Source of the DNA: an uncultured Gemmatimonadales bacterium
GTDB lineage: Bacteria > Gemmatimonadota > Gemmatimonadetes > Gemmatimonadales > GWC2-71-9
Assembly: GCA_963798915.1 (NCBI GenBank)
Contig: CAWCVB010000007.1
Span: forward strand, 96,001-160,000
Length of the DNA stretch: 64,000 nucleotides
Reading direction: 5' to 3'
The stretch's first letter is position 1. The number at the start of each line of letters is the position of its first letter. The notes beneath the pieces were generated by a model that was not told the DNA's origin, searched no databases, and saw only the letters and a list, made by a program, of their open reading frames with translations. Positions 1 to 64,000 of the stretch are shown one piece after another. Made by a program: the position numbers and the translations under genes.

Positions 1-2234
1 CGGTGCTGGCGTGTCTCCACCACCAGCCCGCTGCTCGTCGACAGGACGCGACGGAGCGGGTCCTTGGTCTCAACGGAGCCCACGCGCCGGCCCTCCGAAG
101 TGTACCATGTCACCGCCTTCGGCTCGAGCAGCGCGAAGCCGCGGTCGCCGACCACGACGTCGCTCGCCCCGTACACGTCGACGAGTGCCTCGAGGCGGTC
201 TCCGGCGAGGACATAGAGCCGGGTGTCCGTCAGGATATAGAGGTGCTCCCCGGCGTCGGCGATGTGCCGTGGTACCGAGCCGATGTCGTAGACGCGAACG
301 GGGATTCCTCGGGGGGAGACTACGACCACCTTGCCGGAGTACCCTGCGAGAAACGCGCGACCGTCCTTCCCGAGGTTGGCGGCGTAGATCCAATCCGAGG
401 CGAAGCTCTCGCTCACGCCCATGCTGATGGTGAACTCCATGTCAACTGCCCCGCCGCGTCCGTCCGGCACGGAGCCGCGGGAGGTGGAGAGCACCTGCTC
501 ATAGCTTACCCGCTCGACCTCGCCGCCGGAGAGCCGGGAAAGATCGGACCCCGTAAGCAGCTCCATCGCGGCGCCCAGCTCCTGGAACCGGGCGGTCGCC
601 TTCAAATCGCTCTGGTTCCGGTCAGGGTGCCACCGCATCGCGAGCGCCCGGTACTGCTTCGTAATTTCGTCGGGGGTGACCGGGAGCTTGAGCTGCATCA
701 GCTGGAGCGCCGCCTCGACCTCGGCGCTCGTTCCCGTCCGCTCCGACCGGTCAGCGACGACCCGCGTCCACCCCTCCTTGGACGGCATCCGGAAGGCCCA
801 CACCACCTGACCGGTCGCGGTGTCAAGGCACCACGCCTCGTCCACCACGGTAACGAGGTAGCGGCTCCGGTCGGAGGAGATGGCGACGGTCCGCGTGTGG
901 TTCTTTAGCTCATGCGGGCCGATGCCGAAGCGATCTGCCTGGGCGCGGTACTCGGGGAGGTCTGCCAGCGACTCCTCGATGAAGGGCGCGAGCGCCTCGG
1001 TGTAGCCGTGGAGCACCCCCTCGCGCGAGAGGAACAGGATCCCGGTCCCATCAGCGTTGACGTCCGACCGGTAGACGTCGTGAGCGAGGCCCCGCTCGGC
1101 GACAACCTGGCCCTCCCGGTCCGTCACGCGCAGGACGGAGGCGGCGTATTCGAAGCCCTCCCGCTTCCCCTTCGGGTCGAGCCAGTGGGTGTAGCGACCC
1201 GTCGGGAAGACATCCTTGTACGTGGGGTTGGGTCGGTCGGCCGGGGGGAGCTTTTCCTCGGCGGCCAGCACCCAGCCCTCGCCTTGCACCTCGAATCTTT
1301 CGCTTCTGGGCGCCTTGGCCTTCTTGGCTGCGCTGGTCCGGGCGTCCGCCTCACGTTGATCCCGTTCCTCCCACCGCAACGGCGCCCGCGGCAGCCGCAC
1401 GACGGGCAACTGGTCAAGATCGAGAAGGCGCGCCTTCGCCGCCGAGCGCCGGCTCCGGGCTCGTGGCGGGTGGGCCGGAGCGAGGAGGGAGGAGGATGAG
1501 GATGATGACGTAAAGGCGGTGCTGCTCGACGAAGACAAAGGTGGTGGCGACGATGACGCCGCCGCGGTAGAGATGCGGTAGCCGGCCGGATAGAGCTGGT
1601 AGCTAGAGCCCTTCTTAACCCGATGGATGCGCCCGGCCTTCTCCAGCCAGGTGGCGAGATTCGAGGCCCCCGACCCGGACCCGGCCTCGGCGTCGCCGTC
1701 TCCCAGAAGCCGGGACTTGAGCGACGACTGAAGGATCCCAGGCTCGGCCTGCACAAGCGCCACGATGTGAGGCACGACTCCGACGTCGGCCTCCGCTTCC
1801 TCGGCCGACGGCAGCCAGTCCCGAAGGTCCTCCACCGACTCGAGCACTGCGCGAAGCTCTCGGATGCCGTCCCGGTCCTCCATCACGGCCATGAGCTTGG
1901 GCGCCGTATGGACGGCATGTGACGTGTTGATGTCGAACTGGCCGTACTCGCGCTTCCACTGCACGACGACGGCTGGGAGGATCGAGTAGGTTGCCCGGGC
2001 GGCGCGGATGGCGCGAGCGTAGTCTCGATCGCGCTTCCCCGTCTCGATCTCGGCGGAGAGCTCGAAGTATCGGTTTACCACGTCACCACCCGCTTCCTCT
2101 TGGTTGCTCCACCCGCCAGCCCCATAGGCCCGCCGCGACGACTGCACCGGCCGCGCGTTCGACGACGTCGAGGGTGCGGCCGCGCGTGGCGCGTCCCCAC
2201 CGAGGCCAAAGAGGCGTTTGAAGAAGCTCATCAT
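1..2234 (-). CDS. Large multidomain cassette protein (>740 aa, runs off window): N-terminal winged-helix-like region, low-complexity linker, beta-propeller-like repeats with an embedded DnaJ J-domain
   Basis: Manual minus-strand translation from ATG 2234/2231 (MSFFKRLFGLGG...). In-frame LQLMQLKLPVTPDEITKQYRALAMRWHPDRNQSDLKATARFQEL with HPD at 621-629. Absent from the ORF track because its stop lies outside the window; the + strand ORFs here are shadows. Confidence 0.8.
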   Translation of the reverse strand, partial: MMSFFKRLFGLGGDAPRAAAPSTSSNARPVQSSRRAYGAGGWSNQEEAGGDVVNRYFELSAEIETGKRDRDYARAIRAARATYSILPAVVVQWKREYGQFDINTSHAVHTAPKLMAVMEDRDGIRELRAVLESVEDLRDWLPSAEEAEADVGVVPHIVALVQAEPGILQSSLKSRLLGDGDAEAGSGSGASNLATWLEKAGRIHRVKKGSSYQLYPAGYRISTAAASSSPPPLSSSSSTAFTSSSSSSSLLAPAHPPRARSRRSAAKARLLDLDQLPVVRLPRAPLRWEERDQREADARTSAAKKAKAPRSERFEVQGEGWVLAAEEKLPPADRPNPTYKDVFPTGRYTHWLDPKGKREGFEYAASVLRVTDREGQVVAERGLAHDVYRSDVNADGTGILFLSREGVLHGYTEALAPFIEESLADLPEYRAQADRFGIGPHELKNHTRTVAISSDRSRYLVTVVDEAWCLDTATGQVVWAFRMPSKEGWTRVVADRSERTGTSAEVEAALQLMQLKLPVTPDEITKQYRALAMRWHPDRNQSDLKATARFQELGAAMELLTGSDLSRLSGGEVERVSYEQVLSTSRGSVPDGRGGAVDMEFTISMGVSESFASDWIYAANLGKDGRAFLAGYSGKVVVVSPRGIPVRVYDIGSVPRHIADAGEHLYILTDTRLYVLAGDRLEALVDVYGASDVVVGDRGFALLEPKAVTWYTSEGRRVGSVETKDPLRRVLSTSSGLVVETRQH

Positions 2235-2402
2235 CAGGAAGCCGGACCGAGCAGAGGCGTCGACGAGAGAGGCGAAACCACAGGGGACGACATTACCGCC
2301 TCCCGCTCACAGGCCACATGTAGAGTCCTCCAGGCGTTTCGCGGCCCATGGAGACGCTCGGAAATGTCAGAGGGCGTATCCGTCACGGCTCCAAGTGGGT
2401 CG

Positions 2403-2436
2403 GTCTAACGTCATGCCAATCAGCGGCCTGTTGGGC
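2403..2436 (-). other. attC: Internally deleted attC site (34 bp)
   Basis: R'' GCCCAAC and R' GTTAGAC separated by only 20 bp. Confidence 0.6.
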
Positions 2437-2442
2437 AGTGAG

Positions 2443-2955
2443 TCATGCCGGTGCGTACTCAAGAGACACCGTACCTGTCTTGATATAGATTCGATGATTC
2501 ACGAGCATGAGCTTGGTTTGCTTGGCTAGGTGGGGGAGCAGCGGAATCCCTCCGCCAAGCAGCACGGGGATCACCGCAAGCTCGACCGAGTCAACGAGCC
2601 GCAGTTCAAGCAAGCTGCGGAACAGCTCGCCGCCTCCGAATAGCCAAATATCCTTCCCATCCACCCCTTTGAGCTCCGCCACTGTCTCCTTCAGGTTACC
2701 GGAGACCGTCACTTCAGGGCAGTCCTCCTGACGGAGCGTGTGCGAAAAAACGTAGGCTTGCATGCCAGGCATGCCACTCCCACCCTGTTGCCGTGTCGCC
2801 TCGTAGGTCTTTCGACCGAGCAGAACCGTGTCGAATGCGCCCATCAGCGCGCCAAAGTCAATATCCGGATCCATGACGATCCAGTCGTACTCGCCTTTCG
2901 GCCCGGCGATATATCCGTCAAGGCTCACGGCCACCGAAAACCGAACTCTTCTCAT
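2443..2955 (-). CDS. Dihydrofolate reductase / RibD C-terminal family protein
   Basis: SLDGYIA, LLGRKTYE, DIWLFGGG, IPVLLGGGIPL motifs. Confidence 0.9.
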   Translation of the reverse strand: MRRVRFSVAVSLDGYIAGPKGEYDWIVMDPDIDFGALMGAFDTVLLGRKTYEATRQQGGSGMPGMQAYVFSHTLRQEDCPEVTVSGNLKETVAELKGVDGKDIWLFGGGELFRSLLELRLVDSVELAVIPVLLGGGIPLLPHLAKQTKLMLVNHRIYIKTGTVSLEYAPA

Positions 2956-2973
2956 GTGTGAGTCCTCTCGTCT

Positions 2974-3039
2974 GCCCAACGCGATGCCGATCACCTGCGA
3001 GCCGCGCGGCGGATCGACAGGTGCATCGGCTTGTTAGCC
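2974..3039 (-). other. attC: attC site
   Basis: + strand gcccaac...gccgatcacctg/caggtgcatcggc...gttagcc palindrome. Confidence 0.85.
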
Positions 3040-3045
3040 GTCCTG

Positions 3046-3378
3046 TCAACGATCCGCCCTGGCCGTGCGAGTGGGAGGCGATATCGAAGCGAAGACCGCT
3101 CCCGCAAGGCCAACGTAGACCAACGACGACCACGACGACGCCGCATGGCCAGGTCCAAGGGTCCAAGCCGCCCCGTACACGGATACTCCACACACCACCG
3201 TTGACTGCAGGAACCGGAGCCAGCCATGCGGATTGGCTCGCCACGATTCAAGAACGCCCACAGCGAATAGATAAGGAAGCACAAAGTTCCATGGATTCTT
3301 GTCTGATCCTTCGATCAGCACGCCCGCCAGAATCAACACACCTGAAAGGACCAGTGCAACGATCTTCGGTCTTGGCAT
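3046..3378 (-). CDS. Small multi-TM hypothetical cassette protein
   Basis: Four hydrophobic stretches; GGAGG RBS; bounded by attC sites. Confidence 0.7.
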   Translation of the reverse strand: MPRPKIVALVLSGVLILAGVLIEGSDKNPWNFVLPYLFAVGVLESWRANPHGWLRFLQSTVVCGVSVYGAAWTLGPGHAASSWSSLVYVGLAGAVFASISPPTRTARADR

Positions 3379-3400
3379 CAGGGCCTCCGATTGGTGGTAC

Positions 3401-3535
3401 GGCTAACGACCGGCGCTTCAGCGGCGGGGCGGTCGCCCCGCCACTATTCGGCGTTCAGTCTCGGCCTGACTGGCGCTGGCGGGTCAGGGAGCTGCGGCCG
3501 ACGGCCGCCCCGCCAGCTGCAAGCGCGGGATAGAC
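3401..3535 (-). other. attC: attC site with mutated R'' box (GTCTATC)
   Basis: ggctaac..gcgcttcagc / gctgcaagcgc..gatagac. Confidence 0.8.
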
Positions 3536-3536
3536 C

Positions 3537-3791
3537 TCAGCGGCGCGACTGCCAGCGCCGCGGATGACGTCGGGAATGCGCTACCGCGATGACCGCGATC
3601 TGCTCTGGTTCCATGACGTAATACACGGCATAGGGAAAGCGTCGCACGTGCGCGCGCTGAATGGCGGCGAATGTCGCTCGCACGGCTCGGGTGAACTCGC
3701 TCCCGAGGCCCGCGACGCGGCACTCATACCAAGTGAAGGCTTCGTCGAGGTCGGCGGTGGCTTCCGGCTCAACGAGAAAGCGCGGCGTCAT
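3537..3791 (-). CDS. RelE/ParE-family toxin with 14-aa internal deletion
   Basis: EATADLDEAFTWYE...RRFPYAVYY...VIAVAHSRRHP; lacks QPESYARAHEEIRR found in the paralog at 19034-19330. Confidence 0.85.
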   Translation of the reverse strand: MTPRFLVEPEATADLDEAFTWYECRVAGLGSEFTRAVRATFAAIQRAHVRRFPYAVYYVMEPEQIAVIAVAHSRRHPRRWQSRR

Positions 3792-4003
3792 CGGCCGCGC
3801 TGCTCGATTTCTCGGAGGACGTCTTCGGCCGGTCGTCCCCGGCCGGGGTCCTGCCGATGGAGCGCGAGGCGCCGCTCCAACTCCGCCTTGAGTTCGAGGG
3901 CCATGGCCTCGTCTCGAGGCTCGAGACTGTCCCAAAGATCCTCGGCGAGCTGAATCCGCTCCTCGGGGGTCAGATGGGAAAAGTCGAAGATGGGCGAGGT
4001 CAT
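3788..4003 (-). CDS. Addiction-module antitoxin
   Basis: LTPEERIQLAEDLWDSL...ELERRL; ATGA overlap with the toxin. Confidence 0.88.
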   Translation of the reverse strand: MTSPIFDFSHLTPEERIQLAEDLWDSLEPRDEAMALELKAELERRLALHRQDPGRGRPAEDVLREIEQRGR

Positions 4004-4053
4004 AGATCCAATTTGGCGTCCGGCCCGAACGAGCGCAAGCAAGCCTGGCTGAG

Positions 4054-4196
4054 GTCTAACGTTCCGCGCTTAAGCTGCCAGCGACTCCTCGCCCGCAGCG
4101 AATTCTCCGATTCCTTCTGAGTATGCACCGCCAGGGGCCCGCCGCTAAGGAGGCTGGGGGCCGTGCGCGCTGGACGGCTTTAAGCGCTTGTTAGGC
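4054..4196 (-). other. attC: attC site
   Basis: gtctaac..gcgcttaagc / gctttaagcgc..gttaggc. Confidence 0.85.
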
Positions 4197-4235
4197 GGCC
4201 CACCAAGCGCAGCCCCGCCCACTCATCGGTCGCCA

Positions 4236-4817
4236 TTATCGGGCCGCCGGGACCGGGACCCCAGGCTTCAGGTCCACATTATGATAGGCGACGATCTTCC
4301 ACTCCCCAGCCTGCCTCGCGACGACCTGCAGCAGGCGCGTCCGCAGTCGCCCTTGCCCATCGAGCGTCATCCGTGGCGGTGGCCGCGCCACACCCGTGAC
4401 CGCGGTCAACACCTCAACTACGGCGACATCGGGAGTGATGAAACGGAGCGATACGATATTCTGCTGTAACTGTGTGTGCTTGAAGAGGCTTCCGAAGATC
4501 ATCTCGTGCTGCCGCAGAAATCCCGCATAGCCCGTGAAGAACTCACCTCGAATGTTGGTGAACGTGCCGTTCGCCGCGAAGTGACGCGAGTAGGCGGTCG
4601 CGTCTCCCTGGTCCCACGCCGTGATCTCGTCTTCCACAATCTGGCGAATGGCGGTCGTGTCGACGGACGTCTGCGCGCTGAGCCGCGTCGCCAGGATGCT
4701 GAGGCCAAGAACCCAGACGAATGTGCTGACAGGTCCCTGGCAACATGGCTGCCGTGTGAGACCGTGCGTGCGTGTGGTACCTTCGCAAACCGGGAGCGCC
4801 ATAGCGAATCCCTCCAT
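4236..4817 (-). CDS. NTF2/SnoaL-like (SgcJ/EcaC, DUF4440) protein, probably exported
   Basis: AWDQGDATAYSRHFA, LRFITPDVAVV, WKIVAYHN; start uncertain. Confidence 0.8.
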   Translation of the reverse strand: MEGFAMALPVCEGTTRTHGLTRQPCCQGPVSTFVWVLGLSILATRLSAQTSVDTTAIRQIVEDEITAWDQGDATAYSRHFAANGTFTNIRGEFFTGYAGFLRQHEMIFGSLFKHTQLQQNIVSLRFITPDVAVVEVLTAVTGVARPPPRMTLDGQGRLRTRLLQVVARQAGEWKIVAYHNVDLKPGVPVPAAR

Positions 4818-4839
4818 AAGCCAGACCGCGCACCGGCCC

Positions 4840-4953
4840 GCCTAACTCCCTGCGCTTCTGCGGCAGGGCCTGGGGCGGGCGGCCCATTCCTCGTAAAACT
4901 ATCGCGGGCCGCCCGCCCCGCTAGGCCCTGACCGCAGCAAGCGCGGGTTAGCT
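4840..4953 (-). other. attC: attC site
   Basis: gcctaac..gcgcttctgcgg / ccgcagcaagcgc..gttagct. Confidence 0.88.
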
Positions 4954-4954
4954 G

Positions 4955-5370
4955 TCAGCTGCCCGCGAGATGCTGGCGAATGAATTCACGAGGCGTCAAC
5001 ACCTCAATGCCACGCCATCCAGAAACATCGACCAGATGCCTGTCCCCCGAGACAATGACAGATGCGCCCGATGCGACGGCAGCAGCGCGGAACTTATCGT
5101 CGTCGGGATCCGCGCTCACTGGGACCGGGAGCGGAAAGGCGTCGAGCAGAGGCGAGTGGACCGTCAGGATCTCAAGAATCGTCGAAAACACTTGCGGCCC
5201 TCCGGATATCGCGCCGCCATGGCGTGGCCAACCCGCGCAGTCTCTTCGAGGATGTCGGGCGTGAGCACCAGCGCCAGCAGATCCTCGGACCATGCATCAA
5301 CAATCCGGCCGGGCACACCGCCAAAGAAGATCCCCGAAACCAACACGTTGGTGTCGAGGACCACTCTCAC
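4955..5370 (-). pseudogene. PIN-domain toxin (VapC-like), frameshifted near 5200-5240
   Basis: MRVVLDTNVLVSG in one frame; DPDDDKF...IVSGDRHL...VLTPREF in another. Confidence 0.8.
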
Positions 5371-5630
5371 TTGGAGCGGCGCACCTTCGCCACGGCCTTC
5401 GCCACGTCTGAGGGTTTCATTCCTGAGCGCTTGGCGGCCAGTCGGGCTTCACGAACCAGCTTCGCAAACTCGTCGCGGGAGGGTGCCTCCAACGTCTTAA
5501 AAATCACGACATCCCCGTCGCCGAGGACGACGAACTGGGTGCCAGCCTTGAGGCCGAGTCGGTTGCGAATTTCTTCGGGGATCACGACCTGCCCCTTCGA
5601 GGAGAGGGTTGTCGTGGCGGTTTCGCTCAT
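5367..5630 (-). CDS. AbrB/MazE/SpoVT-family antitoxin
   Basis: TTLSSKGQVVIPEEIRNRLGLKAG. Confidence 0.9.
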   Translation of the reverse strand: MSETATTTLSSKGQVVIPEEIRNRLGLKAGTQFVVLGDGDVVIFKTLEAPSRDEFAKLVREARLAAKRSGMKPSDVAKAVAKVRRSK

Positions 5631-5647
5631 GGCTGCTCCTGGTATGC

Positions 5648-5685
5648 CTTACCAGTAAGATGCCTGCTATCAGAATGACCGTCAA
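5648..5685 (-). promoter_or_regulatory. Putative TA promoter and operator
   Basis: TTGACG-17 bp-CATCTT on the minus strand, overlapping palindrome CTTAC-TG-GTAAG. Confidence 0.5.
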
Positions 5686-5694
5686 GGGAGGAGC

Positions 5695-7015
5695 TGTAGA
5701 GCTTGAGCAACCGGGATGATCCTTAACACCGTAAACCGGGAACATGGTTTACACCTCGGGGAGCTGCCGGTCAGCTCCGAATGATGTAATCCCGCTCATT
5801 GAAGCGAGCAATCAGGACCTTGCAGAAGTAGATCGACCAGATGCCGTCGTCGACCTCATCGAGCCCCACGTCGTAGCCTTCGAGGGGCGTGGCCAGGAAG
5901 AGCAACCGGCGCCCAAAGCGAAAGGTGCCGCCGCTGGTGATCCGCTTCACGAGGTAATGCCCTGGGTACTCGATCGGCGGCAAGCGGCGCGGATATTCCC
6001 GCGGTGAGGGCCGATAGACCGAGGCCGGGGTGGCGCCGTGGAGCGAGTCATGCGGCCGCACCTCGTTGTACTCGTGACGGAAGGTGTCGAAGGCGCGTTG
6101 CTGCGCGGGTAACGTGGCGCGCGGGGGGCGAATGGCGCCGGCCTTGAGCGTCTTGTGCATCCGTTCGTGCGCGCCGTTCTGCTGGGGGTGCGCGGGCAGG
6201 ATGCGCTGGTGCTGAATGCCGAGGCGGATCCACCAGACGTTGAGCTGGGAGAGCCCGTGGATCGCCTGGGTGGCGAACGGGACGCCGTTGTCGGTGCGGA
6301 TCGCGCGTGGCAGGCCATACTCCCGGAAGGTGCGCTCAAAGGCCGGCTTGGTGCCCGCCGTCTGCACATTCCGCAAGCTGTGACACGTCAACAGATACCG
6401 TGAATGCTGATCGGAAATGGTCAGCGGGTAGCAGTAGAGCCCGTCTCCCGTCCGGAACTGGCCCTTGAAGTCGGCGGCCCAGAGGTCGTTGGGCTCCGTG
6501 GTGGTGGGCGGGACCGTGCCGGGGTGAACGGGGCGCCGCCGCCGCCGGCGCTTGGTCACCAGGCCTTCGCGGGCGAGCAGATCCCCGACGGTACTGATCG
6601 CCGGCCACGCGGTGATGCGACGATGCCGCGGCGCCAGGTACTGGAGCAGCTTTTTCGGTCCCCACTGCGGATGCTTGCGCCGGACGGTGCAGAGGATCGC
6701 CGCGATCGGATCCGGGATGCGATGCGGGCAGTGGTGCGGGGCACGACTCCGGTCCGCCAGGGCGGCCCGGCCGCCGGCGTCGGCGCGCTCCACCCACTTG
6801 TAGCCGGTCGGGCGGCTGATGCCATACCGTTCACAGAGCTCGGTCATCGAGTAGAGACCGGCGCGGACATCCGCAATGAAGCGTTCACGTTGTTCCATCG
6901 GGCACGTCGCAGTCCAGGGCATGGCCAACCTCCGGGGGGTCGGCCAGGATAGCAGTGTAAACCATGTTCCCGGTATACTCTGTTACCTATGTACCCGGTT
7001 TGTACCAGCTGGACA
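5695..7015 (-). mobile_element. IS481-family insertion sequence
   Basis: TGT...ACA termini; ~60 bp imperfect terminal IRs containing a perfect 19-mer ACCGGGAACATGGTTTACA (5735-5753 / 6956-6974). Confidence 0.85.
5771..6928 (-). CDS. IS481-family DDE transposase
   Basis: HTH (GISRPTGYKW), WAADFKG, IRTDNGVPF, QQNGAHERMHKTLK. Confidence 0.95.
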   Translation of the reverse strand: MAMPWTATCPMEQRERFIADVRAGLYSMTELCERYGISRPTGYKWVERADAGGRAALADRSRAPHHCPHRIPDPIAAILCTVRRKHPQWGPKKLLQYLAPRHRRITAWPAISTVGDLLAREGLVTKRRRRRRPVHPGTVPPTTTEPNDLWAADFKGQFRTGDGLYCYPLTISDQHSRYLLTCHSLRNVQTAGTKPAFERTFREYGLPRAIRTDNGVPFATQAIHGLSQLNVWWIRLGIQHQRILPAHPQQNGAHERMHKTLKAGAIRPPRATLPAQQRAFDTFRHEYNEVRPHDSLHGATPASVYRPSPREYPRRLPPIEYPGHYLVKRITSGGTFRFGRRLLFLATPLEGYDVGLDEVDDGIWSIYFCKVLIARFNERDYIIRS

Positions 7016-7106
7016 GCTAACGCCAGCTTCTGCTGCGAGCGGACTCCAGGGCGCCCATCCGGCCACCGATCGACGGTCCGCTCGTCGGCAGCAAGCAGAG
7101 TTAGGC
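7015..7106 (-). other. attC: attC site abutting the IS481 end
   Basis: agctaac..gcttctgctg / cggcagcaagc..gttaggc. Confidence 0.8.
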
Positions 7107-7209
7107 TGCCACCTGGAATATGCGTCCGAATGACCCGTCCCGCACGATTAGGTCACGCCGTCCGCACCGACCCCGTCGACGCTTCGCGCTTCCCGGTCGG
7201 AGCGCGCGC

Positions 7210-8449
7210 ATGGCTCAGGCGGTGCCGGCGGTCCTCGGCGTCTACCAGCCACAACGCCCGCAGGCCTCGCCGCTGTTTCGGTTGGTGCAGGATCATCTGC
7301 GTGGCCTGCAGACGGTCTACGACGAGCGCTTCGCGCAGGAGTACGGCCCCTGGCGCCCGGTCATGGGTGAGGTGGCCGAGAAGTTCCTGGCCTGCGGGGT
7401 TCTGGCGCACGGCTTTGCCCGCATCCGTTGTGACGACTGTGCCCACGAGGACCTGCTCGCCTTCTCCTGCAAGGGTCGCTACTTCTGCCCAGCTGCCACG
7501 CCAAGCGCCTCGCGCGCTGGACGCAGTGGCTGGATACCACGCTCCTCGCGAGTGTGCCCCACCGCCAGGTGGTGCTGACGCTTCCCAAGCGGCTCCGGGC
7601 CTACTGTCTATATCGGCGACGCCTGCTCGGCGAGATCGCCCGGGTCGCGGCGGGCACCGTCACGGCGGCCATCCGCACCCTGACCGGCGAGCGGCATCTC
7701 GCGGTCGGGATCGTCGCCTGCCTGCAGACCCATGGCTCGCGCGCCAACTGGCATCCGCATCTGCACCTGCTGGTTACCGATGGCGGGTTCCGGCCGGATG
7801 GGACCTTCGTGACGTGGCCGGTGCACGACACCGCGCGGTTGACCGAGGCGTTTCGCCGCGCGGTGCTCCGGCTGTTTGTGCGGTTGGAGCTCTTCGACGA
7901 GGATCAAGCCGCCGGGATGCTCACCTGGCCGCACTCCGGTTTCCCTCGAGCGGCTGACCTACGACCGCGCGATGCACACCGTGACCTACCGCTTGGACAA
8001 GTCGGTGGGTCCCACGGCGGGCACCGAAACGCGTCGATCCGAGAGCGTTCCTCGCGCGCGTGCTGGTGCACATCCCGCACAAGGGCCAGGTCACCACACG
8101 CTACTATGGCTGGTACGCCAATCGGCCCCGCGGCATGCGGCGACGGGCCGAGTCTGGTGGGGCCAACCCGCCGACACCGATCGTCACCACGCCCCGGCTC
8201 GCGCCCACCGAGGCCAGCCGCCGTTGGGCCGCGCTCCTGCGGCAGATCTTCGAGGTCGACCCGCTTCGTTGCCCCACCTGCCAGGGCGCCATGCGGATCG
8301 TCGCGGTCATCACCCTGCGCTCGGTGATTGAGCAGATCCTGGCGCACCTCGGCACCCGCACCACTGCCGCGGCACGGAGCCCGCCGTCCACTCGGGCGCC
8401 GGCGCCTTGGGGCCCGCCGAGTCGACGCACGGCCACGCCGGCGTCCTGA
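7210..8449 (+). pseudogene. IS91/ISCR-like HUH transposase, frameshifted and internally deleted (copy 1)
   Basis: Zn-binding FARIRCDDC..SCKGRYFCP, HUH motif HPHLH, TRYYGWYANR, C-terminal DPLRCPTC; split over several frames. Confidence 0.88.
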
Positions 8450-8669
8450 CAGACCGTGACCTCGCAGGACCGAATGTCACCCCGGCCACCCGGTCGGGGA
8501 TGTTCGGGGTGCGCGTCGGCCCGACAGAGCGCCCCCGCCCGCGGCCCCCGACCCGCCGCGAGGCCAAATGGACCAGCGAAGACCCGAGCCGACACCCCAA
8601 CGGCCCCACCCGCACCGCCGGCAGGCCGGTGGTGCGGCGCCGGGAGCTGCGGTACCTTCGGGTGACCAG

Positions 8670-8686
8670 GATTGAAATTCCTATTC
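8670..8686 (+). other. oriIS-like end of IS91-like copy 1
   Basis: GATTGAAATTCCTATTC matches the IS91-family AAATTCCTAT ori motif; identical at 11561-11577. Confidence 0.75.
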
Positions 8687-8767
8687 GGCACGTTCTGGAA
8701 TGAGGAGACCGATGTGCGTCGGTGCACCTCGCCTCGACCGACCTTGTGCCGTTCAGGAGGGCCCGCC

Positions 8768-10498
8768 ATGCGAACGTCCAGCAATCTCGTGACTGTCATG
8801 TTCTTCCATGCCATGGCATGCTGCGTGACTGCAGTCAGCGCTGGTCAATCGCCGGCTCCTCCGTCGGATGCGACGACACTGATGCAGACGGCGGCCGGTA
8901 CCGGGAACGACACGGCGCGCACCAAGGCGTGGCGGCAGGACCTGGACGTTCTCCTCGCGCGGCTCCGCCGCATTCACCCGCGACCATTCGCGCGGCTGAG
9001 TGAGGCGGAGGTGAATGCCGAGCATCGGAAGCTCGCTGCTGCCATCCCTCGGATGTCCGATGAGCAGGTTGTCCTTGCCATGATGGCACTGATGGCCCGG
9101 ATGACCGGCGGTCACACCCAGCTCTACGGCACATCGGCGAAGACGATCTCGACGCGCTGGTTCCCGGTTCGCTTCTTCGCCTTTCGCGACGGCATCGGCA
9201 TCACGGCAACATCGACCGACCACGCCGACCTCGCCGGTGCCAGGGTGCTCCGCATCGGTGACCTGGATGCCCGAGCCGCGATGGAGACAGTGATGCGCAT
9301 CACTCCCGCCGACAATGACGTCGGCAAGCTGCATCGTGCGCCGTACTTCATGATGATGGATTGGGTGCTGCACGGACTGGGGATCACGCCGGATCGCGAT
9401 GAGCTCACGCTTGTCGTCGAAGGTCCGGGAGATCGACCACGACGCAAGGTCACCCTCGCCGCCCAGGACCGGCGCAAGGATGATGCGCTCTCCTATCAGG
9501 CGACCGAGAGTGTGGTGGGTGGCCAGGCAGTCATCGGGCGCCCGGAGGATTCGGTGAGCACGGCGCTCTACCTGCGCCACACCGACCGGCGATTCTGGCT
9601 CGCCTACCTGCCTGGCGCGCGGGCCCTGTATGTCCAGGTGCGCTTCGTCGGCAACGGACCGCACGAGAGCCTGACCGAGTTTGCGCATCGCGTGTGGACC
9701 CTGGCGGACAGCGTTCCGGTCGATAGGTTCATTCTCGACCTCCGCTTCGCGCGAGGCGGCAACAAGACGCTGGCGGATCCGCTGCTTGATGGCCTGCTGG
9801 CCCATCCCGCCCTCAACACGCCGGGAGCAGTGTTCACCCTGATCGGTCGGGAGACCTTCAGCGCGGGCATGATGCTGGCGGTCTATCTCGAGGAGCACAG
9901 CAACACGGTGTTTGTCGGTGAGCCCACCGGTGCATCGCCCAACTTCTCCTCCGAGACACTCGGCATCAGCCTGCCCAACAGCGGCCTCATTGCGAGCGTG
10001 GGCGAGTGGTACTGGGTCAACAGCGTGCCCTGGGACACCCGACCCGCCATCGACCCGGACATCAGCACCCCGTTTTCACTCGACGACTATCGTTCCGGTC
10101 GGGATCCTGCCCTGGATGCGGTGCTGTCGGACAGCGAGGACCATGCGGCGCTCGCACGGCGCGTGCTTCCCCAGCGGCGTCGGCAGCTGAACCGGGTCAA
10201 GTTGGCTCATGCGGCGATCATGCGGGATCTGGCCGCAGGCGAGCCAGTCACCGAACTCGAACTGCGCGACATCGGGCGGGCCCTGGTCAGTTCCGGCGAC
10301 TACGAGATGGGACTCGAACTGCTCTCAGCATGGGTTGAGCACTTTCCCGGCTCCTCCGACGCACTGGTCGCGCGGGCGCAGGGGTACGTACAGGCCGGCG
10401 ACACCGCCCGTGCTCGCCAGGATCTTCGGGACGCCCTGCTGCGATCGCCGGACGACGCGGAGGCGAAGGCGATGTTGCGCGACCTGGGGGGAACCTGA
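8768..10498 (+). CDS. Exported S41-like peptidase with C-terminal TPR
   Basis: ILDLRFARGGN, LIGRETFSAG, VFVGEPTG; AGGAGG RBS before ATG 8768. Confidence 0.8.
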   Translation: MRTSSNLVTVMFFHAMACCVTAVSAGQSPAPPSDATTLMQTAAGTGNDTARTKAWRQDLDVLLARLRRIHPRPFARLSEAEVNAEHRKLAAAIPRMSDEQVVLAMMALMARMTGGHTQLYGTSAKTISTRWFPVRFFAFRDGIGITATSTDHADLAGARVLRIGDLDARAAMETVMRITPADNDVGKLHRAPYFMMMDWVLHGLGITPDRDELTLVVEGPGDRPRRKVTLAAQDRRKDDALSYQATESVVGGQAVIGRPEDSVSTALYLRHTDRRFWLAYLPGARALYVQVRFVGNGPHESLTEFAHRVWTLADSVPVDRFILDLRFARGGNKTLADPLLDGLLAHPALNTPGAVFTLIGRETFSAGMMLAVYLEEHSNTVFVGEPTGASPNFSSETLGISLPNSGLIASVGEWYWVNSVPWDTRPAIDPDISTPFSLDDYRSGRDPALDAVLSDSEDHAALARRVLPQRRRQLNRVKLAHAAIMRDLAAGEPVTELELRDIGRALVSSGDYEMGLELLSAWVEHFPGSSDALVARAQGYVQAGDTARARQDLRDALLRSPDDAEAKAMLRDLGGT

Positions 10499-10501
10499 CC
10501 C

Positions 10502-10704
10502 CTACGGCACCATCGCCCGGTCGTCCATCAACTGCCGGGTGAAGTAGGTGAAGCCCAGCGCGCTGGTGTGGGCGCTCTGGATCGCGTTGGCGCCCGATCC
10601 GTGGCCGCCCTCGATCACCTCATAGTACAAGTACGGCATGCCGTACTCGGCCATCCGCGCCGCGAACTTTCGGGCGTGCTGCGGGCCGACCCGGTCGTCC
10701 TTGG
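10502..10704 (-). pseudogene. C-terminal fragment of prolyl oligopeptidase (S9A)
   Basis: Manual translation KDDRVGPQHARKFAARM...EGGHGSGAN; cut off by IS91 copy 2. Confidence 0.8.
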
Positions 10705-11577
10705 ACCTTCGTGATGTGGCCGGTGCACGACACCGCGCGGTTGACCGAGGCGTTTCGCCGCGCGGTGCTCCGGCTGTTCGTGCGGTTGGAGCTCTTCGAC
10801 GAGGATCAAGCCGCCGGGATGCTCACCTGGCCGCACTCCGGTTTCCCTCGAGCGGCTGACCTACGACCGCGCGATGCACACCGTGACCTACCGCTTGGAC
10901 AAGTCGGTGGGTCCCACGGCGGGCACCGAGACGCTCGATCCGAGAGCGTTCCTCGCGCGGGTGCTGGTGCACATCCCGGACAAGGGCCAGGTCACCACAC
11001 GCTACTATGGCTGGTACGCCAATCGGCCCCGCGGCATGCGGCGACGGGCCGAGTCTGGTGGGGCCAACCCGCCGACACCGATCGTCACCACGCCCCGGCT
11101 TGCGCCCACCGAGGCCAGCCGCCGTTGGGCCGCGCTCCTGCGGCAGATCTTCGAGGTCGACCCGCTTCGTTGCCCCACCTGCCAGGGCGCCATGCGGATC
11201 GTCGCGGTCATCACCCTGCGCTCGGTGATTGAGCAGATCCTGGCGCACCTCGGCACTCGCACCGCCGCGCGCAGCCCGCCCGCGACCCGGGCACCCACAC
11301 TCTGGGGCGCGCCGCGAGGACGGATGGGCACCGCCTCCCACGCCCCCTGAAGGACCCCCAGCGCACCGAATCCCGGCCCGGCGGTCGGGGACCTTCGGCG
11401 TGCGCGCTACGCCGAAATCGAGCCCTAGTCCGGCCAGGGCGACCCCCGGCCGGGCGGAGGGGACGAGCCCAGCGCCGACCCGACCCGCCCAATACCCCAG
11501 TGAACACCGCCGATGGCCAGCCACGCATCGCTCGAAGTCGAGGTATACCTCAGGCGGCCCGATTGAAATTCCTATTC
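10703..11577 (+). mobile_element. 5'-truncated IS91/ISCR-like element (copy 2) ending in oriIS-like motif
   Basis: Near-identical to 7801-~8356, then diverges; ends with GATTGAAATTCCTATTC. Confidence 0.85.
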
Positions 11578-11691
11578 AAAGCCAGTGCTCACCGCCGAAG
11601 AGGAGTCGACCGGCCACGTACATGCCGGCGACCACCACCGGGAACGCGGCGAGTTCGTTGATGACTCGGCGAACCAACGGACGTCCCCCGG

Positions 11692-13254
11692 TCATCGCAC
11701 CCCGAGATGCGTCGCCAGCCAGTCGGTCATGAGGCCGAGCACCTCCGGTTCCACCTTGTTGGTCGGCAGTGAGGCGTAGCCGCTCGGCAGGCCACTGGGA
11801 TCGTGGATGAAGAGGTGGTTCATCTCGGGGAAGAGGTGCAGGGTCACATCCGGGTTGCCGGTTGCCTTGAACGCCTGTTCCAGCGCCGGGGCCTGCTCCG
11901 GAGTGACCTGGTGATCGTTGGCGCCCTGCAGGATCAGGATCGGCACCGTCTTGACCTTGGCGGCGGTGGCGAGCGGATTGTAGCGCAGGAAGTAGCCGAG
12001 CCAGATGTTGGTCTTCGCGGACGAGTCGGTCTTCTCCGTGTTGGCCTTGTAGGCCGAGTCGCGCGACGACGGCGCGATGGAGGAATCGAGGTCGATCGCC
12101 TGCTTCTGCTGGAAGGTGAGAATCTGGCGGCCGGTCTGTGACGGTCCCGCCATCAGCACGGCGCCCTTGAGCAGGGTATCGGTCGCGGCCACGATCGGCG
12201 CGATCAGGCCGCCCTCGCTGTGGCCGACGAGTGCCAGCCGGTCACCGTCGATCTCCGGTTGCTGGCGGAGCCAGGCCAGCGCGGCGCGGATGTCGTCGGC
12301 ATAGTCGGCGCTGGTGCCGATCGTGCCGCCTGAGGCGCCGATCATCCGGTCGTCGAGGCGGAGCACCGCGATGCCGCGACGACCGAGCGTGTCGGCCACT
12401 TGCCGGAACGGGCGGTAGCCGCCGGCCACCGGGAGGTACTCGTCGCGGTCTTCCTGGCCACTGCCGGTGATGGTGACGACCGCAGGGACCTTGCCGGTCG
12501 CATTGTTGGGAAGCGTGAGTGTGCCGCCCAGGGTGATCCCGCCCGGGCCGGTCAGGGTCACCTCGCGCGCGGTGTACGGCGCGCCGGCGGGCGCCGAGTA
12601 GTCGGGCTTGCCGAGGGCGAGCTTCGAGGCGGCCGCACCGTCGACTCGGTCCACAATCATCCCGGCCGAAGGAATCGCCCCGCCGAGGATCCGTCCGGTC
12701 GAGTCGACGTGGAGTCGGTGCACCTGGCCCGCGAGGGTGAGCAGCAGCGAGTCGCGGGCGAGGGCACGCACCGCCACCGCGATGGTGACGCCGCCGCCCA
12801 GCACGAAGCCCGGGATGTCGGCCGAGTCGCCCTGGGCTCGCGCGTGCTCGGTGTAGAGCTCGGTGAGTGCGAACGAGTTGTTGAGGAGCGGCAGGGCCCC
12901 GGCCTCGGTCTGGAACCCGCGCGTGGTCCCAGCCATGGTGATCAACACACTGTCGCCGCGCATCACGAGGTGAGCTTCCTGCAGTGGCTTGGCGTCGGGC
13001 GCCGGGCCTGGGCCGTAGACCTCGACATTCATCGAAGCGACCGACCAGTCGTCACCAAGTTGGGCTGCGTAGCGGAACTCCGGCTGGCCCCGGACGGTGA
13101 CCCGTCCGGCGATGCTGTGATCGGTCCGCAGGAAGCGTTCGACGCCCAGGGTGTCGTTGCCGGCGCGGATCACGAAGCCGCCCGGTTCGCCCGGCGCCTG
13201 AGCGGCGAGGGTCACGGGAAGCAGGAGGGCGGCGGTCAGGTATGAAATGCGCAT
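11692..13254 (-). CDS. Exported alpha/beta hydrolase
   Basis: Signal peptide; ITGSGQEDRDE, GHSEGG nucleophile motif, NHLF. Confidence 0.9.
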   Translation of the reverse strand: MRISYLTAALLLPVTLAAQAPGEPGGFVIRAGNDTLGVERFLRTDHSIAGRVTVRGQPEFRYAAQLGDDWSVASMNVEVYGPGPAPDAKPLQEAHLVMRGDSVLITMAGTTRGFQTEAGALPLLNNSFALTELYTEHARAQGDSADIPGFVLGGGVTIAVAVRALARDSLLLTLAGQVHRLHVDSTGRILGGAIPSAGMIVDRVDGAAASKLALGKPDYSAPAGAPYTAREVTLTGPGGITLGGTLTLPNNATGKVPAVVTITGSGQEDRDEYLPVAGGYRPFRQVADTLGRRGIAVLRLDDRMIGASGGTIGTSADYADDIRAALAWLRQQPEIDGDRLALVGHSEGGLIAPIVAATDTLLKGAVLMAGPSQTGRQILTFQQKQAIDLDSSIAPSSRDSAYKANTEKTDSSAKTNIWLGYFLRYNPLATAAKVKTVPILILQGANDHQVTPEQAPALEQAFKATGNPDVTLHLFPEMNHLFIHDPSGLPSGYASLPTNKVEPEVLGLMTDWLATHLGVR

Positions 13255-13364
13255 GAATCAATGTACATGCTGCCGGCTCGCTCGCGAGCCGGAGGACCCG
13301 AAAGCCGGAGAGCGGATCGTGGGGGCACCGAGGAAAGACGCCCTTCCTTGGGGTGGCGGTAGCG

Positions 13365-13454
13365 GCATAACGACATGCGCTTCTGCGGCGGCCGCGCACC
13401 GTACCGAAGGTAGTCCATTGCTGCGCGGCCGTCCGCAGCAAGCGCGTGTTAGGC
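13365..13454 (-). other. attC: attC site
   Basis: gcataac..gcgcttctgcgg / ccgcagcaagcgc..gttaggc. Confidence 0.85.
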
Positions 13455-13563
13455 GGCACACAACCCTCAGCGGTCTCCAGCGATGAGGCGCAGACCGACA
13501 CGGACCTATGCAATTCGAAGAGACGACGGACTACCACCGCGCTCCTGGCATGCAATACGACGT

Positions 13564-14736
13564 TCACTGTGAGCTTAGCACTCTCGCGATCTTGTCGGCG
13601 AGTGTCGGCAGCCCCTTGAAAATTCTCTCGCTCGACATGTTGGCCAAAAGGACCACGCCAGCGTTCAGCTGAGGGTAGACAACGAGATAGCTGTTGAACC
13701 CGTTCGTGCCACCGTCAGACCAGATCTGGAAATCCGAGGCAGATGGCTGATACTCCAGCCAGTTCAACGCCACACTGTAGATGGAGGGCGAAGGCATTCC
13801 GTTCGCAGACAGGGGTACGATCCGCCCGGACGACGCCCCCACATCCACGGTCTTTCGCAGAGACAGTCGGGCCGCCGCATTGGAGCCGTCGAGTAAGATC
13901 CCGATGTACTTGACCAGATCCTCGGCGGTGCTGCCCAGGCCACCGGCATACCGAAAATAGGGCATGATGAACTCATAGTCCGCGTCGCTACCCGATGCCG
14001 TGTACCCCCGGGCAACGGACGATATGTCGTCCGGGCCGATGAAGAACGTGCGAGCCATGCCTGCGGGGTGCGTCACATACCTCCTTATGAGCTCATCCAT
14101 CGGTTCGGCATATACGTCTTCCAAGACGTATGCCAGCAGCTGTGCACCGGCGTTTGAGTGCTGTTGGCGGGTCCCAGGAACCGTGTCAAGCCGCACCGTG
14201 TGGAGGGCTTGCAGGAAATCGCTTCGGCTGAGGTTCCTATAGTAGTCGATCTTCACGCGGAGAGCGGAGTCGGGAGGAAGGTCCTGCGTCGCGCGGGGAA
14301 GATCCGGCAGCCAATCGGGCAAGGACGACGTAGTGTTCGCGAGGTCCACCAACGTGACGGGTTCGCCGCCGCATTCCAGATTCGGATAACGGCCCTTCAG
14401 GTATTGGCGAACATCATCGTCCAGCTTCACGCGTCCTTCAAGAACTGCATGGGCGAGAACGAGGCTCACGAACGTCTTCGTGATTGAGCCGATCTCGTAG
14501 ACTGTGCGTGCGGTGGGCGAACGCGTTTCTCCTTTCACGATCGTTCCGAAATTGTAGAACTGGCGGCCACCGTTGGCATAGACACCAATGGACAGGCCAA
14601 CGGCATGCTGGTCCCGGACAAAATCCCGACCCAACTGCTCGACGGTCGAATCCAGCCGAGCCGGGGCGTCCTGCGCCAGGACAACCAGCGGCAGCACACT
14701 CAACCCTACGACCAGCGACAGCGTCTTCATTCCCAT
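13564..14736 (-). CDS. Serine hydrolase, beta-lactamase-like (class C/PBP) family, exported
   Basis: YEIGSITK (SxxK), HSN in place of YxN, DGGTNGF. Confidence 0.88.
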   Translation of the reverse strand: MGMKTLSLVVGLSVLPLVVLAQDAPARLDSTVEQLGRDFVRDQHAVGLSIGVYANGGRQFYNFGTIVKGETRSPTARTVYEIGSITKTFVSLVLAHAVLEGRVKLDDDVRQYLKGRYPNLECGGEPVTLVDLANTTSSLPDWLPDLPRATQDLPPDSALRVKIDYYRNLSRSDFLQALHTVRLDTVPGTRQQHSNAGAQLLAYVLEDVYAEPMDELIRRYVTHPAGMARTFFIGPDDISSVARGYTASGSDADYEFIMPYFRYAGGLGSTAEDLVKYIGILLDGSNAAARLSLRKTVDVGASSGRIVPLSANGMPSPSIYSVALNWLEYQPSASDFQIWSDGGTNGFNSYLVVYPQLNAGVVLLANMSSERIFKGLPTLADKIARVLSSQ

Positions 14737-14829
14737 TTCGCCCTACAGTGTGAAGTCGTAGTAGCGAGATTCTCGCCTGTACCACGGCACGATCTCCGCT
14801 ACCGAGAGCCCGTTCGAGTGTGCCGCCCT

Positions 14830-16044
<1,215 letters not shown>

Positions 16045-16058
16045 CTTTCGAGACAGTT

Positions 16059-16191
16059 GCTAACGACCGGCGCTTCAGCGGCGGGGCGGTCACCCTCACA
16101 GCAACCAAAGTTCATTCTCGGCCAACCCGATGGCCGCAGCGCAGGGAATTCCGGCGGACGGCCGCCCGCCAGCTGCAAGCGCGGGTTAGCC
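16059..16191 (-). other. attC: attC site carrying the IS110 insertion in R'
   Basis: gctaac..gcgcttcagc / gctgcaagcgc..gttagcc. Confidence 0.88.
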
Positions 16192-16416
16192 AGCGCCCTT
16201 GCGGGGGGCCCGCCAAGCCAACTCGAGCCGACGGCCATGCGCCGCGCAATCCCGCAGGTAGAGATTGATGAGACTCTGGTACGGGAGTTCCGTCTCCGTG
16301 GCCAACTCCTTGAAATAGGCAATCGTCGCCTCATCCAGCCGGATGGTTACCGGCTTCTTCAGGCGCTTGGCGTAGGGATTCGGCCGGCCCTGGGCAAAGT
16401 CGTAGTGTTTACGCAT
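16186..16416 (-). CDS. brnA: BrnA-family antitoxin
   Basis: YDFAQGRPNPYA..KPVTIRLD..YFK..PYQSLINLYL. Confidence 0.9.
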   Translation of the reverse strand: MRKHYDFAQGRPNPYAKRLKKPVTIRLDEATIAYFKELATETELPYQSLINLYLRDCAAHGRRLELAWRAPRKGAG

Positions 16417-16709
16417 CAGCGATTCCTCGTCACGTACTGCTCGCGCTCCACGCGATCAGCTCGCCGGGCGGAAATGAGGCGGATCAGGCTCTCGGCTTCC
16501 CGATAGCAGTGGACCACCACCAGGACCCGGAGCCGGGCGCTCAGCCCCAACAGGATGAACCGGTCTTCGTCGGCGGAGTGCTCGGGATCGTCGATGAGGA
16601 GCGCGCCCTCATCGCTGAAGACCGTCTCCGCTTCGGCGAAGGCCACGCCATGCTTGGCCTGATTGGCGGTGGCCTTGGCGGGATCCCAGGCGAAGCGGAG
16701 CTTGGGCAT
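16416..16709 (-). CDS. brnT: BrnT-family toxin
   Basis: FAWDPAKATANQAKHGVAF..EDRFILLG..IRLISARRA. Confidence 0.92.
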   Translation of the reverse strand: MPKLRFAWDPAKATANQAKHGVAFAEAETVFSDEGALLIDDPEHSADEDRFILLGLSARLRVLVVVHCYREAESLIRLISARRADRVEREQYVTRNR

Positions 16710-16714
16710 GGCTC

Positions 16715-16743
16715 AATATATGTACGATGTATGTACGTGACAA
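16715..16743 (-). promoter_or_regulatory. brnTA promoter, probably leaderless, with GTACATA direct repeats
   Basis: TTGTCA-17 bp-TATATT, 5 bp before the ATG. Confidence 0.65.
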
Positions 16744-16758
16744 GGTGTTCGCTGCGCT

Positions 16759-16875
16759 GGCTAACGGATTGCACTTCTGCTGCCGGGCCTGGGGCGGGAC
16801 GACCCAGACCTCATAAGATCATAGCGGGTCGTCCCGCCCCGTTCAGGCCCGGACAGCAGCAAGTGCGTGTTAGCC
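16759..16875 (-). other. attC: attC site
   Basis: ggctaac..gcacttctgctg / cagcagcaagtgc..gttagcc. Confidence 0.88.
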
Positions 16876-17130
16876 GGCGCTCGACGTGCTATGGCTGACC
16901 CGCGACCCACCTCCGCCGAAGGATGCCGCGACGCCAAGGATGAAGCCCACACCATACCAGCGCCCCGTATTGTGCTGCTCGAACACGCTCACGCCATCCG
17001 CAAACATGCTGATCCAGACAGTGATCGGCGCGATCAGGCCGTGCCACCAGCCGGCAAAGAATCCAGCGGGTTCCGCACCGGGTTCGGCGTATTTCGAATT
17101 CGCACCGGCGACGGCGAAGGGATTCGGCAT
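16870..17130 (-). CDS. Small membrane protein (PAGFFAGWWHG motif)
   Basis: GAGG RBS; stop codon overlaps attC R''. Confidence 0.75.
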   Translation of the reverse strand: MPNPFAVAGANSKYAEPGAEPAGFFAGWWHGLIAPITVWISMFADGVSVFEQHNTGRWYGVGFILGVAASFGGGGSRVSHSTSSAG

Positions 17131-17170
17131 TGTCACGACCTCCAGTCTCGCGGGGCTTGACATGGCGTCC

Positions 17171-17269
17171 GGCTAACGTCCACACATAAGCTGCAGAGAC
17201 CGGCTCGTGGATGCCAGTCCGGGCACAACCCGTCGGCCGGGCCCTGGCAGCTTCATGCGGTGGTTAGCC
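17171..17269 (-). other. attC: attC site
   Basis: ggctaac..cataagctgc / gcagcttcatg..gttagcc. Confidence 0.85.
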
Positions 17270-17351
17270 GGCGCCAGGTACAGCCGCCGCGAACGGAGCG
17301 GTGTGTGTGCAGCGGATCACAACTCATTTCGCTTTCTGACACGGAGGGAGC

Positions 17352-17801
17352 TTAGGATACCGGCTTCGTCTTCGACCACATAACGTAATTCCTAAAGAAG
17401 TACTTCCACGGCACGAAGATGCCCACCACGGGCGCCCAGACGAAAATGTTGGCCATTGCCTCGGCGGGTGAGCCTGCCAGGGCGCCGGCCCGCCACAGCG
17501 GATACGCAACCGCGACATCCCAGACCAGCTTGTAGAACATCGTGAAGACCACGAGCGGCAGCCACTTCAGCGGGCGTATCAGTCCCAGGATCCCCAATGT
17601 CGGGTATGCCACCCAGACACAGAAGGCTACGGCCTTGGTGTGGTCCCACGGACCCGAGTGGTTGATGATGATGGACCAGTTTGGCAAACCCACGCCGACG
17701 AACATCAGGAGATAGAGCAGCCTCAGGCAGTAGATATTTAGCGGGCGGACGCCTTCGTATGTTATGTAGTTCGGCGTGAAGACGTACTTGATGAAAGACA
17801 T
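17352..17801 (-). CDS. Hypothetical 4-TM membrane protein
   Basis: IYCLRLLYLLMF..LGLIRPLKWLPLVVFTMFYKLVW; GGAGG RBS. Confidence 0.8.
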   Translation of the reverse strand: MSFIKYVFTPNYITYEGVRPLNIYCLRLLYLLMFVGVGLPNWSIIINHSGPWDHTKAVAFCVWVAYPTLGILGLIRPLKWLPLVVFTMFYKLVWDVAVAYPLWRAGALAGSPAEAMANIFVWAPVVGIFVPWKYFFRNYVMWSKTKPVS

Positions 17802-17950
17802 TACGAGCCTCCTTTCCGAGAAGCCAAACCTTGTTCGCGCGAATGCTGCGACATGCGCTTCTTGTTGGGCTTGCAGCCGACATCGTCGACAGCGGCCCGC
17901 GCCCACCTCAGGCGCCAATGAGGGCGGCCCGATCCCAGGCCTCTGCGTCC

Positions 17951-18046
17951 GGCTTACGGATCGCATCTAAGCAGCGGGCGGCCGCCGACTGCCAGAGCAT
18001 TACTCCGCCGGCGGGCCGCGCCGCCTGCTTCAAATGCTAGTTAGGC
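17951..18046 (-). other. attC: attC site with mutated R' (GTAAGCC)
   Basis: ggcttac..gcatctaagcag / ctgcttcaaatgc..gttaggc. Confidence 0.75.
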
Positions 18047-18106
18047 GCCAACGGTCACCCGCCACACTCCGACGCCGACAGTCTCTAAACGTACCCTGCC
18101 AGGTCC

Positions 18107-18493
18107 CTATTCGGCTCTAGGAAGGGCCGTGCGCGCGCGAAAGGAGCGCCATAGAGCGTGGAGAGCAAGGATTGCTGTAAATGCCCCAGTCACACCGAGT
18201 GCGAATAGGGTCCACACGAAGAAGAAACCCCAGCGAGTGGCCAGCGGGCCCACAGTGTGCAGGTATGGCATGGTCGCCGCTGCCACCCCACCGAGAAGCA
18301 TGATGATGAACCCGGCACGCCGACCTGCCAGCTCTACGGTGCCATACAGCAGGGTGAGCATGATGACAAGCAGAATCGTGACATCGCTTGGCGACATCCC
18401 GTTGGTTTGATGAAGCGCGTCGTGCGTCAGGTGGAATGTGGTCAACACGAGAGTGAGCAACGACGAGATGGTCAGCGTCCGATTGTGTTTCAT
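18107..18493 (-). CDS. Hypothetical 4-TM membrane protein
   Basis: Hydrophobic ORF in cassette position. Confidence 0.75.
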   Translation of the reverse strand: MKHNRTLTISSLLTLVLTTFHLTHDALHQTNGMSPSDVTILLVIMLTLLYGTVELAGRRAGFIIMLLGGVAAATMPYLHTVGPLATRWGFFFVWTLFALGVTGAFTAILALHALWRSFRARTALPRAE

Positions 18494-18898
18494 AAGCTCT
18501 GGCGGAAGTTTGTGGTTAGCTATCGGGCCTGGACAGCCGTGGAACGCCACGAACTCTTGGTGCCAGGTCCGTTGGCGCCTAACGGCTACGGTCCTCCCGC
18601 GGGCGACTCAGCGGCTCGCAGCATCAATAATGGCCCGCAGCGCGTGCCCTCCGAGGCGCACAACCGCTAATTCCTTTGAAACGTGCGCGCCAGGCGGGAG
18701 CAACGGCTTGCCAGACGGCGCCCGGCCCTCCCCCACGGGCCGCTGCTCGTGACCGGGGAAGCAGCCCCGATACTCTGCCGCACCATCTGGTGGCCAACAC
18801 TCGCCACCGGGAAGCTGGGGGAAGCAGGATCTCACAACCATCCATTCCGTCTTGGACGAGTAGCGCTCGTGGCCCGCTCGCAGCTTGTAGCGGCGTCC

Positions 18899-19032
18899 GG
18901 CTAACGTGATGCGCTTCTGCGGCGGGCTGGCCGCCACTCATAAATCAATGTTCCGCTTCGGCCGGGCGGGTGCAAGCAGCGCAGGGAGCTGTGGTCAGCA
19001 GCCGGCCCGTCCGCTGCAAGCGCGGGTTAGAC
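18899..19032 (-). other. attC: attC site
   Basis: ggctaac..gcgcttctgcgg / ccgctgcaagcgc..gttagac. Confidence 0.88.
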
Positions 19033-19033
19033 C

Positions 19034-19330
19034 TCAGCGCCGCGATTGCCAACGTCGTGGATGACGCCGGGTATGCGCCACTGCGATGACCGCTATCTGT
19101 TCCGGTTCTAGGACATAATAGACGGCATATGGGAAGCGCCGCACATGTGCTCGCCGAATCTCTTCGTGGGCGCGCGCATAGCTCTCCGGCTGCCGCTGAA
19201 TGGCGGCAAACGTCGCCCGCACGGCCCGGGTGAACTCGCTCCCGAGGCCCGGGAGGCGACGCTCATACCAAGTGAAGGCGTCGTCGAGGTCGGTGGCGGC
19301 TTCCAGCTCAACGAGAAAGCGCGGCGTCAT
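19034..19330 (-). CDS. RelE/ParE-family toxin
   Basis: Full-length paralog of 3537-3791. Confidence 0.9.
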   Translation of the reverse strand: MTPRFLVELEAATDLDDAFTWYERRLPGLGSEFTRAVRATFAAIQRQPESYARAHEEIRRAHVRRFPYAVYYVLEPEQIAVIAVAHTRRHPRRWQSRR

Positions 19331-19542
19331 CGGCCGCGCTGCTCGATCTCTCGCAGGACGTCTTCGGCGGGTCGCCCCCGGCCAGGGTCCTGCCGATGGA
19401 GCTCCAGGCGCCGCTCCAACTCCGCCTTGAGTTCGGGGTCCAGCGCCTCTTCCCGAGGCTCGAGACTGTCCCACAGATCCTCGGCGAGCTGAATCCGCTC
19501 CTCCGGGGTCAGATGGGAAAAGTCAAAGATGGGCGAAGTCAT
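19327..19542 (-). CDS. Addiction-module antitoxin
   Basis: Paralog of 3788-4003. Confidence 0.88.
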   Translation of the reverse strand: MTSPIFDFSHLTPEERIQLAEDLWDSLEPREEALDPELKAELERRLELHRQDPGRGRPAEDVLREIEQRGR

Positions 19543-19592
19543 AGATCCAATTTGGTGTCCGGCCGGGGCGAGCGCAAGCAATCCCGGCTGAG

Positions 19593-19690
19593 GTCTAACG
19601 ACAGGCAAATCAGCTGCGGGGCGGCGGCGCAGCGTGATCGTCTCGACCAGCGGAGGCCGCCGCCCCGTCCGCTGCAAGCGCGGGTTAGGC
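19593..19690 (-). other. attC: attC site
   Basis: gtctaac..cagctgcgggg / ccccgtccgctgc..gttaggc. Confidence 0.82.
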
Positions 19691-19986
19691 GGCGGCCTCG
19701 GGCGGCGTTGTTCGGATGGGCCTGGCAAGCGCCCGGTGCAGCTTGCCTGCCCAGAGCAGCATATCTCGATCTCCGATCAGATCGAGCACAGCCGGACTGC
19801 CGATTGCTCCGAAATGAAATACCTCGCTTCTGAGAAGCCCGAGTCGTTCGCGGCGTGAAGCATCGTCGAGGGGGAAATCAACCGACGGATCGGAAGCCCT
19901 CAGACTGCGCCAGCCCTCGACCACGGTTTACAGGCTGGCCAGGTGCAAGGTCGTCAACGTCCAGCAGGGAATGCCGTAGCCGCCTA

Positions 19987-20822
19987 TCACTTCACGTACA
20001 CACTTTGCGGAACGTATTGCTTGCCGTACTTCTCAAGCTCGCAGACGTAGCTGAGTTCTCGGTACCCGCCGAGCTCGTTCTGCGCCTCCACCGTCCCGAT
20101 CACGAGGAGGCCGTCCTTCGCGACTGTTTCTGTGATACTCGGGTCGGCACCGAAGCGGGCCGTTCAGGAGACTTAAGCTTGGCTTTCACTTGATCTCGGC
20201 AGGTCGCTCGTGCTTTGGCACGCAACTCTGCAGGCAAGTGTTTGCCGAGTAGCGAATCCGTACTCGCTTGTACCGCCAATTCCCGCCTATGCCTTGCCGT
20301 TTCAGCTTCAGCAGACTCTGCTCTGCCGCCGCATGCTCGGATCGCCCGACTGAGGTAAGTCGCCATGGTATCGGCGGTGCCGCGATCACCGGCGAGGATG
20401 TTCAGTGTCTCCTCGAGCCGCGGCCACGCTCCCATGGCTAGGGTCAACGTTCCACGCTGCAAGTTGTCAACGGCGAATCAATGGCTTCGCCCGACGTTGT
20501 GACAGCTTGGGCCAGAAACAGTCCCCTATCGGCCAGACTGCTTCACCTCGACCTTGGGTGCCAGAACCGATAGATCCACTTGGAAGACACGGATGACGGG
20601 CGCGAGTGAATTATCTTGATCTTCGCGGAGTGTCAATCGGCATCCGTCGGCATCCGTAATTCTCTGGTCGAACTTAAATGCGTCCTCATCAACGCTGAAT
20701 GCGGCCTTCCCGTTGGTTAGGAGATAATCACGGAGTAGCTCCGCGGCCTGGGGTGCCGGGGTGGCCGCTTGTGCGACTAGCAGAGTTGGCCAGAAGCTGA
20801 GGAGGTGCCAAGGGTGCCGCAT
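19987..20822 (-). pseudogene. Degraded exported protein with multiple frameshifts
   Basis: Signal-like N-terminus, then CRDQVKAKLKSP and GTVEAQNELGGY..YVC segments in different frames. Confidence 0.55.
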
Positions 20823-20889
20823 ACCAGACCTCAAGGTTGAGTTCCAGATTCTTGAACTAGGATAGCTCGCGTTGATCAGAGCTCTGCCG

Positions 20890-20981
20890 CTGCGTTTGTG
20901 CGGAGCTGCTCACCTCCTCAACGCTGCTGAAGCCGAGCGGTACTGGAACGCTGAATACGCCTGATTTTCGAGACAGTTGCT
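20890..20981 (+). mobile_element. Relic IS110 transposase 3' end and right end, at a second attC R' core
   Basis: Degenerate ..WNAEYA* then TTTTCGAGACAGTTG-CT|AACGAC, matching 16024-16067. Confidence 0.85.
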
Positions 20982-21105
20982 AACGACAGGCAAATCAGCT
21001 GCAAACGACCTGCGAAAACATCAATTCCTTATAGCCTCTGGGAGCGTAGCACGCCAGCGGCGCCTCGGCCGGTCCGCGTTTGCCAGCTGCATTTGCGTGT
21101 TAGAC
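20979..21105 (-). other. attC: attC site
   Basis: gctaac..gcaaatcagctg / cagctgcatttgc..gttagac. Confidence 0.88.
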
Positions 21106-21471
21106 AGCAGGGCCATCGGAGCGCCGGATGCGGATCCGGTCTTCCTCAACGATCCACAGCCGCTGCACGATCGGCTCGGTCGCGAACAGCGGCAGGATCC
21201 GGGCCATGAGCCGCAGCACACGTTCCCGATCCGGCTCGAACGGTCGCAGGACAACGATGCCGGCAGCCTCGGCCGGCGGGTAGGCACGGATATCAGCGAA
21301 ATCGAGATCTAACGTGATGAGGACTCGCTGCTCAGTCTGACACTGAGCGAAGACCATCGCGTCGACCGCTCCTCCAAGCGTCTCATCATAAACCGTATGA
21401 CAATCATGGCCGCCTTGCCGGAGCAAGTCGGCGACTTGGATGGGCACATTTTCATCGATCTTGCAGCGCAT
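21100..21471 (-). CDS. DUF5615-family PIN-like toxin
   Basis: KIDENVP..GHDCHTV..RVLITLDLDFAD. Confidence 0.88.
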   Translation of the reverse strand: MRCKIDENVPIQVADLLRQGGHDCHTVYDETLGGAVDAMVFAQCQTEQRVLITLDLDFADIRAYPPAEAAGIVVLRPFEPDRERVLRLMARILPLFATEPIVQRLWIVEEDRIRIRRSDGPAV

Positions 21472-21485
21472 CAGCGGGCGCGACG

Positions 21486-21713
21486 CTAGGCGGGCAGCGC
21501 GACGACACGTTCCTGCGCGAGGTCAGCCGCGTACGCCAGCGCCGCTTGCACGGCTTCTCGAGTAAGGCTCGGGTAGCTCTGGATGATGGCCTCTGGCGAG
21601 GAGCCCGCCGCCAAGTTGGCCAGCACCACGGCGACAGGGATCCGGGTGCCACGAATGCACGCTTTACCATGGGCGATTGCGGGATCAACTGAGATATGGT
21701 CCTGCCAGCGCAT
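21486..21713 (-). CDS. DUF433-family antitoxin
   Basis: ISVDPAIAHGKACIRGTRIPV..YPSLTREAVQAALAYA. Confidence 0.92.
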   Translation of the reverse strand: MRWQDHISVDPAIAHGKACIRGTRIPVAVVLANLAAGSSPEAIIQSYPSLTREAVQAALAYAADLAQERVVALPA

Positions 21714-21763
21714 GACGTCCTCCTCCGACCGTGACCTCGATGATACTATCAACGTCGGCTGCT

Positions 21764-21823
21764 GTCTAACGGCATGGCGATAAGCGGCGGGTGAAGCCCG
21801 TCCGCTTCATCGCCGGGTTCGCC
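21764..21823 (-). other. attC: Short attC site (60 bp)
   Basis: gtctaac..gcgataagcgg / ccgcttcatcgc..gttcgcc. Confidence 0.82.
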
Positions 21824-21827
21824 GGCA

Positions 21828-22880
21828 TCATCGCATAATGGTCTCGCGCAGCCACCCCAGAAGCTGGTTCAAGTAAAGCTCGGATATCGGACCGCCCGAA
21901 TCCGGCGTCCCAGTCTCCATAAGATGGTCGGCCTGCGGGATCCGCTGAATCGTCACTGCCGGGTTGGAGCGCGTCGCTTGTCGGATATTCGCGATGCTTT
22001 CCTCGACCGGAACCCATGGGTCCGCTTGGGCAAAGAAGAAGGCGATCGGAACCCGAACCCGAGCGAGTGCGGCCAGCGGATCATAGTCCATCTCCGCGTA
22101 CCACTTCGTGAGCCTGGGCTCAGCGGGCAGGTCGCCCCTACCGGGGAGAAAGACCTGGCTGAACCATGGCTCGTGCCGGATGGTCGCGATGGCCTTCTCA
22201 GCATCCGTCCTCGTAGCCCGCCCTCGGTAGTAATCGTTCACCACAGCTCGAATCCGCAGCGCTCGGTCAATGATCTCCGGCGGGTGACCGGCGGCTCGAA
22301 GCGCGGTCGCTGCGGCATAATCCATCTGGCCCGCCGGGCTCACGCCGGGACCGGACACTGAGACGACGAAAGCGATATCGCGTGACATGGTCGCGGCGAG
22401 CGGGCCCAGCCAGCCGCCTTGACTCACTCCCCAGACACCTATCCGCTCAGGGTCGATGTCGCGTCGCGATTTCAGCAGTTCAACTCCGGCGATTCCATCC
22501 GCTGCGAGGTCCTGGAAGGTCGCTGTGTTGAAATCGCCGGTGGACGAACCTGAGCCCCGGCGGTCGAAGATTAAGACGGCGATGCCCGCGGCAGGGAGCG
22601 CGGTGGCAAGATGCTGATACGCATGGAAACTGCGCGTCCCGCCGCCCGCAGCATGGAATACGACCACAGCTGGGTACCGCCCGACCCCAGAGGGAATGTA
22701 CAGGGTGCCCGACAGGTCGATGCTGCCATTGTGAAAGGAAACCTGTTCTGCCGACTCTGCCGAGCGCCCGGCACCGGCTGGATCAGGGGCCGTTCCAAGA
22801 GTCACGAGGGCGCCCAGGATGATGCCTAGCCACATAACGGGGTCACGACCCAGAGAGTGAGTGGTGGCGGGCTTGACCAT
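21828..22880 (-). CDS. Exported alpha/beta hydrolase
   Basis: FDRRGSGSS, WGVSQGG, ADH. Confidence 0.9.
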   Translation of the reverse strand: MVKPATTHSLGRDPVMWLGIILGALVTLGTAPDPAGAGRSAESAEQVSFHNGSIDLSGTLYIPSGVGRYPAVVVFHAAGGGTRSFHAYQHLATALPAAGIAVLIFDRRGSGSSTGDFNTATFQDLAADGIAGVELLKSRRDIDPERIGVWGVSQGGWLGPLAATMSRDIAFVVSVSGPGVSPAGQMDYAAATALRAAGHPPEIIDRALRIRAVVNDYYRGRATRTDAEKAIATIRHEPWFSQVFLPGRGDLPAEPRLTKWYAEMDYDPLAALARVRVPIAFFFAQADPWVPVEESIANIRQATRSNPAVTIQRIPQADHLMETGTPDSGGPISELYLNQLLGWLRETIMR

Positions 22881-22911
22881 TGGTGTCTTCAGGCCTCCGT
22901 CGCGGCTTGCC

Positions 22912-23047
22912 GGCGAACGACAAGCGCTTCAGCTGCGGGGCGGTCGCCCCGTCAGGAATCAAAGTTCAGTCTCGGCCAGACGGGACGCTAGTACCGCACG
23001 GAACCCCGGCCGACGGCCGCCCCGCCAGCTGCAAGCGCAGGTTAGAC
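22912..23047 (-). other. attC: attC site
   Basis: ggcgaac..gcgcttcagc / gctgcaagcgc..gttagac. Confidence 0.85.
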
Positions 23048-23054
23048 CGTTGCT

Positions 23055-23492
23055 CTAGAGGAGCTTTGGAAACAGCTCCTCGAGACGCTCAAATCGGTTA
23101 GATGGCAAGAGCTGCTCGTGCTCATTGACCTTGAAATCGCCGTCTCCGGCCAAGCGAATGCGCTGGTCGCGGATTCGCAGTTCTATCTGCCCACCGGAAA
23201 GTACATAGCCTGCTGAGGGAGAATGATGTAGGAAAACGCCGAACCATCGATGGCCGCTCGCTGACAGTCTCGTGAGCTGATTCTTAGTGAGCCCCCAGAA
23301 GCCGGGATCGCTGGTGCTCTCCTTGACGTAGAGAACAGTCGGACGTGGAACCGTCGCGAGCGCGATGAGGTTGGCGGACCGGCGCGTTCCACCGGACCAC
23401 CGCGAGACGGCGATGCCACGTGCGCAGAGGAGGCGGCTCAGCGATGTCTCGAACTTAGGAACCAGGCGCAGCGCCATTCCTAGACTCCACAT
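23055..23492 (-). CDS. Hypothetical protein, first cassette after attI
   Basis: ORF fills the interval between attI and attC; start uncertain. Confidence 0.7.
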   Translation of the reverse strand: MWSLGMALRLVPKFETSLSRLLCARGIAVSRWSGGTRRSANLIALATVPRPTVLYVKESTSDPGFWGLTKNQLTRLSASGHRWFGVFLHHSPSAGYVLSGGQIELRIRDQRIRLAGDGDFKVNEHEQLLPSNRFERLEELFPKLL

Positions 23493-23514
23493 GCGATTTA
23501 CTTCCGGGCAAGCG

Positions 23515-23581
23515 GTCTAACAAGTATTCGACTGCGAACCTGCAGCCTAAGCCAATAAGCACTATACCGGCCGCAGCCTAA
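23515..23581 (-). other. attI: Putative attI site
   Basis: GTTAGAC (23515-23521) without an attC palindrome, directly 3' of intI; two TTAGGCTGC direct repeats (23542-23550, 23573-23581). Confidence 0.65.
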
Positions 23582-23856
23582 TCCGGGAAGACTGCAAAAC
23601 CTGACCGGCCCAACAAGTCCGCCGGGCTCCGTACCGCCAGCCCACCGCGGTTCAGGACATGGGTATAAAGCATGGTAGTGCTGACATCCCGGTGCCCCAG
23701 CAGTTCCTGCACCGTCCGGATGTCGTAGCCCGCCTCCAGCTGGTGGGTCGCGAAGCTGTGGCGGAAGGTGTGACAGCTTGCCCGCTTGCCAATGCCCGAG
23801 CGCCGCACTGCCTCCGCCCGCTGCACCGCACTCGGATGTAGATGATGCCGCCGCCT
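23578..23856 (-). pseudogene. intI: Integron integrase, C-terminal fragment
   Basis: [13 protein letters not shown] (IntI-specific insert), [41 protein letters not shown]. Confidence 0.92.
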
Positions 23857-23888
23857 TCTTCGGCTGCAAACGCAGATCAGGCGGCGCG

Positions 23889-24593
23889 TTAGTTCTCTTC
23901 AAGCGCCTCTAAAACCGCCCGGGTTGAACAAACGCGTCCAAATACCATGGCGAACGTCTCCAGCGCCGATCGGTGTCGATCGTCGCCTGGAGCGGCACAG
24001 CTGTCTGCAAGAATGATGACGCTGAAGCCGCCATCGGCCAATTCGCGGGCTGCCTGAGTAACGCAAACGTCCGTGGTCACGCCGACAACGAGCACAGTGT
24101 CTACGCCAAGCACGTGGAGCGTTTGATCCAGCCGGGCAGAGTTCAGCGGTCCGCTGGTCGTCTTTGCCAGGACGGGTTCACCTTGCCGGGGAGCGAGGCT
24201 CGCGTGAATCCGCCAACTGTCGTCATCCCGCGGTGGGTACATTGGCGCACCAACCGTCTTCTGGCTCAATTGGTTGAGTTGCCGAGCCCAGCCGGGCAGA
24301 TCCCGCCCGTCACTGCGGAAGGAGCCGAGAGCCGTGAAGTAGATCGGGATTCCCAGTGTGCGACAAGACTTGAGCACTTCCTGGACATTTGGAACTACGG
24401 TAGTTCTGACACGGTCGAAATACGCAGCGGCTGCGTCAGGCTGAAACTTGGCTAGGACCTGGCCGAACGGGAACTCAGGTTCCACGAAATACCGCTGCAT
24501 GTCGACCACAAGCAGGGCGCTACGATCAGGCCGCACACGGAGGGTTTCCTCACCCTTGAGGGCGGCGTATGCTTCAAAGTCGCTGATGTCCAT
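23889..24593 (-). CDS. Isochorismatase-family cysteine hydrolase
   Basis: [17 protein letters not shown]; followed by half attC (R'' 23888-23894). Confidence 0.92.
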
Positions 24594-24633
24594 TCCGCAA
24601 TCCTCCCAGATGCAGAGCTCGTTGTTGCCGTCT

Positions 24634-24729
24634 GGTATCTCTGAATCTCACGTCCGCAGCACGTTCTGGATAGGCTGTTAACCCGTTGCGCCTCAGGCTT
24701 CCAGGCCGTTCGTTCGCTTGGACAGGCTA
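24634..24729 (+). mobile_element. Relic IS110 left end (bridge-RNA 5' half) at a third attC-type CT core
   Basis: GCCGT-CT|GGTATCTC...TTCTGGATAGG...AACCCGTTGCGCCT...CCGTTCGTT, homologous to 14917-15003; followed by half attC ending attagac (24783). Confidence 0.8.
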
Positions 24730-24886
24730 TGGTGCCCCAGCCGCAACTTCGCACGCAGAAGCGGCAGCAGGCGCGAATTAGACTGCGACGGGAACGCGGG
24801 GGTGCCGGCTCGGGACCCGGATGCTTGCCTCATCATCCAGTCTTCACTTCAACGGTCCGTCCGCAGGAACCGTTTTCTCGCAAACC

Positions 24887-25063
24887 CTAACGGATTCCCC
24901 CACCTCCGCACGGCAGGCCAATGCGCGCCGCCAAGCAGGCGGTGTCAGCCTGCTCGGCGTCAGCCCCAGCGGACGGTCGCTGGCGCCATACCGCGATCAG
25001 CAGCAATACCAACAGCAGAAGCGCCGCCGCCGAAAACACCACGCTGGTGAAACGCCGATGCAT
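24887..25063 (-). CDS. Small single-TM protein (58 aa)
   Basis: Manual translation MHRRFTSVVFSAAALLLLVLLLIAVWRQ...ACLAARIGLPC; GGAGG RBS. Confidence 0.55.
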   Translation of the reverse strand: MHRRFTSVVFSAAALLLLVLLLIAVWRQRPSAGADAEQADTACLAARIGLPCGGGGIR

Positions 25064-25184
25064 CGCTCGACCTCCCCGCCAGGAAGGTTTGATCCACGCC
25101 GCTCGCCCCGACCCTGCCCGCAGTCCACGTTACCACCCGCCACCGAATCCCGAAACCCGGAGCGCCGAATTACCTTCCCCTGCC

Positions 25185-25586
25185 ATGGAACCCATGACCC
25201 CGGCGCTCCACAGTATCGCCATCTTCGTTACCGACATCCGCGCCGCGCTCGAGTTCTATCGTGATACCCTGGGACTGCCGCTCAGCAAGGCCGGCTCCTT
25301 CGGCGGCGAGTTTCTCGACGGCCCGCCCCATATCGGCGTCCATCCCGCCAATCATCCCGAATCCAAAAAGCTGGTCGGGCGTGAGACCGGTATTACCCTC
25401 CGCGTTCCCGGGCTGCTGCACTACTGCGGCATGCTCCACGAACGCGGCGTCCGCTTCCTCAACGAACCCACCAGGCAGTCCTGGGGGATCATGGCCATGA
25501 TCACCGATCCCGATGGCAACGTGCTGGCCCTCTGGGAGCCGCCCGAGGACCAGAAGGCCGACGACCAGGCCGAGGAGCCAACATGA
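25185..25586 (+). CDS. VOC/glyoxalase-family protein
   Basis: IFVTDIRAALEFYRDTLGL, ITDPDGNVLALWE. Confidence 0.9.
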   Translation: MEPMTPALHSIAIFVTDIRAALEFYRDTLGLPLSKAGSFGGEFLDGPPHIGVHPANHPESKKLVGRETGITLRVPGLLHYCGMLHERGVRFLNEPTRQSWGIMAMITDPDGNVLALWEPPEDQKADDQAEEPT

Positions 25587-26611
25587 CCCGCCGCGGCTTT
25601 GCCAGCGACAACGCCGCCGGCGCCCACCCCGAGGTGCTGGCCGCGCTGGCCCGGGTCAATGACGGCCACGCCCCCGCCTACGGCGCCGACGAGCATACTG
25701 CCCGCGCCGAGGCCCTTATAAGGAAAGAGCTGGGCGAAACCGCCCGCCCCTTCCTGGTCTTTGGCGGCACCGGCGCCAATGTCACGGCGCTCGCCGCCGT
25801 GCTCCAGCCCCACGAGTCGGTGATCTGCGCTGAGACCGCCCATATCAATGTGGATGAGTGCGGAGCGCCGGAGCGCCACGCCGGCTGCAAGCTGGTCCCC
25901 ATCGCCACGCCCGACGGGAAGCTCACCCCCGACCTGGTGCAGCCCGCCATCAAGGGAATCGGCACCGAGCACCACGTGCAGCCGAGGGTGATTTCGATAT
26001 CACAGAGCACGGAATATGGCACGGTATACAACCCGTCCGACCTGTCCGCCCTGTCCGACTTCGCGCATGACAATCGATTGCTGTTGCACGTAGATGGCGC
26101 ACGCCTCGCCAACGCCACGGCTGCCGTCGGCCTCCCGCTCAAGGCCATGACCGCCGACGCGGGCGTGGACCTGCTCTCCTTCGGCGCTACCAAGAACGGC
26201 GCCATTGGCGCCGAGGCGGTGGTCTTCTTCCGGGAAGAGCCAGCCCGGAAATTCAAGTTCATCCGGAAGCAGGGGATGCAGCTCGCCTCCAAGATGCGTT
26301 TCGTCGCCGCCCAGTTCGAGGCGCTGCTGACTGACGAGCTCTGGCTCCGGAGCGCGGCCCACGCCAACGCCATGGCCCGCCGCCTGGCCAATGGAGTCCG
26401 CGGCACCGAGGGCGTCACCATCACCCAGCCGGTGGAAGCCAACGCCGTCTTTGCCATTCTCCCGCCCGATGACATCGCTCGGCTCCAGGAGAAATTCTTC
26501 TTCCATGTGTGGGACGAGCAGAAGCACGAGGTGCGGTGGATGACGGCGTGGGATACCACGGAAGAGGACGTGGATGCGTTTGTGACAGAGATCAGACGGG
26601 TGGGCGGATAG
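25583..26611 (+). CDS. ltaE: Low-specificity L-threonine aldolase
   Basis: FASDN, GGTGAN, HVDGARLANA, SFGATKNG. Confidence 0.92.
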   Translation: MTRRGFASDNAAGAHPEVLAALARVNDGHAPAYGADEHTARAEALIRKELGETARPFLVFGGTGANVTALAAVLQPHESVICAETAHINVDECGAPERHAGCKLVPIATPDGKLTPDLVQPAIKGIGTEHHVQPRVISISQSTEYGTVYNPSDLSALSDFAHDNRLLLHVDGARLANATAAVGLPLKAMTADAGVDLLSFGATKNGAIGAEAVVFFREEPARKFKFIRKQGMQLASKMRFVAAQFEALLTDELWLRSAAHANAMARRLANGVRGTEGVTITQPVEANAVFAILPPDDIARLQEKFFFHVWDEQKHEVRWMTAWDTTEEDVDAFVTEIRRVGG

Positions 26612-26974
26612 TCTCGACGGGCTCCTGACCATCTGCCTTGCCCACGATCCCCTGCGCCACCTTGTCCCCGCGCGTCGCATCCTCCACCAGCTGCCCCTGC
26701 TGCTCCATCCCGTATTCCTCAAACGGCTTGATGCCGGCTCGGCGCCAGTCGTAGGGATCGGTCGCAAGGCCCGCGCGGGAGAGCAGATGCTGCGCCTGCT
26801 CCTTGGCGCCGAGCACATAGTAGCGCACCGGCCCCCACGCGTCGTACTGCCGCACATGCTCCAACTCATGCGCCAGCACCGCCGGGTCATCGGCGCACCA
26901 GTCGGGCAGGAAGATCGGAATGACCCAGTGTCACTCCCCGCCCACGGGAAAGGAAAAGCACGATGCCACGCCAT
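26592..26974 (-). pseudogene. DUF4157-like HExxH protein, frameshifted
   Basis: LAHELEHVRQY; upstream VTLGH / IFLPD segments in shifted frames. Confidence 0.6.
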
Positions 26975-27023
26975 GGGTCGCCCGTGTTTCGGCAGATGGT
27001 CACGGGTCGCGAGTCAAGGAAAC

Positions 27024-28127
27024 TCACTTCCCCAGAAACTCGCCGATCGGCATCAGCGGCTCAAAATGATCGCACACGATCTTGATCGTGGCCAGCATCG
27101 GCACTGCCAGGATGGCGCCCGGCACCCCCCAGACAAACCACCAGAAGGTCACTCCGCTGAAGACCGCCACCGTGTTGAGCGCCAGCCGGTGACCCAGGAT
27201 CATGGGCGAAAGCACGTCGGATTCGGAAATGTGAATGGCAATGAACACCAGCGGGGCGATGAGCGCGTGTGCCGTGCTCTCGAAGGTGATCAGGCTGGCC
27301 ACCAGCAGGATCAGCGCATTCATGATCGGCCCCACGTACGGCACGAAATTGAGCGTCATCGCAACCACGCCCCAGAGCACCGGATTGGGCAACCCCACCA
27401 GCCAGGCGGTGACACCGGTCAGGATGCCCACCGTCAGGTGAATCGTGCTCGTGGTCAGCATGTAGATCGAGATCTGCGCTTCGGTTTCACGCGCGATCTC
27501 CACCGCGCGCCGCTTGTCGCCGAAGCCCGGTAATACCTTGATCAGCTTCTGGAGAAACAGGTCGCCCGAGGCAAGCAGGAAGAACGCCAGGAAGATGACG
27601 ATGACCGCTGCCTCCACCACTGCCCGGGTGCCACCAAAGACCCGGCTGGTCATGCTCGGCTCGGCCACCTGGACCGTCGGCGTCTTCTTCTGCTCCATCC
27701 CGGTGGCCTGCTGCACCTGCTCCGCCGCCTTGGTGACGCGCTCCATCGGTTCGCGAAGCTCGTGCACCCGGCGCTCCAGCTGTTTCATGCTGGTGGGGCC
27801 ACGTGATACCCACTCAGCCGCCGGCGACGCCAGTCGGTACGCGGTAAAACTGACCAGGCCCACCAGCAGCACCATGATGAGCGCCGCCGCAATGCCCCTC
27901 GGCATGCCGGCCCGCTCATGCAGTGCACGAACCACCGGGCCGAAGAGCAGGTTGATCAGTACAGCCATGGCAACGGGAAGGAAGAAGGCCTTGGCAAAGT
28001 GCAGGGTATACAGCATCGCCAGCAGGAACAGCCCCGCCAGCAGAAAGGTCCGCACCCCGGCACTCTGGCCCAGCTCGCGCACAGACTTGTGCAGATCAGG
28101 GATTTCCGGTGGGGATTCGTCGGACAT
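27024..28127 (-). CDS. AI-2E family transporter
   Basis: LNFVPYVGP, WGVPGAILAVP. Confidence 0.92.
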   Translation of the reverse strand: MSDESPPEIPDLHKSVRELGQSAGVRTFLLAGLFLLAMLYTLHFAKAFFLPVAMAVLINLLFGPVVRALHERAGMPRGIAAALIMVLLVGLVSFTAYRLASPAAEWVSRGPTSMKQLERRVHELREPMERVTKAAEQVQQATGMEQKKTPTVQVAEPSMTSRVFGGTRAVVEAAVIVIFLAFFLLASGDLFLQKLIKVLPGFGDKRRAVEIARETEAQISIYMLTTSTIHLTVGILTGVTAWLVGLPNPVLWGVVAMTLNFVPYVGPIMNALILLVASLITFESTAHALIAPLVFIAIHISESDVLSPMILGHRLALNTVAVFSGVTFWWFVWGVPGAILAVPMLATIKIVCDHFEPLMPIGEFLGK

Positions 28128-28249
28128 GCATACCTCGTGAGAGTCGCTGAAGGCTGTGCGACGATACCGCGTTCAGCTTTTTGCGTCCAGCTTCTAGCTC
28201 TTAATCTTTAGCTTCCAGCTTTTCGCCTTTAGCTTTTCGCTTTCAGCTT

Positions 28250-29173
28250 TCAGCCTCCAGCCTCATTCCTCCCCAGCTCTGCCGGCGCCTTCACGCGCCC
28301 CACCGCACCGGCCAGCGCCAGCAGCACCAGCACGTACGGCAGCATGAGGAAAAGCTGGTACGGCACATCGAGACCCAGCGCCTGCAACAGAAACTGCAGC
28401 GCTGTCGCCGCACCGAACAGCAGCGACGCCGCCAGGACACCCACCGGGCTCCATCGGCCAAGCACCACGATCGCGATCGCGACGAAGCCCCGCCCCGCCG
28501 TCATCCGCTCTGCAAAGGTGCCGACCTGGGCCAGCACCAGCGAGCCACCCGCCAAACCGGCCAGCGCTCCACCCAGAATGGTAGCACGACTCCGGACCAG
28601 TGTGATCCGGACTCCAGCCGCGCGGGCGCCCTCCAGGCTCTCTCCCGCCGCGCGCATCGCCAGGCCTTCCCGGCTTCGCTCCAGCAGCCACCATGTGCAC
28701 GGCACCGCCGCAAATGCCAGGTAGGTGGTAAACGGCTGGCGGAAGAGCGCGGCGCCGATGAACGGAAGATCGCTGAGGAAGGGAAGTCGGAGTGGCCCCA
28801 AGGTGGGAAGCGAAAGCGCCGCGCCGGCAGCGCCGAACACGCCGCGGTAGATGGTGCCGGTGAACCCCACAGCCGCCAGGGTGATCGCAGTGCCGGTGAT
28901 GACCTGGTCGGCTTTCCAGCGAATGGCCACCAGCGCAAACACCGTGGAGGCGAGCGCACCAGCCAGCATCGCCGCCAGCAGTCCCGTCCATGCACCGCCC
29001 CACGCCGCCCCCATGGCCGACGCAAGAGCACCCGAAAGCATCGCGCCTTCGATGCCAAGGTTGATGACGCCGGACCGCTCGGCGACGGTCTCTCCCAGGG
29101 CCGCCAGCAGCAGCGGCGTCGCCACCCGCACCGCCGCAGCCAGGAACCCGGCAACCACTGGCTCGAGCGCCAT
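28250..29173 (-). CDS. Nucleoside/sugar ABC transporter permease
   Basis: ERSGVINLGIEG, GRGFVAIAIVVLGRW. Confidence 0.92.
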   Translation of the reverse strand: MALEPVVAGFLAAAVRVATPLLLAALGETVAERSGVINLGIEGAMLSGALASAMGAAWGGAWTGLLAAMLAGALASTVFALVAIRWKADQVITGTAITLAAVGFTGTIYRGVFGAAGAALSLPTLGPLRLPFLSDLPFIGAALFRQPFTTYLAFAAVPCTWWLLERSREGLAMRAAGESLEGARAAGVRITLVRSRATILGGALAGLAGGSLVLAQVGTFAERMTAGRGFVAIAIVVLGRWSPVGVLAASLLFGAATALQFLLQALGLDVPYQLFLMLPYVLVLLALAGAVGRVKAPAELGRNEAGG

Positions 29174-30121
29174 CTACGCCGCCAGCCGCGCCAGCCGGGC
29201 CCGCTGCCGGGCGTCAATCAGCACCAGCGCGATGATGAACGCCGCCTCGACCACGTAGACGATCACCGCCGGCACGCCAGCGTCGCGCTGCATCCCGGCC
29301 GCGCCCGCCTCGAGCGCCCCGAACATGATACCGCTGCCGATGATCCATGCCGGCCGGAGCCGAGCCAGCAAAGCGACCGCGATGGCGGTGAATCCATAGC
29401 CCGGCGAAAGATTCTGGTAGAGGGCGTGCGAAACCCCTCCCACCTCGGTGGCGCCGGCCAGTCCGGCAATTGCACCCGAGAGGAGCAGCGACACCGCCAG
29501 GGTTCTCGCAACCTTGATGCGACCGCTGATCCTGGCAGCACGTTCGCCCTGGCCCACCGCCAGCAGCTCAAATCCCCATCGGGTGCGGGTGAACACCCAC
29601 CAGAGCAGCACGGCCAGCGCCGCCGCGAGCGCAAAGCCCAGGTGGAGACGCGTCCCCGGCAGCAGCGGCAGCCAGGCCGACCGCGCGATCGCCGCACTCT
29701 GGGGATAGACGTGGGTGGGCTCCTGCAGCGGACCCTGCACCATGAAGCTCACCAGCGCTTCCGCCACGAAGTTGAGCAGCAACGTGCTGATGACCTCGAG
29801 CACGCCGTAGCGGATCCTGAGAATCACTGGTATCAGCATCCAGAGCGCGCCCGCCAGCGCCGCCACGGCCCAGGTCGCACCGATTGCGATCAGTGGCGGC
29901 CAGCCGACCAGATGGAGCCCGACCCAGGTGGCGCCGATGGCGCCGGCGTAGAACTGGCCTTCGGCGCCGATATTGAGTGCGCCGGCTCGCAAGGCGAGCG
30001 CAAAGCCCAGGGCAATGATGATGAGCGGGGTCGCCCGGACCAGTGTGGCCGAGGTGAAGACGTACCAGGAACCGAAGGCACCGTTCCAGAAGGCCGCGGC
30101 GATGGTGAGGAGATCGGTCAC
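29174..30121 (-). CDS. Nucleoside/sugar ABC transporter permease
   Basis: LNIGAEGQ, GYGFTAIAVALLA; GTG start inferred. Confidence 0.9.
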   Translation of the reverse strand: MTDLLTIAAAFWNGAFGSWYVFTSATLVRATPLIIIALGFALALRAGALNIGAEGQFYAGAIGATWVGLHLVGWPPLIAIGATWAVAALAGALWMLIPVILRIRYGVLEVISTLLLNFVAEALVSFMVQGPLQEPTHVYPQSAAIARSAWLPLLPGTRLHLGFALAAALAVLLWWVFTRTRWGFELLAVGQGERAARISGRIKVARTLAVSLLLSGAIAGLAGATEVGGVSHALYQNLSPGYGFTAIAVALLARLRPAWIIGSGIMFGALEAGAAGMQRDAGVPAVIVYVVEAAFIIALVLIDARQRARLARLAA

Positions 30122-30242
30122 GGGTCGATGGTCGACGGTCGACGGTCGACATTGCGAGGATGGCTCGTAAGGGCGACACCTGCGTCGCCCGGCGGGCCTT
30201 CTGGCGCTTCGCGCCATCGCAATGACGTGAGAGTGGCGCCCC

Positions 30243-31721
30243 TCACTCAGCCCCCAGCATCAGGCGGCCAATCTCCTCGCGACCCGGGACCCGTGGCCCA
30301 TGATTCATGACTTCAGTCAGGTGACCGCCCTGCATCACCATCACTCGATCCGACAACGCCAGGACTTCATCGAGATCGGACGAATAGACCAGCACACCGG
30401 CGCCGGCATCCGCAGCAGCACGCAGCCGGTCATGAATGGCACGCGCCGCGGCCACATCCAGTCCGCGCGTGGGATCCTCCGCGATGATCGCCGCCGGCCG
30501 CTGTTCCAGCGCGCGTGCCAGCACCAGCTTCTGCTGGTTGCCGCCCGAGAGCGCGGCTGCTGGCCGAGTGACGGCTGGCGCCGAGATGTCAAAATCTTCA
30601 ATCAGTTGTGCGGTGCGTTCCCGAGCCTGCTTCCACCGCACGCGGCCCCGGCCGCTCCACCCTGGCGAATCGCTGAGGCCAAGCACCATGTTTTCGACAA
30701 GGGAGAGGGCGGGAATCAATCCCTCGGTGGTGCGGTCTTCCGGTATGAATGCCAGCGGCCTGACGACTTCAGTTCGGCCTCGCAACACCGGCAGGAGGCC
30801 CGCGAGCGCCCGAAGCAGCTCGCGCTGGCCGTTGCCCTCCACGGCAGCGATGGCGACAATCTCTCCCGCACGGACCGACAGCGACGCCTGCCGCACCGCC
30901 AGTCCCGGGCGGTGTTCGTTGAGGACCTCCAGTGCAATACCCCCGATGGCAATCGGTGCATCGGCCGGGGCGGGAACGCGCTGCACCTGATGGTCCAGCA
31001 GTTCGGCCGCATCGAGACCAACCATGGCCGTCGCCAATGCACGCGGGGTCAGGTCGGATGGGACCCCTTCCAGGGTCACCACGCCGCGCCTCAGCACCGT
31101 TATCACGTCCGCATGCGCCAGAGCTTCGCGCAGGCGGTGGGTGATGAGCACGACGCTTCCACCCTGCCCGGCGAATTGACCAATGGTTGCCAGCAACGCC
31201 TCGGCTTCGGCCGGTGCGAGCACGGCCGTCGGTTCGTCGAGCAGCAGAATCCTGGCGTCCGCTGCCAGCGCTTTCACGATTTCCAGCCGCTGCTTCAGGG
31301 CGATCGAGAGTTGATCGGCCGGTCTGGCAGGATCAAGTGGCAGGTTGAGTCGAGCACAGACCGCTTCCACTCGGTCGGTCAGCTCCCGCGGTCGCACTTT
31401 CCAGCCGGCGGCAAGCGCGACGTTCTCCGCCACGGTGAACGAGGGAATCGCCGTCGCGTGCTGATGCACCATGCCGATCCCGGCCTGGCGGGCATCGCGC
31501 GGCGTCCGGATGCGGCGTTCGATGCCGTCAACGCATACCGTTCCCCGGTCGGCCCTCGCCATGCCATAGGCGATGTGCATGAGGGTGGACTTGCCCGCGC
31601 CGTTCTCGCCCAGCAGCGCGTGGATGGTGCCGGGCATGAGGCGGAAATCGACGCTGGAAAGCGCCTGCCTCGCGCCAAATCGCTTATCGACGCCCTTGAG
31701 CTCGAGCGCCGGCGCGGTCAC
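30243..31721 (-). CDS. ABC transporter ATP-binding protein (duplicated NBD)
   Basis: GENGAGKST, LSGGNQQK. Confidence 0.92.
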   Translation of the reverse strand: MTAPALELKGVDKRFGARQALSSVDFRLMPGTIHALLGENGAGKSTLMHIAYGMARADRGTVCVDGIERRIRTPRDARQAGIGMVHQHATAIPSFTVAENVALAAGWKVRPRELTDRVEAVCARLNLPLDPARPADQLSIALKQRLEIVKALAADARILLLDEPTAVLAPAEAEALLATIGQFAGQGGSVVLITHRLREALAHADVITVLRRGVVTLEGVPSDLTPRALATAMVGLDAAELLDHQVQRVPAPADAPIAIGGIALEVLNEHRPGLAVRQASLSVRAGEIVAIAAVEGNGQRELLRALAGLLPVLRGRTEVVRPLAFIPEDRTTEGLIPALSLVENMVLGLSDSPGWSGRGRVRWKQARERTAQLIEDFDISAPAVTRPAAALSGGNQQKLVLARALEQRPAAIIAEDPTRGLDVAAARAIHDRLRAAADAGAGVLVYSSDLDEVLALSDRVMVMQGGHLTEVMNHGPRVPGREEIGRLMLGAE

Positions 31722-32524
31722 AGGCCGGTAGGGTGGTCGTGAAATTCCCAGGGAAGGTCGAACTGGTCCGACAGGTGAGAGGCGAGCGCCTGAACACCCA
31801 GTGTTTCGGTCGCGTAGTGACCGGCCAGGCAAAGATTGATGCGCCACTCGTCGGCATCGAACCAGGTGTGATGGTTCGCCTCGCCGGTCACGAACGCATC
31901 CAGCCCGAGCGCGCTCGCTTCGGCAATCATGGAGCCGGCCGCGCCCGTGATGATCCCGATGCGCTGAATCCGTTCCGGTCCCGCCGGGATGAGCACTGGC
32001 AGGGCGCTGCGTTCCTGCGCGCCGCGATCTTCGTCAAGCACCCGCCCCAGCTCTTCCTGCAGGGCCGCCGGAGACTCGAGCGCGTGCGGGACCTGGCCGA
32101 ACACGCCGAGCTGGATCCCGCGATACTCGCCAAACCAGCCCTCGATCCGGACGCCCAGCCGCTCGGCCAGGACGACATTGTTGCCGACCTCGGGATGCAC
32201 ATCGAGCGGAATGTGCGCGGCGTAGAGGGCGATGTTGTTGTCGAGCAGCGCCCGGAGGCGCCGATAGCGCCGCCCGGTGACGGGCACGTTGCCGTCCCAC
32301 AGCATGCCGTGATGCACCACCAACAGGGTGCCGCCGGCCTCGCCCGCGCCGGCCGCGCTCTCGATGCTTCGGTACGCGCCGTCCACCGCGGCCACGATCC
32401 GCTCGACTGAGCCATTGTTCTCGACCTCGAGCCCGTTGACGGCATTGGGTGCGTCGGGGATCTCGCTGATGCGGAGGTACTCATTCAGGTACGCGACGAT
32501 TTCCTTCAGTGGGACATTGCTCAT
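31718..32524 (-). CDS. Nif3-like dinuclear metal centre protein
   Basis: NGLEV, HHG, HIPLD..GNN, GHYATE. Confidence 0.92.
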   Translation of the reverse strand: MSNVPLKEIVAYLNEYLRISEIPDAPNAVNGLEVENNGSVERIVAAVDGAYRSIESAAGAGEAGGTLLVVHHGMLWDGNVPVTGRRYRRLRALLDNNIALYAAHIPLDVHPEVGNNVVLAERLGVRIEGWFGEYRGIQLGVFGQVPHALESPAALQEELGRVLDEDRGAQERSALPVLIPAGPERIQRIGIITGAAGSMIAEASALGLDAFVTGEANHHTWFDADEWRINLCLAGHYATETLGVQALASHLSDQFDLPWEFHDHPTGL

Positions 32525-33520
32525 GGCTGCCGCCCCTCCGGATCAGGATCGAGTGTCCCGTTGGCAATCGAGTCCGCCGCGGCTCGGACCCGCGCCGCGA
32601 GCGCCACCGGGACCAGCGAGTCGAGCGCAGCGTTGGGAACGTAACGAAGGACCTGGCTCCTGAGCCCAAACGATTCGACTGCCGGCACAAAGCTGCTGTC
32701 CTGGACCGCGCGGGCCAGGAGCAGGAACGCGTGTGCCAGGTCGATGACCGCCGAGCCCACCACCCGGTCCGGAGCGAGGGCACGCTGGTCGGCATTGGCG
32801 CCAAAGACGTACACGCCCGGACTTTCCTTGACCGCCTGGAACACGCCGAGGGCAGCTGCGTCGGCGTTGTGGTGCATCATGTCCACCCCGAGCCTGATCT
32901 GGGCCAGGGCCGCTTCCCGGCCGGCCGCCGCGTCATCCCAGTTGTTGAGGTAGGCCACGCGGGACTGCACGTCCGGTCGTGTCGCGCGCGCGCCGTTGAG
33001 CCAGCCGCGGTAGCCGGCGGCCACGGGCGGCAGCTCGACGCCACCGATGAAGCCGATCTTGCCCGTGCGGGTTAGACCGCCGGCCACCATGCCGGCCAGG
33101 TAGGTCGCTTCCTCGATCCGGAAGACCAGCGGCACGACCCGGCCGGTGAGCCGGGCACCGCTGTTCACCGCGAACACCGGTCCCGGGTACTGCTCGGCCA
33201 CGCGTTCGGCGGGCTCCTGGAATTCGAACCCGTTGCCGATGATCAGATCGTAGCCCTGCGCGGCGTAGCTCCGGAGCGCCTCCTCCTGCGCGGCAGGCGT
33301 CCCGGCCTCGACGTGACTGACCTTGGCATCGAGCGAATCGCGAATCCGAAGGAGCCCCTGATACGCGGCAGAGTTCCAGGCGGCATCGGCGATGGAACCG
33401 GGTGTAATGAGGGCGACCCGGTACCCCTGCTCCGGAGGACGGGACGGCACAGGAAGAAAGCAACACCGTCAAGACAGCGGTGGCACAGTGACGCGTCACG
33501 TTCAAGAAAATAGGCCGCAT
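32521..33520 (-). CDS. BMP-family ABC substrate-binding lipoprotein; apparent frameshift just after the lipobox
   Basis: PGSIADAAWN, YLAGMVAG, GKIGFIGG; signal peptide ending LLSSC lies in another frame. Confidence 0.85.
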
Positions 33521-33612
33521 GTTCCGAAGCGTCACGTTCCTTTCTGGCCATTTATCACGCAAATGCAACATCTCCACAGACTTACGCACTTATCAACGGC
33601 GGGAGGCTGGGA

Positions 33613-33696
33613 GCTGAACGCTGAACGCTGAACGCTGAACGCTGAACGCTGAAGCGAAGGGTTAGCCTTCAGCCTTCAGCCTTCAGCCTTCAGCCT
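33613..33696. repeat. Heptamer tandem repeats (GCTGAAC)n followed by inverted (CTTCAGC)n
   Basis: Directly visible. Confidence 0.85.
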
Positions 33697-34127
33697 TTAG
33701 CCCCTTCCCCCTCCGCCTTCTTCTCGCCGTCCGCCGCCTCGGTCATGTTCACCTCACCCGTCACCTTCCCGCCTTCCAGGATGGCAATTCTGGGCGTGGC
33801 AATGTCGCCCCGCACCAGCGCCGTGGCCTGGAGTTCCACTCGTTCCGCGGCGTTGATGGTCCCGCGAATCTCACCCGCCACCACGGCCTCCTTGGTGTGC
33901 AGGTCGCCTTCGATGATGGCGCCTGGCGAGATGATGACCTGGGCCTCGGCCCGGATGGTTCCCTTCACCCGTCCTTCCACCTTCACCACTCCCTTGGTCT
34001 CCATGTCGCCGATGATGGTCATGTCGCGTGCAACGATCGACAGCGGAATGCCGTCGCCCTTGCGCCGGTTGAATGGCGGCTTGGGCCCTTCGGCAGAGTC
34101 GGGGGTGGGGGTCGAGAAGATGGCCAT
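33690..34127 (-). CDS. Bactofilin (polymer-forming cytoskeletal protein)
   Basis: SIVARDMTIIGD..VKVEGRVKG..IEGD..VRGDI. Confidence 0.92.
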   Translation of the reverse strand: MAIFSTPTPDSAEGPKPPFNRRKGDGIPLSIVARDMTIIGDMETKGVVKVEGRVKGTIRAEAQVIISPGAIIEGDLHTKEAVVAGEIRGTINAAERVELQATALVRGDIATPRIAILEGGKVTGEVNMTEAADGEKKAEGEGAKG

Positions 34128-34928
34128 TCAGCGTGCCTCCGTGATGATGCCGAGCGGATCCACGCTGTGGCCCGCCTTGCGGATTTCGAAGTGGAGATGC
34201 GGCGCGGTCGAGCGACCGCTGTTGCCTGAGAGACCAATCACCTCGCCGGCGTGGACCACGCGCCCCTTGGAGACCAGCACGCGGGAGAGGTGGCCGTACA
34301 GGGTCTGGAAATCGTCGGGGTGCTGCAGCAGCACGAACTTGCCGTAATCGGTATCCTCGCCGGTCTGCATGACGGTGGCGCCGCCGGCCGCGCGCACCGG
34401 CGTGCGCATGGCCACGGCCACGTCCACACCGGGATGCGTCTCATCCGCGCTGCTGTCCGGCACCATGCCGCGCGTGATGAAGCCGGCATCGCGGAGTGGC
34501 CACACCGCCGGCCGGGTGAGGCCGCTGGGTGGGGACGGCGAGCCGGCCAGCCGTGCCTCGACCGGTGGTGCCACAGGCAAGCTGTCGCTTGCGGCGTGCG
34601 CGAGGTCGGGCACCACATCGGCGCCCACCATGCCGCGCACCCGTTCGTACGCTTGTTGCAGACTGTCGAGCGCCTGTGCCAGTTCGCCGATGCGTGCATT
34701 GTCGGCTTCCAGGTTGCGGACCCGCCGCTCCAGCGATGGCACACGGCCGGCCGCGCGCGCCAGCGGCCCGAGGAGCACCAGCCCGGCGAGCACGGCCAGC
34801 ACGGCAAGCGCGCCACCCGCGAGCAGCGCCCTCCACGTGAAGCGCGACACGCGCCAGCTGCGGGAAGCCGGCGCTCCGTCGTGGTGCACCAGGAGGTGCA
34901 CATAGCGCCGCCGTGCCGGCGTGCTCAT
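34128..34928 (-). CDS. M23-family metallopeptidase
   Basis: HPGVD, YGHL, STAPHLHFE. Confidence 0.93.
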   Translation of the reverse strand: MSTPARRRYVHLLVHHDGAPASRSWRVSRFTWRALLAGGALAVLAVLAGLVLLGPLARAAGRVPSLERRVRNLEADNARIGELAQALDSLQQAYERVRGMVGADVVPDLAHAASDSLPVAPPVEARLAGSPSPPSGLTRPAVWPLRDAGFITRGMVPDSSADETHPGVDVAVAMRTPVRAAGGATVMQTGEDTDYGKFVLLQHPDDFQTLYGHLSRVLVSKGRVVHAGEVIGLSGNSGRSTAPHLHFEIRKAGHSVDPLGIITEAR

Positions 34929-35821
34929 CCCTCGAAGGGCCTGCCAAGCATGAGCTCGAGCAGCCGGGCAAGATCGTCGTTCGAGTAGTAGCTGATCGAG
35001 ACCAGGCCGCGTCCCTTGCGCTTCTGGGTGACGCGGACGTCGGTGCCGAGGTGCTTGCGCAGGGCGTCTTCGACGCGCTGCGCCTCGACGCTGGTGGCGA
35101 GCACCCGTTTCGGCCGGGGGGCACGTGAGGTGGCGGACACTCCGTCGTGGCGAACCCGCGCTTCGGTTTCGCGCACGCTCCAGGCTTGGTCCACCGCCTG
35201 CTGCGCCAGCCGGGAGATCCGGGCCGGAGATTCAAGCGAGAGCAGCGCGCGCGCGTGGCCTTCCGAAAGCGCACCCCGATGCACCATGCTGCGTACATCG
35301 TCGGGCAGCTTGAGAAGCCGGAGCAGGTTCGCGACCGTGCTCCGATGGCGTCCGACCAGCCGCGCCACTTCGGCCTGCGGCAACTTGAATTCCTCCTGCA
35401 ACCGCTGATAGCCACTGGCTTCGTCGATCGGCGACAAGTCATGGCGCTGGAGATTTTCGATCAGCGCGAGGGTGAGCAGCGTCCGGTCATCAACCTCCTT
35501 GACGACCGCCGGGATTTCCTTCCATCCCAGCTGCTGGACGGCGCGCAGCCGGCGTTCACCGGCAATCAATTCGTAGTGACCCTGGCGTTCCCGCACCAGC
35601 ACCGGCTGGAGCAATCCCGAGGCGGCAATCGAGTCCGCCAACTCGGCCAGTGTGGCGGGATCGAACTGCGTGCGGGGCTGGAAGGGATTGGGCTGCACCT
35701 CGGCGACCGGCAACTCGCGCAAGGCACCCTGGGCCTTCGCGTCCTCGCGGGATATGGGACCGAGCAGTGATTCGAGTCCCCGTCCCAGGCGGCGTCCGCC
35801 ACCCGCACCGGTTGCGCTCAT
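34925..35821 (-). CDS. parB: Chromosome partitioning protein ParB
   Basis: LGRGL, NPFQPR, IAGERRLRA, ENLQRHDL. Confidence 0.95.
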   Translation of the reverse strand: MSATGAGGGRRLGRGLESLLGPISREDAKAQGALRELPVAEVQPNPFQPRTQFDPATLAELADSIAASGLLQPVLVRERQGHYELIAGERRLRAVQQLGWKEIPAVVKEVDDRTLLTLALIENLQRHDLSPIDEASGYQRLQEEFKLPQAEVARLVGRHRSTVANLLRLLKLPDDVRSMVHRGALSEGHARALLSLESPARISRLAQQAVDQAWSVRETEARVRHDGVSATSRAPRPKRVLATSVEAQRVEDALRKHLGTDVRVTQKRKGRGLVSISYYSNDDLARLLELMLGRPFEG

Positions 35822-36618
35822 GACACCATCTCCTGGCTCTCCGGCTGGTCGTTCTCGATCCGCTTCATCAGCTCCTGCGCCACAGCCAGATAACTCTTGG
35901 CGCCAGCTGACTGAACATCGTAGAGCAGAATGGGCTTGCCGAAACTGGGCGCCTCGGCGAGGCGCACGTTGCGCGGGATGGGTGTGCGAAAGACCTGTCC
36001 GCCAAAATATTCCTTGGCATCGTCGGCCACCTGGCGGCAGAGATTGAGCCGGGCGTCATACATCGTGAGCAGCACGCCATCGATGGCGAGGCCCGGGTTG
36101 AAGTTCTGCTGCACCAGCCGGACGGTATTGAGGAGCTGCGAGATGCCCTCGAGCGCGTAGTACTCGCACTGGATGGGAATGATCACCCCTTGCGCCGCGG
36201 CCAGCACATTCAGCGTGATGAGACCAAGCGAGGGCGGGCAATCGACCAGCACGTAGTCGTAGTGGGCCAGGATCGGGTGCAGCACGTCGCGCATCGCCGA
36301 CTCGCGGGCCTCGACGTTCACCAGCTCGAGTTCCGCGCCGACCAGGTCCTGGGTTGCCGGCAGCACATCGAGATGCGGCAGCACCGGATGCTTCATGATG
36401 GCATGATCGGCCGGCACGTGATCGATGATGGCGTCGTAGAGCGAATGCTTCACGGCCCCGCGGTCCAACCCGACACCGCTGGTGGCATTCCCCTGCGGAT
36501 CGGCATCGACCAGCAGCGTGCGTCGTTCGGCCACGGCGAGCGAGGCGGCAAGATTCACGGCGGTCGTGGTCTTGCCGACGCCGCCCTTCTGGTTTGCAAT
36601 GGCGATCAGGCGGGACAT
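35818..36618 (-). CDS. parA: Chromosome partitioning ATPase ParA/Soj
   Basis: NQKGGVGKTTT, DCPPSLG, QCEYYALEG. Confidence 0.95.
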   Translation of the reverse strand: MSRLIAIANQKGGVGKTTTAVNLAASLAVAERRTLLVDADPQGNATSGVGLDRGAVKHSLYDAIIDHVPADHAIMKHPVLPHLDVLPATQDLVGAELELVNVEARESAMRDVLHPILAHYDYVLVDCPPSLGLITLNVLAAAQGVIIPIQCEYYALEGISQLLNTVRLVQQNFNPGLAIDGVLLTMYDARLNLCRQVADDAKEYFGGQVFRTPIPRNVRLAEAPSFGKPILLYDVQSAGAKSYLAVAQELMKRIENDQPESQEMVS

Positions 36619-36771
36619 GTCAGGACTCGGGACGCGAGACGCGGGACTCAGGACGCCGGTCCCTGGAAAACCTACGTAATGCCTTGCAGTGCAAAAGCTT
36701 ACGCTACAATATGATGGTTACTGACCGACGAGTTGCGTAAATATCGCAGCAATGCCAGCAAAATGAAAGCA

Positions 36772-36787
36772 TGTTCCACGTGAAACA
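36772..36787. promoter_or_regulatory. parS: parS centromere site
   Basis: TGTTCCACGTGAAACA. Confidence 0.92.
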
Positions 36788-36828
36788 ATCTCACCCGCGC
36801 CAGATGCCGCCCGAGCCCCCCTGTAAGG

Positions 36829-37131
36829 GCGGCCTGCGGCCGCCCCATCGCGTCCCGATCCCTCACGTTCTCCCACGCGGCCTGCGGCCGCCCCATCGCG
36901 TCCCGATCCCTCACGTTCTCCCACGCGGCCTGCGGCCGCCCATGGCGTCCCGGTCCCTCACGTTCTCCTACGCGGCCTGCGGCCGCCCCATGGCATCCCG
37001 GTCCCTCACGTTCTCCCACGCGGCCTGCGGCCGCCCCACGGCGTCCCGATCCCTCACGTCCTCCCACGCGGCCTGCGGCCGCCCCATGGCGTCCCGGTCC
37101 CTCACGTTCTCCCACGCGGCCTGCGGCCGCC
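36829..37131. repeat. ~6 tandem copies of a 48-bp unit containing the palindrome GCGGCC-TGC-GGCCGC
   Basis: Unit cgccccatcgcgtcccgatccctcacgttctcccacgcggcctgcggc with few substitutions. Confidence 0.92.
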
Positions 37132-37285
37132 GAGGGCAGTTGGGCAAGATCCGGAACCGAGCGAGCGGCGGCAGGTCGCAGGGGGCAGATGGCAAGATCG
37201 GATTCGAGGGGGTGGCGGCATGCCACGGAACAAAGGCTTCGGGAGATCTTAACGCGAGGCAGTCGCCAACTCGCCAACTCGCCAA

Positions 37286-39145
37286 CTAGCCATCCAGCCG
37301 CCTCTTCACCACCTCCACCACCAGCGCCTGGAGGTCGGCTGGTGAGACGCCCGGAATCCGGCGGGCCTGGCCCAGATTCTCCGGGCGAGCCCGATCCAGC
37401 TTCTGTCTGGCTTCGGTGGAGAGCGAGAACAGCTCGGGGTAACGGAGGTGCTCCGGAAGCGCAAAATCCTCCATTTCCTGAAGCTTTGCCGCGGCCTCGC
37501 GCTCGCGGGCCAGATATCCGCCATACTTGATCTCAATCTCGGCCCACCCTTCCTCCCCGCTCGCTCGGTGTCCCGCACGCTCGAGCAACGGGCCCAGTCC
37601 GACACCCGGGCGCTTGACCAGCTCGGCGATCCGCGCCGGCTCGCTGATTTCCTTGGATCCCGCCGCCGCCAGCACCGGGTTCGCCTCGAACGGCCTCACG
37701 GCTGTTTCACGTGAAACAGCGAGAAGATCTTCTTCCCGGCGAAGCCGAGCCTCCGCAGCAGCACGCTCGGGTCTGGACCAGAGGCCATACCGCTCCGCCA
37801 CAGGCAGGAGGCGGCGGAGCGCATTATCCTGGCGCAGCAGCAGCCGATATTCGCTCCGAGAGGTGAACAGGCGGTACGGCTCATCCACGCCCCGGTTCAC
37901 CAGGTCATCAATCAGGGTGCCGATGAAGGCCTCATCCCGCTGGAGCACCAGCGGCTCGCGCTCGAGCGCCATGGCCGCGGCGTTGATCCCGGCAATGGCA
38001 CCTTGGCCCGCCGCCTCCTCGTAGCCGGTCGTGCCATTGATCTGGCCGGCCAGGAAGAGTCCGGGAAGCTCCCGCAATTCAAGCGTCCGGCTCAGCTGAG
38101 TAGGCGGGAAATAGTCGTACTCGATCGCGTAGCCGGGCCGGGTCATCCGCGCCCGCTCCAATCCCGGAATCGCATGCAGCATCGCCAGTTGGACGTCAGG
38201 AGGAAGCGAAGTAGAGAGGCCGTTCACGTACATCTCGGAGGTCTCGAGCCCTTCCGGCTCCAGGAAGATCTGGTGCCGGTCGGCCTCGGGAAACTTGACG
38301 ATCTTGTCCTCCACCGACGGGCAATAGCGCGGGCCGCGTCCGCTGATCGCGCCGCCGTAGAGGGCTGACTGCTCCAGATTCTCCAGGATGATCTCGCGCA
38401 GGTCGGGCCCGGTCCAGGTGAGCCAGCACGGCAGCTGGCCTGGATGCTCCGCCCGCTCATGGGAGGAAAACCAGTAGGGATCGGGATCCCCGTCCTGCCG
38501 CGCCAGTCGGGAATAATCGACGCTCCGCCCGTCTATCCTGGGCGGCGTGCCCGTCTTGAATCGCTCAACCCTGAGTCCGCTCTGCTCCAACGCCTCGGCC
38601 AGCTCGACCGAGGGCCCGTCCCCGGCTCGGCCCGCCGGCAGCCGGACGCTGGTCCCCATATGGATCCGGCCCCGCAGGAAGGTCCCAGCTGTAACAACTG
38701 TCGTGATACTGTCGTATCTGCGTCCATCCAGTGTCGTGACACCTACTACGCTTCCGGCTGAAAGGACGAATCCAGAAACCGTACCCTGTACGATTTCGAG
38801 TCCAGTGTGCCGTTCCAGCAGTTCACGCACCGCCCGCCGGTATAGCCCACGGTCGCATTGTGCCCTGGGCGACCAGACAGCCGGACCCTTGGAGCGGTTG
38901 AGCATCCGGAACTGGATGCAGGCGCGGTCGGTCGCTCGGCCCATGATCCCACCCAAGGCGTCCACCTCACGCGCCACCGTCCCCTTGGCAATCCCGCCGA
39001 TGGCGGGATTGCACGACATCTGGCCGATGGTCTCAATGCTCTGGGTAATGAGCAGCGTCCGGGCACCCATGCGGGCCGCAAGACAAGCCGCCTCGGTGCC
39101 GGCGTGCCCGCCGCCAATGACGAGGACATGATAAGGAAGGGTCAT
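37286..39145 (-). CDS. mnmG: tRNA uridine-5-carboxymethylaminomethyl modification enzyme MnmG/GidA
   Basis: [43 protein letters not shown]. Confidence 0.97.
37703..37718. promoter_or_regulatory. parS: parS site inside mnmG
   Basis: TGTTTCACGTGAAACA perfect palindrome. Confidence 0.9.
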
Positions 39146-39236
39146 GCTGGGAAAATAGTCGACGGTCCAGGGCTTACGCTCGACGCTTGACCGTTGACCG
39201 TTGACCGTTGACTGTTGACCGTCGACCGTCCCTGCT

Positions 39237-40544
39237 CTACGCCCGCAACCACTTCACTGCATCGCTCCATGTCGCCTTCTTTCCGTACTTGAGAATGCCG
39301 AAGCGATAGATGCGTCCAGCGAGCGCCGTCATGAGCACCAGCCCGGCCAGCATGGCGCCGATCGAAAGAAGCAATTCCCACCAGGCAATCGATGAGAACG
39401 AGAATCGCACCGGCGTCACGAAGGGAGCAAAGAAAGGAACGTAGCTCAGCGCCCGCGCCAGCGAACCGTTGGGGTCACTGAGCAGCGAGAACATGATGAG
39501 CAGTCCGGCAGCGACGAAGATGGTCACCGGTATCTGCGCTTGCTGGGCATCCTGGCTGGAATTGCACATCGAGCCCACGGCGGCATAGGCCGATGCATAG
39601 AACAGAAAGCCCAGGAGGAAGAAGAGCAGGAAGACAATCAGCAGGCCGGGAGAAACCGATGGAATTGAAAGTGATGCCAGCGAACTGGGCGACGCGCCGA
39701 ACAGCGCCGCGATCTGCGCCTTGAACGACGTCAGCAAGGTGGCGGTGCCCGCCCAGATGCCAAGCTGCAGGAGCCCGGCCGAGCCGACGCCGATCACCTT
39801 GCCCATCAGCAACTGGAAGGGCGAGAGACTGGAGATGAGCACTTCGATGATCCGCGACGACTTCTCCTCGATCACTGAATTCATGACCTGGATGCCGTAC
39901 AACAGCAGCGCGATGTACAGGATGAACGACATGGCGTACGCCAGCAGGAACGACGCCTCGCCGCTCTCGCTGGTGAGCTGGCCCTTGCTCACCTTGAGCG
40001 TCCGGAGATCTACCGGACGCATGACACCGAACACCACCGAGGGATCCAGACCGGAACGCTGCAGCCGTCCGCTGATCACCAGCGAACGCAGGCTGCGCTC
40101 CAGGTGGTTCATATCACTGGGGCTGCCGACATTCACGCCAAGGTAGCGCATTCTCCCCTGGCTCAGCGCCGAATCGGTAATTATCAGTATGCCGTCGAGT
40201 GAAGCCGGGCCAGCCACGCCGGTGAGCGCCACCAGGGAATCCTGTACCGAGGCGATCCGCTCTGGTGTCACCGGCACGTACCTCACTGCATACCGTGGAT
40301 TGGCTTGGCGCACGGTGTCCCGCATTTCGGCGCCGAGTCGCTCAACCACCAGCTGGCCAAAGCCATCCTGCACTGCATCGAGCACCGCCACACGCTTGGG
40401 GTGTCCACCGGCGCCGGACAACAGGATCGGCAGCGTGAACATCAGGATCATCAGCGCTGGACCCAGGACCGTGCTGATCACAAAGGCCCGGGAGCGCACC
40501 CGGGTCACGAACTCGCGACGGATGACGGCAAGAATCTTATGCAT
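39237..40544 (-). CDS. ABC-2 type permease (NatB-like)
   Basis: [19 protein letters not shown]. Confidence 0.92.
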
Positions 40545-41490
40545 CGCTGTCCTCGCCGCTCCGGAGTGCAGTCGCCGCTCCCGCGCCCACTCGTGCAATG
40601 AAGATGGATTCCAGCGAGGGATCCTGGACCGAGAATTCCGAAACGTTCACTCCCGCCTCGACCAGCGTTCGCAACAGGACCTCAGGTGGAGTCTCGGCCG
40701 TGAGCTCGGCGTCCCAGGTGCTGCCGCGATCCTGCAGTGAAGCGGCCCAGCGCCGGTCGCCCAGAATCTGCCGGGCCGCCTCTTCGCCCTCGACCACACC
40801 GATCCGGAGGTGCCGGGTTCCGGCCTCGCGTTTCACGTCGCGCACCGCGCCATCCACCACCTTCTGGCCCCGCGCGATGATCACGATATGGTCGCAAAGC
40901 TGCTCGGCCTGCTCCATGATGTGAGTGGAGAAGACCACGGTCCGGCCCTGGCGTGCAATGTCCACCACTGTGTCCTTCATCACCCGGCTGTTGACTGGAT
41001 CCAACCCGCTGAACGGCTCGTCCAGCACCAGCAGCTCCGGCTCATGCAAGAGGGTACCAATGAACTGGACTTTCTGCTGCATGCCCTTGGACAGGTCTTC
41101 AACCGGCTTGTCCACCCACTGGCCAAGACCGAGCCGCTCCAGCCATCCCAAGGCCCGGCTACGCGCATCAGCCCGAGCCATGCCCTTGATCTCGCCGAAA
41201 AAAACCAGGTGGCCCAGGACCGGCATCTTCTTGTAGAGGCCTCGCTCCTCGGGCAGGAACCCGATCCGCGAGGCGAGGTGGCGGCTGGCGGGCTGCCCCA
41301 GCACGCTGATGCGACCCTCGTCCGGCGTGATGATGTTCATCGCCATCCGGATGGTGGTGCTCTTGCCGGCCCCGTTGGGACCCAGCAGCCCGAAGATGCC
41401 GCCTTCGGGCACGCTGAAGCTCAGGTCGCGTACGGCGACGTGCCCCTCGAAGCGCTTGGTAACATGGTCGAGCTGCAGGATGGGCGGCAT
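40537..41490 (-). CDS. ABC transporter ATP-binding protein (NatA-like)
   Basis: GPNGAGKST, LSKGMQQK, LDEPFSGLDP. Confidence 0.93.
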   Translation of the reverse strand: MPPILQLDHVTKRFEGHVAVRDLSFSVPEGGIFGLLGPNGAGKSTTIRMAMNIITPDEGRISVLGQPASRHLASRIGFLPEERGLYKKMPVLGHLVFFGEIKGMARADARSRALGWLERLGLGQWVDKPVEDLSKGMQQKVQFIGTLLHEPELLVLDEPFSGLDPVNSRVMKDTVVDIARQGRTVVFSTHIMEQAEQLCDHIVIIARGQKVVDGAVRDVKREAGTRHLRIGVVEGEEAARQILGDRRWAASLQDRGSTWDAELTAETPPEVLLRTLVEAGVNVSEFSVQDPSLESIFIARVGAGAATALRSGEDSDA

Positions 41491-41555
41491 TTGAGTGGGG
41501 GTTAGGGGGTTAGGGATTAAGGTCGCGGGTCACGTGAGTCCAGCGGAGCGCAATG

Positions 41556-41642
41556 GTCATCCTGAGGGAGCGCTGCGACCGAAGGATCCACTCACCATGT
41601 TCGGAACAGGGCCAGTAGATCCTTCGCTACGCTCAGGATGAC
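41556..41642. repeat. REP-like palindromic element
   Basis: GTCATCCTGAG...GAAGGATC...GATCCTTC...CTCAGGATGAC. Confidence 0.75.
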
Positions 41643-41694
41643 ATGTCGCATGGGCCGTGGCTCAGGCCCTGCGATTTACGCCTACCATTCAGGC

Positions 41695-41967
41695 CTATGA
41701 CTCCAGCCGTCCCACATCCACCACTTCATCGTTCGGCACCACCAGGGCCCGTTCATCCACCCGGATGCCGAACTTCCGTTGCTTCTCGATCCACTCTTCC
41801 AATGGTACACCATCGCCCGGCTCATGCACCGCGACATCCTTGAGGACGACGCCCCGTTCGTTCCGCTCGTGATAACGGCCAAGGTACGTGCGGCCGGATG
41901 CGCCATTCACCACAACGGTGACGCCGTGAAGTTCCTGCCGGTTGGCATGAAAGACGTGTCCGCTCAT
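41695..41967 (-). CDS. Small hypothetical protein
   Basis: Co-oriented immediately after bacilliredoxin. Confidence 0.7.
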   Translation of the reverse strand: MSGHVFHANRQELHGVTVVVNGASGRTYLGRYHERNERGVVLKDVAVHEPGDGVPLEEWIEKQRKFGIRVDERALVVPNDEVVDVGRLES

Positions 41968-41969
41968 GG

Positions 41970-42398
41970 CTATGCCGTGGCGCCGCAGAACTTCTCGAAC
42001 GCCTGCGCCAGGTTGTCGGCGATGCTCTGCGGGCTCCGCCCCTCAATCTGATGCCGATGGACAAAATGTACCACTTCGCCATCGCGCAGCAGCGCCACCG
42101 ATGGCGACGACGGCTGATAGTCGGCAAAGTACTGGCGCGCCCGTGCCGTGGCCTCGGTGTCCTGGCCGGCAAAGACGGTGAGCACCCGGTCGGGCCGGAC
42201 GTCGTGCTTCAGCGCCAGTGAGAGTGCCGGCCGGGCATTGCCTGCCGCGCAGCCGCAGACGGAATTGACAAAGATCAGCGTGGTGCCACGCGCGTCGCCC
42301 AGCGCGGCATCCACCTCGGCCGCTGTCTTCAGTTCCTCGGCGCCCATCTGCGTCATCTCGGCACGCATCGGCGCCACCAGCTGCTCGGGGTAAGGCAT
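41970..42398 (-). CDS. BrxA/BrxB-family bacilliredoxin
   Basis: VNSVCGCAAGNARP, TVFAGQD, PSSPS. Confidence 0.92.
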   Translation of the reverse strand: MPYPEQLVAPMRAEMTQMGAEELKTAAEVDAALGDARGTTLIFVNSVCGCAAGNARPALSLALKHDVRPDRVLTVFAGQDTEATARARQYFADYQPSSPSVALLRDGEVVHFVHRHQIEGRSPQSIADNLAQAFEKFCGATA

Positions 42399-42439
42399 TT
42401 CTGCTCCAGATCCAGGACGGTTGATCGAGGCCTCTTGCC

Positions 42440-42886
42440 TCATTCGGTCGTGACAGTCGATTCGGGCGACTCGAGCGCCGCCTTCAGGGTGTGCCAGGAA
42501 AGACTGGCGCACTTGACCCGCACCGGAAATTCGGCCACACCCTTGAACACCGCGAGCTTGCCCAGCTCAGCCGAGGTATCGGCCTTGCCGGTGACGAGCG
42601 CATGAAAACGGCTGAACAGGTCGAGCGCTTCCTGCCGGGTCCTGCCCTTGACGGCGCTGGTCATCAGTGAGGCGCTTGCCTTGCTGATGGCGCAGCCGGC
42701 GCCCTCGAACTTTACATCCTCGATCCGGTCGTCGTCGCCCAGCTTGACCCAGACGGAGAGCTCGTCGCCGCAGAGGGGATTCTGCCCCTCGGCATGGCGG
42801 TTGGCGTCGTCCAGGCGGCCAAAGTTGCGCGGCGAGCGGTTGTGGTCGAGGATGACGCTCTGGTACAGCTCGTTCATGGTGCCCAT
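42440..42886 (-). CDS. sufU: SUF sulfur-transfer protein SufU
   Basis: NPLCGD, GCAISKASAS, RVKCA. Confidence 0.93.
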   Translation of the reverse strand: MGTMNELYQSVILDHNRSPRNFGRLDDANRHAEGQNPLCGDELSVWVKLGDDDRIEDVKFEGAGCAISKASASLMTSAVKGRTRQEALDLFSRFHALVTGKADTSAELGKLAVFKGVAEFPVRVKCASLSWHTLKAALESPESTVTTE

Positions 42887-44127
42887 CACCCGAACACCTG
42901 TCGCGCCGAGACCAGCGCGGCGACCAGCGCCTCGGCCTCGGCCTCGGTGTTGTAGAGCGCGAAGGAGGCACGCGCCGTCGCGGGCACTCCCAGCCGCTTC
43001 ATGAGCGGCTGGGCGCAATGATGACCGGTCCGGATGCAGACACCGGCGCTGTCGAGCACGGTCCCGATGTCGTGAGGGTGAATACCGTCCATGATGAAGC
43101 TCAACACCGACGCCTTGAGCGGGGCAGTGCCGATGATCCTGAGCCCCGGGACCTCCATCACCAGCTCAGTAGCATGGGTGAGCAGCCGGTGCTCGTGCTC
43201 GGCGATCCGGTCCCGGCCGATCTGCTCGATGTATTCGACCGCGGCGCCGAAGCCGACGGCGCCGGCGATGTTGGGCGTGCCGGCCTCGAACTTGGCCGGC
43301 AGGGGCGCCCAGGTGCTGCCGGCAAAGCTCACCGTATTGATCATGTCACCGCCGCCCTGGTAGGGCGGCATGGCATCGAGCAGGGCTTCGCGACCATAGA
43401 GGGCGCCGATGCCGGTGGGGCCCAGCATCTTGTGGCTGGAAAAAGCGTAGAAGTCCGCGCCCAGCGCCTGCACGTCGAGCGGCAGGTGGGGCGCGGCCTG
43501 GGCACCGTCCACCACCAGCACGGCACCGGCAGCATGGGCCAGGTCGGCGATGCGCCGCACCGGGTTGATCGTGCCCAGCGCGTTGGACACATGCGCCACC
43601 GCCACCACCTGCGTGCGGTCGCTGATCAGCCGGGCAAGGGCCTCGAGGTCGAGTTCGCCGCTGTCGGTCACTGGCGCCGGCCGGACGGTGGCGCCAGTCT
43701 GCTCCGCCATCAATTGCCACGGCACGATGTTGGAGTGATGCTCCATCTCGGTTACGAGGATTTCGTCGCCGGGCCCGAGCCGGGGCCGAGCCCAGCTCTG
43801 CGCAATGAGGTTGATGCCCTCGGTGGTGCCGCGGGTGAAGATCACTTCGTGCGCGTGGGCCGCGCCGATGTAGCCGGCCACGGCCTCCCGTGCTGCGTCA
43901 TAGCGACGGGTGGCCTCGGCACTCAGGGCGTACACGCCGCGATGGATGTTGGCGTTGGTGGTTTCGTAGAACCCGCGCTCCGCGTCCAGCACGGCACGCG
44001 GCTTCTGGCTGGACGCCGCACTGTCGAGATAGACCAGTGGGCGCCCGTGCATGCTGGTGCCGAGAATCGGAAAGTCACGGCGCACCGCTTCGACATCGAG
44101 GCGCGGGAGGGCGGCGGTGGTGGTCAT
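42886..44127 (-). CDS. sufS: Cysteine desulfurase SufS
   Basis: YLDSAASSQKP, SSHK, RTGHHCAQP. Confidence 0.95.
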   Translation of the reverse strand: MTTTAALPRLDVEAVRRDFPILGTSMHGRPLVYLDSAASSQKPRAVLDAERGFYETTNANIHRGVYALSAEATRRYDAAREAVAGYIGAAHAHEVIFTRGTTEGINLIAQSWARPRLGPGDEILVTEMEHHSNIVPWQLMAEQTGATVRPAPVTDSGELDLEALARLISDRTQVVAVAHVSNALGTINPVRRIADLAHAAGAVLVVDGAQAAPHLPLDVQALGADFYAFSSHKMLGPTGIGALYGREALLDAMPPYQGGGDMINTVSFAGSTWAPLPAKFEAGTPNIAGAVGFGAAVEYIEQIGRDRIAEHEHRLLTHATELVMEVPGLRIIGTAPLKASVLSFIMDGIHPHDIGTVLDSAGVCIRTGHHCAQPLMKRLGVPATARASFALYNTEAEAEALVAALVSARQVFG

Positions 44128-44128
44128 G

Positions 44129-45426
44129 CTATTCCAATGATCCCAGCCGCTCGAGCAGCAGGCGGTCCAGCTCCTCGCGCACTGGCGTGAGCGCCACCTC
44201 CGAGACCACCTCGGCCGCAAAGGCGTAGGTCAGGAGTCGCATGGCCTCCACCTGGGGAATGCCCCGGCTCCGGGCGTAGAACAGCGCCACGTCATCCAGC
44301 TGGCCCACCGTGGCGCCATGGGTGCACCTGACGTCATCCGCAAAGATCTCCAGCTGCGGCTTGGTATCGACCCGAGCCGTGCGGGACAGGAGCAGGTTGC
44401 GGTTGGTCTGCTTGGCGTCGGTCTTCTGCGCCTCGGGCTTCACGAACACCTTGCCGTTGAATACCGCGCGCGACTTCCCGTCCAGGACGCCCTTGTACAC
44501 TTCCCAGCTTCGGCAATCGGGATGATCGTGGAAGATGGCGGTGTGGTTGTCCACCAGCTGCTCGCCACGGGTAAGGTAGAGGCCGTAGAGCAGCGTCTCG
44601 ACATTCGAGGCGTTGAGATGCGCATCGAGGTTGTGCCGCGCGGTGGCGCCGCCCATGGCGAGCGTGAAGGAGCGGTAGTGGCTGTCCGCGGCCTGCTCCA
44701 CATGGGTGCGGCCGATGTGATAGGCCTGCTCGCTCTCCCGCTGGATGCGGGTGTGCTCCACCCAGGAGTTGGCGCCGGTTACCACCTCGGTCACCACGTT
44801 GGTAAAGTACCGCGACCCGGGCGCCACCGTCACGTAGCTCTCGACGATCGACGCGTTCGCGCCATCCTCGATGATGAAGAGATTGCGGGGATGGGTGGCC
44901 GCCCCGGCTGCCTCGCCGGTGCTCACGAACAGGACCGTAACCGGCTGCTCCAGTGTCACGCCTCGGGGCACGTGCACAAACGCTCCGTCCTTCAGGAACG
45001 CGGTGTTGAGTGCCGTGAAGGCGCTGGTGGCGATCGGCGCGTGGCGCGCCACGTGCGCTTCCAGCGACGGGTCCGCCGTCACGGCCTCCGCCAAGCTGCC
45101 GAGGCGCACCCCTGCCGGCAGGGCAGGGATCTGGGAGAGCCCGCCATCAAAGCGGCCATTGATGAACACCAGCCGGGGCCACTCAGGATGGCCAAAGTGG
45201 AAAGGCGCAACCTCCGCCTCTGTGACCGAGGCAGCGGGCGCCGGCACGAACTCCGACGAGGTAATGGCCGCCAAGGGTGTGAAGCGCCATTCCTCATCCC
45301 GCTGCGAGGGGAAGCCGGACGCAGCGAAGCTCTCAAAGGCGGCGCGCCGCACCGGCACCAGCCATGCGGGCTCGGCGCCGCCATTCCGGCTGGCCACGTC
45401 AAACTGCTTCTGGTACGAAACTGCCG

Positions 45427-45430
<4 letters not shown>
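44129..45430 (-). CDS. sufD: Fe-S assembly protein SufD
   Basis: EEWRFT, KPQLEIFADDVRCTHGATVG. Confidence 0.95.
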
Positions 45431-46200
<770 letters not shown>

Positions 46201-46295
46201 GACTCCTGTGATGATAGGGACCGGTTTGGGGCTTAGGGCGAAGGGCTGATGCCTGTCCCTCGGCCCTGGCCCCTAACCTCCAACCCTGACTCCTC

Positions 46296-47725
<1,430 letters not shown>

Positions 47726-47729
<4 letters not shown>

Positions 47730-48421
47730 GTGTGCTCCTGATCCGTGACCGCCGCATCGGCCGGCGGCCGGAAGCGGACGGTGTATTGGCACGCGCCATC
47801 ACCGCTCAACAGGTGCTGGCGGCGCTCGATCGTGCCGCCCAGCGTCCGCTCGAGGAAGCGTTCCTCGGCAGCGCAGATCTCGGGAAACCGCTCCGACACC
47901 GCACGCAGGGCGCAATGATGCTCGGTAAGTGACCCACAGCAGAATGTCGCGGCACCTTCGGCCATGTACCCCTCAGCCGTCCGAGCCGCCGCGACGATGG
48001 CCATCCGCTCCGGCGGCCCGGCGTTCCGGAGCGCCGGCGCCAGCCGACCGGCCTGGCTCTCGAACTGCGATTCGATGAACTGCACCGCGGCAGGCCGGCC
48101 CACGGTGGCCACCAGATGCTCCAGCAGCTGGGTCAGCGTTTCCTTATAGCGCTCAGGGAAGAGCGCCTCACCCGCCGCTGTCAGGTGGTAGGCGTGACCC
48201 GGCGCTCCCACCCGGCCCGACGGGTTGCGAGCCCAATCCACTGTCCCCGCCGCCTCGAGTTCCTTGAGATGGTGGCGGATGGCATTCATGGAAAGCCCCA
48301 GCCGGCGGGCCAGTTCCTTGGCCTCCAGGCCCGGCGTACGCTTGAGCTCCACGACCACCGCTCCCCTCGGCCCCTTGAAGCCGGCGGGAAGCTGGTCGGT
48401 GAGCAGATCAGGTGAGGCCAT
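47726..48421 (-). CDS. SufR-like HTH transcriptional regulator
   Basis: [33 protein letters not shown]; heads the suf operon. Confidence 0.85.
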
Positions 48422-48705
48422 AGACGCGGAATGGTAACTGCAAAAGTCGGGATTCGCAAGGTTCGTCGGGTGGAATTGGTGTGAATTGTAAAGTGATATG
48501 GAGAAACGGGTTAGAGGTCTTCGGTCGTCCGTCATCGGTCGTGGACGGCTCTGAGCTCAATTGCCCTGGCGGAGCAAAAGGCCCGAAACTTCGACTGAGC
48601 CATGCCCCTTCGGTCGCTGCGCTCCCGCAGGCTGACACGTTGACGACCGATGACCGATGACCGACGACCGTTGACCGTTCTCCCTCCATTCCCGATCTTC
48701 TTCCC

Positions 48706-49279
48706 ATGACCATCCACCGCATCCGCCTCCTGGGCGACCCTATCCTCCGTGCCCTCTGCGAGCCCATCGAGAAGCCCTCGTCAGCCGCCATTCGGGTAAT
48801 TCTGGACGACATGCGCGAGACCCTGCGGGATTGGCAGAGCCGCTTTGGCAGCGGCCGGGCCATCGCAGCGCCCCAGATCGGGGCGCCAGTGCGGATGGTC
48901 TACGCCGAGATGGAAAAGCCCTGGGTGCTCATCAACCCCGAGATTGTGGACATTGGCAACGAGGACTTCAGCGTCTGGGACGACTGCTTCTCGTTTCCCA
49001 ATCTGCTGGTCCGGGTCTCACGTGCCTACCGGCTCCGGGTGCGCTACCAGGACCAGAAGGGTGCGTGGCATGAGGATGACCTGGAAGGGCGACCGGGCCG
49101 AGCTGGTGCAGCACGAACTCGACCACCTGGACGGCGTCCTGACCGTGGACCGGCCGCACGGCCTGGATCCCTTCTGTCTCAGGGAGGAATGGAACCGGCT
49201 CCACGCGGCAAGCGGGCGCTATGGTCCGCCGGAACCGCGAACCGGCATCTATGCGACGCCGTTGACAGGGCTGTTGTGA
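48706..49279 (+). CDS. def: Peptide deformylase-like protein, frameshift near 49088
   Basis: LGDPIL, IAAPQIG, INPEI, DDCFS, then QHELDHLDG in a shifted frame. Confidence 0.85.
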
Positions 49280-49368
49280 GGCGGCTGGACGGCTAGACGG
49301 CTAGACGGCTAGACGGCTGGACGGCAAGTTGCCCAGTTTCTGCTCCCAAACACCAGCTCGCTCGCCCA

Positions 49369-50988
49369 CTAGCTCTCTCGCCCATTCGCCGTCTCCTCCG
49401 GCATCGCCGCCTGGTTGCCATCCCTCAGCGCGTTGTAATGCGGCGACATGATCTCGACCCCCGCTTCGTTGAACTTGTCCTGGATGTTCTGGTGCAGCTC
49501 GGCATAGATCGCAGCCATCCGCGCCGGCTTGTGGGTGTAGGCGTTGATCTCGTACTGCACGTAGAAATCATCCAGCGCCGTCTGCAGCACAAACGGCTTG
49601 GGTGTGTCAACGAGGTCGGTCGTGGCCGTGGCCGCGGCACAGAGCAGCTCGTGCACCTGCCGCCAGGGCGCGTCGTAACCGATGGTCACGGTGGTGTGCA
49701 GGATCAGCCCGTCCTCGTGCGCCGCCGTGGTGTAGTTGATGATATGGCTGCCCAGCACCATGCCGTTGGGAATGGTCACTTCCACGTTCTTGATGGTCCG
49801 CACCCTCGTAACCAGCAGCGTACGTTCCAGTACGTCGCCCGTCGTATCCGAGATCCGGACCCGGTCGCCCACCTCGAATGCCCGGGCGTAGGTCAGCACT
49901 ACCCCCGACACCACATTGGCAATCGCCGAGCTCGAGCCCAGTGAAAAGAGCACGCCGAGGAAGATGGAGATGCCCTTGAATGCATCGCTGTGCGCGCCCG
50001 GCAGATAGGGGAACAGCACCACCGCCGCGAACGCCAGCATCAGGAAGCGAACGATCTTGAAGGTCGGCTCGGCCCACTCGCGGTGGAACCCCGTCAGTGT
50101 CACCGCGCCGGTCCGCAGCGCACGGAACACCAGGTGCACCACCTTGATCGCGTAGCGCAGCGCCAGGATGATGATGCCGATGTAGAACAGGTTGGGCAGG
50201 TACGTCACCAGTGCCTGCCAGAGCTGCGCCAGCGGTGCCAGCACGTACCAGGTCATGCGGGGCGCGTATTGCTGGGTCCAGGGGAAGAAGCTGAGCACCA
50301 GCGGAATGAAGAAATACAGCAGCACGACCGTGAGTACGATCCGTGCCACTCGCGCGGCGGCAATCAGCAGGTTGGTGAGCCGTGTCGACGACATCAGCAC
50401 CAGCCGCTGGACCCTGAGCGCCGGTATCCGGGTGCCGCGCCAGCTTTCCAGCGTCCGGTAGATGCGGGGAAACAGAAGCTTGAAGAGCCAGAGCAGAAGG
50501 ACCAGCAGGAGAATGGCGCCACCGGCGTAGGCCGCGTCCACCAGCAGCCCTTCGAAGCTAAACTTTTCGACCGCGCCGGCGAGCGTGCCCGAGATCCGGC
50601 TGGCGTAGCGTTGCGCCGCCTGTTCCGTCGTGAGATGAAGCGGGACAGCATCCGCGGGCATCACCGTCATGATGATGCTGTCACCCAGCGCCAATATTGA
50701 ACCGTTGGTTCCTGTCCGCACCGTCACCGAGTCGAACAGATCCCCTGTGCGTATGTAGCGATCCAGGCGGGCCGAAATGGCGGCCGCACGATCTTCCGCG
50801 CTGAATGCGCCCAGCCGCCCATAGAGCTTGAACAGGGTATCGCCCATGACGACAACGCCAGCACCCACCGGTGCCGGAGCCAGACTGTCAGCGGCGACAG
50901 AATCCTGCGCCCTGGCGGCGCCGGGAACGCCGGCGACCAAGGCGAGCCAGACCAGGATCGTGCCGGGGCGTCCGATGCGGAGGCTCAA
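49369..50988 (-). CDS. Mechanosensitive channel, MscS family
   Basis: FEVGDRVRI..GDV..TIPN..IGYD; start inferred. Confidence 0.92.
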   Translation of the reverse strand: MSLRIGRPGTILVWLALVAGVPGAARAQDSVAADSLAPAPVGAGVVVMGDTLFKLYGRLGAFSAEDRAAAISARLDRYIRTGDLFDSVTVRTGTNGSILALGDSIIMTVMPADAVPLHLTTEQAAQRYASRISGTLAGAVEKFSFEGLLVDAAYAGGAILLLVLLLWLFKLLFPRIYRTLESWRGTRIPALRVQRLVLMSSTRLTNLLIAAARVARIVLTVVLLYFFIPLVLSFFPWTQQYAPRMTWYVLAPLAQLWQALVTYLPNLFYIGIIILALRYAIKVVHLVFRALRTGAVTLTGFHREWAEPTFKIVRFLMLAFAAVVLFPYLPGAHSDAFKGISIFLGVLFSLGSSSAIANVVSGVVLTYARAFEVGDRVRISDTTGDVLERTLLVTRVRTIKNVEVTIPNGMVLGSHIINYTTAAHEDGLILHTTVTIGYDAPWRQVHELLCAAATATTDLVDTPKPFVLQTALDDFYVQYEINAYTHKPARMAAIYAELHQNIQDKFNEAGVEIMSPHYNALRDGNQAAMPEETANGRES

Positions 50989-51551
50989 CCCTCCATGTCC
51001 TGCGGCAAGGGGTTGCCCGGCCGCTCGCCATCCCAGAAGACGCTGACGATCCACCATCGGTGACCGTCCCAGAAAAGCTGAATCGAATTGATGCCGCGCT
51101 GGAATGGGGTGGTCTCATCCCGGCGGAAGCTCGCATAGGAACTGAAGACGTGGGCGATGTTGCCGTAGCGCTCGACGTGGTTCACCAGCGACTGCTCGCG
51201 GAACCCGAGCGCCTGCAGCAGCGAATCAGCGGCCTGCTGATACTGCTCCGCGGTAAAGATGCGCCGGTGACAGTGGCCGGCCGAGTCGCAACCGGTCGGG
51301 ATGAACTGCACCGCGGGATCCAGCAGCGAATAGAACCGGGCCCACTGCCTGGGCTGGCCCACCGGCCCGCTGATGGTCTGATAGAGCGCGGAGACGATTG
51401 AATCGACGGTAGCGACATCGGTGGAAACCGCAGGCGGCTGGGCGGTCGTCGCGGTATCGCGCGTGACCTGGGCCTGGGCCGACGCGGTGGTTGCCAGCGT
51501 CACCACGATCGCCATCACGACGATTGCTGTTGAGCGTATCAGCGCTCTCAT
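50985..51551 (-). CDS. Exported NTF2-like hypothetical protein
   Basis: LYQTISGP, YGNIAHVFSSY, RGINSIQL. Confidence 0.85.
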   Translation of the reverse strand: MRALIRSTAIVVMAIVVTLATTASAQAQVTRDTATTAQPPAVSTDVATVDSIVSALYQTISGPVGQPRQWARFYSLLDPAVQFIPTGCDSAGHCHRRIFTAEQYQQAADSLLQALGFREQSLVNHVERYGNIAHVFSSYASFRRDETTPFQRGINSIQLFWDGHRWWIVSVFWDGERPGNPLPQDMEG

Positions 51552-51648
51552 CTCGGATAGCCTCCGCTTGCGAATCAGTATGAATGGACGGCGCGCGCCA
51601 CCGAGGAAAAGCTACGGCTGGATCCGGATCCAGACCATGCCCGTCCTG

Positions 51649-53701
51649 TCAAAACCATCGCCCCAGTCGCACGAACAGCAGTTCCCGGTCGCCGGTGAAG
51701 CCCAGCTCGACCCGCACCGGTCCCACCGGCGTGTCGGCGCCGACGCCACCCCGGATGCCGGTGTGCCAGCCGCCGCTACCGAGCAGCGCCCCGCCCGTCG
51801 CTGAGCGGCCAACCATGCCGTCCACCCGCACATGCAGCGGTCCGACCACCGGGTAGGCGAGTGCCAGGCCAGCCAGGGCTTCCCGGTCTCCTCGCAGTTC
51901 GCCGATGTGCAGCCCGGCAAAGCCGTCGTCGCCGCCCAGCACGAGGGTGTGCTGCAACGGAAGATCCTCGCCCGCGCCGAGGCGAACATGAGGATTGAGG
52001 TCCAGCGCGCCAAGGGGAATGACCGGGGACAGATCCACGCTCAGGCGCTTGAACTCCTGGTTCCAGGTGGCATTGATCGTGACGTCTCGGGTTCCGTTCC
52101 GGTTCAGATGCGTGAGTTCGAACTCGGCACCCAGCGCATCGGCCGTGCTGCGGTCATCGTTTCTCCACCAGAGCGCCGAGCCGCTCAGGGTCGTCGTCCA
52201 GCTTCGGAAGAAGGTGCGTTCAGCACCGAGCAGCGCTTCCGCCTCCCGGGTCCGGTCGATGCCGATCTGTTCGCCCATCGCATCGAAGCGGCGGATATGC
52301 TCGAAGCCTACCCTGACGGTTGCTCGGGGCACCACCAGCTGACCCAGCAGCTCGCGCTGCTTCTGCAGTCCCAGGACGAGGTCCTTCTGGAGGTTGCCGA
52401 CTTCGCCCAGGATGCTCGCCGCCGCACCGCCAGGCAGGGAACGATCCACGGCACCAGCCCAGAACCTGCCGCCCATGTCATTGTCATATGCCGCGCCCAG
52501 CGCTGCGACCCTCACGGGCCCGCGTTCAGGGACCACGTGCAGCTGGACGCTGTCGCCCTGGCCCGCTGGATGCAGCCAGAGGGCGGTAAACCGATCCGAG
52601 GCCCCCAGCTTGAGGAGACGTGAACGGAGCCGGTCGGCATCGAGGGCGTCGCTGCCGGCGAGGCCCAGCAGCGTCGCGACGTCGGTGGCCTTGTGCCGGG
52701 CGGTGTCCTCGACTGTGATGCCCGTCAGCACCGACGGTTCCGCGATGCGCGGCACCGTGCCAGTGGGCGGACAGGTCATGGCCGGCAGGACCGTGTCGGC
52801 CGCGAGCCGTCCGCGCAGGATCAATGCGTTCACCCGCCAGGGTGTGAAGTCCAGGCTGCGAAAGCCAGCCACGTTCGGGCGGACGTAGATGTCGTTCATC
52901 GCCCAGCGAATCGAGCGGCTGCTCGAAGAGGTAGCCCAGCATCCGCTCCGCCAGCGTCACCGGCGAAAAGAAATTGAGTGAATCGGGCGCCCGCTCGGTT
53001 GCATCGGCCACGATCAGCCGCTCGGCGCCCGCCGCGCGCGCGATGGCGATCGGCACGTTGGCGCTGAGGCCGCCGTCAGCCAGAAACTGTCGGCCGAACT
53101 GTTCGGGCGGAAAGATGAAGGGGATCGCTATGCTGGCGCGCACCGCCTGCGCCAGATCCCCGTGCGAAAGCACCACGGGCCGGTGGGTGCCGAGGTCGGT
53201 GGCGACGATGAGCAGCGGAATCGGGAGCCGACTGAAGTCGCCCCGCGCAATCAGGTTGCCGCGCAGCATCGCAGCGTCGAGCAGGGCGTTGGCCTCAGGC
53301 TCGTGGACGGCGGGATTCTGCAGGTTGAAGCCATGGTCACCCTGCTCCCAGACGAGCAGCGGTTGCAGCTGTCCCAACGCGCGGGGCGCCCGCGGATCGA
53401 AAGTGCCGAACAAGGTCCCGATCGGAAAGGCGCGCGCCAGCGAGTCGATGGTGGAGGCGGGATAGCCGCTGGCATACATGGCGCCGACGGCCGCACCCAT
53501 GCTGCTGCCGACGATCAGGTCGGGGCGGATGCCCAGGCTGTCCAGCGTGCGCAGCAGTCCGATATGCGTCAGCCCCTTGGCGCCGCCGCCGGACAGCACC
53601 AGTGCCGTGCGCGGGGCGGCGCACTGCTGTGCGGCCGCGGTGCGCGCAGCCGCCAGCGTAAGCAGCACAAGGGAGAGAGACCGGACCCGGAAGTTCCGCA
53701 T
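51649..53701 (-). CDS. Patatin-like phospholipase with C-terminal beta-barrel (PlpD-like); frameshift near 52900
   Basis: GGGAKG, GSSMG, DGG; C-terminal GPVRVELG...LGRWF. Confidence 0.85.
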
Positions 53702-53810
53702 GGCGCCGAAAGCTAATCAGCCCCTTGCGCGGCATTGGGCACGTTGCAATTCTTGGCTCACGCGAAACGCTCGCGCCCCCTTTGTCTTCCCTGCTGGAGG
53801 TACCGCCGCA

Positions 53811-54074
53811 ATGCCGTACGTGATCACCGAGGCCTGTATTGGCGTGAAGGACCGGGCCTGTGTGGATGTCTGTCCGGTGGACTGCATCTACGAAGGGGAA
53901 GATCAGCTGTACATCCACCCCGATGAGTGCATTGATTGCGGCGCATGCGAACCGGAGTGCCCGGTGACGGCAATCTTCCCGGAGGAGGATGTGCCGCCTA
54001 CCCTCACGTCGTTCATCGAGAAGAATCGCGAGATCTTCAACAGCGACGCGCCGCCGGGGAGGCCGGAGAGGTAG
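53811..54074 (+). CDS. Dicluster ferredoxin
   Basis: [37 protein letters not shown]. Confidence 0.95.
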
Positions 54075-54218
54075 GCGGACAGGCGGAGAGTGAGTCGACG
54101 GTCGACGGTCGACGGTCGACGGTCGACGAAGCTCGCTTGATCGTCACCCCGGTGCAAACCGGGGCCCATGAGGGACTCGGACACGGCAACTACGCACGGG
54201 TGGACCCTCATGGATTCC

Positions 54219-54259
54219 CCGTCATTCCCGCGAAAGCGGGAAGTTCTCGGGAATGACGG
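54219..54259. repeat. REP-like hairpin between convergent genes
   Basis: CCGTCATTCCCG-CGAAAGCGGG..CGGGAATGACGG. Confidence 0.7.
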
Positions 54260-54310
54260 TTCGACGACAACCTGCCCGTCTCGCCCGCCCTGCCCATCTC
54301 GCCCGTCCTG

Positions 54311-55525
54311 CTAATCCCCCAACGACGGCAGACTCCGCAGAAAATCCGCCAGCAATTTCGTGGTCGCCACCGGTTGCTCCACCGAGACGATATGGCCGGC
54401 GCCGTGGATCACCTCCAGGCGGGCGCCGGCAATGGCCGCGGCCATGCGGTGCGCCGAGGCGGGTGGCGTAATGCGGTCATGCTCGCCCACCGCCACCAGC
54501 GCGGGAAGCTCGAGCGACTCCAGTAGTGCAGTGCTGTCGGCCCGGTCGCGCATCGCCGCCAGCGCACCGACGATGCCTGGCACGGGCGTGGCGAGAATGA
54601 TCCGTTCGACCTGGTGCCAGGGCTCTCCCACCTGATCGGCCGTCTCACGGGCAAAGAGTTTCGGAAGCATGGCTGCCGCCACCGCGCCTGCACCGGTGTC
54701 CCGCGCGGCCTGCGCCGCCGCATCGCGCGAGCGCCGGCCTTCGGGTGAATCGCTCTCGGCCCGCGTGTCCATCAGAATCAGGGCGCGCACCCGCCCGGGA
54801 TGACGGCGCAGGAATTCGAACGCGATGTAGCCGCCCATGGACAGCCCGCACAGCACCACTTCCTCGACGCCCAGCGAATCCAGCAGCGCCGCCAGGTCCT
54901 CGGCGTACGTGGTCATGCTGTAGCCCAGGTCGGGCGCGTCGGAGCGCCCCATGCCGCGGAGATCCGGGGCAATGCGTCGCCATCCGTCCAGATGCTCGAG
55001 CTGGTGGCGCCAGATGCTCCGGTCCAGCGGATAGCCATGGATGAACAGGATGGCCGGTCCCTCTCCCGCCACGTCCACGGCCAGACCCACGCCATTGACC
55101 GTGATCCGACGCACCGCTTCCCCATCCGGCGTCTCTTCCAGCAGGCCGGCGATCACGTCCGGCACCGGCGCTGGCCTGCCGTTGCCGCCCAGGCAGACGA
55201 AGACGAATTCGGCCGTGGCGGCAAGCGCATCGTCGCTCAGCCGGCGGGCGCTCTGGCGCAGCGTGAAGCTGGTGCGTCCCAGATGCGTCAGCGTCTGTTG
55301 GAAGCGGAGCTGGTCGCCAGGGAAGACCTGGGCGAGGTAATCCACCGAGGCATGCCGAACGGCCGGCCACACGCCCGCGCGCTGGAAGACATCCAGGCCG
55401 GGGCCCGCCAGAAACACATCCCACCGTGCGCGCTCGAACAGGACCAGAAAGGCGGCCTGGTTCAGGTGACCATACGAATCGCACTGGTCGGGATAGACGG
55501 TGACGTCGATCTCAGGAAGGGACAT
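54311..55525 (-). CDS. Hotdog thioesterase fused to alpha/beta hydrolase
   Basis: DSYGHLNQA (4HBT-like); HGYP, DLRGMG, GLSMGG. Confidence 0.88.
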   Translation of the reverse strand: MSLPEIDVTVYPDQCDSYGHLNQAAFLVLFERARWDVFLAGPGLDVFQRAGVWPAVRHASVDYLAQVFPGDQLRFQQTLTHLGRTSFTLRQSARRLSDDALAATAEFVFVCLGGNGRPAPVPDVIAGLLEETPDGEAVRRITVNGVGLAVDVAGEGPAILFIHGYPLDRSIWRHQLEHLDGWRRIAPDLRGMGRSDAPDLGYSMTTYAEDLAALLDSLGVEEVVLCGLSMGGYIAFEFLRRHPGRVRALILMDTRAESDSPEGRRSRDAAAQAARDTGAGAVAAAMLPKLFARETADQVGEPWHQVERIILATPVPGIVGALAAMRDRADSTALLESLELPALVAVGEHDRITPPASAHRMAAAIAGARLEVIHGAGHIVSVEQPVATTKLLADFLRSLPSLGD

Positions 55526-55678
55526 GGATGGAGCTTACGCTCCAGGCGGCCAGGCGGCTAGACGGTTGGACGGCTGGACGGCTGGATGGTTAGGTTCCAT
55601 CATCGTGCGCACCTGGCCGCCCGAGCGTCCGGCCGTCCGACGCTCTAGCCGTCTAACCATCCAGCCATCCAGCCGCCC

Positions 55679-55852
55679 ATGCCAGACACCGACTATATCC
55701 GACACGCCGCCAAGTTGGCGCGCCAGGCGCAGATGCAGGCCGCCATGGGTGAGACGCCAACCCTGGACGCCGATTTCTTCAAGACGCTGGCCAAGGCGCT
55801 GGATGAGATGGCGCAGGGATTGGAACAGGTCGCCAGACGGGCGCGCGAGTGA
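55679..55852 (+). CDS. Small hypothetical protein (57 aa)
   Basis: Manual translation MPDTDYIRHAAK...; stop overlaps the rnd GTG. Confidence 0.55.
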   Translation: MPDTDYIRHAAKLARQAQMQAAMGETPTLDADFFKTLAKALDEMAQGLEQVARRARE

Positions 55853-57012
55853 CCGGGCGCCAGCCCCGTCCGCTCCGCGACATGACGTTCGTCCACTCCG
55901 ATGCGGGGTTGGCGGCCTGGCTGGCCGACGCCCAGGATGCCGCACTGCTGGCGCTCGACACGGAAGCCGCCAGCTTCCACCGGTACGAGGACAAGGTCTA
56001 CCTGCTCCAGCTGTCCACCCGCGAGCGCACGGCCGTGGTGGACCCTCTCGCCGTCAGCAGTCTGGACGCCATCGGCGACCTGCTGGCCGATCCGGCGGTG
56101 GAATCGGTGTTCCATGATGCCGACTATGACCTTCGGCTGCTGGCCCGCCAGTTCGGGTACAAGTGCACCAGTCTCTTTGACACGCGGGTGGCGGCCCAGC
56201 TGCTCAATGAGCCCGGGATCGGGCTGGCGGCACTGCTCGAGAAATACCTGGGCGTGAAGCTGGACAAGCGCTTCCAGCGGGCCGACTGGTCGGCTCGGCC
56301 CCTGAGCGACGACATGCTGAGATATGCCGCCTCGGACACCGATTATCTACCGGAGTTGCGAGACATACTCCGTGACGAGCTTGTGGCCCGAAAGCGCCTG
56401 CACTGGGCGGAGGAGGAGTTCGCCCTGCTGACCGAAGTGCGCTGGCCGGATGCCGAGGGCATGGAACCGGGTTGGCTGCGGATGAAGGGCGCCAAGGTGC
56501 TCAAGCCGCGCATGTTGGCCGTCCTGGCCGAACTCTGGACTTGGCGCGATGAGGAAGCCAGACGGCTGGACCGCGCGCCCTTCCGGATCATGAACAACGA
56601 GCCGATGATGACCATGGCCAAGGAGCCGCCGGCAAGCCTGGATGAGCTGGCCAAGGTCAAGGGCGTGGGGCGCGACATTGCCGCCAAGCGCGGCGCCGAG
56701 ATCATGCGAGCCATCCAGCGGGCGCTGGCCATTCCCGAGTCGCAGTTGCCGCGCCGGGAGCGCCTGCCCCGGCGCCCACCAGATCCTGAACAGGACGCCC
56801 GGCTCGAACGCCTCAAGGCGGTTCGCAACGAAGCAGCCACGACCATTGGGCTCGCGCCGGGCGTGCTCTGTCCCAACGGAATCCTGGAAGGCGTTGCACG
56901 GCTGGAGCCGGCCACCAGCGAAGAGCTGCTGGAGGTGCCCGGAATCCGGCGATGGCAGGTGGAGGAAATCGGGAAACAGCTGCTGCGGAGTGTTGCCGCT
57001 AAAACCCCATGA
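55849..57012 (+). CDS. rnd: Ribonuclease D
   Basis: ALDTE, FDTRVAA, ADWSARPL..YAASD, HRDC domains. Confidence 0.92.
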   Translation: MTGRQPRPLRDMTFVHSDAGLAAWLADAQDAALLALDTEAASFHRYEDKVYLLQLSTRERTAVVDPLAVSSLDAIGDLLADPAVESVFHDADYDLRLLARQFGYKCTSLFDTRVAAQLLNEPGIGLAALLEKYLGVKLDKRFQRADWSARPLSDDMLRYAASDTDYLPELRDILRDELVARKRLHWAEEEFALLTEVRWPDAEGMEPGWLRMKGAKVLKPRMLAVLAELWTWRDEEARRLDRAPFRIMNNEPMMTMAKEPPASLDELAKVKGVGRDIAAKRGAEIMRAIQRALAIPESQLPRRERLPRRPPDPEQDARLERLKAVRNEAATTIGLAPGVLCPNGILEGVARLEPATSEELLEVPGIRRWQVEEIGKQLLRSVAAKTP

Positions 57013-57310
57013 AGGCCTTGACACGCGGGTCCATGCGCTCAGGCGTCCAGTAGGGTTCCCAGACCAGCTCGACCTCGACCCGATCAACCCCCTCGAGATC
57101 GTTAACCACGTTGCGCACGTCTTCCATGATCTGCCCACCGGCGGGGCAGCCGGGTGACGTCAGGGTCATCCTGACGATCACGTCGGCATCCACGCCGGCA
57201 GTCTCGTTCACGATGACATCGTAAATCAATCCGATATCCACGATGTTGAGGCCCAGCTCGGGGTCCTTCACGCCGCGGAGCGCCTTGCGGATGGTGTCAG
57301 CTTCGATCAT
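56999..57310 (-). CDS. Metal-sulfur cluster assembly factor (DUF59/SufT-like)
   Basis: VKDPELGLNIVDIGLIY, MTLTSPGCP, WEPYWTPERM. Confidence 0.92.
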   Translation of the reverse strand: MIEADTIRKALRGVKDPELGLNIVDIGLIYDVIVNETAGVDADVIVRMTLTSPGCPAGGQIMEDVRNVVNDLEGVDRVEVELVWEPYWTPERMDPRVKAFMGF

Positions 57311-57363
57311 GAATGGAATATAGCGCGGCGGATGGCCTGCGGACCGCCCGTACAGATCCTGCG

Positions 57364-58527
57364 TCACGAATCTCGGGTTACGAGTTTCGCATCCTGGGCG
57401 GGCATCGCCCGGGCCACGGCATCTGCCACAGCCGAGCGCACTTGGGCCATCGCGCGCAGCGAATGTCGGGCACGCGGGTCGAAACTCCGGTTGGCCAGGA
57501 AGATCACGAAAACATCGCGCGCCGGATCCACCCACATTTCGGTACCGGTCCAGCCGGTGTGCCCATACGCCGTCGAACTGAGCAGGCGGCCATAGACCGA
57601 CGTTCCTTCGTAGGTGGGATCGGGAGAATCCCAGCCGAGGAGCCGGGAGCCTGACACGCTGGTACCGGTCAGGAACTCGTGCACCGTGGACGCCTTGACC
57701 CACATGGTACTGTCATCCAGCGCGCCGTCCCGAAGCCAGGTCTGGGCAAACCGCGCCAGGTCGGAAGCGGTGGCAAAGAGACCTGCATGGCCCGAGACGC
57801 CCTCGAGCATCTGCGCGTTCTGGTCATTCGGCACGCCGGCGACGACTTCACCCTTGAGGAACGAGCTGGGCGCGATCCGAGCCAGCAGCGAGTGCGGTGG
57901 CCGGAACATCGTCTGTGCCATGCCCAGCGGATCGAAGACTTGCTGGCTGAGCACCGAGTCGAGCGGCATGCCCGAGGCAGATTCCAGCACCAGGCCCAGG
58001 AGAATCCCGTTCAGGTCACTGTAGACCGGGCTGGTGCCGGGAGCCTGCCGAAGGGTCGCGGCAGTGACCTGGGCCAGCGCTTCGCTCCGGCTGGTGGCCG
58101 TGCGGTAGAGCGGCAGGAACGGGGGCAGCCCACTGGTATGCAGGAGCAGCATCTTCACCGTCACCGAGTCCCGAAGCCCACCGCTGAACTCGGGCACGTA
58201 CTGCGCAACCGGCGCATTCAGATCCAGCACGCCCTGGTCCACCATGCGAAGCGCCGCGCCGGCCGCAATCACCTTGGTGAGCGAGGCGAGATCCCACAGC
58301 GTGGAGTCGGCGCGCGGGCGGGGCGACGAGCTGCTCCAGGTGTAGTGCCCGAATCGCGCCGAATGCAGAATGCGGTCATGCGTGCCGATTACCACCACAG
58401 CGCCGGGAAACACGCCGCGCTGAATGCCGAAGCGGACCGCCTTGTCCACCGCAGAAAAATCGCGCGTGGGACCGGTTGGGCCGCCGAAGCCAGTGGCGGC
58501 AGCGACGAGGAGCAGCGAGGTGATCAT
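57364..58527 (-). CDS. Serine hydrolase, beta-lactamase-like
   Basis: LASLTK, YSD, GHAGLF, GHTGWTG. Confidence 0.9.
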   Translation of the reverse strand: MITSLLLVAAATGFGGPTGPTRDFSAVDKAVRFGIQRGVFPGAVVVIGTHDRILHSARFGHYTWSSSSPRPRADSTLWDLASLTKVIAAGAALRMVDQGVLDLNAPVAQYVPEFSGGLRDSVTVKMLLLHTSGLPPFLPLYRTATSRSEALAQVTAATLRQAPGTSPVYSDLNGILLGLVLESASGMPLDSVLSQQVFDPLGMAQTMFRPPHSLLARIAPSSFLKGEVVAGVPNDQNAQMLEGVSGHAGLFATASDLARFAQTWLRDGALDDSTMWVKASTVHEFLTGTSVSGSRLLGWDSPDPTYEGTSVYGRLLSSTAYGHTGWTGTEMWVDPARDVFVIFLANRSFDPRARHSLRAMAQVRSAVADAVARAMPAQDAKLVTRDS

Positions 58528-59321
58528 TGGCCGCCCGCCGAATCGGAAATGGGACCGACGGGCAGGGCGTACAGCAGTTGTGCCGTGGCTCGGTCGCGAT
58601 CGGTGAGCGCACCGACTCGCGTGGCCGGGAACATCACGTCCGCCGAATCGGCCGAGTGGGGCAGGCCGATGGCGTGGCCGGTCTCATGTACCGCCACAGC
58701 AAAGAGGGAGGCGTCCGGCAACCGGACGCCCGTCTGGGTATGGATGGCCAGCGACACCGAGGCCCGGCGCACCCGCCCAACGCGATCCCACGTGAGATCG
58801 GTCTGGCCGGCACGGTCATAAGGAAAGCGGTCGATCCACCGGAAGACGATGTCGGCCATGGTGGTGTCACTGATCAGCTCGAACCGCACTCCGGAGCCGG
58901 AGGTGGACCAGAGGTCGAGGGCGCGATGCACAAAACTGGTCATGCGGGGCTTGTAGCCGGCCACGTCACCATCGACGATGGCGACCCGCAGCGGCAGGCC
59001 CGCGCGGTCGGGCCAGCGCCGGACCACCGAGTCGGTAGAAGCAAGCAGGGAGTCGAGGTAGGTGGACATCCCGGCCCGGGCGATCTGCTGGCGGGCCGCA
59101 AGCCGGGCCAGCCGATCAATCGTGGGCGTGGCCGCCGGGCCCGCGGCCGGCCGGGCGACCCGGACAGGCGCGGCAGCCGTACGGGCCCCGGACGCCCCGA
59201 CCATCGTGGCAGGCGCCACGGGCTGCGGGGTGTCGCGCGGCTCACGCAGGTGCTGCACGCGGTCCACGAGGACGATAATTGCAAGTCCCAGTGTGAGAAG
59301 CGGCAAGGCGAATCGTTTCAT
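58524..59321 (-). CDS. Matrixin-family metalloprotease
   Basis: HETGHAIGLPHS..DVM. Confidence 0.9.
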   Translation of the reverse strand: MKRFALPLLTLGLAIIVLVDRVQHLREPRDTPQPVAPATMVGASGARTAAAPVRVARPAAGPAATPTIDRLARLAARQQIARAGMSTYLDSLLASTDSVVRRWPDRAGLPLRVAIVDGDVAGYKPRMTSFVHRALDLWSTSGSGVRFELISDTTMADIVFRWIDRFPYDRAGQTDLTWDRVGRVRRASVSLAIHTQTGVRLPDASLFAVAVHETGHAIGLPHSADSADVMFPATRVGALTDRDRATAQLLYALPVGPISDSAGGQ

Positions 59322-59461
59322 GGCGTCCGGGTAAAGTCTCCCGCAGGTAATGCAAGGGCCGGGCCGCTCGGGTGGCGCGCCGGGGCGACGCTGCCTAACA
59401 TTGGCCCCGGCGGTTCCACGGCGCCAGCCGCAGCCCTTTCAGCAAGGAGCAGGTTCCGATC

Positions 59462-61786
59462 GTGATGGGTTGGTTTGCGCGGGCCCTGGTCCGCTGGCGC
59501 TGGGCTGTCCTCGGCGCGTGGATCCTCATCGGCGCGGTGGCCGCGATCCGCGCCCCGGCCACCCCCAAACTGCTCAACGTGCGGGGTGGCAGCAACAAGC
59601 TGACCGAGGCGGCGCTCGCCGATCGCGCGCTGAAGACCCGTTTCGCCGAGTCGCTGAGCGACTTCTTTGCCCTCACGCTCGAAGGGCCGGCCCCGTTCGA
59701 CAGCGGCCGGCCTCGCATGGTGCTGGACAGCATCTCCAGCGCGCTGGCCCGCCAGCCGTACATCCGCAGCGTCGTCTCCTGGCCGCTGACGCACGATTCC
59801 ACGTTCATCAGCAGCGATCACCGGGCCACGTTTCTGGTGCTCGCACTCACGGTGACCGAGAGCGACACGGTCGCCAACCTGGTGACGCCGGTGCGGTCGG
59901 TGATTGCCGCGACGCTGCGCACTTTTCATGACAGCGACCAATATACGGCACACGTCACCGGCCGCTCGCCACTCGACCTCGACGTGCGCAAGGTTTCCAC
60001 CGAGGACAGCAAGACCGGCGAGGCGCGGCTGCTGCCGCTGACGCTGGTGGTGCTCATCCTCGCATTCGGCGCACTGGTGGCGGCCGGCCTGCCACTGGTG
60101 ATTGGCTTCCTGGCCATCGCTGTCTCGCTCACGATCATCGGGCTGCTCACCAGGATTACGCCCATGTCCATCTTCGTCCTCAACATGACGACGATGATCG
60201 GGCTGGGCGTGGGCATTGACTACTCGCTCCTGGTGGTGACGCGCTTCCGGGAAGAACTGCGGCGTGGCCACCGGCGTCGGGAAGCGGCGGTCAATACGGT
60301 GCGGACCGCAGGCAGCGCCGTGGTGACATCCGGCATGACCGTCGTGGTGGGGTTTGCGGCACTCCTGTTCACACCACTGATCGAGACCCGGAGCGTCGGC
60401 CTGGGCGGACTCGTGGTGGTCGCCGTTGCAGTGCTGCTGTCGATTACGCTCCTCCCTGCCCTCCTGGCCATCATGGGCCGCGACATCGATCGTCCCCGGT
60501 GGCTGGCGCGGCGACTCACGTGGTATCACTCGCCGCGCGCCTGGGAAAAGTGGGCGCGCTCGCTGGCTCGCCACCCGCTCCGCGCCCTCTCCATGGGCGG
60601 GCTCGCGATTGCGGTGCTCACCACACCACTGCTCTTCATTCGAATCGGCCTGCCGGCCCGCAACTGGTGGCCCTCGGCGACCGAAGCCGGCCGTGGGCTG
60701 GAGACGCTCACGCGCATGGGTGTGGCGGGCTACATCCAACCAGTCCGGGTGGTGGTGGAGCTGCCGCCTGGCGGGAATGCGGTGAGCGCTGCCTCGCTTC
60801 GGGGCATGATGGCGCTCCGGGATTCATTCCAGGCCGACCCCCGCGTGCGTGAGGTCCGCAGCCTGGTGAACATCGGCGGCCGTCAATCCATTCTCGAGCT
60901 GTCAGCCTTGTACAGCGAGCTGGACAGCGCGCGCGCCGAGTATGGCGAGTTTGTCAATGCGTACCTGAGCCGTGACAGCCGGGTGGCGCTGATGGATCTC
61001 ATCCCTGCCGATACCACCTCGCTCACCAGTACCCAGGAACTGGTGCGCCGGGTGCGGGACATTGTGGCCCACCCGCCGAAGCAGCTCCGCACTGCCACGA
61101 TCAGGGTGGGCGGCTACTCGGCGAGTGCGCTGGATTTTCAGGATGACCTGATGGCGCGCTTCCCGCTCATTGTCCTCCTGGTCCTCGGCGCCACCGGCGT
61201 GATGCTGGCGATTGCCTTCCGGTCGGTGCTGGTGCCGCTCAAGGCCATCATCATGAACAGTCTCTCGGTGGGCGCCACGTTCGGGCTCATCGTGCTGGTG
61301 TTCCAATACGGCCTCGGCGCCCGGATCCTGGGGCTCTCCGGCGCCACGTCGGCCATCTTCGTCGTGGTACCGGTGCTGGTCTTTGCCGTGGTCTTCGGCC
61401 TCAGCATGGATTACGAAGTGTTCCTGCTGAGCCGCATCAAGGAAGCGTTTGACCGCACCGGCCGGAACGACGAAGCAACCATGGAAGGCGTCGCCGCCAC
61501 GGCGAGCGTCATCACCTCCGCCGCGCTCATCATGATCATGGTGTTCGGGGTGTTTGCCTTTGCGCGAGTGCTGGTCATGCAGTTCCTGGGCTTTGGGCTG
61601 GCGGTGGCGGTGCTGCTGGATGCGACCATCATCCGGATGGTGCTGGTGCCGTCCTTCATGCACCTGGCCGGACGATGGAACTGGTGGCCGGGGGTGCGGA
61701 AGGCCGACAGCCGGGAAGACGGCAAAACGGGAAGACCGATTGCTCCAGATCTTCCCGCCGTCCCAACGTCCCGCCCTTCCGACTGA
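59462..61786 (+). CDS. MMPL/RND-family transporter
   Basis: GLGVGIDYSL, FGLSMDYEVFLLSRIKE. Confidence 0.93.
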   Translation: MMGWFARALVRWRWAVLGAWILIGAVAAIRAPATPKLLNVRGGSNKLTEAALADRALKTRFAESLSDFFALTLEGPAPFDSGRPRMVLDSISSALARQPYIRSVVSWPLTHDSTFISSDHRATFLVLALTVTESDTVANLVTPVRSVIAATLRTFHDSDQYTAHVTGRSPLDLDVRKVSTEDSKTGEARLLPLTLVVLILAFGALVAAGLPLVIGFLAIAVSLTIIGLLTRITPMSIFVLNMTTMIGLGVGIDYSLLVVTRFREELRRGHRRREAAVNTVRTAGSAVVTSGMTVVVGFAALLFTPLIETRSVGLGGLVVVAVAVLLSITLLPALLAIMGRDIDRPRWLARRLTWYHSPRAWEKWARSLARHPLRALSMGGLAIAVLTTPLLFIRIGLPARNWWPSATEAGRGLETLTRMGVAGYIQPVRVVVELPPGGNAVSAASLRGMMALRDSFQADPRVREVRSLVNIGGRQSILELSALYSELDSARAEYGEFVNAYLSRDSRVALMDLIPADTTSLTSTQELVRRVRDIVAHPPKQLRTATIRVGGYSASALDFQDDLMARFPLIVLLVLGATGVMLAIAFRSVLVPLKAIIMNSLSVGATFGLIVLVFQYGLGARILGLSGATSAIFVVVPVLVFAVVFGLSMDYEVFLLSRIKEAFDRTGRNDEATMEGVAATASVITSAALIMIMVFGVFAFARVLVMQFLGFGLAVAVLLDATIIRMVLVPSFMHLAGRWNWWPGVRKADSREDGKTGRPIAPDLPAVPTSRPSD

Positions 61787-61802
61787 CTTCCGGTCTGTCC
61801 GT

Positions 61803-62267
61803 CTACCTGATCGCCCCCATGACGCCGCGGACCATCCAGATCAGCCCGACGGTCAGCAGCGTCAGCAGGACCACTACTATCACGACTTCGGCGATACCGG
61901 CCGCGCGGTACAGGCCGATCCGCTCCCGGTCGGCGCGGGCGGCCGCACGCCGGGCCTCGATTCTGGAGATGGCAGGCGACGAGACCGGTGTGCTGCCTTC
62001 GGGCGACAGGGATGGAAACCCCTCGGGCGAGCGTCGTACGCTGCCGAGAACGAGGCGATCTTCCGGAGGCCGAAAGCCCATCCGTTCGTTCCACGCTGAT
62101 ACGATGCCAGAGTGATTGCGCACCGGCTGCCACGCCTGCCTGGCGTAGTCGAACACGTAGTCGTCCACGTCCAAATGGCCCGCCTCGAGCGCATCGAGCA
62201 GCGAATCGAGCGTGAGCCAGGGGGTTTCGACGCCGGCGGAATTGCTGGTCAGGAACGGGACGGGCAC
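61803..62267 (-). CDS. Hypothetical protein with C-terminal TM
   Basis: Plausible ORF between OMP and MMPL genes. Confidence 0.6.
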   Translation of the reverse strand: MPVPFLTSNSAGVETPWLTLDSLLDALEAGHLDVDDYVFDYARQAWQPVRNHSGIVSAWNERMGFRPPEDRLVLGSVRRSPEGFPSLSPEGSTPVSSPAISRIEARRAAARADRERIGLYRAAGIAEVVIVVVLLTLLTVGLIWMVRGVMGAIR

Positions 62268-62343
62268 GCCTGCCGCCTCTCAAGAGGTTGCCTGCAACAT
62301 TCATCCAATCGCCGATACCCGCAATAGCGGTGGGCAGCGGGAC

Positions 62344-63603
62344 TCAGAAGAAGTCTGCGGTGCCTGACCCGAATCGAGGATTGACCACGTTATTGAAGAT
62401 CGAGCCGAAGCTGTAGCTGAAGCCGGCCGAGAGGAAGTAGCGGTAGTCGGTGGCAAGCTCCTGCTGCTGGAGGAGAATCTCCTCGGGGGTCAGGCCCTGG
62501 GCCGGCAGGTAGAGCTGGTCCCGGACGCGCGAAATGCTGCCGTCCAGCTCCAGCGAGAGTCCCTTGAGCAATCGCACCTGGAGGTCCGTGGAGAACCGCA
62601 CCGAATTGCGAGCGAGGTCATGAAGATACTGTCTCGCTCGGAGCCGGAAGCCGGCCGATCCCCATGGCTGGGTGGCATCAAGTTCGGCCTCCAGCGAATG
62701 CTCCAGCAGCGTCTGCCGGAGCTTCTGGTAGATGGTCACTTCATCGTAGCGGAAGTAATCGGCGCCCAGCTGGTACCGGATGGTGAGAAGCCGGCCCGCC
62801 GAGGCACTGTAGGGAAACACGTCGTACTCGACACCGAGCGCACCGCGGAGGCCCAGCCGGCGGTTGCTGTAGCTGGACCGGCTGGCGGCCACGGCCGCGC
62901 CGATGCCCCAGTGCGGCCCCATAGTCCTCACGACTGATGCTTCGGCGCCGTATTCCCGCTGCGTGCTGCTGACCGTCTCGGTGCTGTCCAGGTCAAAGGA
63001 GTTCTTCTCATAACTCCCATCCAGCGACAACGAGAGCTTGAGCGCGTCGGTGTTGCGGTTGGCGGAGACACTGCCTTCGAGGTCGGTGCTCTTCTGGTGC
63101 GACTCTCCCTCGAGGCGCGTCTGCCCGTCAACGCGGAAGACCCAGAAATTCCACGGATCCTGGGCCGGCGTCGTCTCGGCGGTGCTGTCGAGCGCCGGGC
63201 CGCGATAGCTGATCACCAGGTCCCGGCCAATGGGCGACCGGGCGACGAAGCGTACCAGCCCCAGCTTGAAGGTCCGGGCCAATCCCTCCCGCACCTGATC
63301 ATCGGTCGCATCCTGGGGCGCAAACCACGAGAGCGAGTCCCGGGTGGCGGCAAAGGCATGTCGACCAATGAAGACCGCGGCATAGGCCGCGCCGCCACCG
63401 CCGGTTCGCTGGCGGGTGACCAGGATGTGCACATCGGCGTCCTGGGGCGAGCGGACATAGTCCACAAAGGTGATCTGGCGAACGAAGTAATCGTCGTCGC
63501 AGTGGAAGTGCTGGCAGTCGAGGTAGACCCGGATCGGTGAGACCTGCGCGGCCGCCGTGGCCGGCAGCAAAAGCAGCAGGAACAACAGCAGCGACCGCGC
63601 CAT
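62344..63603 (-). CDS. Exported/outer-membrane beta-barrel hypothetical protein
   Basis: Signal peptide, DPWNFWVF, FGSIFNNVVNPRF. Confidence 0.8.
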   Translation of the reverse strand: MARSLLLFLLLLLPATAAAQVSPIRVYLDCQHFHCDDDYFVRQITFVDYVRSPQDADVHILVTRQRTGGGGAAYAAVFIGRHAFAATRDSLSWFAPQDATDDQVREGLARTFKLGLVRFVARSPIGRDLVISYRGPALDSTAETTPAQDPWNFWVFRVDGQTRLEGESHQKSTDLEGSVSANRNTDALKLSLSLDGSYEKNSFDLDSTETVSSTQREYGAEASVVRTMGPHWGIGAAVAASRSSYSNRRLGLRGALGVEYDVFPYSASAGRLLTIRYQLGADYFRYDEVTIYQKLRQTLLEHSLEAELDATQPWGSAGFRLRARQYLHDLARNSVRFSTDLQVRLLKGLSLELDGSISRVRDQLYLPAQGLTPEEILLQQQELATDYRYFLSAGFSYSFGSIFNNVVNPRFGSGTADFF

Positions 63604-63604
63604 G

Positions 63605-64000
63605 TCAGCCCAGACCCTTGGCATCGAGCCAGTTGCTTCCCACTCCCATTTCCACCACCAGCGGAACCTCGAGCTGTGCCGCGCCCTCCATGTGCTCGCG
63701 CACGACGGCCTGGACATGGTCGAGTTCGGCCGGCGGAACCTCGAGGACGAGTTCGTCGTGCACCTGCAGCAGCAGGCGGCTTTCCAGGCGCTCGTCCCGC
63801 AGCACCCGGTGGATTTCGATCATGGCCAGCTTGATCAGGTCGGCCGCCGAGCCCTGCAGGGGGGAGTTCTGGGCAGTGCGCTCACCGTAGGAGCGAATGT
63901 TGAAGTTGCGGTCGCGCACTTCCGGGACGTAGCGCCGGCGGCCGGAGAGCGTTTCCACGTATCCCTTGTCCCGGGCCAGCTCGACCTGCCCATCGAGAAA
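63605..64000 (-). CDS. polA: DNA polymerase I, C-terminal part
   Basis: NSPLQGSAADLIK, LLQVHDELV. Confidence 0.95.
   Translation of the reverse strand, partial: FLDGQVELARDKGYVETLSGRRRYVPEVRDRNFNIRSYGERTAQNSPLQGSAADLIKLAMIEIHRVLRDERLESRLLLQVHDELVLEVPPAELDHVQAVVREHMEGAAQLEVPLVVEMGVGSNWLDAKGLG

Follow-up and report, generated by a model that had tools for sequence, protein, structure and literature searches.

The decayed right end of an IS110-family element beside an attC site in a Gemmatimonadales cassette array

The 94 nt at 20886-20979 (+ strand) of the window, which is the whole 64,000-nt stretch of DNA analysed here, are the decayed right end of an IS110-family element, and they abut an attC site within a cassette array. 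The window corresponds to C7:96001-160000 of the genome, of which C2, C4 and C13 are other contigs. From sequence comparison and structure prediction we judge it very probable (roughly 0.85) that this relic is the dead right end of an IS110-group insertion sequence (IS) that was once inserted, under the guidance of a bridge RNA, at the CT of an attC R' box (GTT-AG-GC on the top strand).

In this reading the 7-nt right target guide UCGUUAG of the bridge RNA would pair with the CTAACGA of the attC, and a DEDD recombinase would exchange strands at the CT core in the manner of IS621. The left end and some 92% of the transposase gene would later have been deleted, leaving a 94-nt stump that could neither make a guide nor move alone. 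The empty target site would read GC-CT-AACGACAGG. The relic is not the only trace of this lineage: the array has further remains, namely a 5'-truncated young copy and two left-end stumps, and a second intact copy lies on another contig.

The relic and the attC beside it

The features that define the relic, and those of the intact copy with which it was compared, are as follows.

20886..20979, + strand: right-end relic of the IS, made up of a 15-nt non-coding tail preceded by about 76 nt from the decayed 3' part of the transposase coding sequence (blastn, alignment, translation)
20962..20964, + strand: stop codon of the decayed transposase frame, ..YWNAEYA* (sequence, translation)
20980..20981, + strand: CT core dinucleotide at the junction of IS end and attC, in the same position as at 16060-61 and in the copies on C2 and at 77 kb of C7
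20978..21108, + strand (= bottom strand): attC adjoining the relic (attC model 96.2 bits, E 1.2e-20; hairpin fold)
about 14829..16061, + strand: intact IS110-type element with transposase gene 15112-16044 (Pfam, NCBIfam, metagenome contigs)
16058..16194, + strand: attC occupied by the intact copy (attC model 130.7 bits; fold)

The relic reads ...TACTGGAACGCTGAATACGCCTGA TTTTCGAGACAGTTG CT AACGAC, its non-coding tail being 20965-79, and the intact copy reads ...TGGAACGCAGAACACGCTTGA CTTTCGAGACAGTTG CT AACGAC, with its stop codon at 16042-44 and its CT at 16060-61. The 15-nt tails after the two stop codons differ by one base, and both end in GAGACAGTTG before CT AACGAC. In translation the relic ends ...ERYWNAEYA* and the intact gene ...NRRWNAEHA*. 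The last 15 codons of the relic are in frame, with one codon missing relative to the intact gene, while single-base gaps occur farther upstream in the DNA alignment; all that remains of the transposase is about 25 decayed C-terminal codons. By blastn the relic is 78.6% identical to the intact IS over 103 columns (E 7e-14; window positions 20904-21002, which include the first attC bases) or, with other settings, 74.7% over 99 columns (E 3.8e-11; 20886-20979). An earlier note, made from the letters of the sequence, had described a decayed transposase C-terminus and a right end meeting the attC at CT/AACGAC, a description that the sequence, the translation and the 75-79% identity to the intact IS confirm. 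When 20780-20905 was aligned locally with the left end of the element, the score of 23 equalled the shuffle mean (22.9) and gave no left-end remnant. With no similarity to the element left of 20886, the relic consists of a right end only, and the loss of its original left junction leaves its insertion only partly reconstructible.

The terminal 12-mer GAGACAGTTGCT offers a second view of this junction. It occurs exactly twice in the window and four times in the genome (3.3 Mb), where about 0.4 occurrences would be expected. AACG and an attC follow in all four cases, each of these attCs was found by the attC covariance model, and the four sites adjoin their attCs at the same CT, as the earlier note had proposed to check. 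Allowing up to two mismatches gave seven matches in the window against 3.9 expected, and those with one or two mismatches (2677, 23043, 56973, 62624 and 63626) look like chance matches or attC R'' boxes. The shorter ACAGTTGCT was uninformative as a marker by itself, with 13 genomic matches where about 25 would be expected. A similarity arising by chance, in favour of which there is nothing but the short length of the feature, has a negligible probability beside the two E values above and a 12-mer that exceeds its genomic expectation always in the same context.

The attC assignments come from a covariance model of our own, built from 10 local sites and distinct from that of IntegronFinder, which was run on the window and on six further pieces of the genome and found 46 sites there at E <=0.0064. 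The sites form arrays on C7 (from about C7:71343 to window position 23050), C2, C4 and C13, and almost all lie on one strand within an array. They are imperfect palindromes with R''/R' boxes (RYYYAAC...GTTRRRY) and bases left unpaired on one arm, and they recur between short, like-oriented ORFs. The attC at 20978-21108 has CTAAC(GA) at its left end and GTTAGAC, the R'' box, at its right end; both this site and 16058-16194 are predicted to form long imperfect hairpins whose right arm has single-base bulges. The cassette ORFs, encoded on the minus strand, end where the attCs have their right ends, and with the bulged arm on the right this identifies the left end of the attC as the R' box. In an attC the integrase crosses over at G|TT, and the CT core, being the AG of the top-strand GTT-AG-GC, lies 2-4 nt 3' of that point.

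The earlier note held further that the relic ends at the same nucleotide as the intact copy but in a different attC. The CT at 20980-81 does take the position of the CT at 16060-61, and the two attCs can be aligned in their arms only. A relic and an intact copy that both descend from one insertion, duplicated together with its attC and then decayed in one of the two places, would account for the identical junction and the first 8 identical flank bases. This is highly improbable, however, as the two attCs have unrelated centres, 21-25% of positions differ between the IS parts when the intact copy is 96.6-99% identical to other copies, and no duplication lies over the relic. The nearest sequence to the centre of the relic's attC is C2:508944-509052 (79%), and a segmental duplication shared with the intact copy is excluded for 19700-23100. 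The adjoining attC is thus no duplicate of 16059-16191, a point on which the earlier note had made its claim depend. In the absence of any duplication covering the relic, its insertion was an event older than, and separate from, that of the intact copy, and its divergence of 21-25% from the live copies likewise indicates an older invasion than that of the intact copy 5 kb away. Two short X4 metagenome contigs match only 20980-21019 (4 differences in 40 bases), their similarity ending exactly at 20980, and three loose ends before base 20980 were seen in X4 contigs.

Decay has not been even along the relic. Its last 20 nt contain one difference from the live element, whereas about one third of the positions differ in the part upstream. 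Under a uniform decay of 25%, such a contrast between end and interior has a p of ~0.02 (our own estimate, for one locus), so that an identical copy decaying uniformly does not fully account for the pattern. The better-kept terminus may stem from a diverged lineage that was not sampled or from some constraint; chance, or a retained function as donor half-site, may also explain it. Among 80 related loci no closer parent lineage was found, the best match being the window's own lineage at 74.7%. If the stump had been kept as a competent right donor half-site, it could, together with the intact left end at 14829, excise as a 6.15-kb composite circle carrying cassettes. The 20 terminal nucleotides with their single difference would fit this idea, as would the orientation of the stump, which is that of the intact copy, and the description of a 22-bp donor as enough for IS621 with the RNA in trans (PMC11208160). 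We nevertheless regard it as very unlikely: the conservation signal is weak, at p ~0.02 from one locus, and the contigs of four metagenome runs contain no joint from 20979 back to 14829 or 14914, although contigs drop rare forms, such that a missing joint says nothing for or against composite circles.

The intact element and its predicted bridge RNA

The transposase of the intact copy combines an N-terminal RuvC-like DEDD domain (DEDD_Tnp_IS110, PF01548, E 1.3e-24) with a C-terminal Transposase_20 domain (PF02371, E 4.7e-19), the arrangement of the IS110 family, and scores 232.7 bits against the NCBIfam model for IS110 family RNA-guided transposases (NF033542, cut-off 140). Over its full length it is similar to ISCro4 (E 1.9e-42) and IS621 (E 1.2e-37), both of them solved bridge recombinases. 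The left end is long and the right end short, with 283 nt between the CT core and the ATG (196 nt without an 87-bp duplication) and 15 nt between the stop codon and the CT core. A CT core is found at both junctions, which read ..GC CT TGTATC on the left and ..GTTG CT AACG on the right in the copies of the window and of C2. Contigs from four soil-metagenome runs of two studies contain the same IS from 14913/14914 to 16063-16089 and differing sequences beyond both ends, with right flanks that all begin with CTAAC. None of the public runs held more than 0.16 of the words of 14300-21300, and the four that were compared cover essentially only the IS.

The 87-bp duplication is exact and in tandem (14827-14913 and 14914-15000). 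It opens the left end of the intact copy and provides it with two target-binding loops, and its junction, GTTCGTTAGC-CT-TGTATC, has the element's own left terminus joined at CT, 2 bases past the right target guide. In the C2 copy and in the metagenome contigs this left-end unit is present only once. The left flank of the intact copy (14816-14826) has GAGCCCGTTCG, an 11-mer identical to 14986-14996 for which we roughly estimate a chance of 0.01-0.02, and which may be left over from an earlier left-end stump.

Upstream of the transposase gene the left end is predicted to encode a bridge RNA with the following parts.

14956..15085, + strand: core of the predicted bridge RNA (folds; covariation with flanks and ends)
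14969-76, + strand: left target guide TTGCGCCT (predicted bridge RNA)
14994-15000, + strand: right target guide TCGTTAG (predicted bridge RNA)
15038-45, + strand: left donor guide ACAGTTGC (predicted bridge RNA)
15069-72, + strand: right donor guide CAAG (predicted bridge RNA)

We infer the bridge RNA, its ends and the recombination from the sequence and from the biology of IS621/ISCro4 and ISEc21, as set out in PMC11208160 and PMC11187229. Folding of 21 left ends with RNAalifold gave two stem-loop modules with internal loops and 26 pairs, 7 of which have compensatory changes, and the predicted donor loop matches the element's own ends (ACAGTTG-CT-TGTA). No Rfam family exceeded its threshold for the left end. 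The match to sX15, a Xanthomonadaceae sRNA, at 14943-15095 on the minus strand (21.9 bits against a gathering cut-off of 55, E 0.64) is opposite in strand to the predicted bridge RNA and is probably noise.

The right target guide TCGTTAG, which recurs at 14907-13, is the exact reverse complement of CTAACGA, such that the 7/7 complementarity between flank and guide on which the earlier note relied is real. As evidence on its own it is weak. CTAACGA is the commonest local variant of the R' box, carried by 11 of the 42 unoccupied attCs and by three of the four occupied ones (Fisher p 0.08), and CTAACG is present in 26 of the 42; the heptamer being the local R' consensus, a full match to the guide adds little by itself. 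The left target guide matches the left flanks that were seen over only 4-6 nt (GC/GT + CT), a short match that is consistent with the target's left side being formed by the next cassette's variable start.

The other copies and remains differ in age. The full copy on C2 is 96.6% identical to the intact copy and the 5'-truncated copy at C7:77060-77633 is 99% identical, while the two left-end-only relics stand at 78-83% (C7:74912-75021 at 82-83%, window 24632-24721 at 78%). Elements of different age at attCs imply that the sites were targeted repeatedly over time. The proposal of the earlier note, a repeated and site-specific targeting of the attC R' box, is accordingly supported by copies at 99%, 96.6%, 75-79% and 78-83%, and the reading of the target by the guide is backed by covariation.

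Relatives and the known attC-targeting elements

A scan of one genome per species yielded the 80 related loci, and the 25 of these with a transposase at least 73% identical are all in Gemmatimonadales or Gemmatimonadota MAGs. Relatives share the right end ..ACAGTTG CT; the flank varies by lineage, and the stretch homologous to 14994-15000 varies with the flank, as in the following pairs.

guide ACCCTAG, flank CTAGGGT: loci L012, L014 and L015
guide GCCGCAG, flank CTGCGGC: Nitrospira loci
guide GCGTTAG, flank CTAACGC: loci L030, L031, L034 and L054
guide CCGTTAG, flank CTAACGG: loci L035 and L048

Over 38 unique pairs, right target guide and right flank agree at a mean of 4.34 of the 6 positions beyond the core, where 2000 permutations gave a mean of 2.09 and a maximum of 2.89. 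Guide and flank could be taken from 64 of 82 elements, the 18 without a pattern match having been dropped, and the count keeps the C2 copy, scored 1/6 at a wrongly picked site. The donor guide covaries with the right end as well, reading ACAGTCGC in L037 and L039 and ACAGGTGC in L034. An attC model match beginning 2 nt before the CT core was found at 18 of the 80 related loci. The 25 loci with at least 73% transposase identity comprise 15 with an attC in this register, four that are retargeted, one at a contig end and five with a CTAA(C/T) flank and no model match. Several related loci have further attCs within 1.5 kb and thus lie in arrays. The naturally retargeted series (CTAACGA, CTAACGC, CTAACGG, CTAGGGT, CTGCGGC and others) documents which guide positions are read.

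Loci L012-L015, in one Gemmatimonadales MAG, hold an 86%-identical relative retargeted to CTAGGGT. At L013 and L014 a partial left end of another copy precedes the element and stops exactly at the CT of the left target guide. The guide-coding DNA (TTCCGC-CT-AGGGG) is itself a near-perfect target, and this element thus inserts into its own kind.

With its long left and short right end, its CT cores and a predicted bridge RNA whose target- and donor-binding loops carry guides covarying with flanks and ends, the element has the characters of the IS110 group (IS621-like, not IS1111). The nearest named transposases are ISMno7 (51.5%) and ISEc32 (48.9%), over 97-98% of the protein; both are ISfinder names as given by PGAP annotation. 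At about 50% identity the element is, by its sequence, different from both and has no name. It should be noted that its position outside the IS1111-attC clade (ISPst6/ISPa21/ISKpn4) is judged indirectly, with ISMno7 as a stand-in: ISMno7 is filed under family IS110 and is 20.8-21.2% identical to ISPst6, ISKpn4 and ISPa21 in the source data of Siddiquee et al. 2024 (PMC11187229).

The known attC-targeting ISs are described in PMC11187229 as IS1111 family members with a guide RNA downstream of the transposase gene. The present element resembles the IS1111-attC group (ISPst6, ISPa21, ISKpn4, ISPa25) in being an IS with a DEDD transposase and a guide RNA, predicted in this case, that is orientation-specific in attC, with the transposase antisense to the cassettes. 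It differs in the guide region, which precedes the transposase gene (196 nt when the duplication is left out), the stretch after the gene, where IS1111-attC elements have their seek RNA, measuring only 15 nt; in the subterminal inverted repeats of 7-17 bp, none of at least 7 nt being found between the first and last 50 nt, where the longest exact inverted match is 5 nt and not terminal; and in the site, as it occupies the R' box, on the 3' side of the attC, whereas PMC3001079 describes IS1111-attC elements as inserted near the 5' end. With guide upstream, 15 nt downstream, no subterminal repeats and an R' site, the element would work like IS621 and share the ecology of the IS1111-attC group without being a member of it.

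From IS621 and ISCro4, to which it is joined by full-length protein similarity, a long left and short right end, the CT core and a two-loop bridge RNA (predicted here), it is set apart by its target, the attC R' box, as IS621 targets REP elements according to Durrant et al. 2024 (PMC11208160). Group IIC-attC introns are likewise an attC-specialised mobile lineage antisense to cassettes, but Leon et al. 2010 (PMC3001079) describe them as retroelements that act on the folded attC strand near the 5' end of attC, with no DEDD recombinase. For the IS110 group, unlike IS1111, a literature search found no published description of attC targeting.

The relic is an ordinary remnant of what its sequence indicates to be a new attC-targeting member of the IS110 group, and IS footprints in cassette arrays have already been described for the IS1111-attC group. 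That group was reportedly the subject of Tetu & Holmes 2008 and of Post & Hall 2009, and the former is reported to have found that IS1111-attC elements leave degenerate footprints in chromosomal cassette arrays. As genomic debris, the relic itself dates an older invasion of a chromosomal cassette array; together with the four other remains it shows that the cycle known from IS1111-attC elements, of infection followed by decay, also runs in another phylum. The element would represent a bridge-RNA recombinase of the IS110 group whose natural target is the conserved R' arm of attC. It is conceivable, though we are inclined to doubt it, that attC targeting arose independently in the IS110 group proper, in a lineage of Gemmatimonadales MAGs with an upstream bridge RNA that reads the R'-L' arm by a 7-nt guide, needs almost nothing opposite and lands 2-4 nt 3' of the crossover. 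A landing there would make the element, or a stump that keeps the terminus, the leading part of the next cassette, to be carried by integron recombination or, with a live copy upstream, to move blocks of cassettes.

The cassette array around the relic

The relic lies between two cassettes, and a third feature farther along the array combines a left-end relic with part of an attC.

21100..21752, - strand: cassette that owns the relic's attC, with a DUF5615/PIN-like gene (21100-21471) and a DUF433 gene (21486-21752) (Pfam)
19694..20979, - strand: downstream cassette that formally begins with the relic; its own attC is 19593-19693
24632..24786, + strand: a further insertion scar, in which a left-end-only relic (24632-24721, 78%) runs into half of an attC, that of the R'' side (to 24786; weak attC model match, E 0.2)

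The stop codon of the DUF5615/PIN-like gene overlaps the R'' end of the relic's attC, and the two genes of this cassette are probably a toxin-antitoxin pair. In the downstream cassette the ORFs 20526-20834 and 20100-20462 have no Pfam matches.

Lying 3' of the crossover, the relic belongs to the downstream cassette and could have been moved beside its present attC after insertion. The stump would in that case have been inserted site-specifically, though into another attC, and brought to this one by cassette shuffling, whether by integrase or by attC-attC recombination, with only CTAA remaining of the original flank. The position of the CT core relative to the R' box would allow this, and the array has visibly been rearranged: a 1.18-kb cassette is duplicated at 99.4%, the attC at 19593-19693 is a hybrid whose left arm is that of the relic's attC, and the attC by the young truncated copy (C7:77609-77651) has arms nearly as those of the relic's attC. 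On the other side, the arms of 20978-21108 pair with each other (GCAAAT/ATTTGC, CAGCTG), and the site thus does not look like an arm-swapped hybrid; moreover, the only intI is truncated. Because an integrase exchange would replace just the last few bases, it would leave no visible trace. We take such a transfer to be unlikely, and prefer insertion of the element into the attC that the relic now adjoins.

The integron integrase fragment is at 23614-23865 (- strand), covers model positions 229-314 of 315 and scores 125 bits against a cut-off of 265. It represents the last ~86 residues and sits inside the array in the orientation of the cassettes. The assembly (genome 84.8% complete) contains no full-length intI and hence no complete integron; with only this C-terminal fragment, the array is probably no longer served by an integrase of its own.

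Several further rearrangements were observed in the array. In the hybrid attC 19593-19693 the left arm (GTCTAACGACAGGCAAATCAGCTGC) is that of the relic's attC and the right arm, of the common GCAAGCGCGGGTTAG type, is unpaired with it, which suggests a deletion between two attCs. The duplicated cassette is 21766-22941, with a 350-aa ORF (21828-22880, - strand); its second copy lies at C7:93229-94404 and includes parts of both flanking attCs. The truncated copy at C7:77060-77651 (L003) adjoins a 43-nt attC whose centre is deleted and whose arms share 24 of 25 and 20 of 20 bases with those of the relic's attC. The left-end-only relic at 24632-24721 begins CT GGTATCTCTG and lies 38 nt upstream of an isochorismatase-like cassette ORF (23889-24593, - strand).

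Follow-up and report, generated by a model that had tools for sequence, protein, structure and literature searches.

The window, the stretch of 64 000 nucleotides analysed here, belongs to contig C7 of an uncultured Gemmatimonadales bacterium and carries sites of an integron cassette array, an intact insertion sequence at the end of one of these sites (attC 16059-16191) and, further to the right, a short relic of an insertion sequence beside a truncated intI gene (Table 1). The attC sites of integrons are imperfect palindromes with RYYYAAC and GTTRRRY ends, arrayed next to intI. All of the attC-profile matches of the contig lie on the plus strand, within approximately C7:64852-119047 (the latter corresponding to position 23047 of the window), and an array of about 20 such matches extends to the left of the relic on the same strand. 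The intI fragment, 0.8 kb away from the relic, is 71-87% identical to the IntI of relatives and, being incomplete, scores less than the 265-bit TIGR02249 cut-off. From the last full attC up to the relic, the minus strand carries a 145-codon open reading frame without a known family, the intI fragment and the isochorismatase-family gene, while genes of the glyoxalase and aldolase families follow on the plus strand to the right of the relic; none of these four neighbours (isochorismatase gene, 145-codon frame, glyoxalase and aldolase genes) was found near intI in the loci of 14 relatives. The relic is located upstream of the truncated intI, and no other attC-like piece of the locus lies farther to the right. 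An earlier note on this DNA had placed it at a cassette boundary, which is correct, although the site lies beyond the truncated intI and outside the main array.

The polarity of the array runs leftwards, on the minus strand, as judged from the intI fragment, from the open reading frames of the array, which are mostly on the intI strand, and from the layout in a relative (G406), in which the array is again found downstream of the intI 3' end and the opposite strand bears the same motif. Such a polarity makes the GTTAGRC end of each attC the target of the element; naming the attC end from bulge positions alone was dropped as unreliable. The broken end of intI meets a short decayed attC arm (23863-23886; score 48, compared with a control maximum of 46) at a shared GCCGCCGCC, which forms Arg codons and part of the attC arm on opposite strands (23602-23886), and the break looks like a microhomology-mediated deletion. 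Within the array, direct repeats at 7801-8333/10703-11234 and 3453-3954/18950-19493, with 99% and 79-91% identity, respectively, presumably represent duplicated cassettes. The window further contains a tandem array with a 48-nt period (36781-37185) and short 8-nt tandem arrays of the CGGCTAGA/CGGCTGGA type (49274-49348 and 55539-55605).

Table 1. Features of the intact element, the relic and the adjoining integron remnant (window coordinates).
Feature	Position	Strand	Remarks
Intact reference element	14828..16061	+	CT cores at 14828-14829 and 16060-16061
Recombinase gene, 310 aa	15112-16044	+	In the intact element
intI C-terminal fragment, ~80-88 codons	23602..23865	-	TIGR02249 positions 229-314, 125 bits
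Isochorismatase-family hydrolase gene	23889..24593	-	Pfam PF00857, E 2.3e-32; between intI fragment and relic
Left half of target and CT core (GCCGT-CT)	24627..24633	+	From the sequence; core CT at 24632-24633
Terminal donor half-site GGTATCTCT (family: TGTATCTCT) and 5' stem-loop region of the predicted bridge RNA	24634..24671	+	
Closing stem of the target-binding loop, 5' strand: GGCTGTTAACCC (intact copy GGGTGGTAACCC)	24673..24684	+	Model alignment
Left target guide (LTG) GTTGCGC-CT = GTTGCGCCT	24685..24693	+	9/9 identical to intact copy
Inner hairpin of the target-binding loop, GGCT-TCCA-GGCC (intact copy GGGC-CTCGA-GCCC)	24696..24707	+	
Right target guide (RTG) GTTCGTT-CG	24708..24716	+	7/7 guide bases identical; core-pairing AG changed to CG
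Closing stem, 3' strand (probable), G-GACAG-GC, after a 3-nt deletion	24720..24727	+	Model alignment
Surviving attC arm, degenerate core AATTAGAC at 24776-24783	24730..24783	+	Local alignments

The intact element is a member of the IS110 group, with an IS621/ISCro4-like DEDD recombinase and a long non-coding left end. Its left boundary reads ...GCCGCC-CT-TGTATCTCT... and its right boundary ...GACAGTTG-CT-AACGACC.... The recombinase contains the Pfam domains DEDD_Tnp_IS110 (PF01548) and Transposase_20 (PF02371) and is similar over its full length to those of ISCro4 (E 1.9e-42) and IS621 (E 1.2e-37). The non-coding sequence upstream of the gene measures 198 nt (285 nt when a tandem duplication is included), compared with approximately 17 nt between the stop codon and the right core, and the only inverted repeat visible at the ends is a short subterminal TCTC/GAGA.

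The stretch 24632-24727 is the decayed left-end stump of a bridge-RNA insertion sequence and, as such, genomic debris. It is approximately 77% identical to the left end of the IS110-family element at 14828-16061: in blastn, both tandem copies of that left end (14828-15022) were 76-78% identical to it over 91-110 nt (E ~1e-12 to 1e-13), and another intact copy, located on contig C2, was 77% identical. A covariance model trained on 22 left ends, from which the relic was excluded, gave it 60.2 bits (E 2.9e-13, span 24632-24735) and a sequence-only model 49.2 bits (span 24633-24722); across the 64-kb window the two models returned three matches: the relic and the tandemly repeated pair within the intact element. 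Neither blastn nor the model scan of the window revealed a remnant of a recombinase gene after the relic, which, having no such gene, is to be regarded as a fragment of an IS110-group member and not as a member. No Rfam family matched the window at gathering thresholds, the RNA being one without a curated family. In a DNA search of 401 genomes of the order, the best matches to the relic were 76-80% identical and all stopped at 24721, and none was closer to it than the resident element; two same-genus genomes that were searched gave no match.

The relic keeps the CT core, the donor half-site, the 5' hairpin region and the whole target-binding loop, and element-derived sequence ends at about 24727; the stump no longer has a donor-binding loop, a recombinase gene or a right end, and the attC has lost one of its arms. 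Compared with the intact copy, 10/11 positions are identical in the terminal 11 nt, 23/32 in the 5' hairpin region and 8/10 in the 5' strand of the closing stem. The inner hairpin retains its four pairs, with one double change from GC to CG and one change from CG to TG, and its loop is 1 nt shorter. The right guide is the reverse complement of CT+AACGAAC. On the left, 5/8 right-justified positions of the flank match the relic's own left guide, the right flank having been deleted. What survives of the interrupted attC is a single arm with the degenerate core AATTAGAC; approximately 24730-24783 matches the attC arm ending in GTTAG on the plus strand, with CGGCAGCAGGCGCGAATTAGAC aligning with CGGCAGCAAGCGCGGGTTAGAC-type arms, and local alignment to 11 attC sites of the array gave best scores of 33-35. 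This arm did not reach E 10 against the attC profile, being too short and too decayed. With AAC... placed after the left half of the target and the CT, the site in its empty state would be GCCGTCTAAC, with GTTAGAC on the other strand; every insertion of the family has ...G(C/T)-CT on the left and CT-AACG... on the right.

The identification agrees well with the earlier note, which had recognized a bridge-RNA relic here; both the similarity to the left end of the intact element (blastn ~78%) and the model alignment (60.2 bits, E 2.9e-13) bear out this reading and the left-end homology on which it was built. The letters that it quoted are found where it had placed them (GCCGT-CT at 24627-24633, GTTGCGCCT at 24685-24693 and GTTCGTT at 24708-24714), and the second of these is identical to 14968-14976 of the intact copy, as claimed, while GTTCGTT is kept. 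Its statement that the rest of the element and half of the attC are deleted also holds, as neither the donor-binding loop nor the gene nor the right end is present and one attC arm is missing, and the empty site that it proposed, GCCGTCTAAC with GTTAGAC on the other strand, is an attC end.

The RNA structure is established by the family alignment and not by the relic. A total of 80 loci with relatives of the element were fetched, mostly from Gemmatimonadales and Nitrospira genomes. RNAalifold applied to 22 upstream regions yielded two internal-loop domains comprising 32 pairs, 12 of which show compensatory changes. In the target loop, 97.2% of the cells of the family alignment are paired and 7/13 pairs have changed on both sides, a value that was reached in 0/500 shuffles; in slid controls, with the partners shifted by 1-3 columns, pairing fell to 31-50%. 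In the second loop, a putative donor loop, ACAGTTGC equals the right end ACAGTTG-C(T) and ..CGCAAG on the other side matches the left end CTTG.. only in part; the ends themselves hardly vary.

The two sides of the target loop correspond to the two flanks of the insertion site. The 5' side, (G)TTGCGC-CT, equals the top-strand left flank plus core, which is how the LTG is defined in the IS621 study (Durrant 2024), and the 3' side, GTTCGTT-AG, is the reverse complement of CT-AACGAAC; the bottom-strand match therefore precedes the top-strand match, which is the IS110 order. When the guides of 28 distinct insertions were compared with their own flanks, the left guide scored 82 against a permuted mean of 72 (p 0.009) and the right guide 140 against a permuted mean of 117 (p <0.0002), p values that are generous because loci from one genome are not independent. 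At L026, for instance, AGCTGCCT adjoins GGCTGCCT and CTAACGGAC adjoins CTAACGGAT, and at L021 and L022 CTAACGCAC adjoins CTAACGCCT. A reprogrammed subgroup (L003, L005 and L006) has the right guide GTACCCTAG and flanks reading CTAGGGT...; in these three and in L004, all of the same clade, GTACCCTAG replaces GTTCGTTAG and CTAGGGT.. stands in place of the attC-type CTAACGA....

The family inserts at attC ends, in a fixed position and orientation. In the 80 loci, 71 right ends were available, and 14 of them adjoin a full match to the attC profile, built from sites in the genome studied here, whose start coincides with the core and whose strand is that of the element; all 14 belong to the Gemmatimonadales clade. 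The other 57/71 are made up of Nitrospira-type relatives with different flanks, of the reprogrammed subgroup and of seven close-clade copies with flanks that went unrecognized by the profile.

The left end of the intact element is itself duplicated, exactly and in tandem, over 87 nt (14828-14914 and 14915-15001), so that two target-binding loops stand in a row. The junction of this duplication, ...GTTCGTTAGC-CT-TGTATC, falls at GC-CT just past the right guide, and the homology of the relic stops close to this point of the left end. Two relatives (L004:943-1002 and L005:943-1002) have a 60-nt partial duplication of the left end, which joins precisely at the CT within the left guide (...CCGTTCCGC-CT-TGTATC). 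The left-guide DNA mimics the left half of the target by definition, which suggests that the element may occasionally recombine with its own guide-coding DNA.

The relic is a fossil and does not represent a retained function. Position 3 of its left end has changed from T to G in a column that is invariant in 20 distinct close-clade rows, the core-pairing A of its right guide, likewise invariant in the close clade, has become C, and its lower stem has suffered a 3-nt deletion; it is these changes at otherwise invariant positions that mark it as dead. The guides are nevertheless well preserved, with 17/18 positions identical to the intact copy, compared with 51/71 of the other positions in 1-89 (one-sided Fisher p 0.035). 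The guides are thus nominally better conserved than their surroundings, against the alternative named in the earlier note, although the margin is not wide and other blocks, such as the terminal 11 nt and TTCTGGATAGG, are conserved equally well. Within the close clade the LTG occurs in nine variants and the RTG in five and, given this variation, the identity of both guides indicates that the relic and the resident element share a target programme.

Whether the relic is merely a decayed copy of the resident lineage or the remnant of one that had diverged beforehand depends on how its stems are read. Those singled out in the earlier note, CTGTT(AA)/(TT)GGACAG and GGC(T)/(G)GCC, are the same as those aligned by the model, in which six pairs are unchanged, one has changed on one side (CG to TG), three have changed on both sides (GC to CG, GC to TA and GC to CG) and three are lost to the 3-nt deletion. 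The covariation within the locus that the note had invoked is partly borne out, with 10/13 pairs kept and three double changes, but two of the three depend on the placement of a gap. Under neutral substitution from the intact sequence at 22.7% divergence, at least three double changes arise with a probability of 0.0027 (200 000 trials); moreover, in 58 distinct full-length rows the doubly changed pairs belong to the covarying set, whereas the relic has no change in pairs that are constant throughout the family. These three two-sided changes suggest that the inserted element came from a diverged lineage with the same attC-directed guides, and a lineage that diverged while still functional is, in our judgement, on balance the more probable source, on within-locus evidence that is suggestive and was selected post hoc. 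Plain decay of a resident copy, in which the compensatory changes would reflect chance and alignment freedom and the relic would tell nothing about the RNA structure or an older lineage, is unlikely, yet several observations speak for it. The relic differs from the clade at 10/45 invariant and 16/53 variable columns (Fisher p 0.49), a distribution that neutral decay would give, although 6 of these 10 invariant-column differences come from three pairs that have changed on both sides and can still form. The double change in the inner stem, anchored on both sides by identical guides, has by itself a P of 0.089, and the two in the outer stem need a 3-nt gap without a downstream anchor; since BLAST homology ends at 24721, the homology of 24722-24727 is read from pairing, and the 3' stem strand and these two double changes from the gapped model alignment, while 11-26% of random local 5-mers are fully complementary (5/5) to the 5' strand, the share varying with the number of registers allowed. 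The minimum-energy fold of the relic is a different structure that lacks the loop architecture, its stability not exceeding that of shuffled sequences (z +0.32); for the intact copy the architecture is recovered, but with a z-score that is also weak (-0.60), and thermodynamic folding is therefore not decisive for such open loops. Finally, no living element with the stem states of the relic was found in the 401 genomes of the order, in a metagenome pattern scan or among the 58 rows: the third double-change state (CG, inner stem) occurs in 0/58 distinct full-length rows, and the scan with the inner hairpin and loop frame of the relic, an exact pattern that can miss variants, returned 13 loci, all 13 of them unrelated coding sequence. 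The interpretation in the earlier note is accordingly right in kind and over-reads three base pairs.

Two further readings concern what the stump does and to which group it belongs. It might have been kept as a transcribed target-binding-loop RNA acting in trans on the resident recombinase, which it would titrate or redirect at attC sites, either as a decoy that damps insertion at attC or as a half-guide, and thus as a brake on, or modifier of, the invasion of the array by insertion sequences. Both of its guides are complete and match the resident element's exactly, Durrant (2024) describes the IS621 bridge RNA as able to act in trans, and left-end-only stumps recur, both in relatives (L095 and L090) and elsewhere on the contig (C7:74912-75021). 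This reading is nonetheless very improbable: no sigma-70-like promoter or terminator was found in 24450-24950, the right guide has a mutated core-pairing base and 3 nt are missing from the lower stem, the relic is unmatched in the two same-genus genomes, and the stumps in relatives are cut at different places, which looks like random deletion, their recurrence being further qualified by the use of a left-end query, which could find left-end stumps only. An assignment of the relic to the IS1111-attC group, in which the guide RNA lies downstream of the transposase gene, would account for a target of the same kind, as ISKpn4, ISPst6 and ISPa25 also insert at one attC end according to PMC11187229; it is scarcely credible, however, for an element whose long non-coding region is upstream, whose bottom-strand match comes first, as described for IS110, whose 310-aa recombinase matches those of IS621 and ISCro4 along the whole length and whose ends have only the short TCTC/GAGA subterminal repeat.

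Other pieces of the family were observed in the course of this comparison. The two stumps in relatives, L095:1477-1564 (G041:C11) and L090:1461-1561 (G345:C27), come from two other Gemmatimonadales genomes and have no recombinase gene; the cut falls within the inner hairpin in one and immediately past the left guide in the other, and in L095 the stump is followed by AACGAAC, the sequence paired by the right guide. On the contig but outside the window, the left-end stump at C7:74912-75021 is 82% identical to the intact copy, has the left guide GATCCGCCT and, as in the relic, TCG for TAG in the right guide; some 2 kb past it, C7:77060-77633 repeats the element's right half with 99% identity. Within the window, 20904-21002 is a decayed right-end relic of the same family, with 78.6% identity to the last ~100 nt, which abuts a weak attC match (20979-21105) and probably stems from another old insertion, which was truncated from the opposite side.

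Taken together, the relic is very probably a non-functional stump of an IS110-group element from a family whose bridge RNA directs insertion, in one orientation, into the attC end. The 5' non-coding region of the family would encode this bridge RNA, in which the left guide (..GC-CT) is predicted to pair with the bottom strand to the left of the CT core and the right guide (GTTCGTT-AG) with the top strand to the right of the core (CT-AACGAAC); pairing of the guides would then direct the element, in a single orientation, to one end of the attC sites of the host integron. By analogy with IS621, the RNA and the recombinase may be expected to behave as they do in that element. An element of this family is likely to have once inserted at GCCGT-CT-AAC... 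of an attC adjoining the integron, after which a deletion would have removed everything from just past the target-binding loop through the donor-binding loop, the gene and the right end to the adjoining attC arm, and the remnant would have drifted since.

The lasting value of the locus lies less in the relic than in the family that it exposed, which is IS621-like, with an upstream bridge RNA and an attC-end programme in Gemmatimonadales. If this description is correct, targeting of attC by bridge RNAs would be either convergent or long kept, one clade would offer a case of natural reprogramming, with attC-type and CTAGGGT-type targets, and the family would provide a comparative set for the minimal natural guide bases, about ..GC-CT-AACGA. 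For integron biology, it would add a further type of element that erodes cassette arrays, in an environmental phylum.

Among the known systems, IS621 and ISCro4, of the IS110 group and with solved structures (8wt6 and 9t56), are closest, with recombinases homologous along their entire length to the one in this family. The resemblance extends to a left-end non-coding RNA upstream of the gene, to its 5' hairpin, target-binding loop and donor-binding loop and to the CT core, as well as to an LTG made up of the top-strand left flank plus CT and an RTG reverse-complementary to CT and the right flank. Unlike IS621 and ISCro4, however, which have REP-like or other chromosomal targets, the present family has an integron attC end as its natural target and its host belongs to the phylum Gemmatimonadota; the relic, in addition, is only the first ~96 nt, half of the RNA, of a dead copy. 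Another mobile lineage specialized on attC (PMC3001079), the group IIC-attC introns, relies on a retrohoming ribozyme and a reverse transcriptase and has no relation in sequence or structure to this element.

In the literature searched, which covered few papers from subscription journals, no description of an IS110-type attC-targeting family was found, and attC targeting has previously been documented there only for the IS1111 sister group. PMC11187229 describes ISKpn4, ISPst6 and ISPa25 as IS1111-type elements that are site- and orientation-specific at one attC end, and the IS1111-attC group (with ISPa21) thus shares its target with the present family. The long non-coding region lies upstream in the IS110 type and downstream in the IS1111 type, as stated in PMC11187229 and PMC11208160; the guide (seek) RNA of IS1111-attC elements is correspondingly described as downstream of the transposase gene, whereas that of this family is upstream, and the order of strand matches given for IS1111, with the top-strand match 5' of the bottom-strand match, is the reverse of that found here. 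The ends of IS1111-attC elements also have longer subterminal inverted repeats than the short TCTC/GAGA of this family. Decayed footprints of IS1111-attC elements in cassette arrays were reportedly noted by Tetu and Holmes in 2008. A left-end stump of an IS1111-attC element would be without a guide, whereas the stump described here carries the target-binding loop.
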